64,000 bases of DNA from Yuukianura sp. NJ FZ-2021 (Eukaryota): contig CM102285.1 in the NCBI GenBank assembly GCA_046563655.1, forward strand, positions 248,001-312,000. Direction: 5' to 3'. The position numbers and the translations under genes were made by a program. The notes beneath the pieces were generated by a model. The model searched no databases. It was not told the origin of the DNA and was given only the letters and a program-made list of their open reading frames with translations. Positions 1 through 64,000 of the stretch are shown here, piece by piece (the stretch's first letter is position 1; each line of letters opens with the position of its first letter).

Positions 1-1109
1 TTCGGTTCATCGGAGTATCCAAAGTGACCGGCAGAATTCCATAAGCAGTGGCTCCAGTTGGCAACCCTCCTGCTGGACATCCCAGCGACTTGACCAATTG
101 ATGAACTGCTGCCTGTAGAATTCAATTAATCAATCAATTACTTAATTGACTTAACCAATTGCTTAAGCTTAAATGATAATGTGTAAGTAATGTTGATGAG
201 TTATTTTGCTGGATTACCTTGGCCACTCCATAACCGATCATTCCTGGAGTTGGTTTGAGAGCCGGTTGAGCTCCAGTGAGAACCAATAGTCCTTGTTCCT
301 TGAGAAAAGTCGGAGCCAAGCTGGAAGCAATGCACGAAGTCCACACGCTTTGTTGAAGCATCAAGTCACAATTTTTCACGAAATCAGCTGATCCAACGTT
401 GCCGCCTATAAGGACAACAGAAAACGTTAGGTTGGTTAATTAATTGATTGATAGACTGATTAATTGATAGAATAGTCTAATTAACTGAGGTAAAGTAACA
501 TCACCTGCCCATCCTCCAGCGACACAAACAATCCCATCCAACGACGTTCCTTCTGGAATGTGGCTGCTCACCAACTTCGCCTGAAATCAATCAAAATCTA
601 TTACTGAAACTTTTTGGGGCAACTAGATATTAAATAACATAAAGGTGCTCCCTAATCTTAGATAACACTGAAATTTCATTGTTATCGAAGATTATCTCGA
701 GTAGCCCCAAGAATTGTCAGCGATACAAGAGCAATCTCTCGCTGACTCGACAATTTTCAGTTTTTCAATATTTCAGCGTTTTGGTCCCAGCGTACCCAAT
801 TCCCACAGTTTTCCTGTGTCAAGATGCCCCAAAACGTTTTAGCAAAATATACATGGCCCGACAATCACAAAATATCAACGTGACAGTTTAAAAAAGACTA
901 ATTTCCTTATATTTAATTGAGTGTTGCTTTTTGCTAACCTGATCCTCGAGCGTTAGATTCGGTTGAAGAACGACATTGTGATCAGCCTCATCGTTCTTGA
1001 CAAAGTCAACGCTGATGGTACGAAAGTCCTTGGCCTTGAAGTAGTTGACGAGGGCTGATCCCAAGGCTCCCTTACCCCCATAGATCAAAATTTGCTTCGA
1101 GGAACTCAT
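1..1109 (-). CDS. QDPR: Dihydropteridine reductase (SDR family); 3' end runs off the window start
   Basis: Exons 939-1109, 505-580, 218-405 and 1-112 join with GT-AG and correct phase. Protein contains [12 protein letters not shown] (Rossmann motif), [34 protein letters not shown] (YxxxK) and [11 protein letters not shown], all characteristic of QDPR. Confidence 0.95.
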
Positions 1110-1369
1110 TGTCTCACTAGAAATGGTTAATCAAATTAAAAATACACACAATATAATATAAAGAATATAAAAATTAAAAACTTGAAGTACTACTTTGATG
1201 TCTTTCTGTTTCGACAGTTAAGTTGTGTGGGGAGCAGGCTTGCAACAGATGAAGAGTGCCGCTTCTAAGTGCTGCCTGAGATGAAACAGCAACGAAGCGA
1301 ACAAGCGACCATGACCTTTGACATTCACTCAGAAGCAGAAAGAGTTTTTAGATAAAAACAGACTAACCG

Positions 1370-1503
1370 TAGTAGTTTGCTAAAGAAGAAAAACTAGACT
1401 CAGACTATTCCCCTGACTCTTGTTTTTTCCATTGAGTTAAACGAGAAAAAAAAGGTCAGGAGAATAGTCAGACCCTGGTTTTTCCTGTTAGCAAACTAGT
1501 ACT
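1370..1503. mobile_element. Degenerate hairpin MITE (~135 bp)
   Basis: TAGTAGTTTGCTAAAGAAGAAAAACTAGACTCAGACTATTCCCCTGAC is an imperfect reverse complement of GTCAGGAGAATAGTCAGACCCTGGTTTTTCCTGTTAGCAAACTAGTACTA. Confidence 0.6.
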
Positions 1504-1641
1504 ATTTTGACAAAATTTGCTTTAAATGTCCAAAATTGTAAAAAATTTTCCTGAAATACTCCTTTTTGGCAAATTCTAAGAATAAATTTGTTATATTTTT
1601 TTCAAGAAATATTTTTTTAAAATATAAAAATATGTAATATT

Positions 1642-2400
1642 GAGCTGCCAAAAATCGTAGCAGGTCATAAGGGCTAAACCAAAAAGGGCTACTCCAATAA
1701 GGGCTACTCAATAAGGGCTAAAAAAAATAAGGGCTACTCCAATAAAGGCTACTCCAATAAGGGCTACTGTCAATAAGGGCTACTGTCAATAAGGGCTACT
1801 TTTAATAAGGGCTACTTAATTAAAGCGTATTTACTTATTTTCCCGCGCCGAAGGCGCGGCGTTAGGTTATTTAATTTACAGTAGTGATTAGTTTTTAAAA
1901 TGAAAGCCTAACCTAACCCCGGGCATCAACGAGGCCTGATGCAAATTACGAAGAAGTCTTGATTTTTAATTTGATATATTTTCTACAGCGATTAGGTATA
2001 AAATGCGGGAAGATAACACTGGAAGTTAATTCAGCAGGTAATTGAATTAGCGGTTATTTAAACTAGCCCTTATTAAAAGTAGCCTTTATTGACAGTAGCC
2101 CTTATTGACAGTAGCCCTTATTGGAGTAGCCTTTATTGGAGTAGCCCTTATTTTTTTTAGCCCTTATTGAGTAGCCCTTATTGGAGTAGCCCTTTTTGGT
2201 TTAGCCCTTATGACCTGGAACCGCCAAAAATATGTGCTAAAAACCAATAAAATATTTATTTAATATTTACTATCAAAACCCGAAAATATTTATCTAAATA
2301 TTTACTAAAATAGGCAGTATTTATGAAAAAAAAAAAGGCTATTTTGCATTAAAAGGACCGGAAATTTGGACGAATTTCACTATTAACTGACTTACATCGA
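1642..2400. mobile_element. Partial inverted copy of the 4873-5353 hAT-like MITE, interrupted by the 1656-2222 element
   Basis: GAGCTGCCAAAAAT + ATGTGCTAAAAACCAAT...CTATTAACTGACTTACATCG matches the reverse complement of about 5178-5351. Confidence 0.8.
1656..2222. mobile_element. Foldback/Mutator-like non-autonomous element with modular TIRs and a 9-bp TSD
   Basis: TIRs of about 155 bp (1661-1816 and ~2063-2217) are built from AATAAGGGCTACT units. The element is flanked by the direct repeat GCCAAAAAT (1647-1655 and 2223-2231). The centre holds a CCGCGCCGAAGGCGCGG hairpin and TTAGGTTA/TAACCTAA motifs. Confidence 0.88.
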
Positions 2401-3470
2401 ATGGGGAGAGTGTCGGATGACGTGGTATCAATAATTGCTATCATGTTAATTATTGTTAGCACAATAATTGTTAACTTACAATTATCGCATGTAAATGATT
2501 GTAAAAGTCAAATGCACTTGTGATTCACAAGCACATTTCGCAGCAGCGATTTCGAAATCAAGTAATTTTAATACGTAAGTTTTGAAATATGTTTTTAAAT
2601 ATCGTGAAATAGCAACTAAGCTACGTGGGTACAAGTAAAGACGTAATGAAAATTGCAACCGTTACCAATAATAAATAAAAAATATGATTAAAAAATGCTG
2701 GAATCCTAATACGAACAAAGTACTAGTTGGAAAAAGTAACTGGAAATGTACCATACCATCACCAAAGTCCGTCAAATGCATCTCACTTCGCGAAAGAAGG
2801 CCGGAAACTGAAACGAGTTTACCCAAATATTGAAATACCAAATATTTTGGCAGTATATTGTTAGTGGTACAACCATGCAATTCCTGTTCACTCCATAAAT
2901 TCCTAACTTACAATTGGCGGAAGATATCCCGTCGACGACCAATCTGTAAGCTCCTGCAGCACGTCTTCCAACGCTATAAAATAGTTTTTGGTAACCGTTG
3001 AAAACTAACCTCAAATTGAGTTTAAATTCCATGTTTTACCGTGTTCGTTGCGTAAAGTGAGCCGGATCTTGTTGACAACATGCATACTGTTGACTGACAC
3101 GATTTGTGCCCCGTGTTGAATCAGCACAAGCTCCCCTTCTCCTCGTAACGTAACGTTCGTTAGCATTAGCTTTGTCCCTTCACCTTCCCGAATTGAAAGA
3201 TAGGTCTGGAACATCTCTTCCCCTATCATATCTATGAAAAAAGTCAAAAACATTTGTCCATAAAAGTGGCACTATTCTTAATGGTAACCGGTCGTAAACC
3301 GGAATTTTCCAAAGTAGCAAAAGACTGCACTATGCATGCGCAAACGGCTGGATCTACTATCAATGTGAGGTATAACGCCCTATGGCTGTGAATAGTAAAA
3401 TGAAAAGAGTTGACCTTTGACCACGAAACAACATTGTTTCAATCGAAATTTTGTTTAGTTTTTCTTAGAA

Positions 3471-4800
3471 AGGTTATGTCATAACTCCGTTATTCTTTAT
3501 TTCAAATTTTTTGAACCGCACATCTGACGCGGCTCCGTTGCGTTAGCAATTCGAAATAAAAAGAATGTCTCAGCAACGTGAAATTTAAAACTTAAGGAGA
3601 GACTGGAGGTCAATAAAAAATAACGCCAAAAAACGTTTTGTAGACATGGCAACGACTGAGAATTTAGAAATTACACACCACGCAATCATGCAAAACCCGA
3701 ACGGATGTATTCTTTACGACTGAAATTTTGCACAACCCATGATAACTCGCCAATCGCTGTCTAGCTGACAACTGACTGACGAGAGAATGAATAAAAGAAC
3801 AAAGAACGAAACTGCCTCCTTTTGAATTTTCAAAAAATTGTATTACATTTGAACTTCCCAAAAGAATTCTTTAGTGTTCCTGAGGAGGTACACGAACCGT
3901 TGACTTTCCATATGTTCCTTCGGTTACTTTTAGTTTTTTCCTGGCTTTAACTAACGACGGAAGAGGACGTAACTTTATTTGATTGATGTTACGAAAACGT
4001 TGAATCTGTTTAGTGTTTAAACACAAGTTAATCAGAAGTGCTTGAGGTTAGGTTGAAATGGTGGTGGCATAAGTTGAAACGTTTTTGGTAGTGGGACATC
4101 AATGGAAGCTTCAGTAGTACATTTCCGCTTAACTGCACTACTGCACGGAAAGGAAACCCCACTTTCATTCAAGTATAATTTACATTTCCATCCTAGGTTT
4201 GTTGATTTAAAAAAAAAATTTCGTTATATTTTCATATTGATGGGTATGTTTTGTATTTATCACAAAAAAAAAGAACTCGCATTAAACTTTGCTTTATAGA
4301 AGGCGCAAGAGCCCCCTACTACTCACAAGGTCATGTCTCATATATTTAATTACTAATTAATAATTAGTTAAATAATTATAAGTTTACAACTAATTGTAGC
4401 ATGTTAATCACATATTGACATAGATTTAGCAGAGTCTGCTACTACGGAAAGTGTGGTCGTAGTTTTCTGAGCGTCGTACCAATCACGCTGGAAGTCCAAA
4501 GAGTTCCTAGTGTAGGATGAAAAAGGGAATTCGCCGAGGAGTATTCCAAAGCGTTCTTCTTTGGAACTCTTTTAGGAATACCTAATAGCCGACATTGGGG
4601 AATTCCAAAAGATGCCCTCAGGAATCCCTTGTTCCTAAGAAGAGCATTCTAGGGAATTGATTGTGTTCTCGACAAATCAATTCCTTAGAATTCTTGGAAC
4701 TTCCTGTTTGCTGCTGGGGTTATTGTGCAAATAAACAAAATTGGCCAAAAGTTGTTTTTTCTTGTTTTTTTTTTTGAAAATCGGAGTTATGACATAACCT
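3471..4800. mobile_element. Non-autonomous TIR element (~1.33 kb)
   Basis: Perfect 19-bp inverted repeat AGGTTATGTCATAACTCCG (3471-3489) / CGGAGTTATGACATAACCT (4782-4800). No transposase ORF and no clear TSD. Confidence 0.6.
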
Positions 4801-4872
4801 CTTACGGTATTTGTATAAATCGTAGCTATAGCAACCTTGACCCGGAAGCTTGTCAATTAGGGGTCACATGAT

Positions 4873-5353
4873 TAGAGCTGCCGAACGTATATACTTTTAA
4901 ATAAAAATATTTTAATATTAAAGAAAATATTTGGGGAAGAAAGAAAATTATAAATATTTATGAAAATTGTAAATATTTGATGACATTTTTGTCGATTTTT
5001 GAAAATATCAAGTGTTTAAAGTGATATTTTGCCGATTTTTCTAAAAATAAACTTGACCATTCCCTGATCTTGGCAAAAATTTTCCCTTCGAGAAAAGTCA
5101 TGTTTTCCTTTGTGTGAACTTTCTTGTTAAGGGGTTTCCTCATAATAACACAAAGTTTGGCGTTGCACTCTGTCTTCCGATGTAAGTCAGTTAATAGCAA
5201 AATTCCGGCCTTTTTAATGCCAAATAACCTGTTTCCCCTTAAATACTGCCCATTTTAGTAAAGATAAATAGCTAGATAAATATTTTCGAGTTTTGATAGT
5301 AAATATTAAATAAATATTTCATTGGTTTTTAGCACATATTTTTGGCAGCTCTT
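4873..5353. mobile_element. hAT-like MITE with 8-bp TSD
   Basis: Termini TAGAGCTGCC ... GGCAGCTCTT, flanked by CACATGAT (4865-4872 and 5354-5361). An 8-bp TSD with a short TIR is typical of hAT elements. Confidence 0.82.
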
Positions 5354-5361
5354 CACATGAT

Positions 5362-5540
5362 GTACACAAAAGTTGTTGGCCTCGATGAGACGAACAACTT
5401 ATAGCGAACAGCACCGGGTCACTAGGTGCCAACGGTCGAAATGTTGAGCCGTTTCCTCCCGTGATCATCTCCATGACGGCCGGCCAGACAGACAGACAGA
5501 CTAGGTTCATGCATAAAGTAGCTTTCGCTACTCAATAATT
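5362..5540 (+). mobile_element. 3' part of a Helentron-associated (DINE-1/HINE-like) element
   Basis: (CAGA)n microsatellite at ~5486-5501 followed by the terminal stem-loop AGTAGC-TTTC-GCTACT (5517-5532). Confidence 0.5.
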
Positions 5541-6234
5541 AAGTTGTATTTGGAGTTAATTTAAATGGGTTCGACTACCAGTTCCTCTACCGTTAGCCAC
5601 TGCTTTGTACAGGATTAGTGACGTCTCCCGGGGTGGATCCGTGAAACTTCTTTTCAAAAACAGAAAAGCGCCCTGTTCAATGACACCATGCGCATATTCT
5701 CCCTCAAGGACTTCTGACTTTACAAGGCAAGATTCAAAGATGATACGCGACGGATCCATTTTGTGTGCCCTTTAACCGGTAAAGCAATTCCCACTTGAAA
5801 TTGTATACACGTTAAGAATCTTATTCCGAAATGCACAGCACCAAGGTTGCCCGATTGAATTGCTACAAGAGGTTGTTCAATACCTCCGAGGTTTATAAAA
5901 ATTGAGTCAAATCAACTATAGCACCAATTCCGTTACATTACATACAAATCATTACCGTAGTAAGGCACGACGAAGCAAGTTTTGCAAATTATTTAACCAA
6001 ATTAAAAAGCGCCGAGTTAATGAATAACCTCTTGTAGTAATCAACAATCTGCTTGTTTATCCACCTTGCACAGCACTGCTGTCTTGAAAAATGACCATTT
6101 GAACAATCGGAGGAGCCCCGTACACTATTTTAAACAATCACTTCAAACTTTTCAACAAATGAACATTCGAAAGGGAAAAATAGAAAAAAGGTAGGATTTT
6201 ATACCACAGTAGGGAGTTGGCGTTATAAATAAAT

Positions 6235-6350
6235 TACCGTAAAACTTCTAATAAAGGCCCGGCCGTTTATTTTAAAATCTCAACTTTTACCCACAGTTTA
6301 AGGGATCCGGCGATTATTAGTGACCGTTTTTTATTACAGGTTTTACGATA
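6235..6350. mobile_element. Small Tc1/mariner-type MITE (TA-flanked)
   Basis: TA-CCGTAAAACTTCTAATAAA ... TTTATTACAGGTTTTACGA-TA form imperfect ~20-bp TIRs. Confidence 0.6.
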
Positions 6351-6469
6351 ATAGAATTTGTGGATTGGGTGGCACGGGCAGCGACCCTTTGCAAACTTTT
6401 CGGAATTATACATCAAATATCACTGAAGACTAAATCTTATGTGTTTTTTTTTTCATTTGTCGTCTAAAT

Positions 6470-9338
6470 TCATGTGGGACAGGTAGCGTTGTCACACAAG
6501 TTGGCATATCGACCGTACGTCCAGAACTGAGTTGTGTCAAGCTTCAACGTATAAGCAGCAACGAGATATCCCATCACATTTACCATCACCTACCAATAGG
6601 AACGCAACGCAATTAGTAATCATAGCCTTCAACTTGTTATTTGCTTGTTGTCACACAATGAGAACAACAAGTAATAAATAAAAAAGTGTGGGTTTAAACT
6701 TACGACCGAAACTAGACTTCGATTGACCGCAAAGTAACCGTTGGCTGAAATTTGAATCGGATTGTTCGGTGCGTAGCTCACAATCAGAGAATGAATCTGG
6801 ACATTAAGAAATTAAATAATTAAAGAAATTAAAAATTACAACGAAAGTTCAGACTTTGCACTGAAAAACTGAAATTGAACTTGAGCGTAAAATTTTTACA
6901 AAATTTCGCTCTTGTGTCGTATCACAACTTCCGAGATAACAGTTCCTTCGAAGCACTTGAAATCCGGCCATTCCCTGTCAATTCAAATAAAAAAGCCATT
7001 TAAAAATTTAAAACTTGGAAAAAAAAATTGAAAACACGAAATTGAGGTCTTCAATCGTAAACATTTTCACGGCTTATTAGAAAACAAAAACAGCTCACTC
7101 TCTTGTACTCACTTCAACGTAGGCAGAATTGGCACAGTCTGTGCTGATGTACGCAAAGATTGACGTCAACGCAAGGAAAACGAAGGCCAAGCAAAACTGA
7201 AATCATTCAAAACCACAAAGTAATTTCATTAATTATAATGTGATTACAAGTAACTGCAAGTAATTGTCTTACCTCAATTGTTGCTCTGTAGTACTCTAGC
7301 TCAGTCACTTGCAAATTGAGACGACTTTTGAAAATGGCTTGAGTTCGAACCTCTGCTCCTACAGCTCCATATCTCTCGTCAATTACTAATTCAGTTGGAT
7401 ACACCGTCACCATGTGATACAGTTCGTAGATCATGGACACCGTCTTAAAAACAAAGCGTCAAACTCATCGTTACATAACTTCCATAATCGCATAACTTAC
7501 ATAATCACATGAATTACATAAGTAAAATCAACTACTTAGATCACTTACTTCCAGAAAGTAGTACAGAATAAGTTGGTAACCGAACAGATCTTCTGTCATT
7601 TTGTACAGTTGCACAATATTGTAATGGTCGTCAAGGATGTATCGCAAGTCAATTCTGATTTTGGGCTCGTCTGTATCGAACTTGGCATTTCCTTCCAGCA
7701 CTTCATCTGAAATAGTAAACAAAAGTTATAATTTATCAATCCAAACAACAAATTCGTATTTAACTCGTAATTTTTCAAAATTTTACTTTGAATAAGACCA
7801 TCTCGCATGCGTTGGTTCCAAATTTTTGAGACCCCAGCCAGCAAGCGATTGAAAAAATTGAAGTGTATCATCGTCGAGCGGGCTCCTACGTACGCCATTG
7901 CCTAAAAACACAGAAACAAAAACCAAAACTTTTAGTAAAAAAAAACTGTTGTCAAACAGTAAAAAGTTAAACTTAAACTTAAATTAAACCTGATTAGGCT
8001 TACGATGATGATGGTTCCAGGAATTTTGTAGACGTAGTACATATAAGCAGTTCTGTCTCTGGTCAAAATGGCCTTCGGTAGTTCAAAGTCCATGAAGTAG
8101 TGGAAGTGTCTCAAGTACAAAAAACTCATAACATCCAACATATTTGACACACTGGGAATAAAATCACCAAATGACACGATCGCAGCTGTCACCACCATGC
8201 CAACTGCCAGGAAAACCTCAGTCAGCATTTTGAAAAATGCTGTCTACAATACAAAATTATATTGCAAAGAAAAATTTTTTTCAAAAAACTTTTTGAAGTG
8301 CTTCTAAGCTGATGTTGAATATTGTCGCAGTAGACTCCTACATACCTCTGGGACCTCCATTTGCATCATCTGAAATTAACAAAGCCAAGTTAGACTTGTC
8401 TAAATACTTCCAAGTATAATGTATAAAGTGCTTCCAAGCATAAAATACTTCCAAGTATAAAATTAGCAGAGTACGTAGAGCTTACCTGGAAGGAGTAGAG
8501 CCAGTAATTGAGGTAGTTGACGAAAGCTCTACGGCGGACAAACACAGTAACGTTCATGACCTAAAGAAACAAAGTAAAACTTCTTAGATTCGTGAGGTGA
8601 TAAAGAAACAAATAAAGTAACCAACAATTAGTAATTAGTTAAGTTAATTTATGCTAATTACGATGACAAAGAAGAGCCAGAAGTAGATGACGAGGAGGAG
8701 GGAGAAGTTTTGTCGAATCATTTCTTTTTCCCAGTCTTTGCTCACGTTCCGTTCTCTCCCAAGGTCGTTGATGTCTTCTTGCAGAACACTAAAACGTTTA
8801 TAAAACGACGACATTAGTCAAGTACATCAAACCATGTTCATGAATTGCTTATACCTCTGAAGTCATAACATACATTTACTTATATACATTCGTTACATCA
8901 CTTACATCAGCTACATAACTTACATCACTTACATAAGAATAGTTGGTTTGAGGCGATAGAGCCCAGGAGCGAAGAAGGTGGCATATCCGGAGGTGATGGC
9001 AAGGAAGTTGAAGAGACTAATGACGAAGCAGACAATGTACATAAAGTTGAACTCTGTGCTCCATTTGTCAACAAATGCCGTTGGTTTCTTCGGCTGTAGT
9101 GAGATCAATTAGTAATCATCACTTGTGATTGTTTCCTAAGGATTTAGTTTCTTACAAAGTCCTTGACAGCAAATGGACACTGTCCTTGAATGAGTAGGAA
9201 GTAGCGGAGAGGTCTGATGGTGGAGAGGAACATATCGGCGTACTTCCTTGTCTTGTCATACTTGGCCCGATTACTGGCCATCATCCGACCAATCCGCCTC
9301 GTCGTCAGCTTCATCTCTCCTTGAATAAGCTTGTCCAT
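6470..9338 (-). CDS. Gustatory receptor / GR-like 7-transmembrane ion-channel family protein (multi-exon)
   Basis: About 14 short hydrophobic exons starting MDKLIQGEM. It has N-terminal LSTIRPLRYFLLIQGQCPF, internal LYKMTEDLFGYQLILYYFL and C-terminal IQISANGYFAVNRSLVSV|VMVNVMGYLVAAYTL, matching the GR pattern (TAxGfFxvnrxl...TYhhhh). Stop TGA at 6470-6472. Confidence 0.8.
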
Positions 9339-9999
9339 GATCTGTCTTTGTCAGCTTCCAGCGATTTCTGTTAGATTCCAGCGACGTCTGTCAGTTTTCC
9401 ACGTCCTGTGCAAGTGCAGTTCGGCTGGATTCTGGAAGAATAGAAAACACAAAGTGTCAAGGAAGAGGAACGGTTAACGTCACGGAAACGTAAGTACCAA
9501 CATGGATCAGAATCGATTAGTCTCTTACTTTTCTCCTCAGCCGATTTTAGCTTGTTTTAACTGATTTCAACGTTTGTTTTAACTCAGCTTTTTGTTGTAA
9601 CTTACCTTGATGACACGCTGGCTGACCTGTTCTTACCGTTGTTACCTGCTGTGATAGTGATGAAGTGAGTTAGCACTTAATCACGTCATGGTTAATTACG
9701 TTAAAACGTTATGCTATGCTTTAACTTAACTAATGTCTACGCTAAAAGTTAAAACTACCTGCTTACAATGAAAGATGGATGTGGGAGAAAAAAAGAGAGA
9801 AATTCGTTGTTTTCCTCTTTGTATCGGTAGACGTATGGATTAACTGCCATCCTTGTACCCTCTATGCGTAGCCACTTCGGCCTTCTTGTGTGGCCAGAAT
9901 AAACGGCTAACCTAGTGGCAACATTTGTTGCTACTGTAATTTAAGGCTCGCGAATACCCTGGAAACTGGGGGTCAAAATGCGGCTGTAACTCATGAAAT

Positions 10000-10277
10000 G
10001 AAAAATGGTCTGGATCAGCGTAGGAAGGTCGTACAATGACCCACAATATATCAAACTTTAGGAAAAGGCTTGATCTAGTATCATGCCCGAGGAAATTACA
10101 AAATTTTAGTTCTATCTATGTAAAAATAGAGGTGGAATGTTTGGGTCAATTTTTTTCACAGTTAGAAGTAAAATTTTGTAATTTCCTCGGTTATGATACT
10201 AGATCAAGTCTTTTCCTAAAGTTTGATATATTGTGGGTCATTGTACGACCTTCCTACGCTGATCCAGACCATTTTTT
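10000..10277. mobile_element. Long inverted repeat (foldback MITE core)
   Basis: Arms of about 108 bp (10000-10108 and 10169-10277) are near-perfect reverse complements, with a ~60-bp spacer. Confidence 0.8.
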
Positions 10278-10546
10278 AATTTCAATGTCGCATTCTCAAA
10301 AAAGTTGTTGACAAAACCCAAACTACGGCAACCGAACTTTGAGTCAGTATTTTGTTTGTTTGAAAGTAATACTTTTTTTGATCATATTTGCACTGATCTT
10401 TTTCACCACCCATGAGGGCGTTTCTTTTTGTCGATGTCTGCAGCTTTACTAACTAAACAAGCTCGGTTATCGTGGTTACTAAATTTAACGATTGACGCAT
10501 AACACACGTCCTTAAACAAAAGTCAACTAAAGTCGCAACAAAAATG

Positions 10547-10750
10547 TGAAATTCCCGCGTTCTAAACCATGACAATGTAAACAAACGTAGGGTTGAAAGA
10601 AGCTGTAACCACCACCATTGTACTCGCATATTGTAGCCACCTACTGCAGCCGTAAAGTGGCTACACTGTGCCGCTACAATGGTGGTGGTTAAACCTTATT
10701 TCAACCCTATGTTTGTTTACATGGTCATAGTTTAGATCGCGGGAATTTCA
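10547..10750. mobile_element. Palindromic MITE (~200 bp)
   Basis: TGAAATTCCCGCGTTCTAAACCATGAC...ACCACCACCATTGTA is mirrored by TACAATGGTGGTGGT...GTCATAGTTTAGATCGCGGGAATTTCA. Confidence 0.75.
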
Positions 10751-10950
10751 AATTGGCGTCACTCCACATCTAAAATCATTTCCCAATTTCATTTCTGTTT
10801 TTTACAATTTATTTTAATTGTATTGATTGTAAATTAAGTTAATTAGTACGAAATAATGTAGGTAATAATTAACTGAATTAATTAATTAATAATGGACTAA
10901 TTTAATTATTAATTAACTAAATTTGTAATTAAGTGAGTTACAGCTCCTCG

Positions 10951-11946
10951 TCACCTTGTAGTTGTCGCAGGGAAAAGTAATTGTTTAATTCCATTTAGGC
11001 GGCCACCGCTACGCAGAAGCGAATCTACTTGACTCCTCCCCTTTTCCAGTGCGCCACTTTCTTTTACCCAGTTTAAAAACTCTTTAGCAAGAGATTCGTT
11101 TTCCAAATGCTCTTGAGATTCTAAAATTAAGTTACATTTTAGTTAACTAATCAATTAAGTTGTACTAATATCACAAAACGTTTGGTTTTTAATTTAAAAA
11201 TTTAAAATTTACCCGCGTCTTGCGTCGTCGTTGGAGCCTCAGTTGTAGTAGTAATTCGTGGAGTCGGACGCGGTTTGATTCTGTCGTGGGCAAAGTCAGT
11301 TTCTCCAGGAAATACTATTGGAGAGGAGTCAAAATGGGCAGGACGAAGTTTTGCCGGCGGTGGGATTCGAACTGGCGGCGGCGTTGAGGTTGCGAAAACC
11401 AACTCGGCACTTGTTGTGCTCTCCTCCCTCCTATTTCCTAATGCAACTTCCGGTTTAGTTGGAAAAGCAATGAAGTTCGGCTTTTTATTTTCAATTTTTG
11501 TACTCCACGCTAATTAAAATAATTTGTCAATTAATTAAAGAATATAAACAAGAAAATTTAAAATTCAACGCCAATTTTTAAAAATTACCCGTATTCGGAT
11601 CATTTCCGGAAGCGGGATTCCAAAACCATGGTGGCTGAAACCGAATGTCGAATTCCTGTGTACCGGAATCCGGTATCGTCACGGTCGGTTTCGCACGTGT
11701 CACGGTAGGATGTCGAATTTGATACTCAAAATGCGACACTGGGACGCTATTTCTGTGCACTTTGCGACCTTGTAACCATGTCGCACCGCCGTAGTTTTTA
11801 TAAAAATCTTCATAAACTGATGCTGGAACGCGCTGGTAATGCGTTACTGCAACACTGCTCACGGATTCCGGAATACCCCGAATACTTCCGACCGAGGAAA
11901 CACAAACTAGCGCCAGTAATTTCAAAAATACTGTGATGCTGGACAT
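10951..11946 (-). CDS. Putative secreted Pro/Thr-rich protein of unknown function (~275 aa, 3 exons)
   Basis: Signal-peptide-like start MSSITVFLKLLALVCVSSVGS. Exons ~11589-11946, 11213-11509 and 10951-11120 join in phase 1 with GT-AG and no internal stops. Confidence 0.7.
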
Positions 11947-12800
11947 GATTTTGGATAGAAATGTTTTGTTGTTAACCTTCCACTGTCACTTTTTATACTG
12001 ATCATCGATCAGTAATCGCCAAAAGTAGCCAAGAAGCAAGAAACAAAAATTAAAAGTTGTAAATTTTAATTTTTTCGAACAAACCGTAAACTATTTTCTT
12101 GGAAAACAATAAGAAAAAAAATTTGGACGTAAACATATCCTTAAAAGCAATTTTCCTTGAAATCGGTCTACACTTTTAACACAAAGAGGTCAACCGAAAA
12201 ATGGCCAAGTACAATTTGGTCAACTTTTCTTTTCTTTTTTTTTGAAAATTTTTTATGGGGAACTTTTTTTTGCTAAATAAGTGTAGGTCAGTTTGATGTC
12301 TGCTGAAATGTTGTTGATCAAGTGGTGAATTTTTATAAGTATTGAGGGAAACTGGTTTGTGGAATTCATTAGTCAAAACACATGCAAAAAATAGTACTAC
12401 GAGTGACGTTTTAATTCACTACAATTTTCTCATCACATTTTCAGCGATTTCTTGGTACGAATTTTTTGCAAACGAGTTTTGAATGAATCGAAACAATTTT
12501 TGCATGCTTTTGTAAAATCAGTTTCATTCATCCGAAAAAGTTGACCCCAGTAACCTCCATTTCCATTTCCAAGAAATTTCTGCTGGAAATTCTAGACAAT
12601 TTCCCAAATTTCCAAATCGCAATTTAAATTCAATTTCAGTTGTCGCAATTTGGAAATTTCCATTTCCAAATTGCGACGTAAATTTTACGTCGCAAAGCGA
12701 TCAACTTAGATTTTAAATGAATGAATCTTTCCTTTGTTCTTGATTTAAAGAATTTTTTGAAAAATATTTGGAAAATTGAACCTTTGCAAAAAAAAAATTA

Positions 12801-12873
12801 AGGGGGCACGCAGATTTGAACTACGGACAATTCGATCTGCAGTCGAATGCTCTACCAACTGAGCTATACCCCC
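12801..12873 (-). tRNA. trnC-GCA: tRNA-Cys (anticodon GCA)
   Basis: GGGGGTATAGCTCAGTTGGTAGAGCATTCGACTGCAGATCGAATTGTCCGTAGTTCAAATCTGCGTGCCCCCT folds into a full cloverleaf with A and B boxes. An oligo-T Pol III terminator lies at 12788-12797 on the minus strand. Confidence 0.96.
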
Positions 12874-13019
12874 ATTGCTTGTTCAACGCGCGAAGAAGGA
12901 GGAAATTTGAATTTCAAACGTTTTTTAAAACAGTTTTGCCCAACTCCGTTGATGTGCTTGGTATGTTGTGAGTGGCTGCTACAGCAACTTGCCGTCTTTG
13001 ACTTCTTTGTTGGGAGGAA

Positions 13020-13120
13020 AGTGGGCGGAGTTTTGTGGTAGGAAAAGGGGCGGCGCATGCGCAAATTTCGGGTTTTTCGCCTTCTTCAGTCTTTTTCGCA
13101 GCTGACTCAGTGTCAGTCGT
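13020..13120 (+). promoter_or_regulatory. Likely Pol II promoter of the small acylated-protein gene
   Basis: GC boxes (GGGCGG at ~13023 and ~13048), an NRF1/Ewg-type palindrome GCGCATGCGC (13053-13062) and TCAGT initiator-like motifs precede a non-coding exon that ends at donor GTAAGT (13205). Confidence 0.6.
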
Positions 13121-13336
13121 CGTTTACTCTTCGTCGAAGGTGGTTGTCTCTGTCTGCTCCGCTTCCCGTCCACTATCCAGAATCGCTCCGTCCACTTCGG
13201 ACATGTAAGTGACCTCTGACCTTGTTATTGATGATGATTAACGATAACTTACTGCAGTCGATCGTTTTATCTAACTCTCATGTCGTTTTTGTTTCGTTTT
13301 AGCCCTCGTGTCACAACCAGTTGAAGCAGCCAGGTC

Positions 13337-14838
13337 ATGGGTCAGTGTTGCGGAAAGAAGAAGGCTCCGGCTGATGATGCCGATGGTGCTGATGGTAAGA
13401 TCAGTCAATCATCAATCAATTAATGAAAGATTTAATGGGTATAATGGTTTTCATTGATTAATTGGATTCTGTTTGGTTTTTAGTGGCCGGTGGTGGTCAA
13501 AGTCTGACGTCGGCTGCTGGTCAGAGCCAACGTCCGAGTGCAGTTGAGGCCAACCAAGCTGATGGTGGCGGGATGTAGCATGGTCGGTGACCTTCTTCTC
13601 ATCGTTTCAACCAATCGACACATTCTCAATTACTTTACTCAATTATTCTCAAATTCTCTGTTTAGTCTCGCTATGGTCTGATCAAATTGCTCAATTTACA
13701 ATTACTTTTAAAGAGTTTAAATTATGAAACGTCAAGTCATGAGAGGAGAGTGGGTTTGAGTACCCAATGTACAAATAAAGTCCAAACGATGATTTTGATT
13801 ACTATATACTTAATACGACTCATTTAATGTACTACTTGCTTTGCTTGGTGTTAGTTGATTGTACTTTGGATAAGTTTACTTCGATTACTAATTAACTTAA
13901 ACTTAAAATTTTAAATCGAGTTTGGAGAGAACCTGATCCTTACCTTAACTTTTTTCTTTGTTAACGTTGTAGGCTCAACTTTTTCCAACGGCCAAACATC
14001 TGTACCTGGTCCAGGAAGTCCAGCGCCGGACAAGAAGTAAACACTTCTGCAATTACTTTATCTTGAGCACTAATTGTTAATTAACTAATTTTGAATTAGT
14101 AATTAGCAATTAGTTCAATTGTCAGTGGATTTCCAGTTTCGTATGTACACTATATCCTTACTGGCTACTACTACTACTAAAAAGGAAATCTGAATAAGGG
14201 TAAACTGTCTAATACCGCCTGAGTTGATTCGATTTATCTCGATTAATTGGTCAATTACTTTGGATTTTGATTTTGGTATGCTTTGATTAGTCCATCGAGG
14301 ATTGTAACTGTCTACCGTTAGCAGAAAACGACAGATCGACGAAAATACCTTACCAAACGTCAGTCGTTAATCAGGATACAACCACTTACGTTATGGAGAC
14401 GGACAGGACTGATCAGCTTTGTGTTCTACGTCATTTGATGGTCCAGGTCAAGAACTACTTGAGTCGCATGTCAGTTGCAGTCAAACGGAAGGAACTCGTT
14501 ACCTCCAGTGTCACCAACTCGCTCTTCTCCTTCCTCTACCTCTTACAAAGTCACATCCTGGATACCAACTTTATGGAAGTAAGTTAATCGATTAACTCAA
14601 CCTTAACTTAACGGACATTGACGTAACAACCTCCTGTGTTTCTTAGGAAGAAGACGTTAACGTTTTGAAATCAATCCAAGTCGCGGCTCGGACACACATT
14701 CCAGGGATTCCGCTAATCTCCATCGTCATGTGGAACCTTATCCAAGTTGCTGAAAGTATTTTTCAAAAATACTGTCACCAAAACAAGAACGGCGGCAATC
14801 CCAACGCTCTACAACTACTTGTGGTCTCGGCTCTATGA
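13337..14838 (+). CDS. Small N-myristoylated/palmitoylated protein with three alternative 3' exon sets
   Basis: Shared exon 13337-13394 encodes MGQCCGKKKAPADDADGAD with a phase-1 donor GTAAGA. It splices in frame to A 13484-13578 (50 aa total), to B 13973-14040 (41 aa), or to C 14322-14578 + 14647-14838 (~168 aa). Confidence 0.7.
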
Positions 14839-15402
14839 ACGTACGCTCTGATTGACGAAGTGACCTCGTGACCTCCAAATCCATGCAAAATCCAGACAAA
14901 CTCCAGCTAGACAAATTCCCGCAAAAACCTGCAAATTCAGTCAAATTCTTACCAAATATTAAATCCATACAAATTCCTGCAAAATCGCAACCGGTCGTAA
15001 GTTAGTTTTTTATTAAATTTAAAACACAAGTGACCTTACAAAACTAAACATATACTATACTTCTATGGAAACGAAATTTTTTGTGGCTGCGCATTAGAAA
15101 TTAAATCCTCTTGGTCTACGCATCTTGACTTAAGAATCTGTTTCTGTTTCAAAAAAGTGCAAATGTGAGGTAACGATGAGAATATTGTTTTTGATCTCTA
15201 AAAGTAAAACTAAAAAAACGTCGGTAACAGAAATACTTTTTGTGACATACGGTACAATTTGTGCTTAAAAACTACAAAACTTTGTAAATTGCCACTCTTT
15301 GATCTATGCAGAATACTGCTCATTGCAGCAGTGACTAGAAATTGGTGATTGGAAGCTTCTGATTGGTCGACACAGTGTACAACCGTCTGTGATTGGCTAA
15401 AT

Positions 15403-18400
15403 TCAGTCTCCTGGTTGCATTGATCCTTTCTTCTTGCGCGCAGAATCTTGGCGGAGGTACTTGAGCCTCTCTTTCTCCTGCGAATTCTCGGCTGGTTCGC
15501 AGTCGTAGGAAGCCAGGCAGAGAGCTGTGCACAAAAATTCAAAATTTCTAATTTTTACGCATGTGCAAAAAATTTGAAAAAGAAAACTGACCAGTTTCGC
15601 CAAGAATTGGCGCCGTTTGTAACGTATTTAAAACGTTTTGAACTTTCGGGAACGGACAACTGACTTGCTGCCAAGCTCCGACTTCCGTTACTTGCTTCGC
15701 CAACTGCCAAAACTTTTCAAAGTTGATGTGACCCGTAGGAAGTCTAAAAACAAAAATTTTGAAAATTTTAAACTTCAAAATCCCAGAATTTCAAAATTTT
15801 GAAAATTTTAAACTTACTTGGAAGTACACCCTTCATTGAGAAAATACAAGTCCTTGACCAACAGCGAAAAAAACGGAATGACAATTTTCTCACGCTCGTC
15901 CGTCGCTCCGACCGCTCGCCAAACAGCAGCCTTTAAATTCAGAAAAACCCACAAAATCCCAAATCATTCTCTAATTTTTTTTTCTTCAAAATTTCGAAAC
16001 AGTTTTTCAAAAACCAACTTTGAGTGTAGCTCTATATGAGGCGAAATTTGAGGTAGGATCCATCTGATGTTCTAGAACGGACAGTTGCGTTCGATTAATC
16101 TTGGCCCAAGTTTTCTTGAGTCTGGCGACTGGCGACATGTTCAGCCCAGCGACCAGCGCCATCAGAGAATTGAAATTCCCAATGTTAAAACACTCCCGCG
16201 CAGTCTCAATCCAGTACTCGGTCACACGCATGCGCAGCTTCTTTTTCTCTACTTTGCATATTTCAGTGGCGACATAAAACGAGAGACGGTTGAACCACAT
16301 CACATACGACTCCAAGTTTCGCGTTTTCTTGCTCTCTTTCCACTTCCCCTCAGGATCTTTAGTAAACGCCTAAAAAACATTTCCAAATTTCAAACTTTTC
16401 AAAATTCAAAATTTCAAACTTTTCAAAATTTTGAAACCTGAACAAACTCCTCTGGCCCAATGTGTGACAGTCGTTCTAGTTCGATGTGCGTCAACTGCTG
16501 GGCCAAAACAGTCGGACTCGTGCAAATTACAGCGATTGACACCTTATAAAAAAACCAACAATGTCAATTTTAAATTTCAATTTTTTAAAAAATTTTCAAT
16601 TTTTCAAAATTTCAATTTTTTTAAACACTTTGTATCAAACTCACACTTGAAATTGGCTGTGAAAGGGGCGAGTCTACGGAAATCCGGTGTAGAAAATCTT
16701 CGTATCTTTCTAACGCAGTGAGTTTCGCCAGTAAATGACTCAGCAGAGCGGAAACGTCTTTACGGATCTGAAAATTTCAAAAGCACCTTTTTAGAAAAAG
16801 TTTCAAAATTTCAATTTTTTTCTAAAATTTTTTTGTTGAACGTACTGCTGGATGGAGAGTGACACACTTGTGTGTGATTGTCCTGACATGGCCCATCATC
16901 CTCTCATCCCTGAAGTCATAGGGGAATAGTTGTGACCACTCTGCCAGGAGACTCACGACTCTAGAAATGATGGCCGTGTCTTTGGCCGTCACGAAGTTGT
17001 TGGAGTGATGGGTCGTGGCCAGGGCTAGTCGAAACACTCTGCCTAAAAGTTCATGAGGTCGAATGTACAGGCGAGAGCAGAGCACAAAAGCAAACACAAA
17101 GGAGTGCTGCGGGTAATGCGTCTGCGTGGGAACCAAATGCTGAATCAGTCCATCCAAACTTCCCGCAACCAAAACTCCACCAGTATACACAAGGGCCTAT
17201 AATCGACCAATCAGAATCAAGAATTAGGTTTTCCCGGCAAAAAGTGTCAAAATTCTAAGGATTTGGAGTTTGAATTTTGGACACCTTACATGATTGTAGG
17301 CCAAGTCTTGATGCTGCGCGAGATGGCCCAAGAATTGTGGATTGCTGCGCAGATTCGTGAGTGGTGATGGACTGCCATTGGCTGCAGACACTTTCCGGTG
17401 TTGGTACAAAGGAGAGTCCGGCGAGGGACAAGGCGTTCCGAACAGACTCGGCTAAAAATAACAAAACAAAAGCTACACAATTTAACAAAAAAAAATCAGC
17501 ATTTCTTCAATTCTGTTCCAAACTCAAAATTCTAAAACAAAGTAACGGTGCTCTTTTTTAAAAAAATGCTCTTCTTTAAAAACCGAATGCAAAAGAAAAA
17601 ACAGAAAATTTATTTCGTTGTTCAGAATGTATTGCGTGGTTCAAAGAAAAGTTGCAACAGAAACATGATATTGATTTCGTCTATCTTTGAGGTCACTGCC
17701 CTCTGTCCGTTTTTTTCTAAAGTCAATGACCCGTGCCTCTCCATTTGAAAACTTGAAGTCATTGTCCTCCGCCTCAGTTGCTTTCTTATGAAGGCCATTG
17801 ACCTTCGCCTCTCCATTTGGAAACTTGAGGTCATTGACCTTGGCCTCTCCATTTGGAAACTTGAGGTCATTGACCTTGGCCTCTCCATTTGAAAACTTGA
17901 GGAGGTCACTGTCCTCTGTCCCAGTTACTTTTTTACAGAGGTCATTGACCTGCATCTTCCAAATCGGAAACTTGAGGTCATTGACCTTGGCCTCCCCATT
18001 TGAAAACTTGAGGTCATTGACCTTTGCCGTTCGAATTGGAAACTTGAGGTCATTGACCTGCGCTTGCTCAAGCTTTTCCAGTGTCAAAAGGTTACTGACC
18101 CTGGGCGACGGTGATGAGGAGTACGACGACGAGCTGGCCGACGACATTGACGCCGACATTGAGTTCGATTCATGTCGTTCGTGCTGTCTCGGTCGCAGTT
18201 CGTGATGTCGTGAGAAATAATTCTGCCCAGTATTTGTACTTTTCGCTGGAATCGTCATTCGCTCCAATTGGCCTCCCAGTCCACCAATCCCATCGTTCTG
18301 AGATACTTGCAGCGATTCCACCAGTTTCAGCGATTCTGGAGGAATCAGCGATCCAGTATTCTCAGATGTCCACACTTCCGTTGTCTTGCTCTCGTATTCA

Positions 18401-18777
18401 TTGTCTTCCTCCACTTCTTTTAGTCTCTCATCTACTAAAATCCCATGTTTGTCTCTCAGTGTGAGCAGTTCAGTCGTTTTTGTAGTTGATTTTGTATTGA
18501 CAGTAGTTTCCAGCTCAACCGGCGCTTTTAAAATTCCCGCCCTCATGAGAATGTCATTCAACAGTTCAGATGGCGGAACTTGTCCAGCGATCAGCGCTTT
18601 CTTGATCCTCTCTCCCTCTTCTCCGTGCAGCGTCACTGGATACCCGTTGACCAATAAGATTTCTTCTGACTGGAAATTTGTACTCTTCTCACAGTCAATG
18701 ACTCTCGTTCCTTTGCCAGCCAAAGACTCCACTTTACGCTGAATCTCAAGGTCATCCATCGCTTCCAAAGGCTCCAT
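15403..18777 (-). CDS. RASGEF1: Ras guanine-nucleotide exchange factor, RasGEF1 family (REM + CDC25 domains)
   Basis: REM: ALVYTGGVLVAGSLDGLIQHLVP...FPYDFRDERMM. CDC25: YVMWFNRLSFYVATEIC...ECFNIGNFNSLMALVAGLNMSPVARLKKTW...MDPTSNFASYR and RLPTGHINFEKFWQLAKQV. C-terminus LASYDCEPAENSQEKERLK. The long first coding exon ~18091-18777 splices in phase 0 to 17290-17451. Start is tentative. Confidence 0.9.
17715..18060. repeat. 36-bp minisatellite containing the IR1 palindrome AGGTCATTGACCT
   Basis: Perfect copies at 17828, 17864, 17939, 17975, 18011 and 18047, with degenerate ones near 17720, 17756 and 17791. Confidence 0.9.
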
Positions 18778-18959
18778 CGCTTGATCGCTCCTAAAAATAA
18801 CACAAAAACATAAGTCAACATCAATCAAGCGATTAAGCATTCATGATAACACGAACATAACAAAAGAGTTGAATCCACTTTCAAGTACAAGCGGGAAAAA
18901 ACTTCTTTCGATTGATTCAAAAATCAATTTTAGTCTGACAGAAGTTTTTTTTTCCCAAA

Positions 18960-19165
18960 CTTGTGAATTTTGAAAACCGTGGCTTTTGAATTTTGAAAAT
19001 TGAAAACCGTGGCTTTTGACTTTTTAAACATGTCACTTTCACTTTGGACTTTTGAAAACTGTGACTTTGGACTTTTGAATTTTAAAAACTGTGACTTTCA
19101 AATTTTGAAAACTGTGAATTTTGACTTTTGAAAACTTTGACTTTTGACTTTGGTTTGTTTTGACG
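18960..19165. repeat. Degenerate short tandem repeat (TTTTGAAAACTGTGACTTTG-like)
   Basis: The motif recurs about 7 times with variation. Confidence 0.65.
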
Positions 19166-19613
19166 CTGAATCGCTTCATCGCTGATACAAAGATCAATAA
19201 CCTTACAAAGTTCTTTAAAAAAAGCTGGAAAAACGCAAGCTTTGTTTGAAAAATGCAAGGTGTCGCTGTTTTTTGTAGCTGAGCGCTGATTGCTTTTTCA
19301 ATCGCTGCACGCTGCTGCTGTTAGGCGGTTTCGCTGCTGTTCATTTCAACCAATATTTCCTTCAACATTAAAATAAATTCCTTCAAGGGTCATTATTTTG
19401 GTTCTAAACGACCAAGCGGCGCCTGTTTTCAAAAAAAAATCCCGGTTTCGTTTTTTCAAAACTTTTTTTTTTCCGAAAACAATTTTCAAAACATGCAGCT
19501 CTCAGCTTCTGTAACACATTACATTTTGAGAGCCATTAACCGCATTCCACATTCCATCTTTCCATCCCACTTCTAGCCTCTTTACATTCAAACTCTTACT
19601 CAATTTTTTTTTC

Positions 19614-19646
<33 letters not shown>

Positions 19647-20419
19647 TTTTGAAATTTTTTTTTTGAACTTTACCTCTCTACTGAACCTTACGTCTGCAAC
19701 ACTTTCTGTTTCAGTTTTTGAATACTTTCTGAAAACGCGGCGCTGGAATTTGAAAAGTTGTAGATTTCTGAAATTCCGAAACTCTGAAAATTTCAGAAAT
19801 TTATGAAACTCCGAAATTTCTTAAACTGAAATGCTGCTGTCAGCTGTCTCCCTCCGCTCCGTGTGAAAAAGTAGTGAAAGTTGATGATGCGTGTTGTGCT
19901 TTCTGCTCTTTCAGTAGAAAAAGTACTTTTTAGTAGAAAAAGTAAATTTTGATGATCAACTTTTAGTTCCTGGATGCCCGATGTTTCGTGTCCATCGTCA
20001 CCATCAAAAAAGTAAGCACTAACTTTTACCCGGGTAACTTTGAATTTTGAATTTTTTAAAAGTAGCGCGGTACTTGAGGTTTTAGTTCAACTAAAGCTTC
20101 CTTATTGGTTTTTGGTTTACTTGCTGCTCCTGCGTTTGAATGAACCTAATAACTTCCTCAGTTCTTTTGTTTACTCTAGCTACGCTTCCGTACGCTGCTC
20201 AAATCGCTGAATCGCTGATGCTGGTTGCACAGCGAGTGGCACGTGTCTGTCAGAGTTCAAGCAATGATTAGGAATCACCTCCCCTCCAACCCCGGGATTC
20301 CAAAGACTATAAAATACACAAAAGTAAACATTCAACTTTACGATCTTCAAAATTACTCAAAGCACAACACCAAAAACATGTTCCGGGAAATTTAAAAAAC
20401 ATGTTAAAATCATAAAAGT

Positions 20420-20735
20420 TAACAAGGAAAGCAAAATCCAAAAAGTTAAAAAAAAAAAGAAAAAAATCAAGTTAAAGCAAGGTCGAGCTAAATTCCAAAG
20501 CAAGATCAAGCTAAAGCAGCCGCAAAATTAAAGAATTTAAAATCAACAGCAAAATCAAAAAATCGAAATGAAACTCAAAAAATTTAAAATCAACAGCAAG
20601 TTAAAACGGAAAGCAAAATCTAAAAAGTTAGAATCAAAAGCAAAATCTAAAAAGTTAGAATCAAAAGCAAACTCTAAAAACTTAAGATCAAAAGCAAAAT
20701 CAAGGTAAGAATCAAAAGTAAAATCAACAAAGAAC
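20420..20735. repeat. Degenerate ~24-bp tandem repeat (AAAGCAAAATCTAAAAAGTTAGAATC)
   Basis: Visible periodicity, which also explains the spurious FAFDSNFLD ORF. Confidence 0.65.
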
Positions 20736-21228
20736 ACTTCTTGTCTTTTACTGTTTCAAAAAGTTCTGGAGAGTTTCTTACCAAAAATGGTAGTTGGATG
20801 ATTGTGAAGAAGATGAGTATTTGTGGTGCTTATCTTAATGTCCAAAGTCATTAAGGTGTGAAATGCTTCGTCAGCATGTGCTGGATGCTTGAATATGCTT
20901 GATTGGAATCTTAAAGTGGAACAAGTGTCTTCGTCTCCAAAGTTGTTAATGCGTCAAAACTTTACAAAAACAAACTCCTACACACCCATTCACAGGAACT
21001 GCCTGAGGTAAACACTCAATCCAATCCACTCTCCAATTTCACGTAAATAATTCACACGTTAACACGCACCTCGTACACGTAAACACGGAGATCGAAGGTT
21101 GAGGAAATAGAAGATGCTAAATTATTCTGCACGATGATCAGAAAGTTTGTAGGATTGGCTCCACTCTACACTTTTTAGTCTCAGTATTTATCCACTTCCG
21201 CACTTCAAACTTCAAATCCAACTTCTTC

Positions 21229-21313
21229 TTAGGTTACGCTGAAAACCTTGTTAGGTTATGCTGAAAACCTTGTTAGGTTATACTGAAAACCTTGTTAGGT
21301 TACGCTGAAAACT
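21229..21313. repeat. 22-bp tandem repeat TTAGGTTA(C/T)(G/A)CTGAAAACCTTG, ~4 copies
   Basis: Four near-identical adjacent units. Confidence 0.85.
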
Positions 21314-24300
21314 GTCCGGGTATGTTGAAAACTGCATAGTATGTTGCTGGAAAAACGAAACCACGATGCTGGAAGTATTCTTGGTCCACTCAATTATTAA
21401 TTTATTCCACTTGAGCACCAAACAAGAACACTTGAAACTGGTGCTATGCTGGTGCACTGGTGCTATGCTATGCTGGTGCTGGTGTGGTGAGATCGCAGAT
21501 CACTGTGAAAAAACAAAAAAGAGTAAATGGATTGGATAAGGACCAAGCTAAACCATAAATCCGAACTTAAGTTGATTGTGTCTGACACTTTGCAGGATCC
21601 ACTTACCAACTTTAACTTCTAAAAAGAGACAAACTATATAGTAAATTTCTGTTTTTGCAGCACATACTTGCAGTAGTACTGGCAGTACTTCCACCTTCTC
21701 CACTCTCTGAATGTCTCAATCCAACTGAGAGTTGCAGAATCTCAATCCTTCGTTTCTTTTTTGTGTTTGTTGAACAGAGTAGGGGGAAGAAGGGGGTTGT
21801 GGATGAGTCACTTTGAACGTCAAACCGCCGCCGTTGCGTTGTTGTTCACAACACTTTCTACTTTCGGTTAAATTTTAAGTGGAACTTTAGATTAGGAATC
21901 CAGTACATCCATCCTCCTCTCCTTGTTTCTCTTCACGTGCTTAAATCTCTGCAAAAAATATAACAAACAATTACTTTAGTCACTCATTCATATGCAAAGT
22001 AAATCCAAAAATATACTATGCTAAAAAGATGATGACCAAAAAGATGATACTAAAGTATTACATGCGGCTCCATGGCTGGTATGTCACATGACATGCCAAT
22101 TACACTAAATTTAAGTCAAACAAAATTCAAATGAAGAGCCACTTAATGCAACTTTTTTTTTAGTAAATACAACCAAGATTGATCTAAAAACTGAAGAAAA
22201 AACTAAAAAAAAAAAAACAGACGCAGGCGCCATAATAAAACACAAAAACTAAAGTAAACCCTTGACCTTTGACCTAATCTGACCCGTCAATCGACTAATC
22301 TGATTTATCTGATTAATCCGAGTATTAGTAAGATCAGAGACAACTTTGCCATTTAGTAATCTCTGATTGGCAACGATCAGACATGTACCGTTTTCCTAAA
22401 TTGATAAATTGGATTTGCAACTGTTACGAGGTCAAATCGTGACCTCTTTTTCATCTTTACATGTACCGACTGTGCCAAAAGGTCACAAGTGCCCAAGAAA
22501 GTAAAAAATCAACCGTTAACTTAACCTGAAACTGTCAACATTCGACAATTTCAACTTAACTTTCGTTGTTCTCTCAATTCTGGGCCCCACGGGGGCCGTA
22601 CTTTGGTCCAATACGGTCGTGATGTACGAAAGTGCAAAAGCGGGAAAATTAAAAAAAAACGTTATGTACTCGACAAGATCTTTATCATTTTCATTGTGCC
22701 ATTCCAAAATTAAATTTTGGGAAAGCCATTAAACCGAGAGATTTAAGAGAAGATCTTCTTAACTTGAAGGAACTTAACAAAATGAGATCTCGGGTGCTGA
22801 GGCTGGAGAAACAGCATTCAATTTGTGCATTTTCTAGAAAAAGGCGGGTAGTATGGTAATCCTAGCCATAAAATTATTCAAACAGCCAACGACACAAGAA
22901 CGTTTTTTTGGAAAAGTGGATTTAACAGTGTTAAATTAACACTGCCTTGAGCCTTTGACCTTGGCTGTTTCGTTGGTCGATAGTTAATTTTTAATTTCCT
23001 TCTGAAAATTACTCTTCCTTCCAGACGTTGTGCCACGGTGCTTTCAAAATCTTAAGAAATTGGTTGCGGTATTGCGGTTCTGCGGTTTTTGGTTGGGCTA
23101 CCTTCTTCATTCGTCGCCTTTGCGGTAATTGAGTTTGAGATTGATTGTCATGCTATTCAACATGCAACCTTATGTAATATCGCTCGTAACTTCCCAACCG
23201 AACAGCTCCTGTCAAAATTTTCGGTTTCTGAAAATAAAAAAATCAAATGAAATTTAATAACTCTGGTCATGAGACCACACGAGCTTACGGCAAATCCAAA
23301 CCTAAACCCTGAGACATGGTTACCTAATAATAATGCGTCGCTGACAACTAAAAAAAACTGAAACTAAACTTAAACTTTAATAAGTCGAACTAAAACTAAT
23401 CCAATCAACAAATTAAGTTAAAACCAAAAATATTTAGTATCCCCTACGAATCCGTTGTCCGTGACCGCCAGATCGCAAAGGAGCGAAACCAAAATCTAAT
23501 CCTTAAAAACGATAAGCCTAATTCCATTGTGTCAGTGAAAGATTACTACAATTACCGAATCAGTAATTGAACAAAGAAATTGAGAAATCCAATTGCTTCA
23601 AATGCTGACATCCTTTGATAATAGCTTCAATTCATGTGATCATGTCCTTACTACATTACGATTAGCATAGCTTATTGACAAAATCCTCCTTCGCCTTCCT
23701 CACCTCGATCTAAACAATGAGCAATTAATAATTTCACACCTTTCAAGAGCCAATATCTGCTAAGTCATCTCCTGATTATGGAATACCGAAAAGTTAATTC
23801 TACGTTTGATTTATAGACTGCGCAAGAAAAAACGATTCTAGAACTAAAGTAAAGACTAACCTTGAGCAGTGAATTCGGTACTACAGGTACAGGCACAAAT
23901 GCAAAAATGGCTGTACCAATCCAATGTTCACAGAACAAGGACAAGCACTCGATTTGAGGTTGTTACCAAAACCAAACTGAAGTAATTGATGAAAAACGGA
24001 TTGATGATTGATGACTTTTCTGTCCCGAAATCTCTGGAAACGTAATGCCAAGATGATAGCGAAACGACGTTGAATGATGATTTATGATCCAGATCTAGAA
24101 CCCATGTGTTTTCTGGAACAAAGAGATTCTGGATACCTTGTTGATATTTTTACATCACGTGATCGCTGTAAACTTTAAAACATCTTAAGGTTGGTGTACA
24201 CTGCGAAAACTGTACACAATAAACGAATATTTGCCGTTTCAGGAAAACTCGGAGCACTTTTTTCGCGTCCGTCTCACTGCAAGTCTCCTTCAGAACTGAA

Positions 24301-25511
24301 GAGTGAGTTGTAGAAAAAAGAGAATTCGGAGTTTTCGGAGCTCCGGGTAGCTTCTGAGACACTCCGGGAGCAGTCTAGGAAGATGCACTTTCACTACGTC
24401 TTATGCACTGCAGTTATTCTGGAATGGAGACCGATGAACTGGTGATATTCTGGAAAAGTCTAAGATATCCAACAGAGAGGGTCCTCCCCCACTTGGATCT
24501 GGGAAAATAACAGCTGTATTTTTGAAAGCTTAGTGGGGAGAGGAAGAAAACGGACAATAATACCCGCATTCCAGAATAAACCGAGTCCTCAATTCCCCCC
24601 TACCGGGTAGATCACATTTACAACGATACGTCAATTACTATTTCCACATAGGAACAACAAAACGTGAAAATGCGTCTCCGCGAAATTTTCACTCGCGCGG
24701 ATAACCCATTTTTAGCGACATTAGGTATAACCTATGATATTTTTGGAAGAGAGTGAAAGTAATACCCGGGTATTACTGAATGCCCGGGTATTTGGAAATA
24801 CTGGGAGATAAGGAAATAACTCTGGTTTTAGGGTTAGAGGGAGAGGGTGAGTGATTGGAATTTGAGTCATCCCCGTCTCTTCCTATGCTTTTCTCTTTTG
24901 TTGTCAGATGCAATATCACGAACATGAGTCATCCAATTACCTTCCATTTTCTGTAAATTTAAGCTTACGGTAATGCAGTCCCTTAATTACAATTCGATTA
25001 CTTCAAATTATGGATCATAAATTCACAAATGGAAAGTATTTTGTCATCCTAATTTCAAAATTAGACTTAAATTACTTTAAAATTACAATTCCAATGAGTG
25101 TAACCGTGTAACAACTAGTAATTACCAAGTAATTGAATTATAAATTGCGAAAGAACTTTGGATATTAATGGAAATGCGTAAATCGTTATTACACAAAAAT
25201 TGGCGTGCGCGATTTAGCGATATATTCTGAATTTCACGCTGTCTGTTTCCATGGCAGTAAGTGGCAGGCTTTATTCTTTGTTTATGTTTTCAAAACTGGC
25301 GGTTGCGCAGACGTGTGAGAAGATCACAGCTGAAAACAAAGACTGGAAGACCGTACGCGTACCTTCAATTTTGTAGTTGCTGTCATTTTATTTTCATCGT
25401 TCAATCTTCAATTACTAATCGAAACTTAACTAATTCAACTAAGTCAAGTCAACTAAGTCAACTAATTGATTCCGCAGTTGGTGTTCTAGTTTGACCTCCA
25501 CTTAATCGAAA

Positions 25512-28500
25512 ATGGTAAGTACGCTGCGTGTTCACAATTCAGTTAACCTGGATCCAGTAAATCGTCATGTTAACTCAATTACTAATTGAAATTTCGTAAT
25601 CTATTGCAGGTTACAGAGAAACCTGTTCCAGCCGTGGAGCAAAAGGAAAAGACTGCGAAGGAGGACAAAGATGTAGTGAAAACGTTTTCATGTCGTCGGT
25701 TCATGTGTATGTGTCATGGGTTAAGTGTCTAATGTTTCGTTTTTGTGTCGTTAGGTTGTTCCTGAAGAAGTTGAGGATGATGGCAAAGACGAAGCTAAAG
25801 ACGAAGTAAGCCAAACTGGGTCAGTTGACGAGCTACTGGAGTCCGGAGTTGAAAGAGAGAGCTGGGGCAGTAAGGTCTCCTACATCCTGACATTGGTCGG
25901 CTATGCCGTGGGTTTCGGAAACATTTGGCGCTTTCCGTACCTACTCCAGGAGAACGGTGGCAGTATGTCAACAAACTTCACCTTTTACGACATTTCACTA
26001 TTTAAAACTTAACTTCAAGCTTAAAAACTTTGTTTCTTTGCAGTCGTGTTTATGATTCCATACACAATCTCCGTCTTCTTCCTTGGCATCCCCATCTTCT
26101 ACTTGGAGTTGGCCGTTGGTCAACGGCTCCGCAAAGGTCCAGTTGGAAGCTGGCACGAGGTGTCGCCATTCCTGGGTGGTATGGGCATTACGACCGGTGT
26201 AACTTGCATCTTAGTTGGTCTCTACTACAATACTCTTGTCGCCTGGGTCATTTCATACATCATGGACGTAAGTTTTAGCAAACTGTTTAAAAAAAGGCGG
26301 CTAATTTAAAATCGTTTTTAGACGTTTACACTCGACTCTCTCCGCTACTCGAAATGCGAACTGGCCGTAGCTGGCGGCCGTTGCAACACAACTGCCGTTC
26401 CACTGACCGGAGAGTGCGACATTTGCAAGGTTAAGATTAAAAATAAATAATAATAATAATGATATATATAAATAATGTATAATAATGTTTATAAAATTAT
26501 ATTTGCAGCGAGCTGGGGCAAGTCAGTACTACTGGAATCGTCGAGTTCTTGATATTTCCGACTCCATTTCGGACAGTGGGCACTTCAACTACTGGGTCCT
26601 CATTTCCCTTGTGCTTGCGTGGGCCCTTGTGTACGGAGTGCTCGTCAAAGGAATCAAAGCCACTGGGAAGATCGTGTACTTCACTGCATTGTTTCCGTAT
26701 GTTGTCCTGCTCATCTTCCTCATTCGTGGTTTGGCATTGGAGAACATGTCCAATGGATACTCAGTTCTCTTCACTCCTCAGGTCAGTTAACCTTGGTTTG
26801 ACCTTTGACCCTTGGATTGACCCTTGACCTTTTGCTTTTTAGTGGGAAAAGCTAGCGGATGCCAATGTTTGGCGTGTAGCGGCTTCCCAAATTTTCTTTT
26901 CACTGGGAATCGGCTATGGTTGCTTGATTGCTTTCGCTTCATATCTCAAACCCAACAACGACTGTAACTCCTTGCTTTTCTCCGACTTTTTTTCATTTTT
27001 AAATTTCGACGCTTTTTGAAAAATTGAATTTTGAAAATAATTTTTTGCTTTTTTTGATTCTTGTGCTTTCCAGGTCACGCAGATGCAATGCTGATTGCGC
27101 TCATCAACTGCAGTACTTCTTTCTTTGCTACGTTGACAATGTTTCCTTTTCTGGGTAAACTAATGACTATAATTCTATGATGCTTGTGATGATGATTTAT
27201 GATCAATGATGATGATGATGATGATCAATGATGATGATGATGATCAATGATGATGATGATTTTTTTTTGTGATGTTAGGGTACTACGGAACGATGGATTT
27301 TGGCGTCTGTAAGGCTGAAAGACAAGCTCAGCTGAAGGAGGCTTTTGGATTTGGTGCGACTGACCTCGTGACCTTTCCCGATTCTGGCCCAGTGGAATAT
27401 TACAGTTTTGGTGGGAGTGACTACGCAGTACATTTTCCAAAGTTTGTGGACACTTCGTTAATCCGTGACTGCACTCTCGCTGGATCCGTTAAAGCAGTAA
27501 TTTCAAAGTTTTCCAAATTTTCACAATATTTTTGAAAAAAAAAAGTTTGACTTTTTGTGTTTTTGTAGTCAGCTGCTGGAACTGGATTTGTGTTTATAGT
27601 TTTCGCTCAAGCGATGGCCACTTTGCCTGGATCCCATTTCTGGGCATTCCTGTTTTTCTTCATGCTGCTTACCTTGGGCATTGACAGTTCTTTTGGTACC
27701 ATCGAAGGAGCGTTGGCAGCCATCGTCGATCTCCAATTCAAGGTCAAGAAATGGGTGGTCACAAGTAAGGAACCACAATTTTCAAAAATTCAAAAAAAGT
27801 TTTCCAAAATTCAAAAAAGCTTTCAAAATTTTGAAATATTTTGTAGCTATTGTCTGTGGGACGCTGTTCAGTTTCTCTCTCATGTTTGCCTGGGGCTGGG
27901 GCCAGTACATTCTTACATTCATGGACGACTACACAGCCAACTGGCCTTTACTCATCATCGGATGTGTTGAATGCTTTGGAATCGCTTGGATCTACGGTCT
28001 ACAACGGTATGATTAATCAAAATCTTAATTAAAGTTAACGTAATCTCAATTAACTAATGTTTTGGATTGATTTAATTAGCTCGGAAGCAATAAGCGCGAA
28101 TTGGCAACTTGGCAACAGTGGAAGGGAACCTTATTGGGGCGTAGGTTAGGGTTTTTAAAAAGGGCGGGTTATGTGTCATTGGTGGTGGAATTCAGTGTTG
28201 CCAAGTTGTGGAATTCGATCTTATTGTTTTCGCACTTATTGTTTTCGCTCTAATGACCTGGAACTATTGATTTTTTAAATAGGTTTGCTCGTGATTTGGC
28301 TCTGATGACTGGAAAACGTCCAGGAATTTACTGGCTCCTGTGCTGGAAATACGTTTCTCGCCAATCCTTGTCGTTTGCATCATCATTTTCACATTGGTGG
28401 ATTTGAAAAACGGGGTCAACTATAACGTTTGGAAGGACAGCGCTGCTGGGATGGTCTCCGTGCCATACCCAACCTACGCCGTTGCACTGGGATTCCTCAT

Positions 28501-28806
28501 TACCATTTTCATCGTCATTTGGATTCCTCTGATTGCAGTTCTCCGGTAACCTAGCAACTGAATCTCCAACTGAAACTTAACTCTGACTAAAATTCTTTGA
28601 TTTTTAGTGCATTTGGAGTGAAAGTGATCAAGGATGAGGCGAGTGCTGACTTTCCCGAGGAAGAACTCAAGATTGAGCGAAACTACCGCGAAGAAGACGA
28701 AATGCCGAAAGATTCTGTGACGAAGTTGGTTCTCTGGGGAAATCTTCAGAAATCAAACACGGACATGCCAGTCGTCGGGTCAGACGCTCAACTGGACCAA
28801 AACTGA
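25512..28806 (+). CDS. SLC6 sodium:neurotransmitter symporter family transporter (nutrient amino-acid / B0AT-like)
   Basis: An ATG-only first coding exon (25512-25514) is followed by [91 protein letters not shown] and [11 protein letters not shown]. Stop at 28804-28806. Confidence 0.93.
27176..27260. repeat. (GAT)n microsatellite with TGATCA interruptions in an SLC6 intron
   Basis: Seen directly. Confidence 0.9.
28078..28265. mobile_element. Truncated foldback/Mutator-like MITE in an SLC6 intron
   Basis: Inverted CAACTTGGCAACAGTG / CAGTGTTGCCAAGTTG, tandem CTTATTGTTTTCGC units, a central TAGGTTAGGG, and the right end ATGACCTGGAAC shared with the 1656-2222 element. Confidence 0.6.
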
Positions 28807-29038
28807 AAAATTCGCCGAAAACTAACTCAAAACAAAACAATCTTTTTTTTTCACTCATATCTTAATTTACATTTTTACTGCCAAAATTTCACTTATAGTC
28901 ATTCATTTTATGAGTTGTTTTTTACGACTAGAATTTTGTGAGTTCAGACTGAACAAGGAAGCACTGATTATCGTTTGGCCAAAATTTTAGATTGTTCGAA
29001 ATTTATTTTCAAATTTTGAAATTTTGGTTTTTAGATTG

Positions 29039-32000
29039 TCACTGCGGTGGAGTTCGTGCTAGGTTTATGCAGAGTCCAGTTTCTAGTCTCCTCGAAGGCG
29101 ACAGAATGAAGTGACCCAGGTCACTCGAGTACTGTTTCCGCTCTTCTCTCGTCAGTTCCCGCCCTACTTCCGTTGAATCTCTAACAAAAATAATTTACAT
29201 ATTCACATATTTATGTTTATATATTTATAGTTATATTTATATTTATATATTTATAGCTATATTTATATTTTTATGTACATACTTGATGATAAGTGCACAT
29301 TGGTCTGTATGGACATTGAGGATTCGTCCATTCCCGAATTTTTTCCAGGTGACTTTTTCCTGGAGAACGACTGGACTGAGGTCATATGGGTAGTCGACGT
29401 CCAGTTCTGGAACAAAGTAGTCCAGCAATCCACTATCGATTCCAGTTCGAGCTGAAATCTAAAAAAAAAGTTTTTGAAAAACGATTTTCAAGTTTTGAAT
29501 TTCCAACTTTTCAAACAAGGTTTCAATTTTCAAGTTTTCAGTTTTCAACTTAATTGTAACAATTTTTTCTCAATTAAGCTAAACTTAGATCTATGCTGGC
29601 GGTAACACAGGTTTGACTTTGGAAGTACAGTTTGAAAATAGCTTTCAAAATTTTGAAAAGTGAAAAAATTTTACTTCGTCTCTGATGACAAGTTCTATTT
29701 TTTCAGTGTAGTCATGCGTCACTTTGATTTCAAATGGATCCGCCAGAATTAGGCTGCTGGGGTGCCATTGTCTAATCAAAACATGAAATTCCTTCTCTCC
29801 AAGTGTATCCGGTGCTGTGATTGGCTGGAAACATCAACAATAACATAATATAATAAATATAATATAATAACATATAATAATACATAATGAACCAATAAAC
29901 AAAGTCTTTGCATAAAAGTGGTGCACAAGTCTAACCTGCACAAAAAGTTCTCCGTTTCCCGCCGTGAGGAAAATGTCTCTCAGTTTAGTCGTGTCGCGGA
30001 TAATTCTGCCGGGAAAACTTCCTTTTTTCTTCCGAATTCGAAGACTGGAATAATTTAAAAAAAAAACTAAATTTTTTGAAAAACTTTTTTAAAAAGTGTT
30101 TACAAATTTTTGGAAACGTACTGTGGTGTCTTGGCTTGTTCTTCTGCAGACTGAACTGACTGTACTGCTTTGAGACAAGCCGCTTTGACATCTGATCCGT
30201 CCATTCCCGAATGCAAAATCACTTCACTCAAGTAAGGCGGAGTCTGAAAACGGAAATTCAAAAAACAAATGTTAAATTTTTTAGAAAAGTTTTTTTTTTC
30301 GATTTTTGTTTCAAAATTTTACTTCTTTTGGACGACTAAAATCCAGCAAGTAGAGCGCCACTCGGAATTCGGTTGGTCCAAGTCTTCTTCCTATTTTTGT
30401 TTTCATGGACTCAAAACTCTCCAAATCTTTGAGCATGCAGTTCCTCTGCGCATGCGTGTACTCAATTTCAGTTTGACCTTGACCTCCCGTGACCCCGAAA
30501 ATGTTAAACTCACTTTCACTTTGATTCGTTTCTTGACTCAATCGAAAACTCAGTTCGCTCAAGGTCAATCTCGGACTACAACGGATCTTCAATCCTGTTC
30601 AAACAACATCTTCAATACAATTTTCAAAAAAGAGGAAAATACACTTTTGTGAATTTGTTTGCCTAATTCTGACTTTTTCCAAAATGCCTCCTGTAGAAAG
30701 TTAGAAGGTGTGATGGTGTTTTAAAAAAACAATATTTTGAAAAATTTCACTTTTTCATGAATAAGGAAAATACATTTTTGGAAATTTGTTAGTCTATTCC
30801 TGACTTTTTCCAAAATTCCTCCTGCAGAAAAGTAGAAAGTGTGGTGGTGTTTTAGAAAAACTATATTTTTGAATTTTTTAAATTTCCATCAAAAAGGAAA
30901 ATGCACTTTAGTGAATTTGTTAGCCTACAGATAACTAATCAAATAATCTGTATAATCATGACTTTTTCAAAAAGAAGGAATGGAAACGGAAGGAAATTTA
31001 GAAAACCGTTTAGAACTATGGAATTTTAGAATTTCAGAAATTTTAGATTCAAAGATCTCAGTTTTGGAATTCTTACGTTCAAAATCTCCCGGGAGTTTCT
31101 CACGACCTTGAACGGAAAAATAGTTTTTCGAAATCTCCGTCACGTGACCATTTTGTATTGGCGGTTCGAGCGGGTCAAATTCAAATTGCGTTTCTGACTG
31201 GTAGCGAGGACGAGTAGAGAGGTCATTGACCCCGTGACCTGATGCCGAAAGGTCATTGACCATGTGACCTGATGCCGAAAGGTCATTGACCCCGTGACCT
31301 GATGCCGAAAGGTCATTGACCCCGTGACCTTGACACTCGATGAAGAAGCAGTAACTTCCGTAGTACTGGGAACACCATTTCAGAAAATCGTCAACTTCAA
31401 ATTCCTCCACATTTTGAGCCATGAGTTCCACCAAACGAGCCCCACTTTGAAATTGAGCCACCACAAAATCAGCATCGGTCAACAAAATACTGCCAGCGTC
31501 ACTCTCAGGCCGACGAGCCAGTACCAAATTTTGAACAGGAATTTCAAAATTTTTGGAAATTTTGAGCTTAAAGTCTTCCAGAGTTACTCCAGCACCGGCA
31601 CACGGAAAATGGATTTCGGCAGTTTTCAAAATTTCGTCGTTTTTCCAGTTGACCAAATCAACTTTTAAGACGCCGTCTGTAAGGTCAAGGTCAAAGGTCA
31701 AAAATAAACAAGGTAGGGCAATGCTCAAGGGTTGAGCATAGGTCTTCTGGAGGGAGTTGACAATTGATACGACTTAGATCGACCGGCCACCCTCAAAACT
31801 GTACAAGAATTGAGAAACCGTTTTCATGTAGTTGCTGCACCATGTGGCTCAAAATTTTCAGTGCGGATGTAAGGTCCTATTTTGTGCATGAGTTGCACCA
31901 AAATTGGATTGGCAAATCTATCATTTAATTGAACCAAAATCATGTTCCAGATTTTGAGCCCCAAAATATTTGCACCGAATTGATGTTCGTAATTCATTAA

Positions 32001-35000
32001 ACAACATGCACATAATGTATTGTCGATGTTGTCATGGCAATGCACTATTAGCGAAAAGAGCGTAAACCAAATGGCATCAAAATAATGATATAGAAATTGA
32101 GATTTGTGCAGGATGCACAAATTTGAACGCGGAAGGAGAATGGGTCGGATATCCCTTCTTATAAATCGAAGTCGGTTCATGAAAATGCACAGTGTGTGAA
32201 ATTAAGCGCATAAGTTATTGAACCGAAAATTGCTTGCTTATAATCAAAATTATAAAAATTTCTTGCAAATGTTTGTGGAATTGCCACGTGAATTCCACTA
32301 GGTTTTTCAGTTCAAAACTCTCGCAGTTTTTAGATTCAAAAATCCCACAATTTCAGGCCTCTTAGCCCCTCCCTCTACTACGCAGTTAGTTTAGGGCTTT
32401 TGTTCTGTTCAACTCTGTTAGCATAAGTCAGTCTTAGCACGTTGTCACACACAGTACCATGCCTAAGTACTCGACCTACACTCTCATTAACAATTAATTG
32501 TTCATCATCACTTAACTTTCATTCATTAAACAAAGGGTTAAAAGCCCAGATTTTCCTGAACTTTTCAGAGTCTGCTTTTTGCCCAGTTTTTCTTTAGTTC
32601 AGTTGGAAAGTTACTGAACATAATTTTTCAGGAAATCTAAAATTAACTTTAATCAATCAGTGACTCTCTATCAGTGACATGGCTTCTACTTCATCCTCCG
32701 ACGTAGTGAGCTTCAGTTCTGCAACAGCTGGACTCGGTCATGTTAGGAAGACGATCGTTCGCCTCCAGACGTCCTTAGACTCCGTAACATGGAAACCGAC
32801 CACTGTCCCTGAAGTCACCGTTAAGGAGACTCGACTAAGTGAAATCAAAACTGAGTTCAATTACTGGAAACGTCATCTCATCTGTGCCAGTACATCCTCC
32901 CAATCATTGGACGACATAGACGATACACTTATCGAGTGTGAAGATCTACTAGAACAGGTACAATTCACACTCTATGCCGTTCGAGATTCAATTTGTAAAC
33001 ATGCCGTGGACCAACCCGGTTCTTCAAGAATTCAACATCACTCTAACTTTGATTCTGAGTTTAAGTTAGAAAAGACTAAACCACCGACTTTCAACGGCGA
33101 TTACACCGAATGGCAGAACTTCTCGGATCTGTTCCAGGCTGCTGTCATCGATAATCCCAGAATTTCCGGTGCTCAAAAGCTCGTCTATCTCAAGAATTCA
33201 CTGACTGGTGAAGCTGCGTCCATCGCTTCTTCATTCCCACTCAACAATCTCAGTTTCGCTGAAGCATGGGAATTGGTTGAGAAACGTTTCAACAAGAAAC
33301 GAGAAATCATCTTTTCTCATTTAACTAAACTTTTCTCTCTTCAGTCTGTTCCAGACACATCCAAGGGGATTCTCAAGTTGGTCGACACCATCAACCAATG
33401 TCTCCGTTCCCTCAAGATCCTCAACGTCAATGTGACGGATTGGGATATCTTCATCGTCTACTGGGCCCATCTCAAACTTGATCCAGAGACGAGAAGACAG
33501 TGGTTACTGACCACTAACGACGAACTTCCTACTCTTCCTCCGTTCATGGAGTTTTTGGAGAAAAGAGCCAACGCCCTCACTCCAACACCATCATCACCGT
33601 CATCAAAGCGGAAATCAAGCCCTTCATCATCCACTGCTCATCACACCACTACAGGGCAAACGAAAACCAAATCAGGCTGTCCACAATGTGATGACCAGAC
33701 CCACCGGATCTACAAATGTCCGGATTTTCTCAAATTGAGTCCCCATGACCGAACTACTTTCGCCCACAAGAAGAAAATTTGTATCAATTGTTTGCGCTCA
33801 AACCATCAAGTTCGGGACTGCAAAAGCGAAGGGGTGTGTACCAAGTGCTCAAAACGTCACAACACCCTTCTCCACTTTGACGCTCACGTCCGCCGTCGCA
33901 GTTCGAGCTCATCATCTGAGTCATCTTCAGACTCAAATTCAACAACAAGTTCAGCGTCAAGGTCACCACCCTCTGCCTTTCAGTCAACCTCTTCGTCTGA
34001 CGAACATGTCCAGTCCCATCACTCGTCCTCTACGGCACCCACTACCAAAGTGGTTCTGATGGCTACTGTCGTCGCAAGAGTCGTTGACCAGAACGGTGAA
34101 CGTCAACCTTGTCGTGTCTTCCTGGACCCCGGCTCCGAATCCAACTTCGTCTCAGAAGCTTTCGTCGACCGATTCAACTTGAGGCGACAGAAGTCATGCA
34201 TCAGTGTGACTGGAATCGGAGGTTCATCTGGAGGCTCCACTCGTGGTGCGGTAAATTTCAAATTGCACTCACGTTATGACAATTTTATCTTTCCAGTTAA
34301 GGCTCTCATTCTGCCTCGCCTCACTGGACAACTTCCACGCTCCGAATGTCAGGGGTCATTTCCTCACTTGGATGGGCTCTCTCTGGCTGACCCTGACTTC
34401 AACATTCCGTCATCCATTGACATTTTACTCGGTGCAGAAGCTACTGCTCAAGTACTCCTGCCCGGAATCAGAACTGGACTGCCAGGGACCCCACTCGCCC
34501 AAGACTCTCGTTTTGGCTGGTTTATCACTGGGACTTCTCCGTTAAGCCCAGATCACACCTCTCCTTTCAGCGTCACCTCGTGTCACGTCACTTGTGACCC
34601 AAACGACAAAAGTTTGGAAGCATCTCTGCAATGCTACGGGGACCTGGAACACTCTTCACCACAACCACTCAAGGCAGATGTACTACCCCCTCAACTCTAC
34701 GCTGGAAAAGTCGTGACCACTGCAGTCTCACTTTGCCCAGGGTCAACATCCGCCTCAATGCAATTCAGAGCGATGCCGATCAACTTTTGTGCCCAGAAGC
34801 AGCAGGTCAAGGGAAACGTCCGCTTTCTCTCCCCCTTCTTGGACAACAACAACAACAACAACAACACTCGAGTAGGCAGCAGTCGTCAGATGTCGGCATT
34901 CAACAACAGAAGCCGTCATCCCGTCCCCTCTCGAAATCTCAAGTCTCCTCAAATGGAACCTCAACCAAACAAACTCTACCGACGTCCCTTCACTCGACTT

Positions 35001-38000
35001 GCTCCTCTGCCAATCGATGAAGACGTCACTGCAGCATTCTCCAGCATCAACCAGATGTAGATTTTCAATTCTAATTTCGAGTAAAGTTAGATTCAACTTT
35101 AAATTTAGATTTCTATAATTTAAATTTAATTTAAATTTATTCTCTCTCTCTTCTAAGCATTTAAGTTTCTCACGCCTGCGCGTTTTCGCAAACAACCCCG
35201 TTTCATTTCCGGTTAAGCTTCAAGTTTTCCTTGGTGGATTTCCTAAATCCACCAACGTCGGGGAATGTTTGTGGAATTGCCACGTGAATTCCACTAGGTT
35301 TTTCAGTTCAAAACTCTCGCAGTTTTTAGATTCAAAAATCCCACAATTTCAGGCCTCTTAGCCCCTCCCTCTACTACGCAGTTAGTTTAGGGCTTTTGTT
35401 CTGTTCAACTCTGTTAGCATAAGTCAGTCTTAGCACGTTGTCACACACAGTACCATGCCTAAGTACTCGACCTACACTCTCATTAACAATTAATTGTTCA
35501 TCATCACTTAACTTTCATTCATTAAACAAAGGGTTAAAAGCCCAGATTTTCCTGAACTTTTCAGAGTCTGCTTTTTGCCCAGTTTTTCTTTAGTTCAGTT
35601 GGAAAGTTACTGAACAGCAAAGGCAAATTTGAACCCTGCCAATCACTGTTCGCATGTTACGAATTTAAGCCGGATTTTCTACCCTCTAATTAGTCTTAAG
35701 TTAACAACGTACCTAAACATAATATCAGAAAATGAGAAGATCAAAACTTCGTTGTTTAAATATATTTTGAGTGCAATGCAGACCTAACACAGAAATTTTG
35801 AGGACTTAAGAAACTGCAACGCGAAGCAGCCGCATACTTTGACGTTGTTAACTTAACACTTTGAGTGCAATGTAGAGGTAGAGAAAATATTTGAGCCATA
35901 CATCACCCCCCGACTGCGATAGGACTAATGTTTCAGCGCAAAAGATACTAAAAAAGCGAACGGACAGACAGACAGACAGACAGACAAAGTCGTATCAATA
36001 GTCTTCTTCAGCATGTCGTAGACATGCGTCTCCAGAAGACTAAAAACAGTAAAAATCGTGTTTGCAAGAAAGAAACCGTCGCGGTGTTGATCGTTTTTGA
36101 AAAATTTGTTTTTTGAAAAACTTTTTTGAAAATCCAACCTGCAGTGCTGTATGGTTCGAATGACCTCTCTGGTGACCTCACTTCGAGCAAAAGCGTTTCG
36201 AGATCGGTTTCGCCGTACCGACGAACCACAACTCCGAACGGTTCGTCCTCTCTGCCTTCCCAACTTTCTTCTGAAATCAGCGTCTGCAAGTTGAAACGCA
36301 CGAGACGAACAGTTTCCGGATCAACTTCTACGTCTGGATAGAAAACCTAAAAAAATCCAATTAAAAAAAATATTTCAGAAAAATAAAATTTTGAAAATTT
36401 TTATTTATTTTTTTGAACCTTGTAAGCTTCTTGTGCCGTTTTATGTAAAGATTCAATTTTTTCGAAGGCTGTATCCACCGTGTCTACTTCCCAACCATCC
36501 GATTTTCTCTTGCAGAGGCGCACGCGTCTAACGCGTTTTTCATACGTTTCAGAGTCGTGCACTTTTCGATCGTTTGGTTCCATTGAAGTCCAAAGTTCCT
36601 GTGAAATGTTTTACGAAAATCCAAGTGTTTTACGAAAATCCAAGTGTTTAGGGTTTTATGAAAACCCAAGCGTTAACAGTGTTTTATGAGAAGTGTCTTA
36701 TGGAAAACCCAAAAGTGTTAAGTGTTTTATGAAAACTTAAAACAGCAAAAGAGTTATAAGTGTTTCGTGAAAATCCAAAAGTGTTTTGCGAAAACCCAAG
36801 TATTACGACTGTGTTATGGAATACCCAAAAGTGTTTTATGAAAACCCAAAAGTGTTTTATGAAAACTCAAAGTGTTTTTTGTTACTTTGATGTGATCCGG
36901 AAGGTCATCCCAGGTCATGGGGAGCGTGTTGAGGTTTTTGTCTCTTCTTCGATAGATGAGCATGTAGGCCTCTCCTTTATCCCGTTCAAATTCTCCCACT
37001 CCCGGGTGACCTCCGTAAGTTTTCATCACTTCCTCTTCCGAACTCTAAAACCAAAAAAAAACGGAGGTGAAAATTTTTGAAAGTTTTCAAAATTTCGAAA
37101 CTTACTTTTCGAACAAAGGAGTCGTTGCATAAGTACCAAGCACATTTTTCAAGGTCATAGACATATGAGTAGTAGTGACCTCTATGTGATGACCCGCCTT
37201 CATGCACCCAAACTGCCAGCAGCTCATACGCATGTGCAGATTCCTCTTCTTCTGCTGTTTTTCCAATTTCAACCTCTTTCTAAAAAAAATGTGACAAAAA
37301 GTTGAAAATCAAAATTTTGAAAATTCTAAGATTTCCAAATCGAAAATTGCAAAAATTTTTACACTGTGGATTTTGGCTTGTGGTCGGCTGTGCACCGTTC
37401 GCCGCTGCGCAGACTCCAAGTGAGCGCCGATTTTTTCTGGATCGATCGCTGGAACTTTTTCGTCTTCGCTGCCTCCATTTTCGCTGCTCGGCATGAACGG
37501 ATCCATGTTCAGGATAAACGGAAACGATATCCTGAAATTCCAAATTTTTTCAAAATTTTGAAGTTTTCAAAATTTCATTTTCAAATGTAGTGTCTCACTT
37601 GTCATTGATTTTCCTTCGTGCTAAAACAGTAAGATCGAATTCCCAGCGTCGGAGTTGGAGCGACAGAAAATACGGTAATTTTTCAAAGGCTGTTCCCTTT
37701 TCAGCGTCAACCAACGCTGAACAGCGTTCGCAGCGATACTGATTGGGGTGAGTCAAGACTTCTACTTGCACAAAGTTCCGAAGTGCCTCTTCCTCAAATG
37801 AGTCACAAAAGAAAAATTTTATGAAAACTTTCAAAATTTCTAAAAATGACTAATTTAAAAAAAAAGTTTTCCACTTACAAGCGTCGGTTTTGTCAGTTTC
37901 TCCCCAAATGCTCTCACTGGTAAAGAAATTCCCATGGATAGTTCAATTTTTGAATTTCGCTGGTTACACTGCAGACACTTCACGTAATCGTTCATGAGCC

Positions 38001-39640
38001 CTGAAATTTTAAATTTTCAGTTTAGTTCAGTTGTGTTTGAAAAAATTTTGAAATTCAACATTTTCAAAAAAAAATTTTAACTTTTACCGCCAAAAAGACT
38101 GTCGCCATGCGACGGTTCACCGGCTCGTTTCAGCTCGTCACCCAAATACTCCAGAACAGCACGGTAAAGTTCTTCGATGTCATGTTGCACAAAATTATGA
38201 TCTTCCTTCCATCCAAACGTTCTCGTAATCTCATCAGTTTCAATTGAACTTCGAACTGAAAACTAGGCAAAAAAGTCAAAGTCAACAGCAAAAAGGCAAA
38301 AAAAGCAAAGTCATTGTTACAAAAATAACAGAAATCAAAAAAATGAAGCTAGAACAACAAAAAATTGAAACAAAACAACATGGTCAGAACGTTAGAAGAG
38401 CAAAAAAAAGTCAAAGAAAAGCAAACAATTACTTAGAAGTCAAAAAGTAAGAGAAAAACACAAACAGGCAAAAAGTCAAGCAAAACAGCAAAAAAAACGT
38501 CAAAAAGCATAAGGTAGAAAACAGTGACACTTTGGACACAAGTACCTGTAATTGTAAGAAAATTTTTTGAAGTGCCAAAATCAGCGATTTTTTGTGAGGA
38601 TCGTAAGGCACTTTTTGGTTGTAAATGAAATTTCGAAATTCCGGACAAAAAAATAAACTTTGCAGAAGGCTGTTGAGGTAGCAAGTTTGCTGCTGATTTT
38701 TGAGTCCAACGAATTCTCTAGTCAGCAGATCTAAAAGCAAGTATTTAAAAGTAATTAATTAAAGTAATTACGTAATTAATTAAAGTAATTAAGTAATTAC
38801 TTGCCCAATTACTTGAAATACTTACCGTCGTTGTCTGTTGAAATGTCAGGGTCAATGACCTTTGGTTGGCTAACGGTGACCTCGGCAGTGTAGTCGATGT
38901 TAGGAGGAACTCTCGCTCTTTTCTTTTTCATGAGACACAAAGAGTAAACTTTTTCCCGGGAAGGATAAATTCCAAGAACAGAAAATTCAGAGTCCTCCGG
39001 GAAATGGCTCAAGTCAAACTTTAAAAAAACAAAAATTAAAAATTCAAATTTTGAAATCTTTCAAAATTTCAAAAAATCCACCATATATGTTTAAAGTGGC
39101 TTACAGCGTCTCCCGTGTTGGTCTGGTAGACTACACTAACATCGTTGTCAGTCGTCAAATTCGTTTTTGCAGTCACCTGACTCAGAAAATTTGAAATTGT
39201 GGTTTGGGCGGGAAGTACGAATTCAATTGTGCGGCCATCAGAGGTCATTCCGTCCAAGTCACGCAATTTAACAACAATCAAATCTCCCGCATCTTTTTTA
39301 GGCTGCTTGCCTAGAGACGCTTCCTTAACCTAGAACGGGAACATTTGAAAAAAAAATTCAAAATCCATAATCCATTTCGGAATCCAAAATCCATTTCAGA
39401 ATCCATAATCCATTTCGGAATCCAAAATCCATTGTTAAAAATAATCCATCCGAAACTCAGTTAAAATTAAAAATCCCTTTCTAAATCCAACCCAAATAAA
39501 TCCTGTTGAAATCCAAAATCCATTTCAAAATCCACTAAAAATCCATAATCCACAGAACCATGCCATTTCAAAATTTCAAATCTTACCGGACTTTCTGCTC
39601 CATTATTGACCTGCATCGTCTCAGCTTCGCTAATCTTCAT
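29039..39640 (-). CDS. USP47: Ubiquitin carboxyl-terminal hydrolase, USP47-like (divergent)
   Basis: Cys box FVGLKNQQQTCYLNSLLQSLF, QHDIEEL, CERCSALVDAEKG, His box VHEGGSSHRGHYYSYV...WYLCNDS, MKTYGG...AYMLIYR. The last exon DSTEVGRELTREERK...ETGLCINL resembles the USP47 end. Some internal exon borders (31.0-31.3 kb) are uncertain. Confidence 0.85.
30632..30930. repeat. ~130-bp tandem duplication (~2.3 copies) in a USP47 intron
   Basis: GGAAAATACA...GAATTTGTT...CTGACTTTTTCCAAAAT.CCTCCTG.AGAAA...GGTGTTTTA recurs at ~30634 and ~30765, and partially at ~30896. Confidence 0.8.
31220..31333. repeat. 30-bp tandem repeat AGGTCATTGACCCCGTGACCTGATGCCGAA, ~3.7 copies
   Basis: Units start at 31220, 31250, 31280 and 31310. 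It reads GHGVNDLSAS in the USP47 frame. Confidence 0.9.
32270..35616 (+). mobile_element. Non-autonomous Bel/Pao LTR retrotransposon (Gag-protease only), antisense within USP47 intron 31677-36138
   Basis: 351-bp LTRs at 32270-32620 and 35266-35616 (TG...CA, no differences seen by eye). 5-bp TSD GCAAA (32265-32269 and 35617-35621). Short PPT GGGGAA before the 3' LTR. Confidence 0.96.
32679..35060 (+). CDS. gag-pro: Bel/Pao Gag-aspartic protease polyprotein (793 aa) with in-frame pol relics
   Basis: Capsid-like PTFNGDYTEWQNFSDLF...KLVYLKNSLTGEA (DUF1759 type). Three Zn knuckles CPQC-x4-H-x4-C, CINC-x4-H-x4-C and CTKC-x3-H-x4-H. Protease FLDPGSESNFV...LADPDF...IDILLG. No RT or integrase catalytic motifs seen. 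Confidence 0.93.
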   Translation: MASTSSSDVVSFSSATAGLGHVRKTIVRLQTSLDSVTWKPTTVPEVTVKETRLSEIKTEFNYWKRHLICASTSSQSLDDIDDTLIECEDLLEQVQFTLYAVRDSICKHAVDQPGSSRIQHHSNFDSEFKLEKTKPPTFNGDYTEWQNFSDLFQAAVIDNPRISGAQKLVYLKNSLTGEAASIASSFPLNNLSFAEAWELVEKRFNKKREIIFSHLTKLFSLQSVPDTSKGILKLVDTINQCLRSLKILNVNVTDWDIFIVYWAHLKLDPETRRQWLLTTNDELPTLPPFMEFLEKRANALTPTPSSPSSKRKSSPSSSTAHHTTTGQTKTKSGCPQCDDQTHRIYKCPDFLKLSPHDRTTFAHKKKICINCLRSNHQVRDCKSEGVCTKCSKRHNTLLHFDAHVRRRSSSSSSESSSDSNSTTSSASRSPPSAFQSTSSSDEHVQSHHSSSTAPTTKVVLMATVVARVVDQNGERQPCRVFLDPGSESNFVSEAFVDRFNLRRQKSCISVTGIGGSSGGSTRGAVNFKLHSRYDNFIFPVKALILPRLTGQLPRSECQGSFPHLDGLSLADPDFNIPSSIDILLGAEATAQVLLPGIRTGLPGTPLAQDSRFGWFITGTSPLSPDHTSPFSVTSCHVTCDPNDKSLEASLQCYGDLEHSSPQPLKADVLPPQLYAGKVVTTAVSLCPGSTSASMQFRAMPINFCAQKQQVKGNVRFLSPFLDNNNNNNNTRVGSSRQMSAFNNRSRHPVPSRNLKSPQMEPQPNKLYRRPFTRLAPLPIDEDVTAAFSSINQM
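35691..36045 (+). mobile_element. Helentron-associated (DINE-1/HINE-like) element
   Basis: The 5' sequence TTAAGTTAACAACGT has an inverted copy at 35842-35856. There is a (GACA)6 microsatellite at ~35963-35986 and a nested 3' stem-loop TAGTCTTCT...GCATGTC-GTA-GACATGC...AGAAGACTA (35999-36042). Confidence 0.65.
36605..36880. repeat. Degenerate ~20-bp tandem repeat (GTGTTTTATGAAAACCCAAAA) filling a USP47 intron
   Basis: About 11 variant units. Confidence 0.8.
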
Positions 39641-40347
39641 TCTATCCCAACTTTTTAACCCAAATTAGAAAAGTTTAACTAAAAACTTGGAAGTTAAAAT
39701 GCGTTAGTTAAAACTTCCAGCGTTAAAGTAGTTAAAATTAAGTTAAATCCGAATTGAAGTTGGAGTTAAACTTGAACAGATGATGGAGTTCAAGTTGTAA
39801 ATTGAAGTGTAGAGATTAGGAATTTGAGAGTGCGGGTGTAGTTATTACGCTGTAGTTTTTACTTCATGTTTTGAAAGGCTAAAAACAAGAGACTAAAACC
39901 GGTTGTTCTGGAGTGGGTCCATCCCTCCGTACATTTTGTGTTAGTATAGTCTATTTTTAGCTACTCAAAATCTTCTACAAAGCTCACCCAACCCACTCAA
40001 AAGTAAACTCAAAATTCAAAATTAGGTTTGACCTTCGACCCTCAACGGCGCATGAGCACAACTCTACCTCACATGAAAAATATGCACAAATATAAGTTGA
40101 GAACACTATCTGAATATTTTATATTACGTAAATGTTTACATAATATATAAAAACCTTGGCTCTAAAATATTTTAAAACTTAATTTCAAAAAGAGTGCAAT
40201 ATCTGTTCTCCAAAAATCAAAATCTTACAACATACTGCCATTTTCCAAAAAAAAAAAATAATAATAAAAATAGAATAACAAGAAAGTTAAAACTTAAAAA
40301 GAAAGTTTAAAATCTTGTTTTAACAAGATTTTAGATTTCCTATAACT

Positions 40348-43071
40348 TTAGATTTCCACAATTTGTTGAATATCGGCAGGATCCAATTCAACTTCGATGT
40401 CACAGGAATTCTCATCTTGCGAACGCGTCGCATCTTCCGTCGCTGATTGGTCCAAATTTCTAGAAATCTGAACTTCTTCATTGGAATTTTCCAAATCATG
40501 TCCATTTCCAATTTCACGTCCTGATCCAGTATCCTCAAGCAGCAGTTCCTTCAGTTCATCAGCGTCAACTTTGTGAACCTTGAGCAAATGCCTATCGAAA
40601 GTTCAAAACAAAGTAAAATCAACACTTTTTGTAAGTTTTTTTTAAAACTTTTTTTTTTCAAAAAACTTTGAAAGTCGCTTTACCTTTTGAGATGACTTTT
40701 GGTGTGGTAGATTCCAAGGCACTTGACGCATGGAAACAGAGCTTCATGTGTGTGGACAGCATTGATATGGTACCGAAGTGTGGTCAAATGTCTGTACTGC
40801 GCACCACACATTTGACATGCGTGTTTAAATCCAAAGTGGTTCGGTTTGTGTCGTTCCATGTGTACCCTTAAAGTACTCCGCATTTTGAACCGTTCGTCGC
40901 AGTCGGTTCGTTCACACTTAAACGGACGGTCGGGATCATGAGCAAGGCGCTGATGTCTGTTCATTGCGCCTTCTGTTGGAAATCCCTTCGAAAACACAAT
41001 TGAAAAAAGTTGAACAAACTGTTTCTTTTTTCAAAAATATCCAAATCGTCAACTTACCTTGGGGCAAATTGGACACAAAAAGCGGGTATTATCGTGAGTC
41101 TGGAGATGGTGACGGTAGCCCCGCGACAGAACGCCGCGACCACACTGATCACAGATGATTCGCGGAAACTTTCGCTTTCTACGATCGGGCTTACGAACTT
41201 TAGGTGGTTTTGGAACGCCTGAAAACAAAAAATTGTAATTTCAAGAACCAATTTCAAAAAAAGTTAGGTTTAGCTTTAAAAAAAAAGCTCGAAAGTTCTT
41301 ACGCTCTGGTCTGAATTCCAGCGGATCCAATTCTTTATGTGCTCGTGCAATATGTCTTCGAACTTTGTTCGTTTCGTAGAAACGTCTAGAACAAACTGGA
41401 CATGCATAAGGCCTGAAAAGACAAACACAAGTTGACTAGTACCTGAATACGCAATCAGAAAACATGATCAGCTGATCAGAAGATATGATCGGAATATGTG
41501 ATCAGACTTCAGACAACATTATCAGAACATAATGATCAAAACACTATCAGACAGAACATTATGATCGGAACATAATGATGAAAACATATTATCAGAAAAC
41601 ATTATGAGAACATGTGATCAGAAATCATGATCAGAAATCATAGAAATGATCGGAAGAGAAGTCATGATCAGAAATCTGACACTGAGATACAATGTATGTA
41701 AATGTGAGTACGACTTCGTATTTATCATCGTATTTGCCACAAGAAATCCAATTCCTGTGATTTCTGATCAGAAATCAATAAATCAAAAGTTGAGTTTAGA
41801 GCCATAAGTTTGTTATTTAGTAACTCACCTTTCTTGTTTGTGAACCATCATGTGTCGAATCAGTCCAGTTTTGTGCTTGAAGGATTTGTCACAGTCCTTC
41901 TCCTTGCATGTGAATTTCCGGTTGTCACTGTGCACTCTGTGATGAATTAACATTGCACCCCGTCCTTTGAACTTAGCAAAACAAACTTCACATTGATATG
42001 GTCGATCCTCGTGAAAGTGTCGCTTGTGAACGTCCAGTTTGTGTTGTGTCCGAAATCCACTTCCACACTGGTCACACTTGTACTTGTCCACATCTCGGTG
42101 AGTCTTTCGATGAACCCTAAGGTTATGACCATTAGCAAAACAAGCTCCACACTCATCACACACTGTGGACTTGTTTCCCGGTCGACCAACGTTCGACGAT
42201 CGTCTGCTTGGGCTTCCAGTATGCTTGTCACTGTGTGGATTCCAATCTTCAGTATCCGATCTACTTTTACTTTCTTGAGACTCGTTTTTAAGAATTGCAA
42301 ACTTTCTTGTGATCGGTCGTCCGGAGCGCGTCTTCATTGGTGAATTCGAAGTATCACCGCCATCTATGAAATCGTTCATATCAATTAATTAGTTCAACCA
42401 ATTAGAAAGTTATGTAGCCAGCATTTACAACTACACATACCGTTGCTGGCTATCTCAACTCCGGCGCCTTCGCCGCTCTTTTCTTGAGATGAAACCTTTG
42501 AGAATCGAATGCCATCGTAATCGAGGTCAGACTCCTCATTTTCTTCAAATCCGTTGAAATCTTCCAAGTCGTTGTTGTTATCCACACGAACGTATTCTTC
42601 GTCGTCATCCCCTCCTTCAAGATTAATTTCTACCTTTACAACGTCTGTTTCCAAAATGAACATTCAAAAATTAAATCATAAATCGTAAATGAAACGATAA
42701 TTTTTGAGATATCCTCTGGCATACCGTTCCCTTTTGATTGACGGTGGAGTTGACGAAAGTTCGATTTGAGGAGTCCAAGTATTGAGTAGTGCTCCTTTAT
42801 TCGGTCACTTCCTGGAAAAAAAAATAGCACAATGTTAAAGTTATGTAAGGTAAGCCTAACTAATCGATTAAGACTAACCAAAGTAATCACCGATTAATCG
42901 ATTAATTAAACAAGTCTATCTTAAGTTCTTACCGAATTCTTTGAGTACAATACTTTCGAGCAACGTAACTCTTTTACAGAGAGAGGAAATTGTTGAAGTC
43001 AAGGATCGTTCCAGCTGATCCAACTGCAGATGCAGAGGTAAGGAGCTTGGCTTACCGCTTCTCCGTAACAT
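40348..43071 (-). CDS. Multi-C2H2 zinc-finger transcription factor with an acidic linker
   Basis: At least 10 CxxC...HxxxH fingers (for example CDECGACFANGHNLRVHRKTH, CDQCGSGFRTQHKLDVHKRHFH, CQMCGAQYRHLTTLRYHINAVH) on phase-compatible exons, with an acidic region VVKVEINLEGGDDDEE. Start is tentative. Confidence 0.88.
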
Positions 43072-43425
43072 GATGAACGCAATTAATTGATTGTAAATTT
43101 AATTATTGAACTAATTACAGATTATTAGCCAGTTTTAATCTTAATCAAGTTCATCCAAAATCTAAATGAGAAGACTAAAATGTTATGATGTTTTATGTTT
43201 TATAGATTTGAGTGACTGGAATACCCGGGAAAAAAATTTACAAAAATATTTTCAATACATTTTCAAATTGAGAAACTCCCGCCTCTGGTTTTGTCTTACA
43301 AAACTCCGAATACCTTTAATCTAATTAGTAATTACTCTAAGTTAATTAACTTAATTACTTATCAATATGATTGTAACTGATAAACATCAGTGACCTTGAC
43401 CTGCGACCTCTCACTTGGCCCACTT

Positions 43426-45097
43426 TCAAAGCACAGGCACCCCTATCAAGTCTTCTTCCGTTTCCTCTTCCATGGCTTGATTCTCCTCATCTTCCTCGTC
43501 GTCGTCTTCCTCTTCTTCGTCAACTTGGTCTGTCTGGTCTGGTTGAAGGGCTTGTTTTTCAGCATACTCACTCAATACCTAAACAGAAATATTGTTAATC
43601 ACAATTAACTAATCACAATTAAGCTAATCACGATTAATTAATCAAGTTACCTGCTCTTCCGTTCGGCGTAGTCGCACATTGTCTGCCAATTGCTTCTTCA
43701 ACTCGTCGTTGGTCTCTGCTGGATCACTTTGTGGAGTCGATTTGTCATATAACTTGGGTATGGCGATCCCCAACTCCTTGGCTCTTCTTCGTTTGTACTC
43801 TTTGACGACGTATTTGAACAGCTCAAGAGCTGGAATCAAAATTTTGAAAAAGAAAAATTTTGAAATTGAAAATTTTGAAAATCAAGAAATGGCAAGTTTT
43901 CATGAAGTTTGAATATAAAATGTTACCTATTTGTGTCTGTTCTCCCTCTACGACGACGATATGCTTCTCTGCTATCGTTTTTGAAACGACATCCAAGATG
44001 TCGTTGTACTCGGGCGTGGCATAAGCAACTTCCTTCTTGTTTTTTACCGAAAACTTACAGAAACTGTTCAAAAAGGCTTCTATTGCTGAGTCGATTTCTG
44101 GATACTTTGTCACTAGAGAAAAACAGAACAAATTCAAAACGATTCTTAAACGTTGACTCCGACTTTTATTCGTACCTTGTTCAACACGAAATCGTTTTTG
44201 CATTGGGCGATCAGTAAGTTTTCCATTGTATCCATAATACTCAGCTAATTTTTCATAGCTAGCCAGCAATCTAAAGAAAAAGTTTCATAATTTTTTTTTT
44301 TCGAATTTGAACAAAAAAGTTTGTGAAAAAGTCTTTTTAAAAAAATACTTTTTGGTGAGTCTATCCTTGAGTATGTAAGATGAATTAACGTCATCGTCCA
44401 AGTCCACTTCCTCTTGATCTACAGCATCAATTGTCTGCATCAGTCCCTAACAAATTCAAAAGTAATTGCTAAAATACCATACTAATTTACAAATTCAAAA
44501 GTAATTGCTAAAATACCATACTAATTATTAAGTAATTACAAATTCAAAAGTAATTAGGTTCAGATTAGGACATCCCACTTACGACAATCTGCCTCTCAAT
44601 CATCAAACGTTTTTCTTCCGTTCGATTGGAACCTGCTGCTGTTCCGTTGACCCCAGACCTTCTGGGAAGTGACTTTGTGCTGCTGCGTCGTCGTTTTAGT
44701 GACGTTTTTTTCTTTTCAACTCTCGACGGAGGACGTGGCTGGACTAGATTGGAATGACTTGGGCCTGGTTGTGGCTCTACTGGTGGAAGCATGATCGTGC
44801 TCACCCTTCGACTTGGTCTGCTATCTGAACTGGAGGGGGACTCGACTGGAACATTGGCTCTTGCTACCGCTGGCTAAAGAAACATAATCAAAAGTTTAAC
44901 TGATTTGTATATAATCACAACTAATAGTTCTAAACCCTAACCTCATTTCTAGGTGCGGAAACAGAGGGTGATGGTAGGATGATGACACAATCGTCATCTT
45001 CAGAGGACGAATCTATCTGAATCACTTCAGTTTCAGGCGGAGGACGACAAGAGGCCGTTTTTAGTACAGTGATCGTCCCATTGTGGCCGTTCTGCAT
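43426..45097 (-). CDS. DAXX: Daxx-like H3.3 histone chaperone (death domain-associated protein 6 family)
   Basis: Motifs match the Daxx histone-binding domain: QEEVDLDDDVNSSYILKDRL, TKYPEIDSAIE, PEYNDIL, ALELFKYVVKEYKRRR, DPAETNDELKKQLADN, VLSEYAEKQ. An acidic tail follows, and SIM-like EVIQIDSSSEDDDCVIIL lies near the N-terminus. Start codon is uncertain. Confidence 0.85.
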
Positions 45098-45589
45098 CCT
45101 TTCTTCCAGAAAAATAAGTCCTGAAGTAAAGCTCTTGATTGCGATGAAATTGTTAAACGCAGGCACTTGCTTCACATTCACTTCCTCCAGTAAGTCCGTA
45201 TTCTGTTAAACCACAACAATTTTAAAAGTTAACGTTAATTAGTTGATTTAGAACAAATTTAAAAGTTATCCACGGACAAACCTAATGACATATGGCTCTG
45301 GGACGGTCCTCCTGAGGTCACAGGTCAAAGCAAGGTCACAGGGTTGACCCAGTGGAGTAAAGAGGCTTATTAGTTCATCGATTAGTTGTGCTTGTGATAA
45401 ATGTTGTGGTCTGCGGATTCTAGAGAAAAAGATAATAATTTGTTTATAATAATAATACAAATTAATATTAATATAATTGATTTTATGTGTAGTAAAAAAT
45501 AACCTCCAAATCCAAACAACTGTGCCTGTGTATATAGTAAATTGTTGTTGTGCAAATTCCTTCACGTCAAAAATTCAAATTCCGAAACT

Positions 45590-45670
45590 CTTTTCCCGCC
45601 AAAAATAAATTTCGAATTTCGCTGCTTTTCTAAAAAGTCTCAGCAGATGGCGTGGTGGCGGGATTTTTCA
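45590..45670 (-). promoter_or_regulatory. Probable Daxx promoter with E2F-type sites
   Basis: TTTTCCCGCCAAAA (45591-45604), GGCGGGATTT (~45657) and AGATGGCG lie just upstream of the first exon-like segment. Confidence 0.5.
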
Positions 45671-47670
45671 ACATGAAACGACGCTTGACTTTTTTGAATT
45701 TTTTATATACATTTTTGTGTTTTTAGTATAGTTTTAAGTGTTAGTAGAAGTTTTTAACACAGTTTTGTGTGTTAGGTGCGTTTTTAACACAGTTTTATGT
45801 GTTTATCAAACACATGTACGTCTATGGGCTTTCATTACTTTTCGATTTATAAATGTGACTTTTGGATTTCTTTATGCGTGAAAAATTACGTAAAAACTTA
45901 AGAATTTACGTTTTTACGAATTTTTACACTTGGTTTTAACATATATGAAGCAAAATGATTTATTTCAACAAGGAAATATTGGGACAATTCTTGACAGGTG
46001 ACAAAACTGCTGAAGTTGACAACACAAAATTAGGTTTTACAATTTACGAATTTGCTAACATTTACATTTACGTAGTGGATTAAGTAAAGGGTGGATAGCT
46101 TTTTGATCAATTTGTATAGTAAAACTTTTGATATGGAAATTTTACCTTGATTGTTCCAATTCCTTCAGCAAACTAAGAACCATTAAAACTAATTCTTGAT
46201 TAAAAATTAGACCAAATTATGAAAGCTTTTGATTTAGTCAAAGTATTTTTCAGATTCCGAAAAATGGATAAGTTTTTTGAAATGGATTTGTTAATATTTT
46301 GAGATCACAGGAGAGACCGAAGGCCAAGTGATAGCTAAAAGTAACAAAGCTAAAGCTAGGTTAGGTAATTGTAATTAATTAACTTTTGGTAATTAGATTT
46401 TATGTTAAATTTGGGTACAAAGTTAAGGTCAAGTTAGGCATTTTAGGCGTTAAGGTTTAGACGTTTAGGTAAAAATGTGTAAGAGTAGAAGGTGGATAAA
46501 GTGTTCACAGCAAATTTTAGTACAATGATTGTTGAATTACTAATTAAACTCACTAATTACTAATTACATTTCGCTAATTACTAATTACATAACACCAAAT
46601 GTAGCATGAATCACCTATAGAAATACAATACACAATTAATTACAATTAATGTACAATTAATTATTGTACATTTACACTTTTTACACATTTTTACTTTACA
46701 GTTTTACACTTTACATTTTTGCACAGACAGGCTACTCACGATACTTAAAAAAACTCTTTTTTTATAATGTTTTTAATAGCACCTACAATTTACATCAGAA
46801 AATTTTGGGTTTTCAAATTTCAAGTTCCAAAATTCAAATTCTTCAAATTTTATGCACAAGTGAAAGTAAACTGCAAATACTTTGCGTTTATTTCCGCTAA
46901 AATTTTGGCGCTACTTTCAAACCGTTAACTGTAAAAGGTGACAATTTACATTAAAATGTTACATTAAAATTTATTATTTTACATTTTATATTATTATATT
47001 ATTATTATTCATTGTAATTACACGTTTCATATTTATGAAATAGGCCCAAAATGTATTTTCCCCCGCCTTTTGCACGATGCCGTAATACTATTTTAAACTT
47101 CTACAATTAGTTTTTGTAATTTTTTCCTGTTTTTTATTCAAAGTGACTTGGAATTTGAGTTGTGCGCGTGAGAAATCTAGTTTTTGCCAACTCTACACAG
47201 AACTTTTTTAAGACGTCACGGTCAGTGGTGGTCCCCTTCCATAAAATACGTGTCAAATGAAAAGAAAGTCAGCAGTGTGTAGCCTCTTTTTCAAGAAAAT
47301 GAAAAATTTGGCTTCTTTTGCAGAAAAAAAAAGTTTGAAAGTTGCCGCCTTTTTAAAAATTAAGTTGAGAAATGGAGTTACAACAATAGAAAATGCTTCG
47401 GCTCATCAGTTTCGGGGGGTTAGGCCATTTGAAAGCAGATTTCAATTGAAATGCAATGATCAGTAGGGGGGGAGGGGTGAGACAATAGGGGGGGGGGGGT
47501 AAAATTCATCAATCAATCAGTTCTTGGAATGTCCGGATGAGTGCCAATTGATTGATGAGGTTCCATGTCATTCTAAAGTTAGGCTACTAACCTAATGCTA
47601 AAAGTTAGGTTAATCCATACGTGATTTTAAGATTAGGTTGGTTAGGTTTTTAGCCTAACCGTAGTTAGGT

Positions 47671-50600
47671 TCAAGCGTATTCAGTTTCCGTGGAGACACT
47701 TCTGTCGAGGAAGGTTCTACTCGGATGGGAATGTGATGCAGGAAGGTCGTAGGTGGATTGTTCCTCTTCTGTGGAGTTGGTTCCGTGGGGCCCAGTGGCC
47801 CCACCCGGTGGGGCACTGCTGGTGGTGGGGCCAGTAGTGGCGCTGGAATGGGCATAAGCGAGACTCTTCTGGTAACTAAACAACTGACGCTCCAAACTGT
47901 AGTTCTCTGCCTGCAAGGCTCCAATTTCCTTTCTAAAAAAGAAACAAAAGAGAAAGTAAACACTGATGGAAAGTGGTTGTGCAAAAGTAATTACTCACTT
48001 AATTACTAATTACTAAGTAATTACTCAAAGTTAATTGCTTCAAAAGTAATTAGTCTCGAGTTGCATCAGTGTGCATCACTACTGTTCTGGAACTGTGCAC
48101 AATTGAAATGGAACTGTGCACAAGTCCTGCAGTACTACGTGCGATTTTTATGGAACGGTGCACAACTCTAACGGAACTACATACGATTTTTATGGAACGA
48201 TGCACAACTCTAACGGAACTACATACGATTTTTATGGAACGGTGCACAACTCTAACGGAACTACATACGATTTTTATGGAACGGTGCACAACTCTAACGG
48301 AACTACATAGGATTTTTATGGAACAATGCACAACTCTAACGGAACTACACAAGGTTTTGGTGAAACTGCCGTCAACTATAACGAAACTGTGCACAACTCT
48401 GGCTTAACTGGAACCTGTTTTGTGAAACTGTGCACCACTTTTGTAGACTGGTGCACAACTGTTGTAGAAGTGTGAATAAGTTTTCTGTAACTGTGCATAA
48501 TTGTGAAGGTGTGCATACTTACATGACACTACAAAATGACGACCGTTTGGTTGTGCAGATCAACATGGTGCAAACGTAAAAATTGTGCATCGATACACAA
48601 TTTTTACGTTTGCACCATGTTGATGGTGTCTCTGCAAACAATCCCAGGTTCTGCAGAAACTTATATGGTGAACACATTCACAAACACATTCGTTAATAAA
48701 ACAAAAATGTGCAAATGTGCACAACATATTTTAGGAATTTCAAACGCTTTTTTATAGACAACGGTTTTTCTTGAAAACGGAAAACGGTTTTCTCGAAAAC
48801 GGAAAACTTCCTGAACAACAGAAAACGGTTTTTTTCGAAAACGGAAAACTTAAAACTTCCTGGAAAACGGAAAACTTACTGAAAAATGGAAAACGGTTTT
48901 TCTCAAAAATAAAAAAAAACGGAAAACTTCCTGGAAAACGGAAGGCGGTTTGCTCAAAAACGGAAAACTTCCTGAGAAACGGAGGGCGGTTTTTCTCAAA
49001 AACAAAAAACTTTTTGGAAAACGGAAGGCGGTTTTTTTTCGGTTCAGAGTCGTTTACAATTTTGAATCGGTTTTGTACAGTTTGTGCATGCTTTGTGGTG
49101 AGCAAAAGTACTTACAAAGGGCGGACTACAATTTTAGTTCAGGTTGCGATAATAGCTGCACAAACTTGAAATTTTGAAGAAGAATCCTCTATTTTGTGCA
49201 TCGTTCAATTTTTTACCATTTTGGTTACACTTCTGTTGTTTCAAAAGCAAAGTTTGTCGAATTTTTTTTTGGTTTTTGCCCTTTGTCAAATGCACAGCAT
49301 TTGACGGTCGTACCAAAATCTGGTTTATGTCATGCACAAACTTTTTTTCATGCGTGCAAATTTTTAACAAAGTGTACATATATTTCTCAAATTGCACAAA
49401 TTTTATATCAAGTTGCAAGTTTTTAATTCTGTACTTTCTGTGTAAATTTTTGTATATTCAAACTTGGAGGGCTTCGAAACGTTGAGAAGATATAAGAATC
49501 AAAAATTTCCACTAAATTTTATTAATTGCTTTAACTAATTAAATTTTTTTTTGTGAAAATAGTTTCATTTTAATTGCCCTCTCAAAAATCAGTCATGAAG
49601 AACTAGAAAAAGAGAAAAAAAATTTCTTCTAAGGTAAAGTTTTTCATCATAAAGAGGAAAGTTCTTGAAAAAAAATCTGACAGTGAAAGTAGCGAACGTT
49701 ACTTTTGATTTGCATCTAAACTTACAAAAAACAAGTCTTCAGACTTTTACGCAGAAAAAAAAATAGGGTCAAGGCTCTACTTTGCAAAAGGTAAATGTAC
49801 AGTACGTTTCAGAAATTGTGGACTCACAAATATTTTTTCCGCTGAAAAACGCAAATCCATTTCCATCTTTCCGTGCTACTCTTTCTGTACTAAACTAGTT
49901 TTTAAGTTTTTTGTTAAGTTTAGGCTTTGATGTTGGAGAAAGTTTTCTCCTGTTTTGTGTTGCTTCTAGTTTTTTATGCCTGCAGCCTTTTGGAAAATGG
50001 CGGGAGATGTATGAATTTTAATTTGGTTTAATGGCTTCCGCCCACCTCCTCCCGAAAACCAATTTTTTCTTCAGGAAAACTTTTCAAAATAAACTTCAAC
50101 TTTTTGGTAAGTGGAGTTTTCGGTTGAAGTGAACCAACTCCCTCACGGCTGTAACCACCACACGAGGACGAAAGAACGACGTAACCATAGCAACCGGTTG
50201 CTTAATTGCCATTTCCACTGGATATCTACTGGAGGAAATGCACCCGAAATGGATTAAACTTTTACTGGATAGAAGAAATTATAAATTTAGCGCCAAATTC
50301 AAAAAAATTGAAATTTAAAATGACAAAATAATATCAAAAAAAGTTTCTTTCATTGTTAAAATTAATTATTTACTTAAAACTCATGCGAAAAATATATTTC
50401 CTTCGTTTTTGTCCAGTATATTAAATTCTTTAACCTTTTGTATCTAATTAATTCACACCGAGCGGACAAGCTCCGCCCTGTTGGATACATCCATTTCGTC
50501 CATTTCTTCCACTGGATATTCAGCTGTGGATGAAATGTCGAAAAAGTGGATATCCAGCAGCACTGCTTGTAATGTTACCCAAGACTTTCTGGTGTTTACG

Positions 50601-53318
50601 CAAGACGCAGCGGTTACTCATGGTTACAAGGATTAGAGTTAAGCCTTACTCCAACCGAGTTTTCGAAACAACTTTTCTTGAGGTAACTTTTTCCTAAACT
50701 AGAACCACTGAATCACAATGGTTGTGAGTTGTGAAATGTTGTGAACTTACCGCATTTGGTAGTTGTGAACTCTTGTAACGTCGTCGTACTTGTGGTAAGT
50801 TGCTTGAAAAAGTAAGTAAGACTCTCCCCATTCAATCTGAACACGAACTGCCTGCTTGTCATTCAAGTAAAAACTAGAAGGATCTCGAATCTACAATTTC
50901 AAAAAGTTCAAAATTTACTTTTTAAAGGAGTTTAAAAAAGTTAAAGGTTATTTAAAATTTTGATTTTGAAAAGTTAAGTTTTAGTCCCAAGTTTTAGAAA
51001 ATGAGTAAATAGGATTAATCCTCGCTGGTTCTAGCGAAGGTAGATTTTGGATAAAGTTTTGGTTTGTTTTTCGGAAAAGAAAGTTTTTGAGAGCAGCAGA
51101 AAGTTAAAGTTGGCATGAATTTTTGTTCTAAAAAACTTTTTTTGTTAAAAAGTGGAGCGAAAGTTTAAATTGAGAAGACGAGCACTAAAGGATAAGTAGG
51201 AATTAATTAAGCATGATTTAAAAAAGAGAGGGAAAGTGAATCAAGTCAAACGGAAGGAAACTTCCTCCGTCTTTCTAATTTTAAATATGCAACAGTTTCC
51301 CGCCCACTTTTTCAAATTCAATTTTGAATTCAAGAAAAAGCGGGACTTTTAATTTCAAATGCAAAGGAAACGAGTAAGATTGAATCTAACAAGAAAACTA
51401 CTTTTGACTTTACGAAAAAAATTGTTTCAAATTGAAAATTCAAAAATTCGAGTTTTCCTTCTAGAAATCTTTTGAGTTCAAAATTTTTGAAGACGAAAGC
51501 TAAAATTCTAATTTCTTCCTAATTATAGCAAATGCATGAAATTTTATTTTCACAAAAGTTTTGGCGAAAAAATCTTTTCACCGTCGCTCATATTTTGAAT
51601 TTCGTCAACTTAGAAAAACTTTAATAAGAAATTCATAAAAATTGGAACGACTTTTCCGTTTTCTCCACCATTCAAGCTAAATTCTTGAATAAGTGAGGGG
51701 GAAACTTTTGAAATGCAAAATTTTGAAACATTTTCGAAACATTTTTTTTTGAAATTGACCTCTTTGACGGTGACGTCAGTCTCCATGATGATTCCGTCGT
51801 CAGTGTCTTCCTGTACATAGTAGTGTGAGTAGGGCGCATGAGTAAAGGCGATGGGGTCAAGAAGGCCGGACTTTGAGTTGTAGCGGAGCAAGTAGGCGCT
51901 CCAGGAGACATAGCGGAGGTGCTGGCGGGAAAATTCAAAATTTTGAATTTTGAATTTCAAAATTTCGAATTGCTTTAGTTTCTTACGTTTCTGGGCACAT
52001 TGTGAACGTCTTTGTAGAGGAGGCGGACACGGAGTGTCTCCGAGTGCGTGTCAGCCTCCATTGTCCACATTTGTTTGTCCCGGTCATAGCACTGGGCTGG
52101 CGGGCTGTTGCTGGACATCGGACCAAGCCCGCCCATGCTCGTCGCACCACACGTATTTGGCACAAGACACACTTCACTTAACGTGTTTGCCGTCACCATT
52201 TCTAAGTGGATTCGTAAAAAACCCTGAAATTTCAAAAAAAAAAAATAAGTAATCCAGTGAGATTCGAGCCTACACCTTCTTCTCTCCGGGAAGCACTCTA
52301 GCCCTTGAGCTATCCGGCTCATATTGCAAATATTGCCAAAACATCATAACAGCTCCAATCATCTTTGAAAACCTTTTTTTGAAATTTTTTGACATCCAAA
52401 TTTTGAAATTTTCAAGATATTTTTGATTTTTTTTTTGAAAATGCATACCCGATGGATGAGGTCTGCTAACCGAATGCGTGGTGCCCAACCGTAACTTTTT
52501 CCATCAGTGTCGGAAATATCGTCGAGCAATCCCGAGTCGATCCGACGCTCCCCCTCACCCAGCACCATCATGTACCGAACTCTGCACTGGTGGTCGAACC
52601 CAGTGAGTCGGTTCAGAAACACTAGCAGTCGTTCTTCCGATACTACATTTAAATAATATAACATAAAAAATATATTATATTAATTAATTTAATTCCAAAT
52701 TATTCAGAACATACCGTCTCTACCGTTCGGATACACTCCGACATTCCAGTCGAAACCGCCGAAACTGAAAAAAGTCGTTTCGAGTTTCGGATGTTGGATT
52801 TGATTGGCCAGACGGGCAGCGGCCGTAGGGCTTTTGTAGGTCGTGATGTAGTCACGTGACGTCACATTGGGCATGCGCAGTTCCACTTCAAAAAGTGTCC
52901 GTATCGACCCCATGGACAACTCAATCTGAAACTCTCCGTTCCGGTCTGCAAAGTTGCGTGCATGAAGGTCCTGGACGGGAATGTATCGCCGATTGCCCTG
53001 CGCAGGAGAATCGAAGCTGAACTTGACCTGCTTCCCACAGAAAGTCTCGTTGGCACTGAAATGCTCTCGGTTGAGTAGAGTGAATGAAAAGTCCACGTAC
53101 ACACGCATGCCCTCTGACGGATTGCGCCACACCAAGTACACGCCTAGGACTTTATCTGTGCGTGAAAACGTGATGGCCCACTTCTGGTAGCCATACACAA
53201 ACTCCTTGGAGGTCACATCACGGTGGAGGTCACGCGTCACGGACTTCGTCACGACAAACGTAAAAACATGCGTGTTGCCCCGATCAGGTAGTTTGGCAAA
53301 GCGGTAGAGCAGGGACAT
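47671..53318 (-). CDS. MATH/TRAF-like domain protein with a C-terminal coiled coil (uncharacterised)
   Basis: MSLLYRFAKLPDR...SKEFVYGYQKWAI...LGVYL...FSFTLLN and a second unit ETTFFSFGGFDWNVGVYPNG...LLVFLNR, both MATH-like. Exon 50751-50890 splices in phase 2 to the last exon 47671-47932 (RKEIGALQAENYSLERQLFSYQK). An in-frame TGA upstream of ATG 53318 fixes the start. Confidence 0.8.
48085..48410. repeat. 42-bp minisatellite (ATACGATTTTTATGGAACGGTGCACAACTCTAACGGAACTAC)
   Basis: About 5 near-identical units plus degenerate flanking units, in the last intron of the MATH gene. Confidence 0.92.
48758..49042. repeat. AAAACGGAAAAC(TT/GGTTTT) composite repeat, possibly a transposon subterminal array
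   Basis: More than 15 copies of AAACGG(A/T) in alternating sub-units. Confidence 0.8.
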
Positions 53319-56300
53319 GCTCACATTCCTAGCGAATCACCTGAAATTAAAAAAATACGTGTTTTACACGTCTCATACGTCATCACTAATTACGTGTTAA
53401 ACACGTCTCGTACACGAGATGGCGCTTGAAGAAGTATTAATTAAATTAAATTACATATTAATCAATCATGACTTTTGGTAAAGTCTCAACACGGTCAATA
53501 TACACGCATTACGTGTACACTACAACACGTAAGAAACAAATTAAATATTCACATATCACGGTTTTATCATGTGTTTAGCATTGTAACGAATTCCGTGTAG
53601 CGTGTATGACATGTGTTAACCAATCACTAATTATCACGCATTTAAAATGTTATAACCAATCACGAATCGGAATTCCATCGCGTGTTTTACAACAACGTAA
53701 AACGCCATGAATTTTTTGACTTTTTAACTCTGGTGTGTGTAGGGCTTAACAATTTCTTTTATTTCCTGTGTGAACTTGGCTTAAGTCACTTGTCATTTAA
53801 AAAAAGTTTAAAATCTTTGGTTGAAAAGTCATTTATAATTTTTTTTTAAACATTTTCGTTTTCAATTCTGTTTTAAAAATGTTTTGAAAAGCGTCTTTTC
53901 CGAAATCTTTCTACTTTTCTTCTTTAGAATGTTTGTAGAATTGGGCCTAATAAAATGGAAGGTGGGTCTCCGGGGAGTTATAATTTGAATTTGCTCTGTC
54001 ATTCCCTAGTACCTTCTCCTTTCCGCCTAGAAGTTAGGCTATGTTAAAGCTATGTTAGGCTTCTGTTTAGTACAAGTAGTGATCGTATTGTTCCTGAACT
54101 GGGATTTGAAAGTGGCTCCATTTCCCAGCGGGGGAATTTAATTCCTCCCACTCTTTTTCCTTGTCCACTTCTCTACTCTGCTCAAACTGAAAATAGAACC
54201 AACAACTGGACATTGTCCAGAAATGGCTCACAATCAAAACTAAAAGGCTTCAAACGGCTCCTGGAGTGTCTCCAGAGACTTGTCCAGAAGTTGTCCAGGA
54301 GCTAAACATGTCCAGGTCAAAGTTGTTTTTTTAAAAAAGAAACCCGGTGTTTTCGAAAAACTGGAATTCCGGTCTTTTGAAAAACCAATTGGCATTAGTG
54401 TCAACTTACAAAAATAATTTTTCAGCATTAGCAAGAATTTTGATTTAAATAACTTTTTCAGAATTTGTGGAATTCAAGATATACACACGCTGAGAATTTG
54501 TACAAAATTGAGAAGTAATTTTTTTTTAAAGTACACCGTAAAGGACGAAATGTTCAGGGCATTTTAGTATTTTTAGAAAAGGAGAAAGTGGGAACTGGAA
54601 AATTAAGATTTGTATCTCCGTGTTTAGAAGTTTTTGGCGGGAAAGTTTGAAGTACATTTAGAATTAAAGTTTTATTGGAGTTGTAACTTGAGAGAAGAAC
54701 TTAACATGACGACGTGAGTTAAACTTTGGCCGGAGTGAAAGTTGAGATGACCCCCAAGGGGTCATTCGATGACCTCCACAGTTGATTGCATTAAGGTAGG
54801 AACATAATCGGATGACCTTGAGAGTTGATTCAATTAAGCTCTTATCACATCTTTCCAGGCACAAGCTACCTTATACTGCACAAAAAAGCTTCTTTTCATA
54901 CTCCACAAAAAGCTTCTTTTTGTACCGCACAAAAAGCTTCCATCGCACTCCTCAAAAACCTTCTTACTCCAGAAATCTCAGAAGAAAAGGACACGCTTTC
55001 TCCCAGAACTTTCTTTTTGTTCCAAATAAAAGAAAAGTTCAGAAAAACTTTATCTAACCTACTGAAAACCTAATGCCCTTAGCCTAATTTACTGCTTCAA
55101 CCTAACAAACTAACCTAATTAATTGGAAACTCTTTTAGTTAATTTTAGAAGTTGCAATTAGGTTAAGCCTAAGGATGTTAGGTTAGTTAGGCTAAGGATT
55201 TGGAGTTAATTGGAACTTTGGGATTGAGGAAATAATCACTCAAGTTTTCCCGCTCTTTTTCCCTTCCACTTGTTATGGGCGATGAAAAATGAAGAAATAG
55301 GAGAGGGACTGAGGGAATACCTTTTTAAAGTATCATCATATGCTGGATGCTGGATACTGGATACTGGATACTGGATACTGGGGAAGTATTCTGGAGGCCG
55401 TAAATCATGAAAAAGTAGGACTTAAAGACCCCAAGGGATTTCAGTGGAGCTCAGGTAAAAATGAAAAAAAAAAAGAATGGAGACTGCTGGACTCGAACGC
55501 ACGACTGTTCTTTTTAACTTTTAATAAAACACCAGAAACCTATCCAAAAACTATGTTTAGTGAAATGAAATTTTTCAAAAAAAAAAAATTTTACCCGAGA
55601 AAAAATTGCGTAGTGCTGAAATCTCAAACAGCATTATTCTGACCAGTTACAAGTTAAGTGTATTTGTGGCAAGGTTGCGAAATAGTTTACCTTTAACAGG
55701 TTTAGCAATACGTCCTGTTTTCGAAAAATCTAGAGTCAAACAATTTTTTCCACCTTTTTGCTCTTTTTCTAAATTGAATTTGCCAATTGAAAAGCCGTTT
55801 CTACGAATTTTTTAATTTCGTTTACTATACCAACCGGGATTGCAACTATGTGAATTCACTTTTGAAAATTTTTCGCAAAAAAATTAAAACTCGAGTAATT
55901 GGCTAACCTGGTAAACAAAAAGTATTTCTTTGTTGATGCACCTTGTGCTTGTGGAATGTTTTAGTTATGTTTTTATCCTATGTTGTGCAGTTACAAGTAT
56001 GTTTGTGGTATGTTGTAGTATTGCTTTTTTTTCGTTAAAGCCTGTAGATGTGTAGGATGTGGTCGGGTTTAGTAGTTCCATTTTGTGTGTAAATCCATTT
56101 TGTTATATTTTGTGAGTTGTGGCCACAACTGGTTCTTTTGAGCCAACTAAATCCTGACAAAGGAAAATGGAGGTAGGAAGTGAATCTTCATCCAAATCCA
56201 ATTTCAAACTCCAGCATACGTGGGAACTACAAAAGACAATGGCATTCCTCCCATGCCCTCCAGTCTACTCCAATACTACTCACTCTCAAAACTCCCACAA

Positions 56301-59300
56301 AAAAAAACTCCCGCCTTTTTCTCAGGTAGAACAACATTCCACTCTCGTCTAACACCGGAGATTCTCCAGGGGAATTGGATCTCTCTTCCTTCAAAAAAAT
56401 CTTACACTAGTCACACACATGCTCCACAAAAAAAAAATTTTAGGGTAAGCTTACTCGGAGCTTTGCACTTTGTTTCACTTTGGTGTTACAGAAAAGAAGG
56501 TTTTTTGAAAAAACCTGCCTGCTTTTATTGAATCCAAAAACAGAAGGCTTAGCCACTTTGAATTTAGATATTTTTTGGGTCTTGGATTCGCAAAAAAAAC
56601 CGAAAAAACGGAGCCGATTTGACGTAAATCTTTGTTACGCATGAGCAAACTGATTCCCTAATGGTCTCTTTTATTTTTCAAAAATTGATGCTACTTTCTA
56701 ATGTTCTACTGTCCGTCTGTCCTTCCGTCCGACACCAACTTTTACTTTTGACTCAAAAAGTTGTAAGTTTTCACCCATGTACCCAAAATCACTTGAGTGA
56801 AAGATAAGAATATTCACATTTGAAGTTTTCAATATTTGAAATTGGACAGAAGTTGACCTTTGAGATTGACCTAACATAGCATTAGACCTTTAAGTAAAAA
56901 TGTTGATGTCAAAATTGATGTTTGACAGAAAATATCCTGTCTGACTAAAGCTGCAGATTTATTTATGAATTTCAGACAGACGGACACTTCCGTTTTCGCT
57001 ACTTGGCTGCACCCCTGATTAACACAAGCAACTACTTTGTTTGTGTTTATTTGACTTTCTTCTATTTGAATTTTCCGCTTCTTTTTCTCTTCGAATGGCC
57101 GTTGTTATGGTGTTTCGTGTTTCCATATTGGGGGACCATTAGGAACATCATTAGGTGAATCCATAGAAGTTCGAACGGAGTCTGGAGCGATTGATTCAAA
57201 CTTCCCGCCAACACGCGACGTTCAACCTTAGCCTAACGTTCAACCTAACTTTTAGCCTAACCTTTAGCCTAACAACGACGACCTCCTCTGTCGTGTTGTC
57301 TTTCGTTTGAACTTTGCCTCCCGCCACTCGATCGATGGAGACCAGAGACACTACTGGGGCAAAGTGAGACTCACTTTCAAATGGACGAACATTCTAGATT
57401 CAAACTATGTAAATTCCCGCCAAATCTCTGAAAGGATCTTAATATAAGCTTCAACCTAATGTTAACCTAATATTAACCTAACGTTAACCTAATCTAGCCT
57501 TCACGCCCCATGCATCTTGACCTGCGTCTATGATTGATGAAACGTCTACTCCAGGAAGTTCCTAGCACATCAGGGAACGATATTAGTTGCAGCCCAACGA
57601 AATTGGCAGGAAATTCAAATTTTTTGAAATTTTCCCACCATTTTTGAATTTTAAATTTTCTTCCCGCCCTTTATTCCAGCATTCACACTTTCCTACTTTC
57701 ACTGTCTTTTGATTACTCGAGTGAAATGAAATTGCGCCATTTTCGTTTTCATTTACGCTTTTAAAATGAAAATTTTGAAATTTGCCTCCAGGGCGATGGG
57801 TTATCACATGAGCAATGACTCTTTATGAGGTCTTAATCTTCCGACTTGCGACATTTCGGAAGCGACAAGCGACATTTTCAAAGCGACATTAAACCCTCCA
57901 GCGACATATCATCCCACTCAGATTGTATGGAGTGTTAGACCGAAATGACTGTCACACATATTGTAAAGATGAAATTGAAATTTTGAAATGTCCCTCCCAA
58001 GTGTCAATTAAAGTCACATTTTGAAGTGACACGGAACATGAACATTGTCATTCAAACTTTGAATTCAAAATTTGAATTTTCCCGCTTCTTTTATGACTTT
58101 CAACATGACAAGCATAGCACTACTTCACTTTTTTTTACTCTGAAAATGTCATTCCAGTAAACAGTAATTGACTCTGGTCGTGAAAAAGTTTTTGAAAAGT
58201 TGGGCCCTCGAGAAAGTTTAAACTTTTTTCATTTATTTCTCAAAAAGTGACTTTTTATGGTGACTGCAATGGAGACAGGAGAGTCCGTACTTCACACAAT
58301 TGTAAACACCAATCAGAAACACAGATTTTAACAAACTTAAGTTTTAACATTAAGTTGAAATGTTAAAACACGGGTTAAAACTACAACTACAATACAGCAA
58401 GTTAAAAGTAAAAAAAAAAAGTTAATTTGAAAGTTTAACACTCTCTCAGTTTTAACAAAAAACTTCACCGGCGGGATTTGCGATTTTTAAAATTTTTGGG
58501 GTAACGTGCAACACGTTGCACAAGCTGTGCAACTCGTGTTTGAAATTTCCATTTCAAAGAGGAAATGAAAAAGTGAAAGTTGCGAAAACTTCAAAAAGAA
58601 AACTTGCGCAACTTTTTGAAAACTGACAACTTTTGAAAAATGTGACACAAAATGAGTATTTTGTCACTGCAGGGCATGGGAGTTCTGCAAATTTCCGAAA
58701 TTGGCAAATTAAATTTAGATGCGGTTGTGATATTTTTTCGTTTTCATAGCGGGAATTCCAGATTAAATGATTTATTTGAAATCCTGGCGGTTTTTCTAAA
58801 ATTGAAATTTTGAAATGCCACATTTGTAAAAAAATCATTGGTTTTTGTAGCATTGGAGCGTTGAGAGAGGGAACGGAGTGGAAGAGAATGCGAGATAAGT
58901 TTGTGGTTGGGTTGCGGTGGAGGTGGGTTTAGACAGAGTTGGGCATCCGCTTACTCCTGACTTAGCTTTCGTCACGGTGCCCGTAGGTAAGAGGAGCCTG
59001 TTTGAACAGAAGTTGGCTGTTTGAACAGACTTTTTGGAAAAGTTGTATCTCGGAGTTCCACCTTTGGAGTTGTATTGAGTGGAGTCTCGAGGGGGATTAA
59101 AGCCCATTTCCAAGTCGGAAGAGAGATCGATATTTGATGAATCCATAAGAAGGCTCCAGTGACGACTGCTGGAACAGCGCGGGAAATTCCAACAATTTCA
59201 CTCCTCCATCTTCCTTCGCGCCTCAATCACCTCATCAGACACATCAAAGAAAAAGCCATCACATTACTCTCTACGCTGTCTCTCTTTATCTCAACACAAC

Positions 59301-59317
59301 GGAAAGAAAAACGATTC

Positions 59318-60295
59318 AGGCCCAACTATGTTTCGACAGAAAATAGTTAAGCGAATGCCCAACTACGGTTCCAAGAAAATTGCATTTAATGCCAAACTCT
59401 GTTTCAAGCAAAGTACAACCAATGCCCAACTCTGTTTTCCTAGAAAAAACAACCGATGCCCAACTACGTTTACAAAAAAAAATGAATTGATGCCCAACTA
59501 CGTTTTAACTGGAAAAAATGAGCCTGATAGCCCAACAACGTTTATGAAAAAAAACACATGATGCCCAACTACGTTTACAAAAAAAAATTGAATTAATGCC
59601 CAACTACGTTTCTCAGAAAAGAAAACGTAAAATTGATGCCCAACTCCGTTTGCAAAAACAAAAAATGTCGAAGCTTAATTACACCACTAGAAATAAAAAA
59701 AAACGAAAAACAAATGCCCAACTGTTGCAAATTTCCCGCCGAAAGAACTCCAAATCTCGCTGCTACTTTTTCAAAAAAAAAAGAAAAAAATTCAACCGTT
59801 AACGCCGAATTCTTGGTTGCTATGAATTAGAATAACTTTTTCTTAAGTGGAACAGATTCTTTTCGGCTTCTTTTCTTGAAGAATCAGATTTTTCAAAATT
59901 TGAATTGGAAATAGTGATCCCCAGGTACGAATTCCGAAAGAAAGTTTATGGTGATGCCCAGCTATGTAAAGAAAGTGCATGATTGATACGCCTGTTCAAA
60001 TTTGTTCGTCCGACAAATTTCTTTTCAAAATTTGAAGGAGAAATGGAGAGAGGAAAAAAAAAGCAGAGATGCCCATCTATGGAGGGCTGATTCACGGAAG
60101 AGCATTTGATTGATGCCCAGCAGTGCACCGGAGTAGTGAAACGGTGATTTCTTACTACACAAAAGAGGCCGTGTGCCTCATGACATGCGATGCCCAGCTA
60201 TGCGTCACGAAAAACCTCCGAAGAAATGCCCACCTCTGCGTCACGAAAGAGATGCCCAGCTAAGCAGAAAGAGTTAAGACAGTTGATGCCCATTT
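59318..60295. repeat. Conserved-core / variable-spacer array (ATGCCCAACTACGTTT)
   Basis: Eleven cores at ~59318-59725, mostly 33-40 bp apart, then about 7 looser (G)ATGCCCA copies to 60291. Confidence 0.85.
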
Positions 60296-63200
60296 GTGCA
60301 CAAAAGGACAAGACAAAGGACTCTCTCGCTCCACAGCCTCCGACATTCACTTTCTCAAGAGAAATTGCCCGCCAGAATTCAAAAGAACAAAATTCCCACC
60401 GAAATCCTTCAAAGAAAAAAACTCCCGCTAAAATCCAAACCTGAAAAAATTCTGCCGCCAAAGAAAATAGAGTTTTTCCCAATCAAAAAAGACTCTCCCT
60501 TGGAATAACAAAGGGATCACCCTCTCTTAAATCCTTTCCCTATCTTTCTGCTACTTTTTGGATTTGGCGCCTTTTAAAAAAAAAACGAATCTAGTGGACA
60601 CACATAGGATTTAAGGGATGGAGTGGAAATGGACCAAAAAGGACAGCCGAACATTCTTTGTCTTCTCAAATACTGCTCCAGCATTCGTGCCATTTTCATA
60701 GTTACTTCCTGCGAAATTGAAAAATCTTGAAAAATACCTTATTCAGCAGTCAATCAGCAAAACCCTTTGCAAACTTAGACAAATTCAAGTTATTTTAACA
60801 AAAAAAAATTGAAAAAAAAAACATTTCCAAAAAACTACGATATTTGCAGAAATGGAATTGATTTGAAGATTGCAGTTTTTGAAAAGATTTTGACAAGATC
60901 AGGGTTTTGAGCTTTGAGAAATTAAAAAAGTGAAAAAATTGCACAAAAGAGCTTGATTATAATTCCCTCGTTTCTCAAAATTTTGATTTGCTCATCAAAA
61001 ACACCCAAATCAAAAAAGGAACCAAATTCGATGAATTTGCAAAAAACGAAATTCAAAAAATGATAAAAACTCGGTAAGTATTGAAAAGGTAAGAAACAGC
61101 CACTACCTTAACTTTCACTTTTTCATTCCTTTTTAAACACCTAGGAGAAATCGCGAAAAAAAATTTAAATTGAAACTCTAAAAAACCGTTAGGTTTTAGT
61201 GGATTGTGGATTTTTATAGGAACATATTGGACGTGCCAAAATTTGGAAGCAAAAAAGTATGAAAATTTTGTTGGTCGATTGTCATTCGTTTTTAGTGCCA
61301 CTTTTCTTTTTTCATTTTTTGGGTGTCATTTGAAATGGGATTGGAATGCAACAAGTCTTTGTGAATGGCATTCCGCAGTGGCACTTCCAGGAATTTTAGT
61401 GCATAGCATCTCCCTGCTCCACTGCTCCTCCAATACTCTAGTCAAACCAACGGAGGTTTAGCATTTCAAATTCTCCCACACTTTTTCCACTTTTTCAAAT
61501 TTTCCCGCACTTTTTCCAACTTTCCCGCACTTTCTCCTATTCCGAGAGGAAAATGTCTCCGGGAGAAAGGAAATGAAAAAGGAGGAGAGTGAGAGAGGAG
61601 AAAATATGAAAGAAAACAGAAAATTTTCTGTTCACGAACAACAATAAAGAAAAAAAAATGGGGGAAATGAAAATGTAAAAAGTTTGAAAAAAAAATTCCC
61701 GCCCTTTTCCATTTTCCCTCTCTTTTGACATTCGACAAAACAAACTTGCCTTACTTTTACTCAAAAGTCTCAAAAGTTATGCTGCAAGTAAACGCAAAGG
61801 TCAGCAAACATGAAAATCTCAACATAATATGAAATTCCCTCACCTAAACTTCGAAATTTGACAAACACAAAAGTTTAAGTTTGAAAAAAAGTCAAAAAGT
61901 TTGGTATTTTTGTTCAACTGTTATTGTTAGTTTTTTGAACTTTTTTTTGCAAATGAAATCTTGAAGTTGCAAAAGTTAGAAAATTTGAAACCTTGAAGTA
62001 CTGAACTCTTCGACGTGAATTGAATTGAGTTTCGAAATTTTATATTGAAAGTGACAAGTTTTTTGAAATTTTTTGCAAAGAGTCACGTGACGTGGCAAGG
62101 TCAGAGGTCAAAATATTATTTTTATGAACTTTTACACACATATTGAAAGCTATCGTAAAGATGTGCATTGGAATTGGAATTCCAGGCACAATTTTCTTTT
62201 TTCATCGTGTCTGTTGGATTTCTTTTGAGCTGAAAAGTTGGTACTCTTAACACTGCAGTTGAAAGCTAACCGAACTGAGAGTGTATTGCCTTTAACACAC
62301 AATTCAGCATGAGAGTTGCATACAAAATCAAAGAAAAAAGAACAGCGCAGGCGCCAATTTTTGGACAAAAGAAGAAATCCAGTGGAGAAAAGAGAAAGGA
62401 AATCTCAGCGCTTTCTTCGCTGTGGTTTTTGTGCCCTTCCGGCTACAGGAAATGCTTGAAATTCCGTTAATGGTCCATCGGAAATCCTTAATACTTGTCA
62501 TTACATTTATTTAGTTTACTCTCATACATAGTTAACAACAAAACCCGATTTTTACCACCTATTTTTACCGATTTTACTCATGTCATAACAACCTAACCGA
62601 ACAGTTATTACTTTTCATCTTATTCACTGCTTAACTTTTATGAATCATCCGTTGTAACAACAAAGTATAACCACCGACACCATATTTTAAATTGAAAAAG
62701 TGATTAAAATCGAGTAAAATTGTAAAGTGGTAAAAACTCTTCTAAGCAATCCTGTACGTGCTTTGTCTTTCTGGTTTGCACAACCTGCGGAATGAGTTTT
62801 ATTTTCATTAAGAGGATTGAAGGTTGGGGAGGCAGAGGGCGGGAAACTACAAAAAAAAAAGTTTAATCCATTTTTTCGATTCGCTTTCTCAGCGGTTTTG
62901 GAGCGGGGCAAAGTGAGATTTGGATTCAAAAGAAGCCGCCGCAGGAGACAACAAAGATTTTGAGATGAAAAGACAACGAAAGTGAGCTCAGAACTTAATT
63001 TACGAATAGACAAAGAGAGGGAGAAGGGGGGGTTGGTGGAGAGCATTTGTGAGGCGGAAAGACTTGATCCTTTCTTTTGTTCTTTGTCTCAAAGTCCATT
63101 TTTTGCAACTGTGTTGTGTATTTTCAAATTTTCCCGCGGAGGAACCTTTTTGCTTATTTCTAATTTCCTAGCAAAGGAACCTTTTTGCTTATTTCAAAGT

Positions 63201-63605
63201 TCCTAGCAGAACCTTTTCGTTTCGCACAAAAATTTGAAATTGAATTAAAAGTTTCGCACTAGGTGCTGCCAGGCGGTTAGTTCTGATCTGTTGAATATTG
63301 AATTTCATTGTAATTATGATTTTGGCTCTCAAAATTCAGAATCAAAATTTTGAATTTGAGCGTATGGATTGTGGAGCCTAGGGGATTCGGAGCGGAGGCG
63401 GTGAGAAATGGAGCTCCGGTGCCCGTTTGCTGTTGATTTTGTTTGGAAAGTGGAATTTTCTTTTGTCGACACAATGGAGAAAGAGCTTAAATAATTTACA
63501 ATTGCTTTCTCTGGGAAATTGACATCTGGAAATCATCCATTCCCCTCCCAACTCCACTCCGACCCTAACTTTCTGAGCTTTCCACGAAAACACAAAATTA
63601 TTTAG

Positions 63606-64000
63606 CAGTGTTCAACACGGAACGGAACGAAACGATACTCGTTTCCGTTCAGCGTTTTATAACAACAAAAGCCGAAACAAACACACTTTAAAAAAAATAA
63701 CAAATTCATTTCAGTAAAAATTCATTTCAAAACAATGACCAAAACGGTACATCCGAAACTTTTAGAAAGAAAAAAAAACCAAATCCGTAAATTTTATTTC
63801 AAAACAATGAGCGAAAGACAGTTCAGTTGAAATGTTTGAGAAACCAAACCGGTAAAACACATTTGAAACCAAAAGTCGAAACGGTACATTCGGCAGGCCT
63901 TGATTCCTACAAAAATCGTAAACGAGTTTTGACAACACCAAATTTTTTTCAAAATTCGAGCTGTTGCTAATCGAAAAACCGTATCGTTCCGGATACGGCG
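63606..64000. mobile_element. Possible hAT-like MITE running off the window end
   Basis: Starts CAGTGTTCAACACGGAACGGAACGAAACGATAC, has internal AAACGGTAC/AAACCGGTA repeats, and the inverted motif GTATCGTTCCG occurs at the window end. Confidence 0.4.

Follow-up and report, generated by a model that had tools for sequence, protein, structure and literature searches.

The window analyzed here (64,000 nucleotides of contig CM102285.1 from Yuukianura sp. NJ FZ-2021) carries on its + strand a Bel/Pao element of 3,347 bp (positions 32270 to 35616). This element very probably belongs to a long-lived non-autonomous lineage, represented by four separate insertions, from which reverse transcriptase (RT), RNase H and integrase have been deleted while capsid, zinc knuckles and protease were retained. 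We show that the Gag-protease region (gag-pro) of this short family is under purifying selection among its four copies and that the tail downstream looks neutral. By sequence comparison, we also show that the element and its whole clade, defined by the RT motif LVDN, lack a recognizable tRNA primer site. The bases that follow the LTR are predicted to pair with the LTR itself, in letters that are specific to each family.

Table 1. Features of the short Bel/Pao element, in window coordinates
Feature	Position	Strand	Remarks
5' target-site duplication	32265..32269	.	GCAAA; target inside host dispersed repeat
5' LTR	32270..32620	+	351 bp, TG...CA
Poly(A)-signal-like hexamer	32525..32530	+	ATTAAA, repeated at the same place in the 3' LTR; putative function
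Small hairpin	32535..32547	+	Between hexamer and pairing segment
LTR pairing segment	32548..32560	+	LTR nt 279-291; pairs with the bases after the LTR (3 bp, a 1-nt bulge, then 9 bp); candidate self-primer
U5 terminal hairpin	32597..32619	+	Conserved in A33, A34 and A35 although the letters change (predicted folds, by eye)
Primer-binding site (PBS) position	32621..32638	+	6-nt T-rich spacer, then 12 nt pairing with 32548-32560; no TGG tRNA site
Single ORF	32679..35060	+	793 aa; Gag-protease and pol relic tail
DUF1759	33090..33506	+	Bel/Pao Gag, capsid region; aa 138-276
Three Cys/His zinc knuckles	33678..33875	+	Nucleocapsid; aa 334-399; ligands match full-length relatives
Aspartic protease	34044..34598	+	aa 456-640; retropepsin fold; LDPGS motif shared with full-length relatives
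Protease-RT linker (end) and junction 1	34599..34667	+	
Relic 1, then junction 2	34668..34766	+	Start of RNaseH-integrase linker
Relic 2	34769..34926	+	FLSPFLD...RHPV
Junction 3 and relic 3	34927..35060	+	Polyprotein C-terminus
11-bp hairpin, then short polypurine tract	35231..35265	+	Kept in A31-A35
3' LTR	35266..35616	+	Identical to 5' LTR
3' target-site duplication	35617..35621	.	GCAAA

Structure of the element

The element has the features of Bel/Pao retrotransposons: TG...CA LTRs, a 5-bp target-site duplication (TSD), and a Gag with DUF1759 and Cys/His knuckles that is followed by a protease (Table 1). As a preliminary description of this DNA had stated, the two 351-bp LTRs are identical (0 differences), the TSD is clean on each flank, and the 793-aa ORF runs without a stop. 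The flank is a high-copy repeat, and the unduplicated target site is found in other copies of this dispersed host repeat (72 matches with ≤2 mismatches, 18 of them exact, vs 1 match for a reversed-sequence control). An Rfam search of positions 32200-35700 returned 0 matches.

The ORF matches DUF1759 in Pfam (E 1e-30) and, weakly and below the cut-off, an aspartyl protease (E 6e-4). The modeled protease (pLDDT 87) has Ddi1 and retroviral proteases as its best structural matches. The loss of RT, RNase H and integrase claimed earlier is confirmed by the domain profiles: Pfam finds no RVT_1, Peptidase_A17, integrase or DUF5641 in the window element, and finds each of these in all four intact full-length relatives scanned (RVT_1 weakly, below the cut-off).

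Three deletions are common to all four copies. The first, located at a short LKAD/LKAE repeat, removed ~1.75 kb with the entire RT and RNase H; the second removed about 87 nt; and the third removed about 1.15 kb, namely the integrase zinc finger, its core, and most of DUF5641. The relics that remain are 68-78% identical to full-length relatives (~71% DNA identity to A33 for relic 1). Alignment to these relatives recovers, in normal Pao order, the three relics recognized previously, and adds a fourth (LKADVLPPQ..., the start of the RNaseH-integrase linker). The earlier statement that all deletions keep the frame to the natural C-terminus holds for the window copy, but not for the other three of the four, in which relic 3 lies out of frame; all four ORFs are open for 793-804 aa. 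The window copy also lacks 87 nt after position 34778 that the other three have, and its AAC repeat is expanded.

The full-length relatives carry Pao-specific domains, and their RTs do not fit those of Ty3/gypsy chromoviruses. They form one clade among Bel/Pao RTs (FastTree 0.99, UFBoot 100), in trees that held Bel/Pao sequences only and no outside superfamily. Since RT, RNase H and integrase are absent but the relics are ordered and the relatives ~81% identical, the short element is a non-autonomous derivative of this group and not an autonomous member.

Copies and relatives of the short family

Four short copies with the same junctions lie on three contigs, each with its own TSD (GCAAA, GGCGG, GCCCT and TGTAG). 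Their LTR pairs differ by 0, 0 plus 1 gap, 7, and 4 plus 2 gap columns (0-2%). In gag-pro the copies are 93-97.5% identical, and dS is 0.13 among them vs 0.70 to the three nearest full-length elements. Several copies with shared junctions at different TSDs, as well as a full-length partner with similar LTR ends, had been predicted; both were found, the partner having the same LTR ends. A lone copy matched at near 100% by a full-length element did not occur: the nearest full-length element is about 81-82% identical, and no closer full-length parent, above about 82%, was present among the matches listed.

Identical LTRs, as expected for a recent insertion, would also suit a freshly broken copy or an assembly collapse of an autonomous element, but we regard either as extremely unlikely. 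The same junctions recur in four copies, on three contigs with four TSDs; no full-length element exceeds about 82% identity; and the relics have drifted to the degree given above. Against a collapse there is also a variant at position 34682, seen in contigs of four sequencing runs (two samples) at 37-70 letters from the contig end. By these distances, contigs of two runs would reach at least 31 letters past junction 1. DNA contigs of the sequencing runs cover 29-30 of 30 bins; no listed piece spans the stretch whole. The shared junctions and divergence, together with selection on gag-pro, support the earlier reading of a long-lived parasitic lineage and not a freshly broken copy.

Among 10 fetched gag-match loci without a nearby RT match, a part of all gag-only matches, no other gag-pro-only family was found. 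Eight have no LTR pair, L093 is a single 5.3-kb deletion copy, and L099 and L101, from the same set, show only long segmental repeats. Viral contigs gave six pattern matches, of which none was confirmed.

Gag-protease is under purifying selection

Among the four copies, gag-pro has 103 synonymous vs 62 nonsynonymous changes (pN/pS 0.19, p 2e-25), while the tail has 12 vs 37 (pN/pS 0.99; contrast with gag-pro, p 3e-6). Thus, gag-pro is not evolving neutrally, and the anticipated contrast with the relic tail, where no selection is detectable, was found. Of 100 singleton alleles in gag-pro, 61 are also carried by full-length relatives (either ancestral or imported), so that the raw ratio overstates selection within the short lineage. 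Private singleton alleles are nonetheless skewed, with 22 synonymous vs 17 nonsynonymous in gag-pro (pN/pS 0.25, p 2e-5), 18 vs 11 after removal of suspected exchange tracts, and 10 vs 5 in the protease (pN/pS 0.17, p 0.001). For these alleles, neither capsid alone (p 0.08) nor knuckles alone (p 0.51) is significant, and the contrast between gag-pro and the tail (pN/pS 0.64) is likewise not significant (p 0.15). Fixed differences to full-length elements number 25 synonymous vs 2 nonsynonymous in the capsid and 19.5 vs 7.5 in the protease. A 135-codon tail would stay open with a chance of ~0.16 per lineage under 12% random change; its openness is therefore weak evidence of selection.

The window copy is identical to A31 over a run of 86 nt, and L029 over one of 95 nt; blocks of informative sites switch partners in a mosaic pattern. 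By sequence, these tracts show exchange between the short family and A31. Tracts of this kind could also come from gene conversion between genomic copies.

Repeated patching from full-length relatives, together with ancestry, could explain the conservation of gag-pro with no use of the encoded protein, in which case the family would be a passive parasite that moves in trans as RNA. The singleton alleles in common with full-length relatives, the identical tracts and the mosaic all fit this explanation, and the genome also has a mobile non-coding family of 2.2-2.3 kb whose ends are the same, indicating that coding is not needed for movement. We consider it improbable nevertheless: private alleles remain skewed toward synonymous changes, both overall and outside the tracts, 640 codons are intact in 4/4 copies next to a tail with indels and about neutral change, and most 40-codon windows are just 75-90% identical to any full-length element. 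It is very unlikely, too, that gag-pro is a domesticated host gene, put to an Arc- or Bik-1-like use. Purifying selection is consistent with domestication, and Bik-1 is a precedent for young gag-only elements able to serve the host (PMC12067270). Yet there are four young insertions, not one fixed locus; LTRs and priming signals are intact; and the insertion is into a host repeat.

For a non-autonomous lineage that keeps its own Gag and protease, the RNA of the short element would be translated to Gag-protease, which would build and mature particles and preferentially package the RNA that encodes it. RT and integrase would be supplied in mixed particles by a full-length relative. The most likely candidate helper is the A31/A32 family, which appears to have exchanged sequence with the short family. 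The tail would be a passenger, required at most to avoid early stops.

A candidate self-pairing site at the primer-binding position

The TGG of a tRNA site is absent from the four short copies and from 13/13 LVDN elements with a readable leader, and a tRNA-type site is present in 34/34 YVDD/YVDN elements with a readable leader. In L042 and L056, a TGG is present, but LTR-matching bases come next. This absence had escaped the preliminary description.

A first test of duplex energy against dinucleotide shuffles was modest (1-7/100 shuffles for W-A34; 13-22/100 for A35, L042, L046 and L067), and the test of perfect-helix length and the cross matrix were chosen after it. Perfect helices of 8-10 bp occur in 12/12 own-genome elements and of 8-9 bp in 5/6 metagenome elements, vs 4-7 bp in 34/35 controls; the exception is the tRNA-primed L051, with a 10-bp helix starting at +13. 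L112 has just 7 bp (23/200 shuffles), and L113 is readable either way. In the cross matrix, the own partner is best or tied in 11/12 rows; between the window family and A31, pairing energy is -13 for own and -6 to -8 for crossed partners. The helix ends in purine-A and adjoins a run of 3-6 T in 18/18 elements. T-rich spacers occur before tRNA sites too. In these 18 elements, the helix ends 15-18 nt past the hexamer, or 25-33 nt past it with an intervening hairpin, which is found in 13/13 elements with the long distance and 0/5 with the short. Absence of the PBS together with covarying LTR complementarity, the signature of Tf1-type self-priming, is thus found here. No description of this self-pairing signature was found in the papers searched; Repbase and GyDB entries may mention PBS-less BEL families.

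How minus-strand synthesis might be primed

We think it probable that the helix between post-LTR bases and LTR acts as the primer for minus-strand synthesis. Alternatively, it could be a regulatory fold, for example one that masks the 5' poly(A) site, with another RNA as primer. The helix, at about -9 to -14 kcal/mol, is indeed short and rich in A/U, and the host tRNA set is represented by one tRNA in the fetched DNA. However, the helix occupies the exact PBS position (+4 to +8) and is confined to elements that have no tRNA site, and its pairing letters differ among close families, which does not allow a fixed host RNA as partner. A regulatory role is accordingly the less plausible of the two, and we rate it as unlikely.

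If the helix is the primer, priming could come from the RNA's own 3' end at the poly(A) site, a few A's of which would pair with the T-run; overall, we put this at slightly under an even chance. Cleavage and polyadenylation are expected at a set spacing after the hexamer. Since the predicted poly(A) site coincides with the end of the pairing segment, we favor 3'-end priming over Tf1-type cleavage of the 5' end. In the latter, the pairing segment would lie at or very near the 5' end of the transcript, from which RNase H would cut it as primer. Tf1 has a similar geometry, with 11 nt pairing at the PBS; a U5 hairpin is predicted here; and two stray LTR fragments start at LTR nt 270-272, 7-9 nt before the segment. 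These fragments include the pairing segment itself, though, and their pattern is not repeated at any of nine loci examined in two other families. Moreover, a helix that ends at the expected cleavage and polyadenylation site would leave little R behind for strand transfer. Tf1-type cleavage therefore seems rather unlikely. As captured strong-stop DNA, the stray fragments (two here, 0/9 loci in the two other families) are a weak hint, and an A-run after the 3' LTR of L056 was not taken for the remnant of a poly(A) tail, given that L137 breaks there too and shows no clear A tail.

Taken jointly, in a reading that we hold as less likely than not, the clade may use the polyadenylated 3' end of its RNA (R plus a short A stub) as primer, the pairing letters being a fast-changing, family-private key between helper and parasites. 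The short element would then supply capsid, protease and key and take only RT and integrase.

Comparison with known systems

With the short family and its relatives, an animal Bel/Pao lineage offers a clean pair of likely helper and parasite, the latter retaining capsid and protease under selection. The pair makes it testable why coding persists, be it through cis-preferential packaging, particle stoichiometry or interference with the helper. If real, a clade that combines an unusual RT motif, no tRNA site and co-varying self-pairing would mean that self-priming arose one more time; 3'-end priming would differ in mechanism from both tRNA priming and the Tf1 route. LTR finders that demand a tRNA PBS would overlook or misfile such elements.

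According to the ICTV account, Belpaoviridae have a full pol and an 18-nt PBS to which host tRNA-Arg or -Gly binds; it calls their replication poorly understood and tRNA-primed (PMC8742986). The window element shares the DUF1759 Gag, protease, relic domain order, LTR and polypurine tract but has neither tRNA PBS nor full pol. Self-priming is known from Tf1/sushi and Tcn1 (Ty3/gypsy) and from TAR/Houba/Osr-1 (copia) (PMC7175516, PMC6317226). Like these, the element lacks a tRNA PBS, is predicted to pair its own LTR-derived RNA at the PBS position, and has a U5 stem-loop; it belongs to another superfamily, and its pairing segment stops where the poly(A) site is predicted. The Tf1 segment comprises the first ~11 nt of the transcript. 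Here, two stray fragments start 7-9 nt before the pairing segment, and the hexamer-to-helix spacing would place it at the 3' end of R.

The label "animal analogue of TR-GAG", used in the preliminary description, is apt in part. Plant TR-GAG elements are <4 kb, with LTRs, a 5-bp TSD, several copies and one Gag ORF; they are Copia/Gypsy-derived, were selected for having no aspartic protease, and include TR-GAG1 with a tRNA PBS (PMC4350172). The window element agrees in size, LTRs, polypurine tract, at least two copies, a Gag ORF, and absence of RT, RNase H and integrase. It differs in a protease that is present, modeled as folded and under selection, and in its Bel/Pao parentage, animal host, retained pol relics and missing tRNA site.

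Pol-less gag elements in animals are already known. Zebrafish Bhikhari Bik-1/Bik-2 are LTR elements with gag, no pol and need of a partner (PMC12067270), and mammalian ERVL-MaLR are gag-only and pol-less (PMC11359688). Both resemble the short family as recently or formerly mobile, partner-dependent animal elements with gag but without pol, and both are ERV lineages described as gag only, with hundreds to many thousands of copies. The short family, in contrast, is Bel/Pao, has gag plus protease and four copies, and shares its genome with candidate helpers. Mouse IAP 1-delta-1 carries an internal deletion that yields a Gag-Pol fusion aiding its own RNA in cis, and still requires proteins in trans, Gag included (PMC7411935). 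It has one deletion and a near parent, whereas the window family has three shared deletions, a dS of 0.7 to its nearest full-length relatives, and a complete Gag and protease.

A short Bel/Pao element retains Gag and protease

The preliminary description of the short Bel/Pao element in the window was right in its main point. As it stated, the 351-bp LTRs show no difference between them (TG start, CA end), and GCAAA on either side forms a target site duplication (TSD). The TSD is real, since the unduplicated target site is common in a dispersed host repeat (72 matches with ≤2 mismatches, 18 exact; one for the reversed control). The single ORF is likewise uninterrupted. Pfam finds DUF1759 and an aspartyl protease below threshold in this ORF, while the RT, RNase H and integrase families are all absent. 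The protein carries three zinc knuckles and an LDPGS motif, both as in full-length relatives, and the predicted structure of aa 455-640 (pLDDT 87) matches Ddi1 and retroviral proteases. These lines of evidence agree with the proposed loss of RT, RNase H and integrase from an element that kept Gag-protease.

Features of the window and of further loci in the same genome (G000)
Feature	Location	Strand	Remarks
LTR retrotransposon, Bel/Pao	window 32270-35616		short element
ORF	window 32679-35060		793 aa, single
Leader segment and its LTR partner	window 32627-32638; 32548-32560		paired
Insertion target flanks	window 31700-32269; 35617-35640		high-copy host repeat
Inverted repeat	window 1661-2217		157 nt (99%), resembling a MITE or foldback; made of tandem units of 15-16 nt
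Further inverted repeats	window 9996-10281; 10543-10754
Separate ORFs	window 17641-18840; 30967-31422	-; -	V-N-D-L repeat units, 12-aa and 10-aa periods
Solo LTR, A31/A32 type	L036:5231-5596		TSD ATGAT
Isolated LTR fragment, short family	L039:2748-2826		LTR nt 272 to exact LTR end; 8-nt fold-back at start
Isolated LTR fragment, short family	L040:2637-2687		from LTR nt 270
L175-L177	C3:6325500-6329500; C7:4214200-4218200; C3:10670900-10674800		second non-autonomous family
L093	C4:4360500-4369999		5,290-bp tRNA-primed Bel/Pao; LTRs 99.8% identical; TSD TATAC; 1,184-aa open frame; internal deletions vs L050, most of RT gone
L066	C3:7384063-7393563		4,623-bp L044-family copy; LTRs 99.7% identical; TSD CAAAT; lacks ~1.95 kb of gag, mirror image of window element
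L098	C4:15461500-15469500		982-aa open frame, two DUF1759 matches, LTR pair not found; may be a domesticated tandem-gag gene
L184	C1:4524500-4534000		LTR identical to that of L042 over last 162 nt, inverted ~4 kb from its 3' LTR, among inverted copies of other repeats

The short family has inserted repeatedly and shares its deletions

Searched with the window element, the host genome (22 contigs, 98.7 Mb) yielded 27 matches. Three more short copies (L028, L029 and L030; 3,414-3,426 bp) have TSDs of GGCGG, GCCCT and TGTAG, so the copies with common junctions at different TSDs that the preliminary description had looked for exist, as four insertions with four TSDs. Five full-length relatives of ~6.4 kb were also found: A31, A32 and A33 (L031-L033; ~81% identity), A34 (72%) and A35 (65%), four with an open frame of 1,793-1,800 aa, that of A32 stopping at 1,598. 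A lone copy nearly 100% identical to a full-length element, which would have indicated a freshly broken copy, is thus not what we see, the best relatives reaching only ~81%.

Three deletions relative to A33 are common to all four short copies: ~1.75 kb, at a short LKAD/LKAE repeat, removing RT and RNase H; ~87 nt; and ~1.15 kb, removing integrase. The window copy alone lacks a further 87 nt. The suggestion that the deletions keep the frame holds in that the ORFs are open in all four copies, but the last pol relic is in frame only in the window copy; L028-L030 end in another frame, open for 794-804 aa. A genome search with the tail, the pol-relic part after gag-pro, matched only the four short copies and, in full-length elements, the C-terminal relic.

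Gag-protease is under selection and exchanges sequence with full-length kin

The LTR pairs of the four short copies differ at 0, 0 (+1 gap), 7 and 4 (+2 gap columns) positions, while gag-pro dS is 0.13 among the copies and 0.70 from A31-A33. Because the LTR pairs are nearly alike against a dS of 0.13 between copies, the insertions are younger than the lineage, which bears out its proposed long life.

Changes across the four copies are 103 synonymous against 62 nonsynonymous in gag-pro (pN/pS 0.19) and 12 against 37 in the tail (0.99). The short copies are mosaics, and in two of them capsid stretches of 86 and 95 nt are identical to A31. Full-length relatives also carry 61 of the 100 singleton alleles. 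The count was therefore redone on private alleles, giving 22 synonymous versus 17 nonsynonymous for gag-pro (0.25, p 2e-5), 10 versus 5 for the protease (p 0.001), 3 versus 2 for the capsid (p 0.08), 1 versus 2 for the knuckles (p 0.51) and 6 versus 12 for the tail (0.64, p 0.41). Selection on gag-pro survives this stricter count, as the preliminary description expected; selection on single domains and the contrast between gag-pro and tail (p 0.15) are weaker.

Mosaics of this kind are known to arise by template switching when RNAs are packaged together (available text of PMC6894440), and the exchange thus points to A31/A32 as the putative helper. Gene conversion may instead have produced the tracts shared with A31.

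Among the full-length relatives, the Gag N-terminus (aa 1-125) is far more divergent than the capsid (A31-A33: dN ~0.49, dN/dS ~1; capsid 0.03), and its tree disagrees with that of the remainder (A31-A35). Domain swapping or diversifying selection is possible.

The LVDN clade lacks a tRNA primer site and carries a co-varying helix

TGG follows the 5' LTR in none of nine elements (the four short copies and A31-A35). In the window copy, leader bases pair with the LTR near its poly(A)-signal hexamer, and the same pairing occurs, in other letters, in A31/32, A33, A34 and A35. A wider sample added 10 gag-only matches to 50 further ones of the 135 RT matches, the latter selected mainly for the length of their open frames. 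Of these 60 loci, 44 gave an LTR pair; calls at L043, L058 and L056 were removed as wrong, and the LTRs of L047 and L056 were placed by hand.

The 14 elements with the RT motif variant LVDN group as one clade (0.99) in the RT-RNase H tree. Among elements with a readable leader, the tRNA-type site is missing from 13/13 with LVDN and present in 34/34 with YVDD or YVDN. LVDN replaces YVDD in L031-L035, L042-L047, L056, L066, L067, L103-L114, L117 and L118; YVDN marks a separate, tRNA-primed clade. Seven of the best 120 public homologues have LVDN, all inside the LVDN clade, and a metagenome scan yielded 19 loci, six with a placeable LTR end.

A perfect helix starting at +4 to +8 is present in 12/12 own-genome elements (8-10 bp) and in the six metagenome elements (9, 9, 8, 8, 9 and 7 bp). 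tRNA-primed controls reach 4-7 bp in 34 of 35 cases, the exception, L051, having 10 bp at +13. Among 200 shuffles, 0-10 gave a helix at least as long as the observed one (L112: 23); L113, whose LTR can be read either as long and self-pairing or as short and followed by a TGG site, was left out of scoring. Across 14 families, at least two pair types occur at six of eight positions, in a count anchored on the helix, so that pairing itself is by construction; of the other two, the terminal pair never varies and the second hardly does. In a cross-pairing comparison, the LTR's own leader was its best or equal-best partner in 11 of 12 rows, the pairing segment of the single miss (L047) lying outside the 140-nt window. 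At the sequence level, these comparisons show a co-varying helix at the primer binding site (PBS) position, and tRNA-independent priming in the LVDN clade is a well-supported, unproven reading of this signature.

The clade also contains a second non-autonomous family with related ends (L175-L177; 2.2-2.3 kb). It is non-coding, without similarity to the polyprotein, and has LTRs of 411-412 bp (95-100% identity), the TSDs ATATT and GTGCG, and the same helix in new letters of its own. LTR-like matches also lie at L178-L182.

The RNA 3' end is the favoured candidate primer

Two ends of the RNA could prime. In Tf1, RNase H cuts off the first 11 nt as primer (available text of PMC7175516). Here, the helix ends 15-18 nt past the A(A/T)TAAA hexamer in 5/5 elements with nothing between, and 25-33 nt past it in 13/13 with a small hairpin between. 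Cleavage and polyadenylation are expected at such a distance from the hexamer. This position, in 18 elements, makes Tf1-like priming less favoured than priming by the RNA 3' end. In 18/18 elements, the helix terminates in purine-A and 3-6 T's adjoin the paired bases, facing the helix end. The poly(A) tail could base-pair through its first A's with these T's, a weak argument since T-rich spacers also precede tRNA sites. Two stray short-family LTR fragments begin at LTR nt 270-272 and may be captured strong-stop DNA; similar fragments were found at 0/9 loci checked in two other families.

A non-autonomous Gag-protease family among known elements

Short-element RNA would be translated, and particle formation would favour that RNA in cis, as IAP 1-delta-1 is reported to do (available text of PMC7411935); RT and integrase would be supplied in trans, and reverse transcription would be self-primed. 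Bel/Pao elements are tRNA-primed according to ICTV (PMC8742986), and self-priming is described in Tf1/sushi, Tcn1 and TAR (available text of PMC6317226). The literature searched, mostly the main text of openly accessible papers, described neither a self-priming Bel/Pao element nor a non-autonomous Gag-protease Bel/Pao family. PMC3118150 does not mention primer, PBS or tRNA, and the available portions of PMC3601003, PMC10886601 and PMC3286476 add no self-priming Bel/Pao case.

The likeness to TR-GAG drawn in the preliminary description stands in part: the window element is Gag-coding and has lost RT, RNase H and integrase, but it keeps a protease, and TR-GAG is defined as Gag without protease (available text of PMC4350172), so it is not a member. 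Animal precedents are the gag-only, pol-less Bhikhari and MaLR elements (PMC12067270 and PMC11359688, as far as their available text goes). The window element is thus a variant, with few copies, of known non-autonomous Gag-coding LTR elements.
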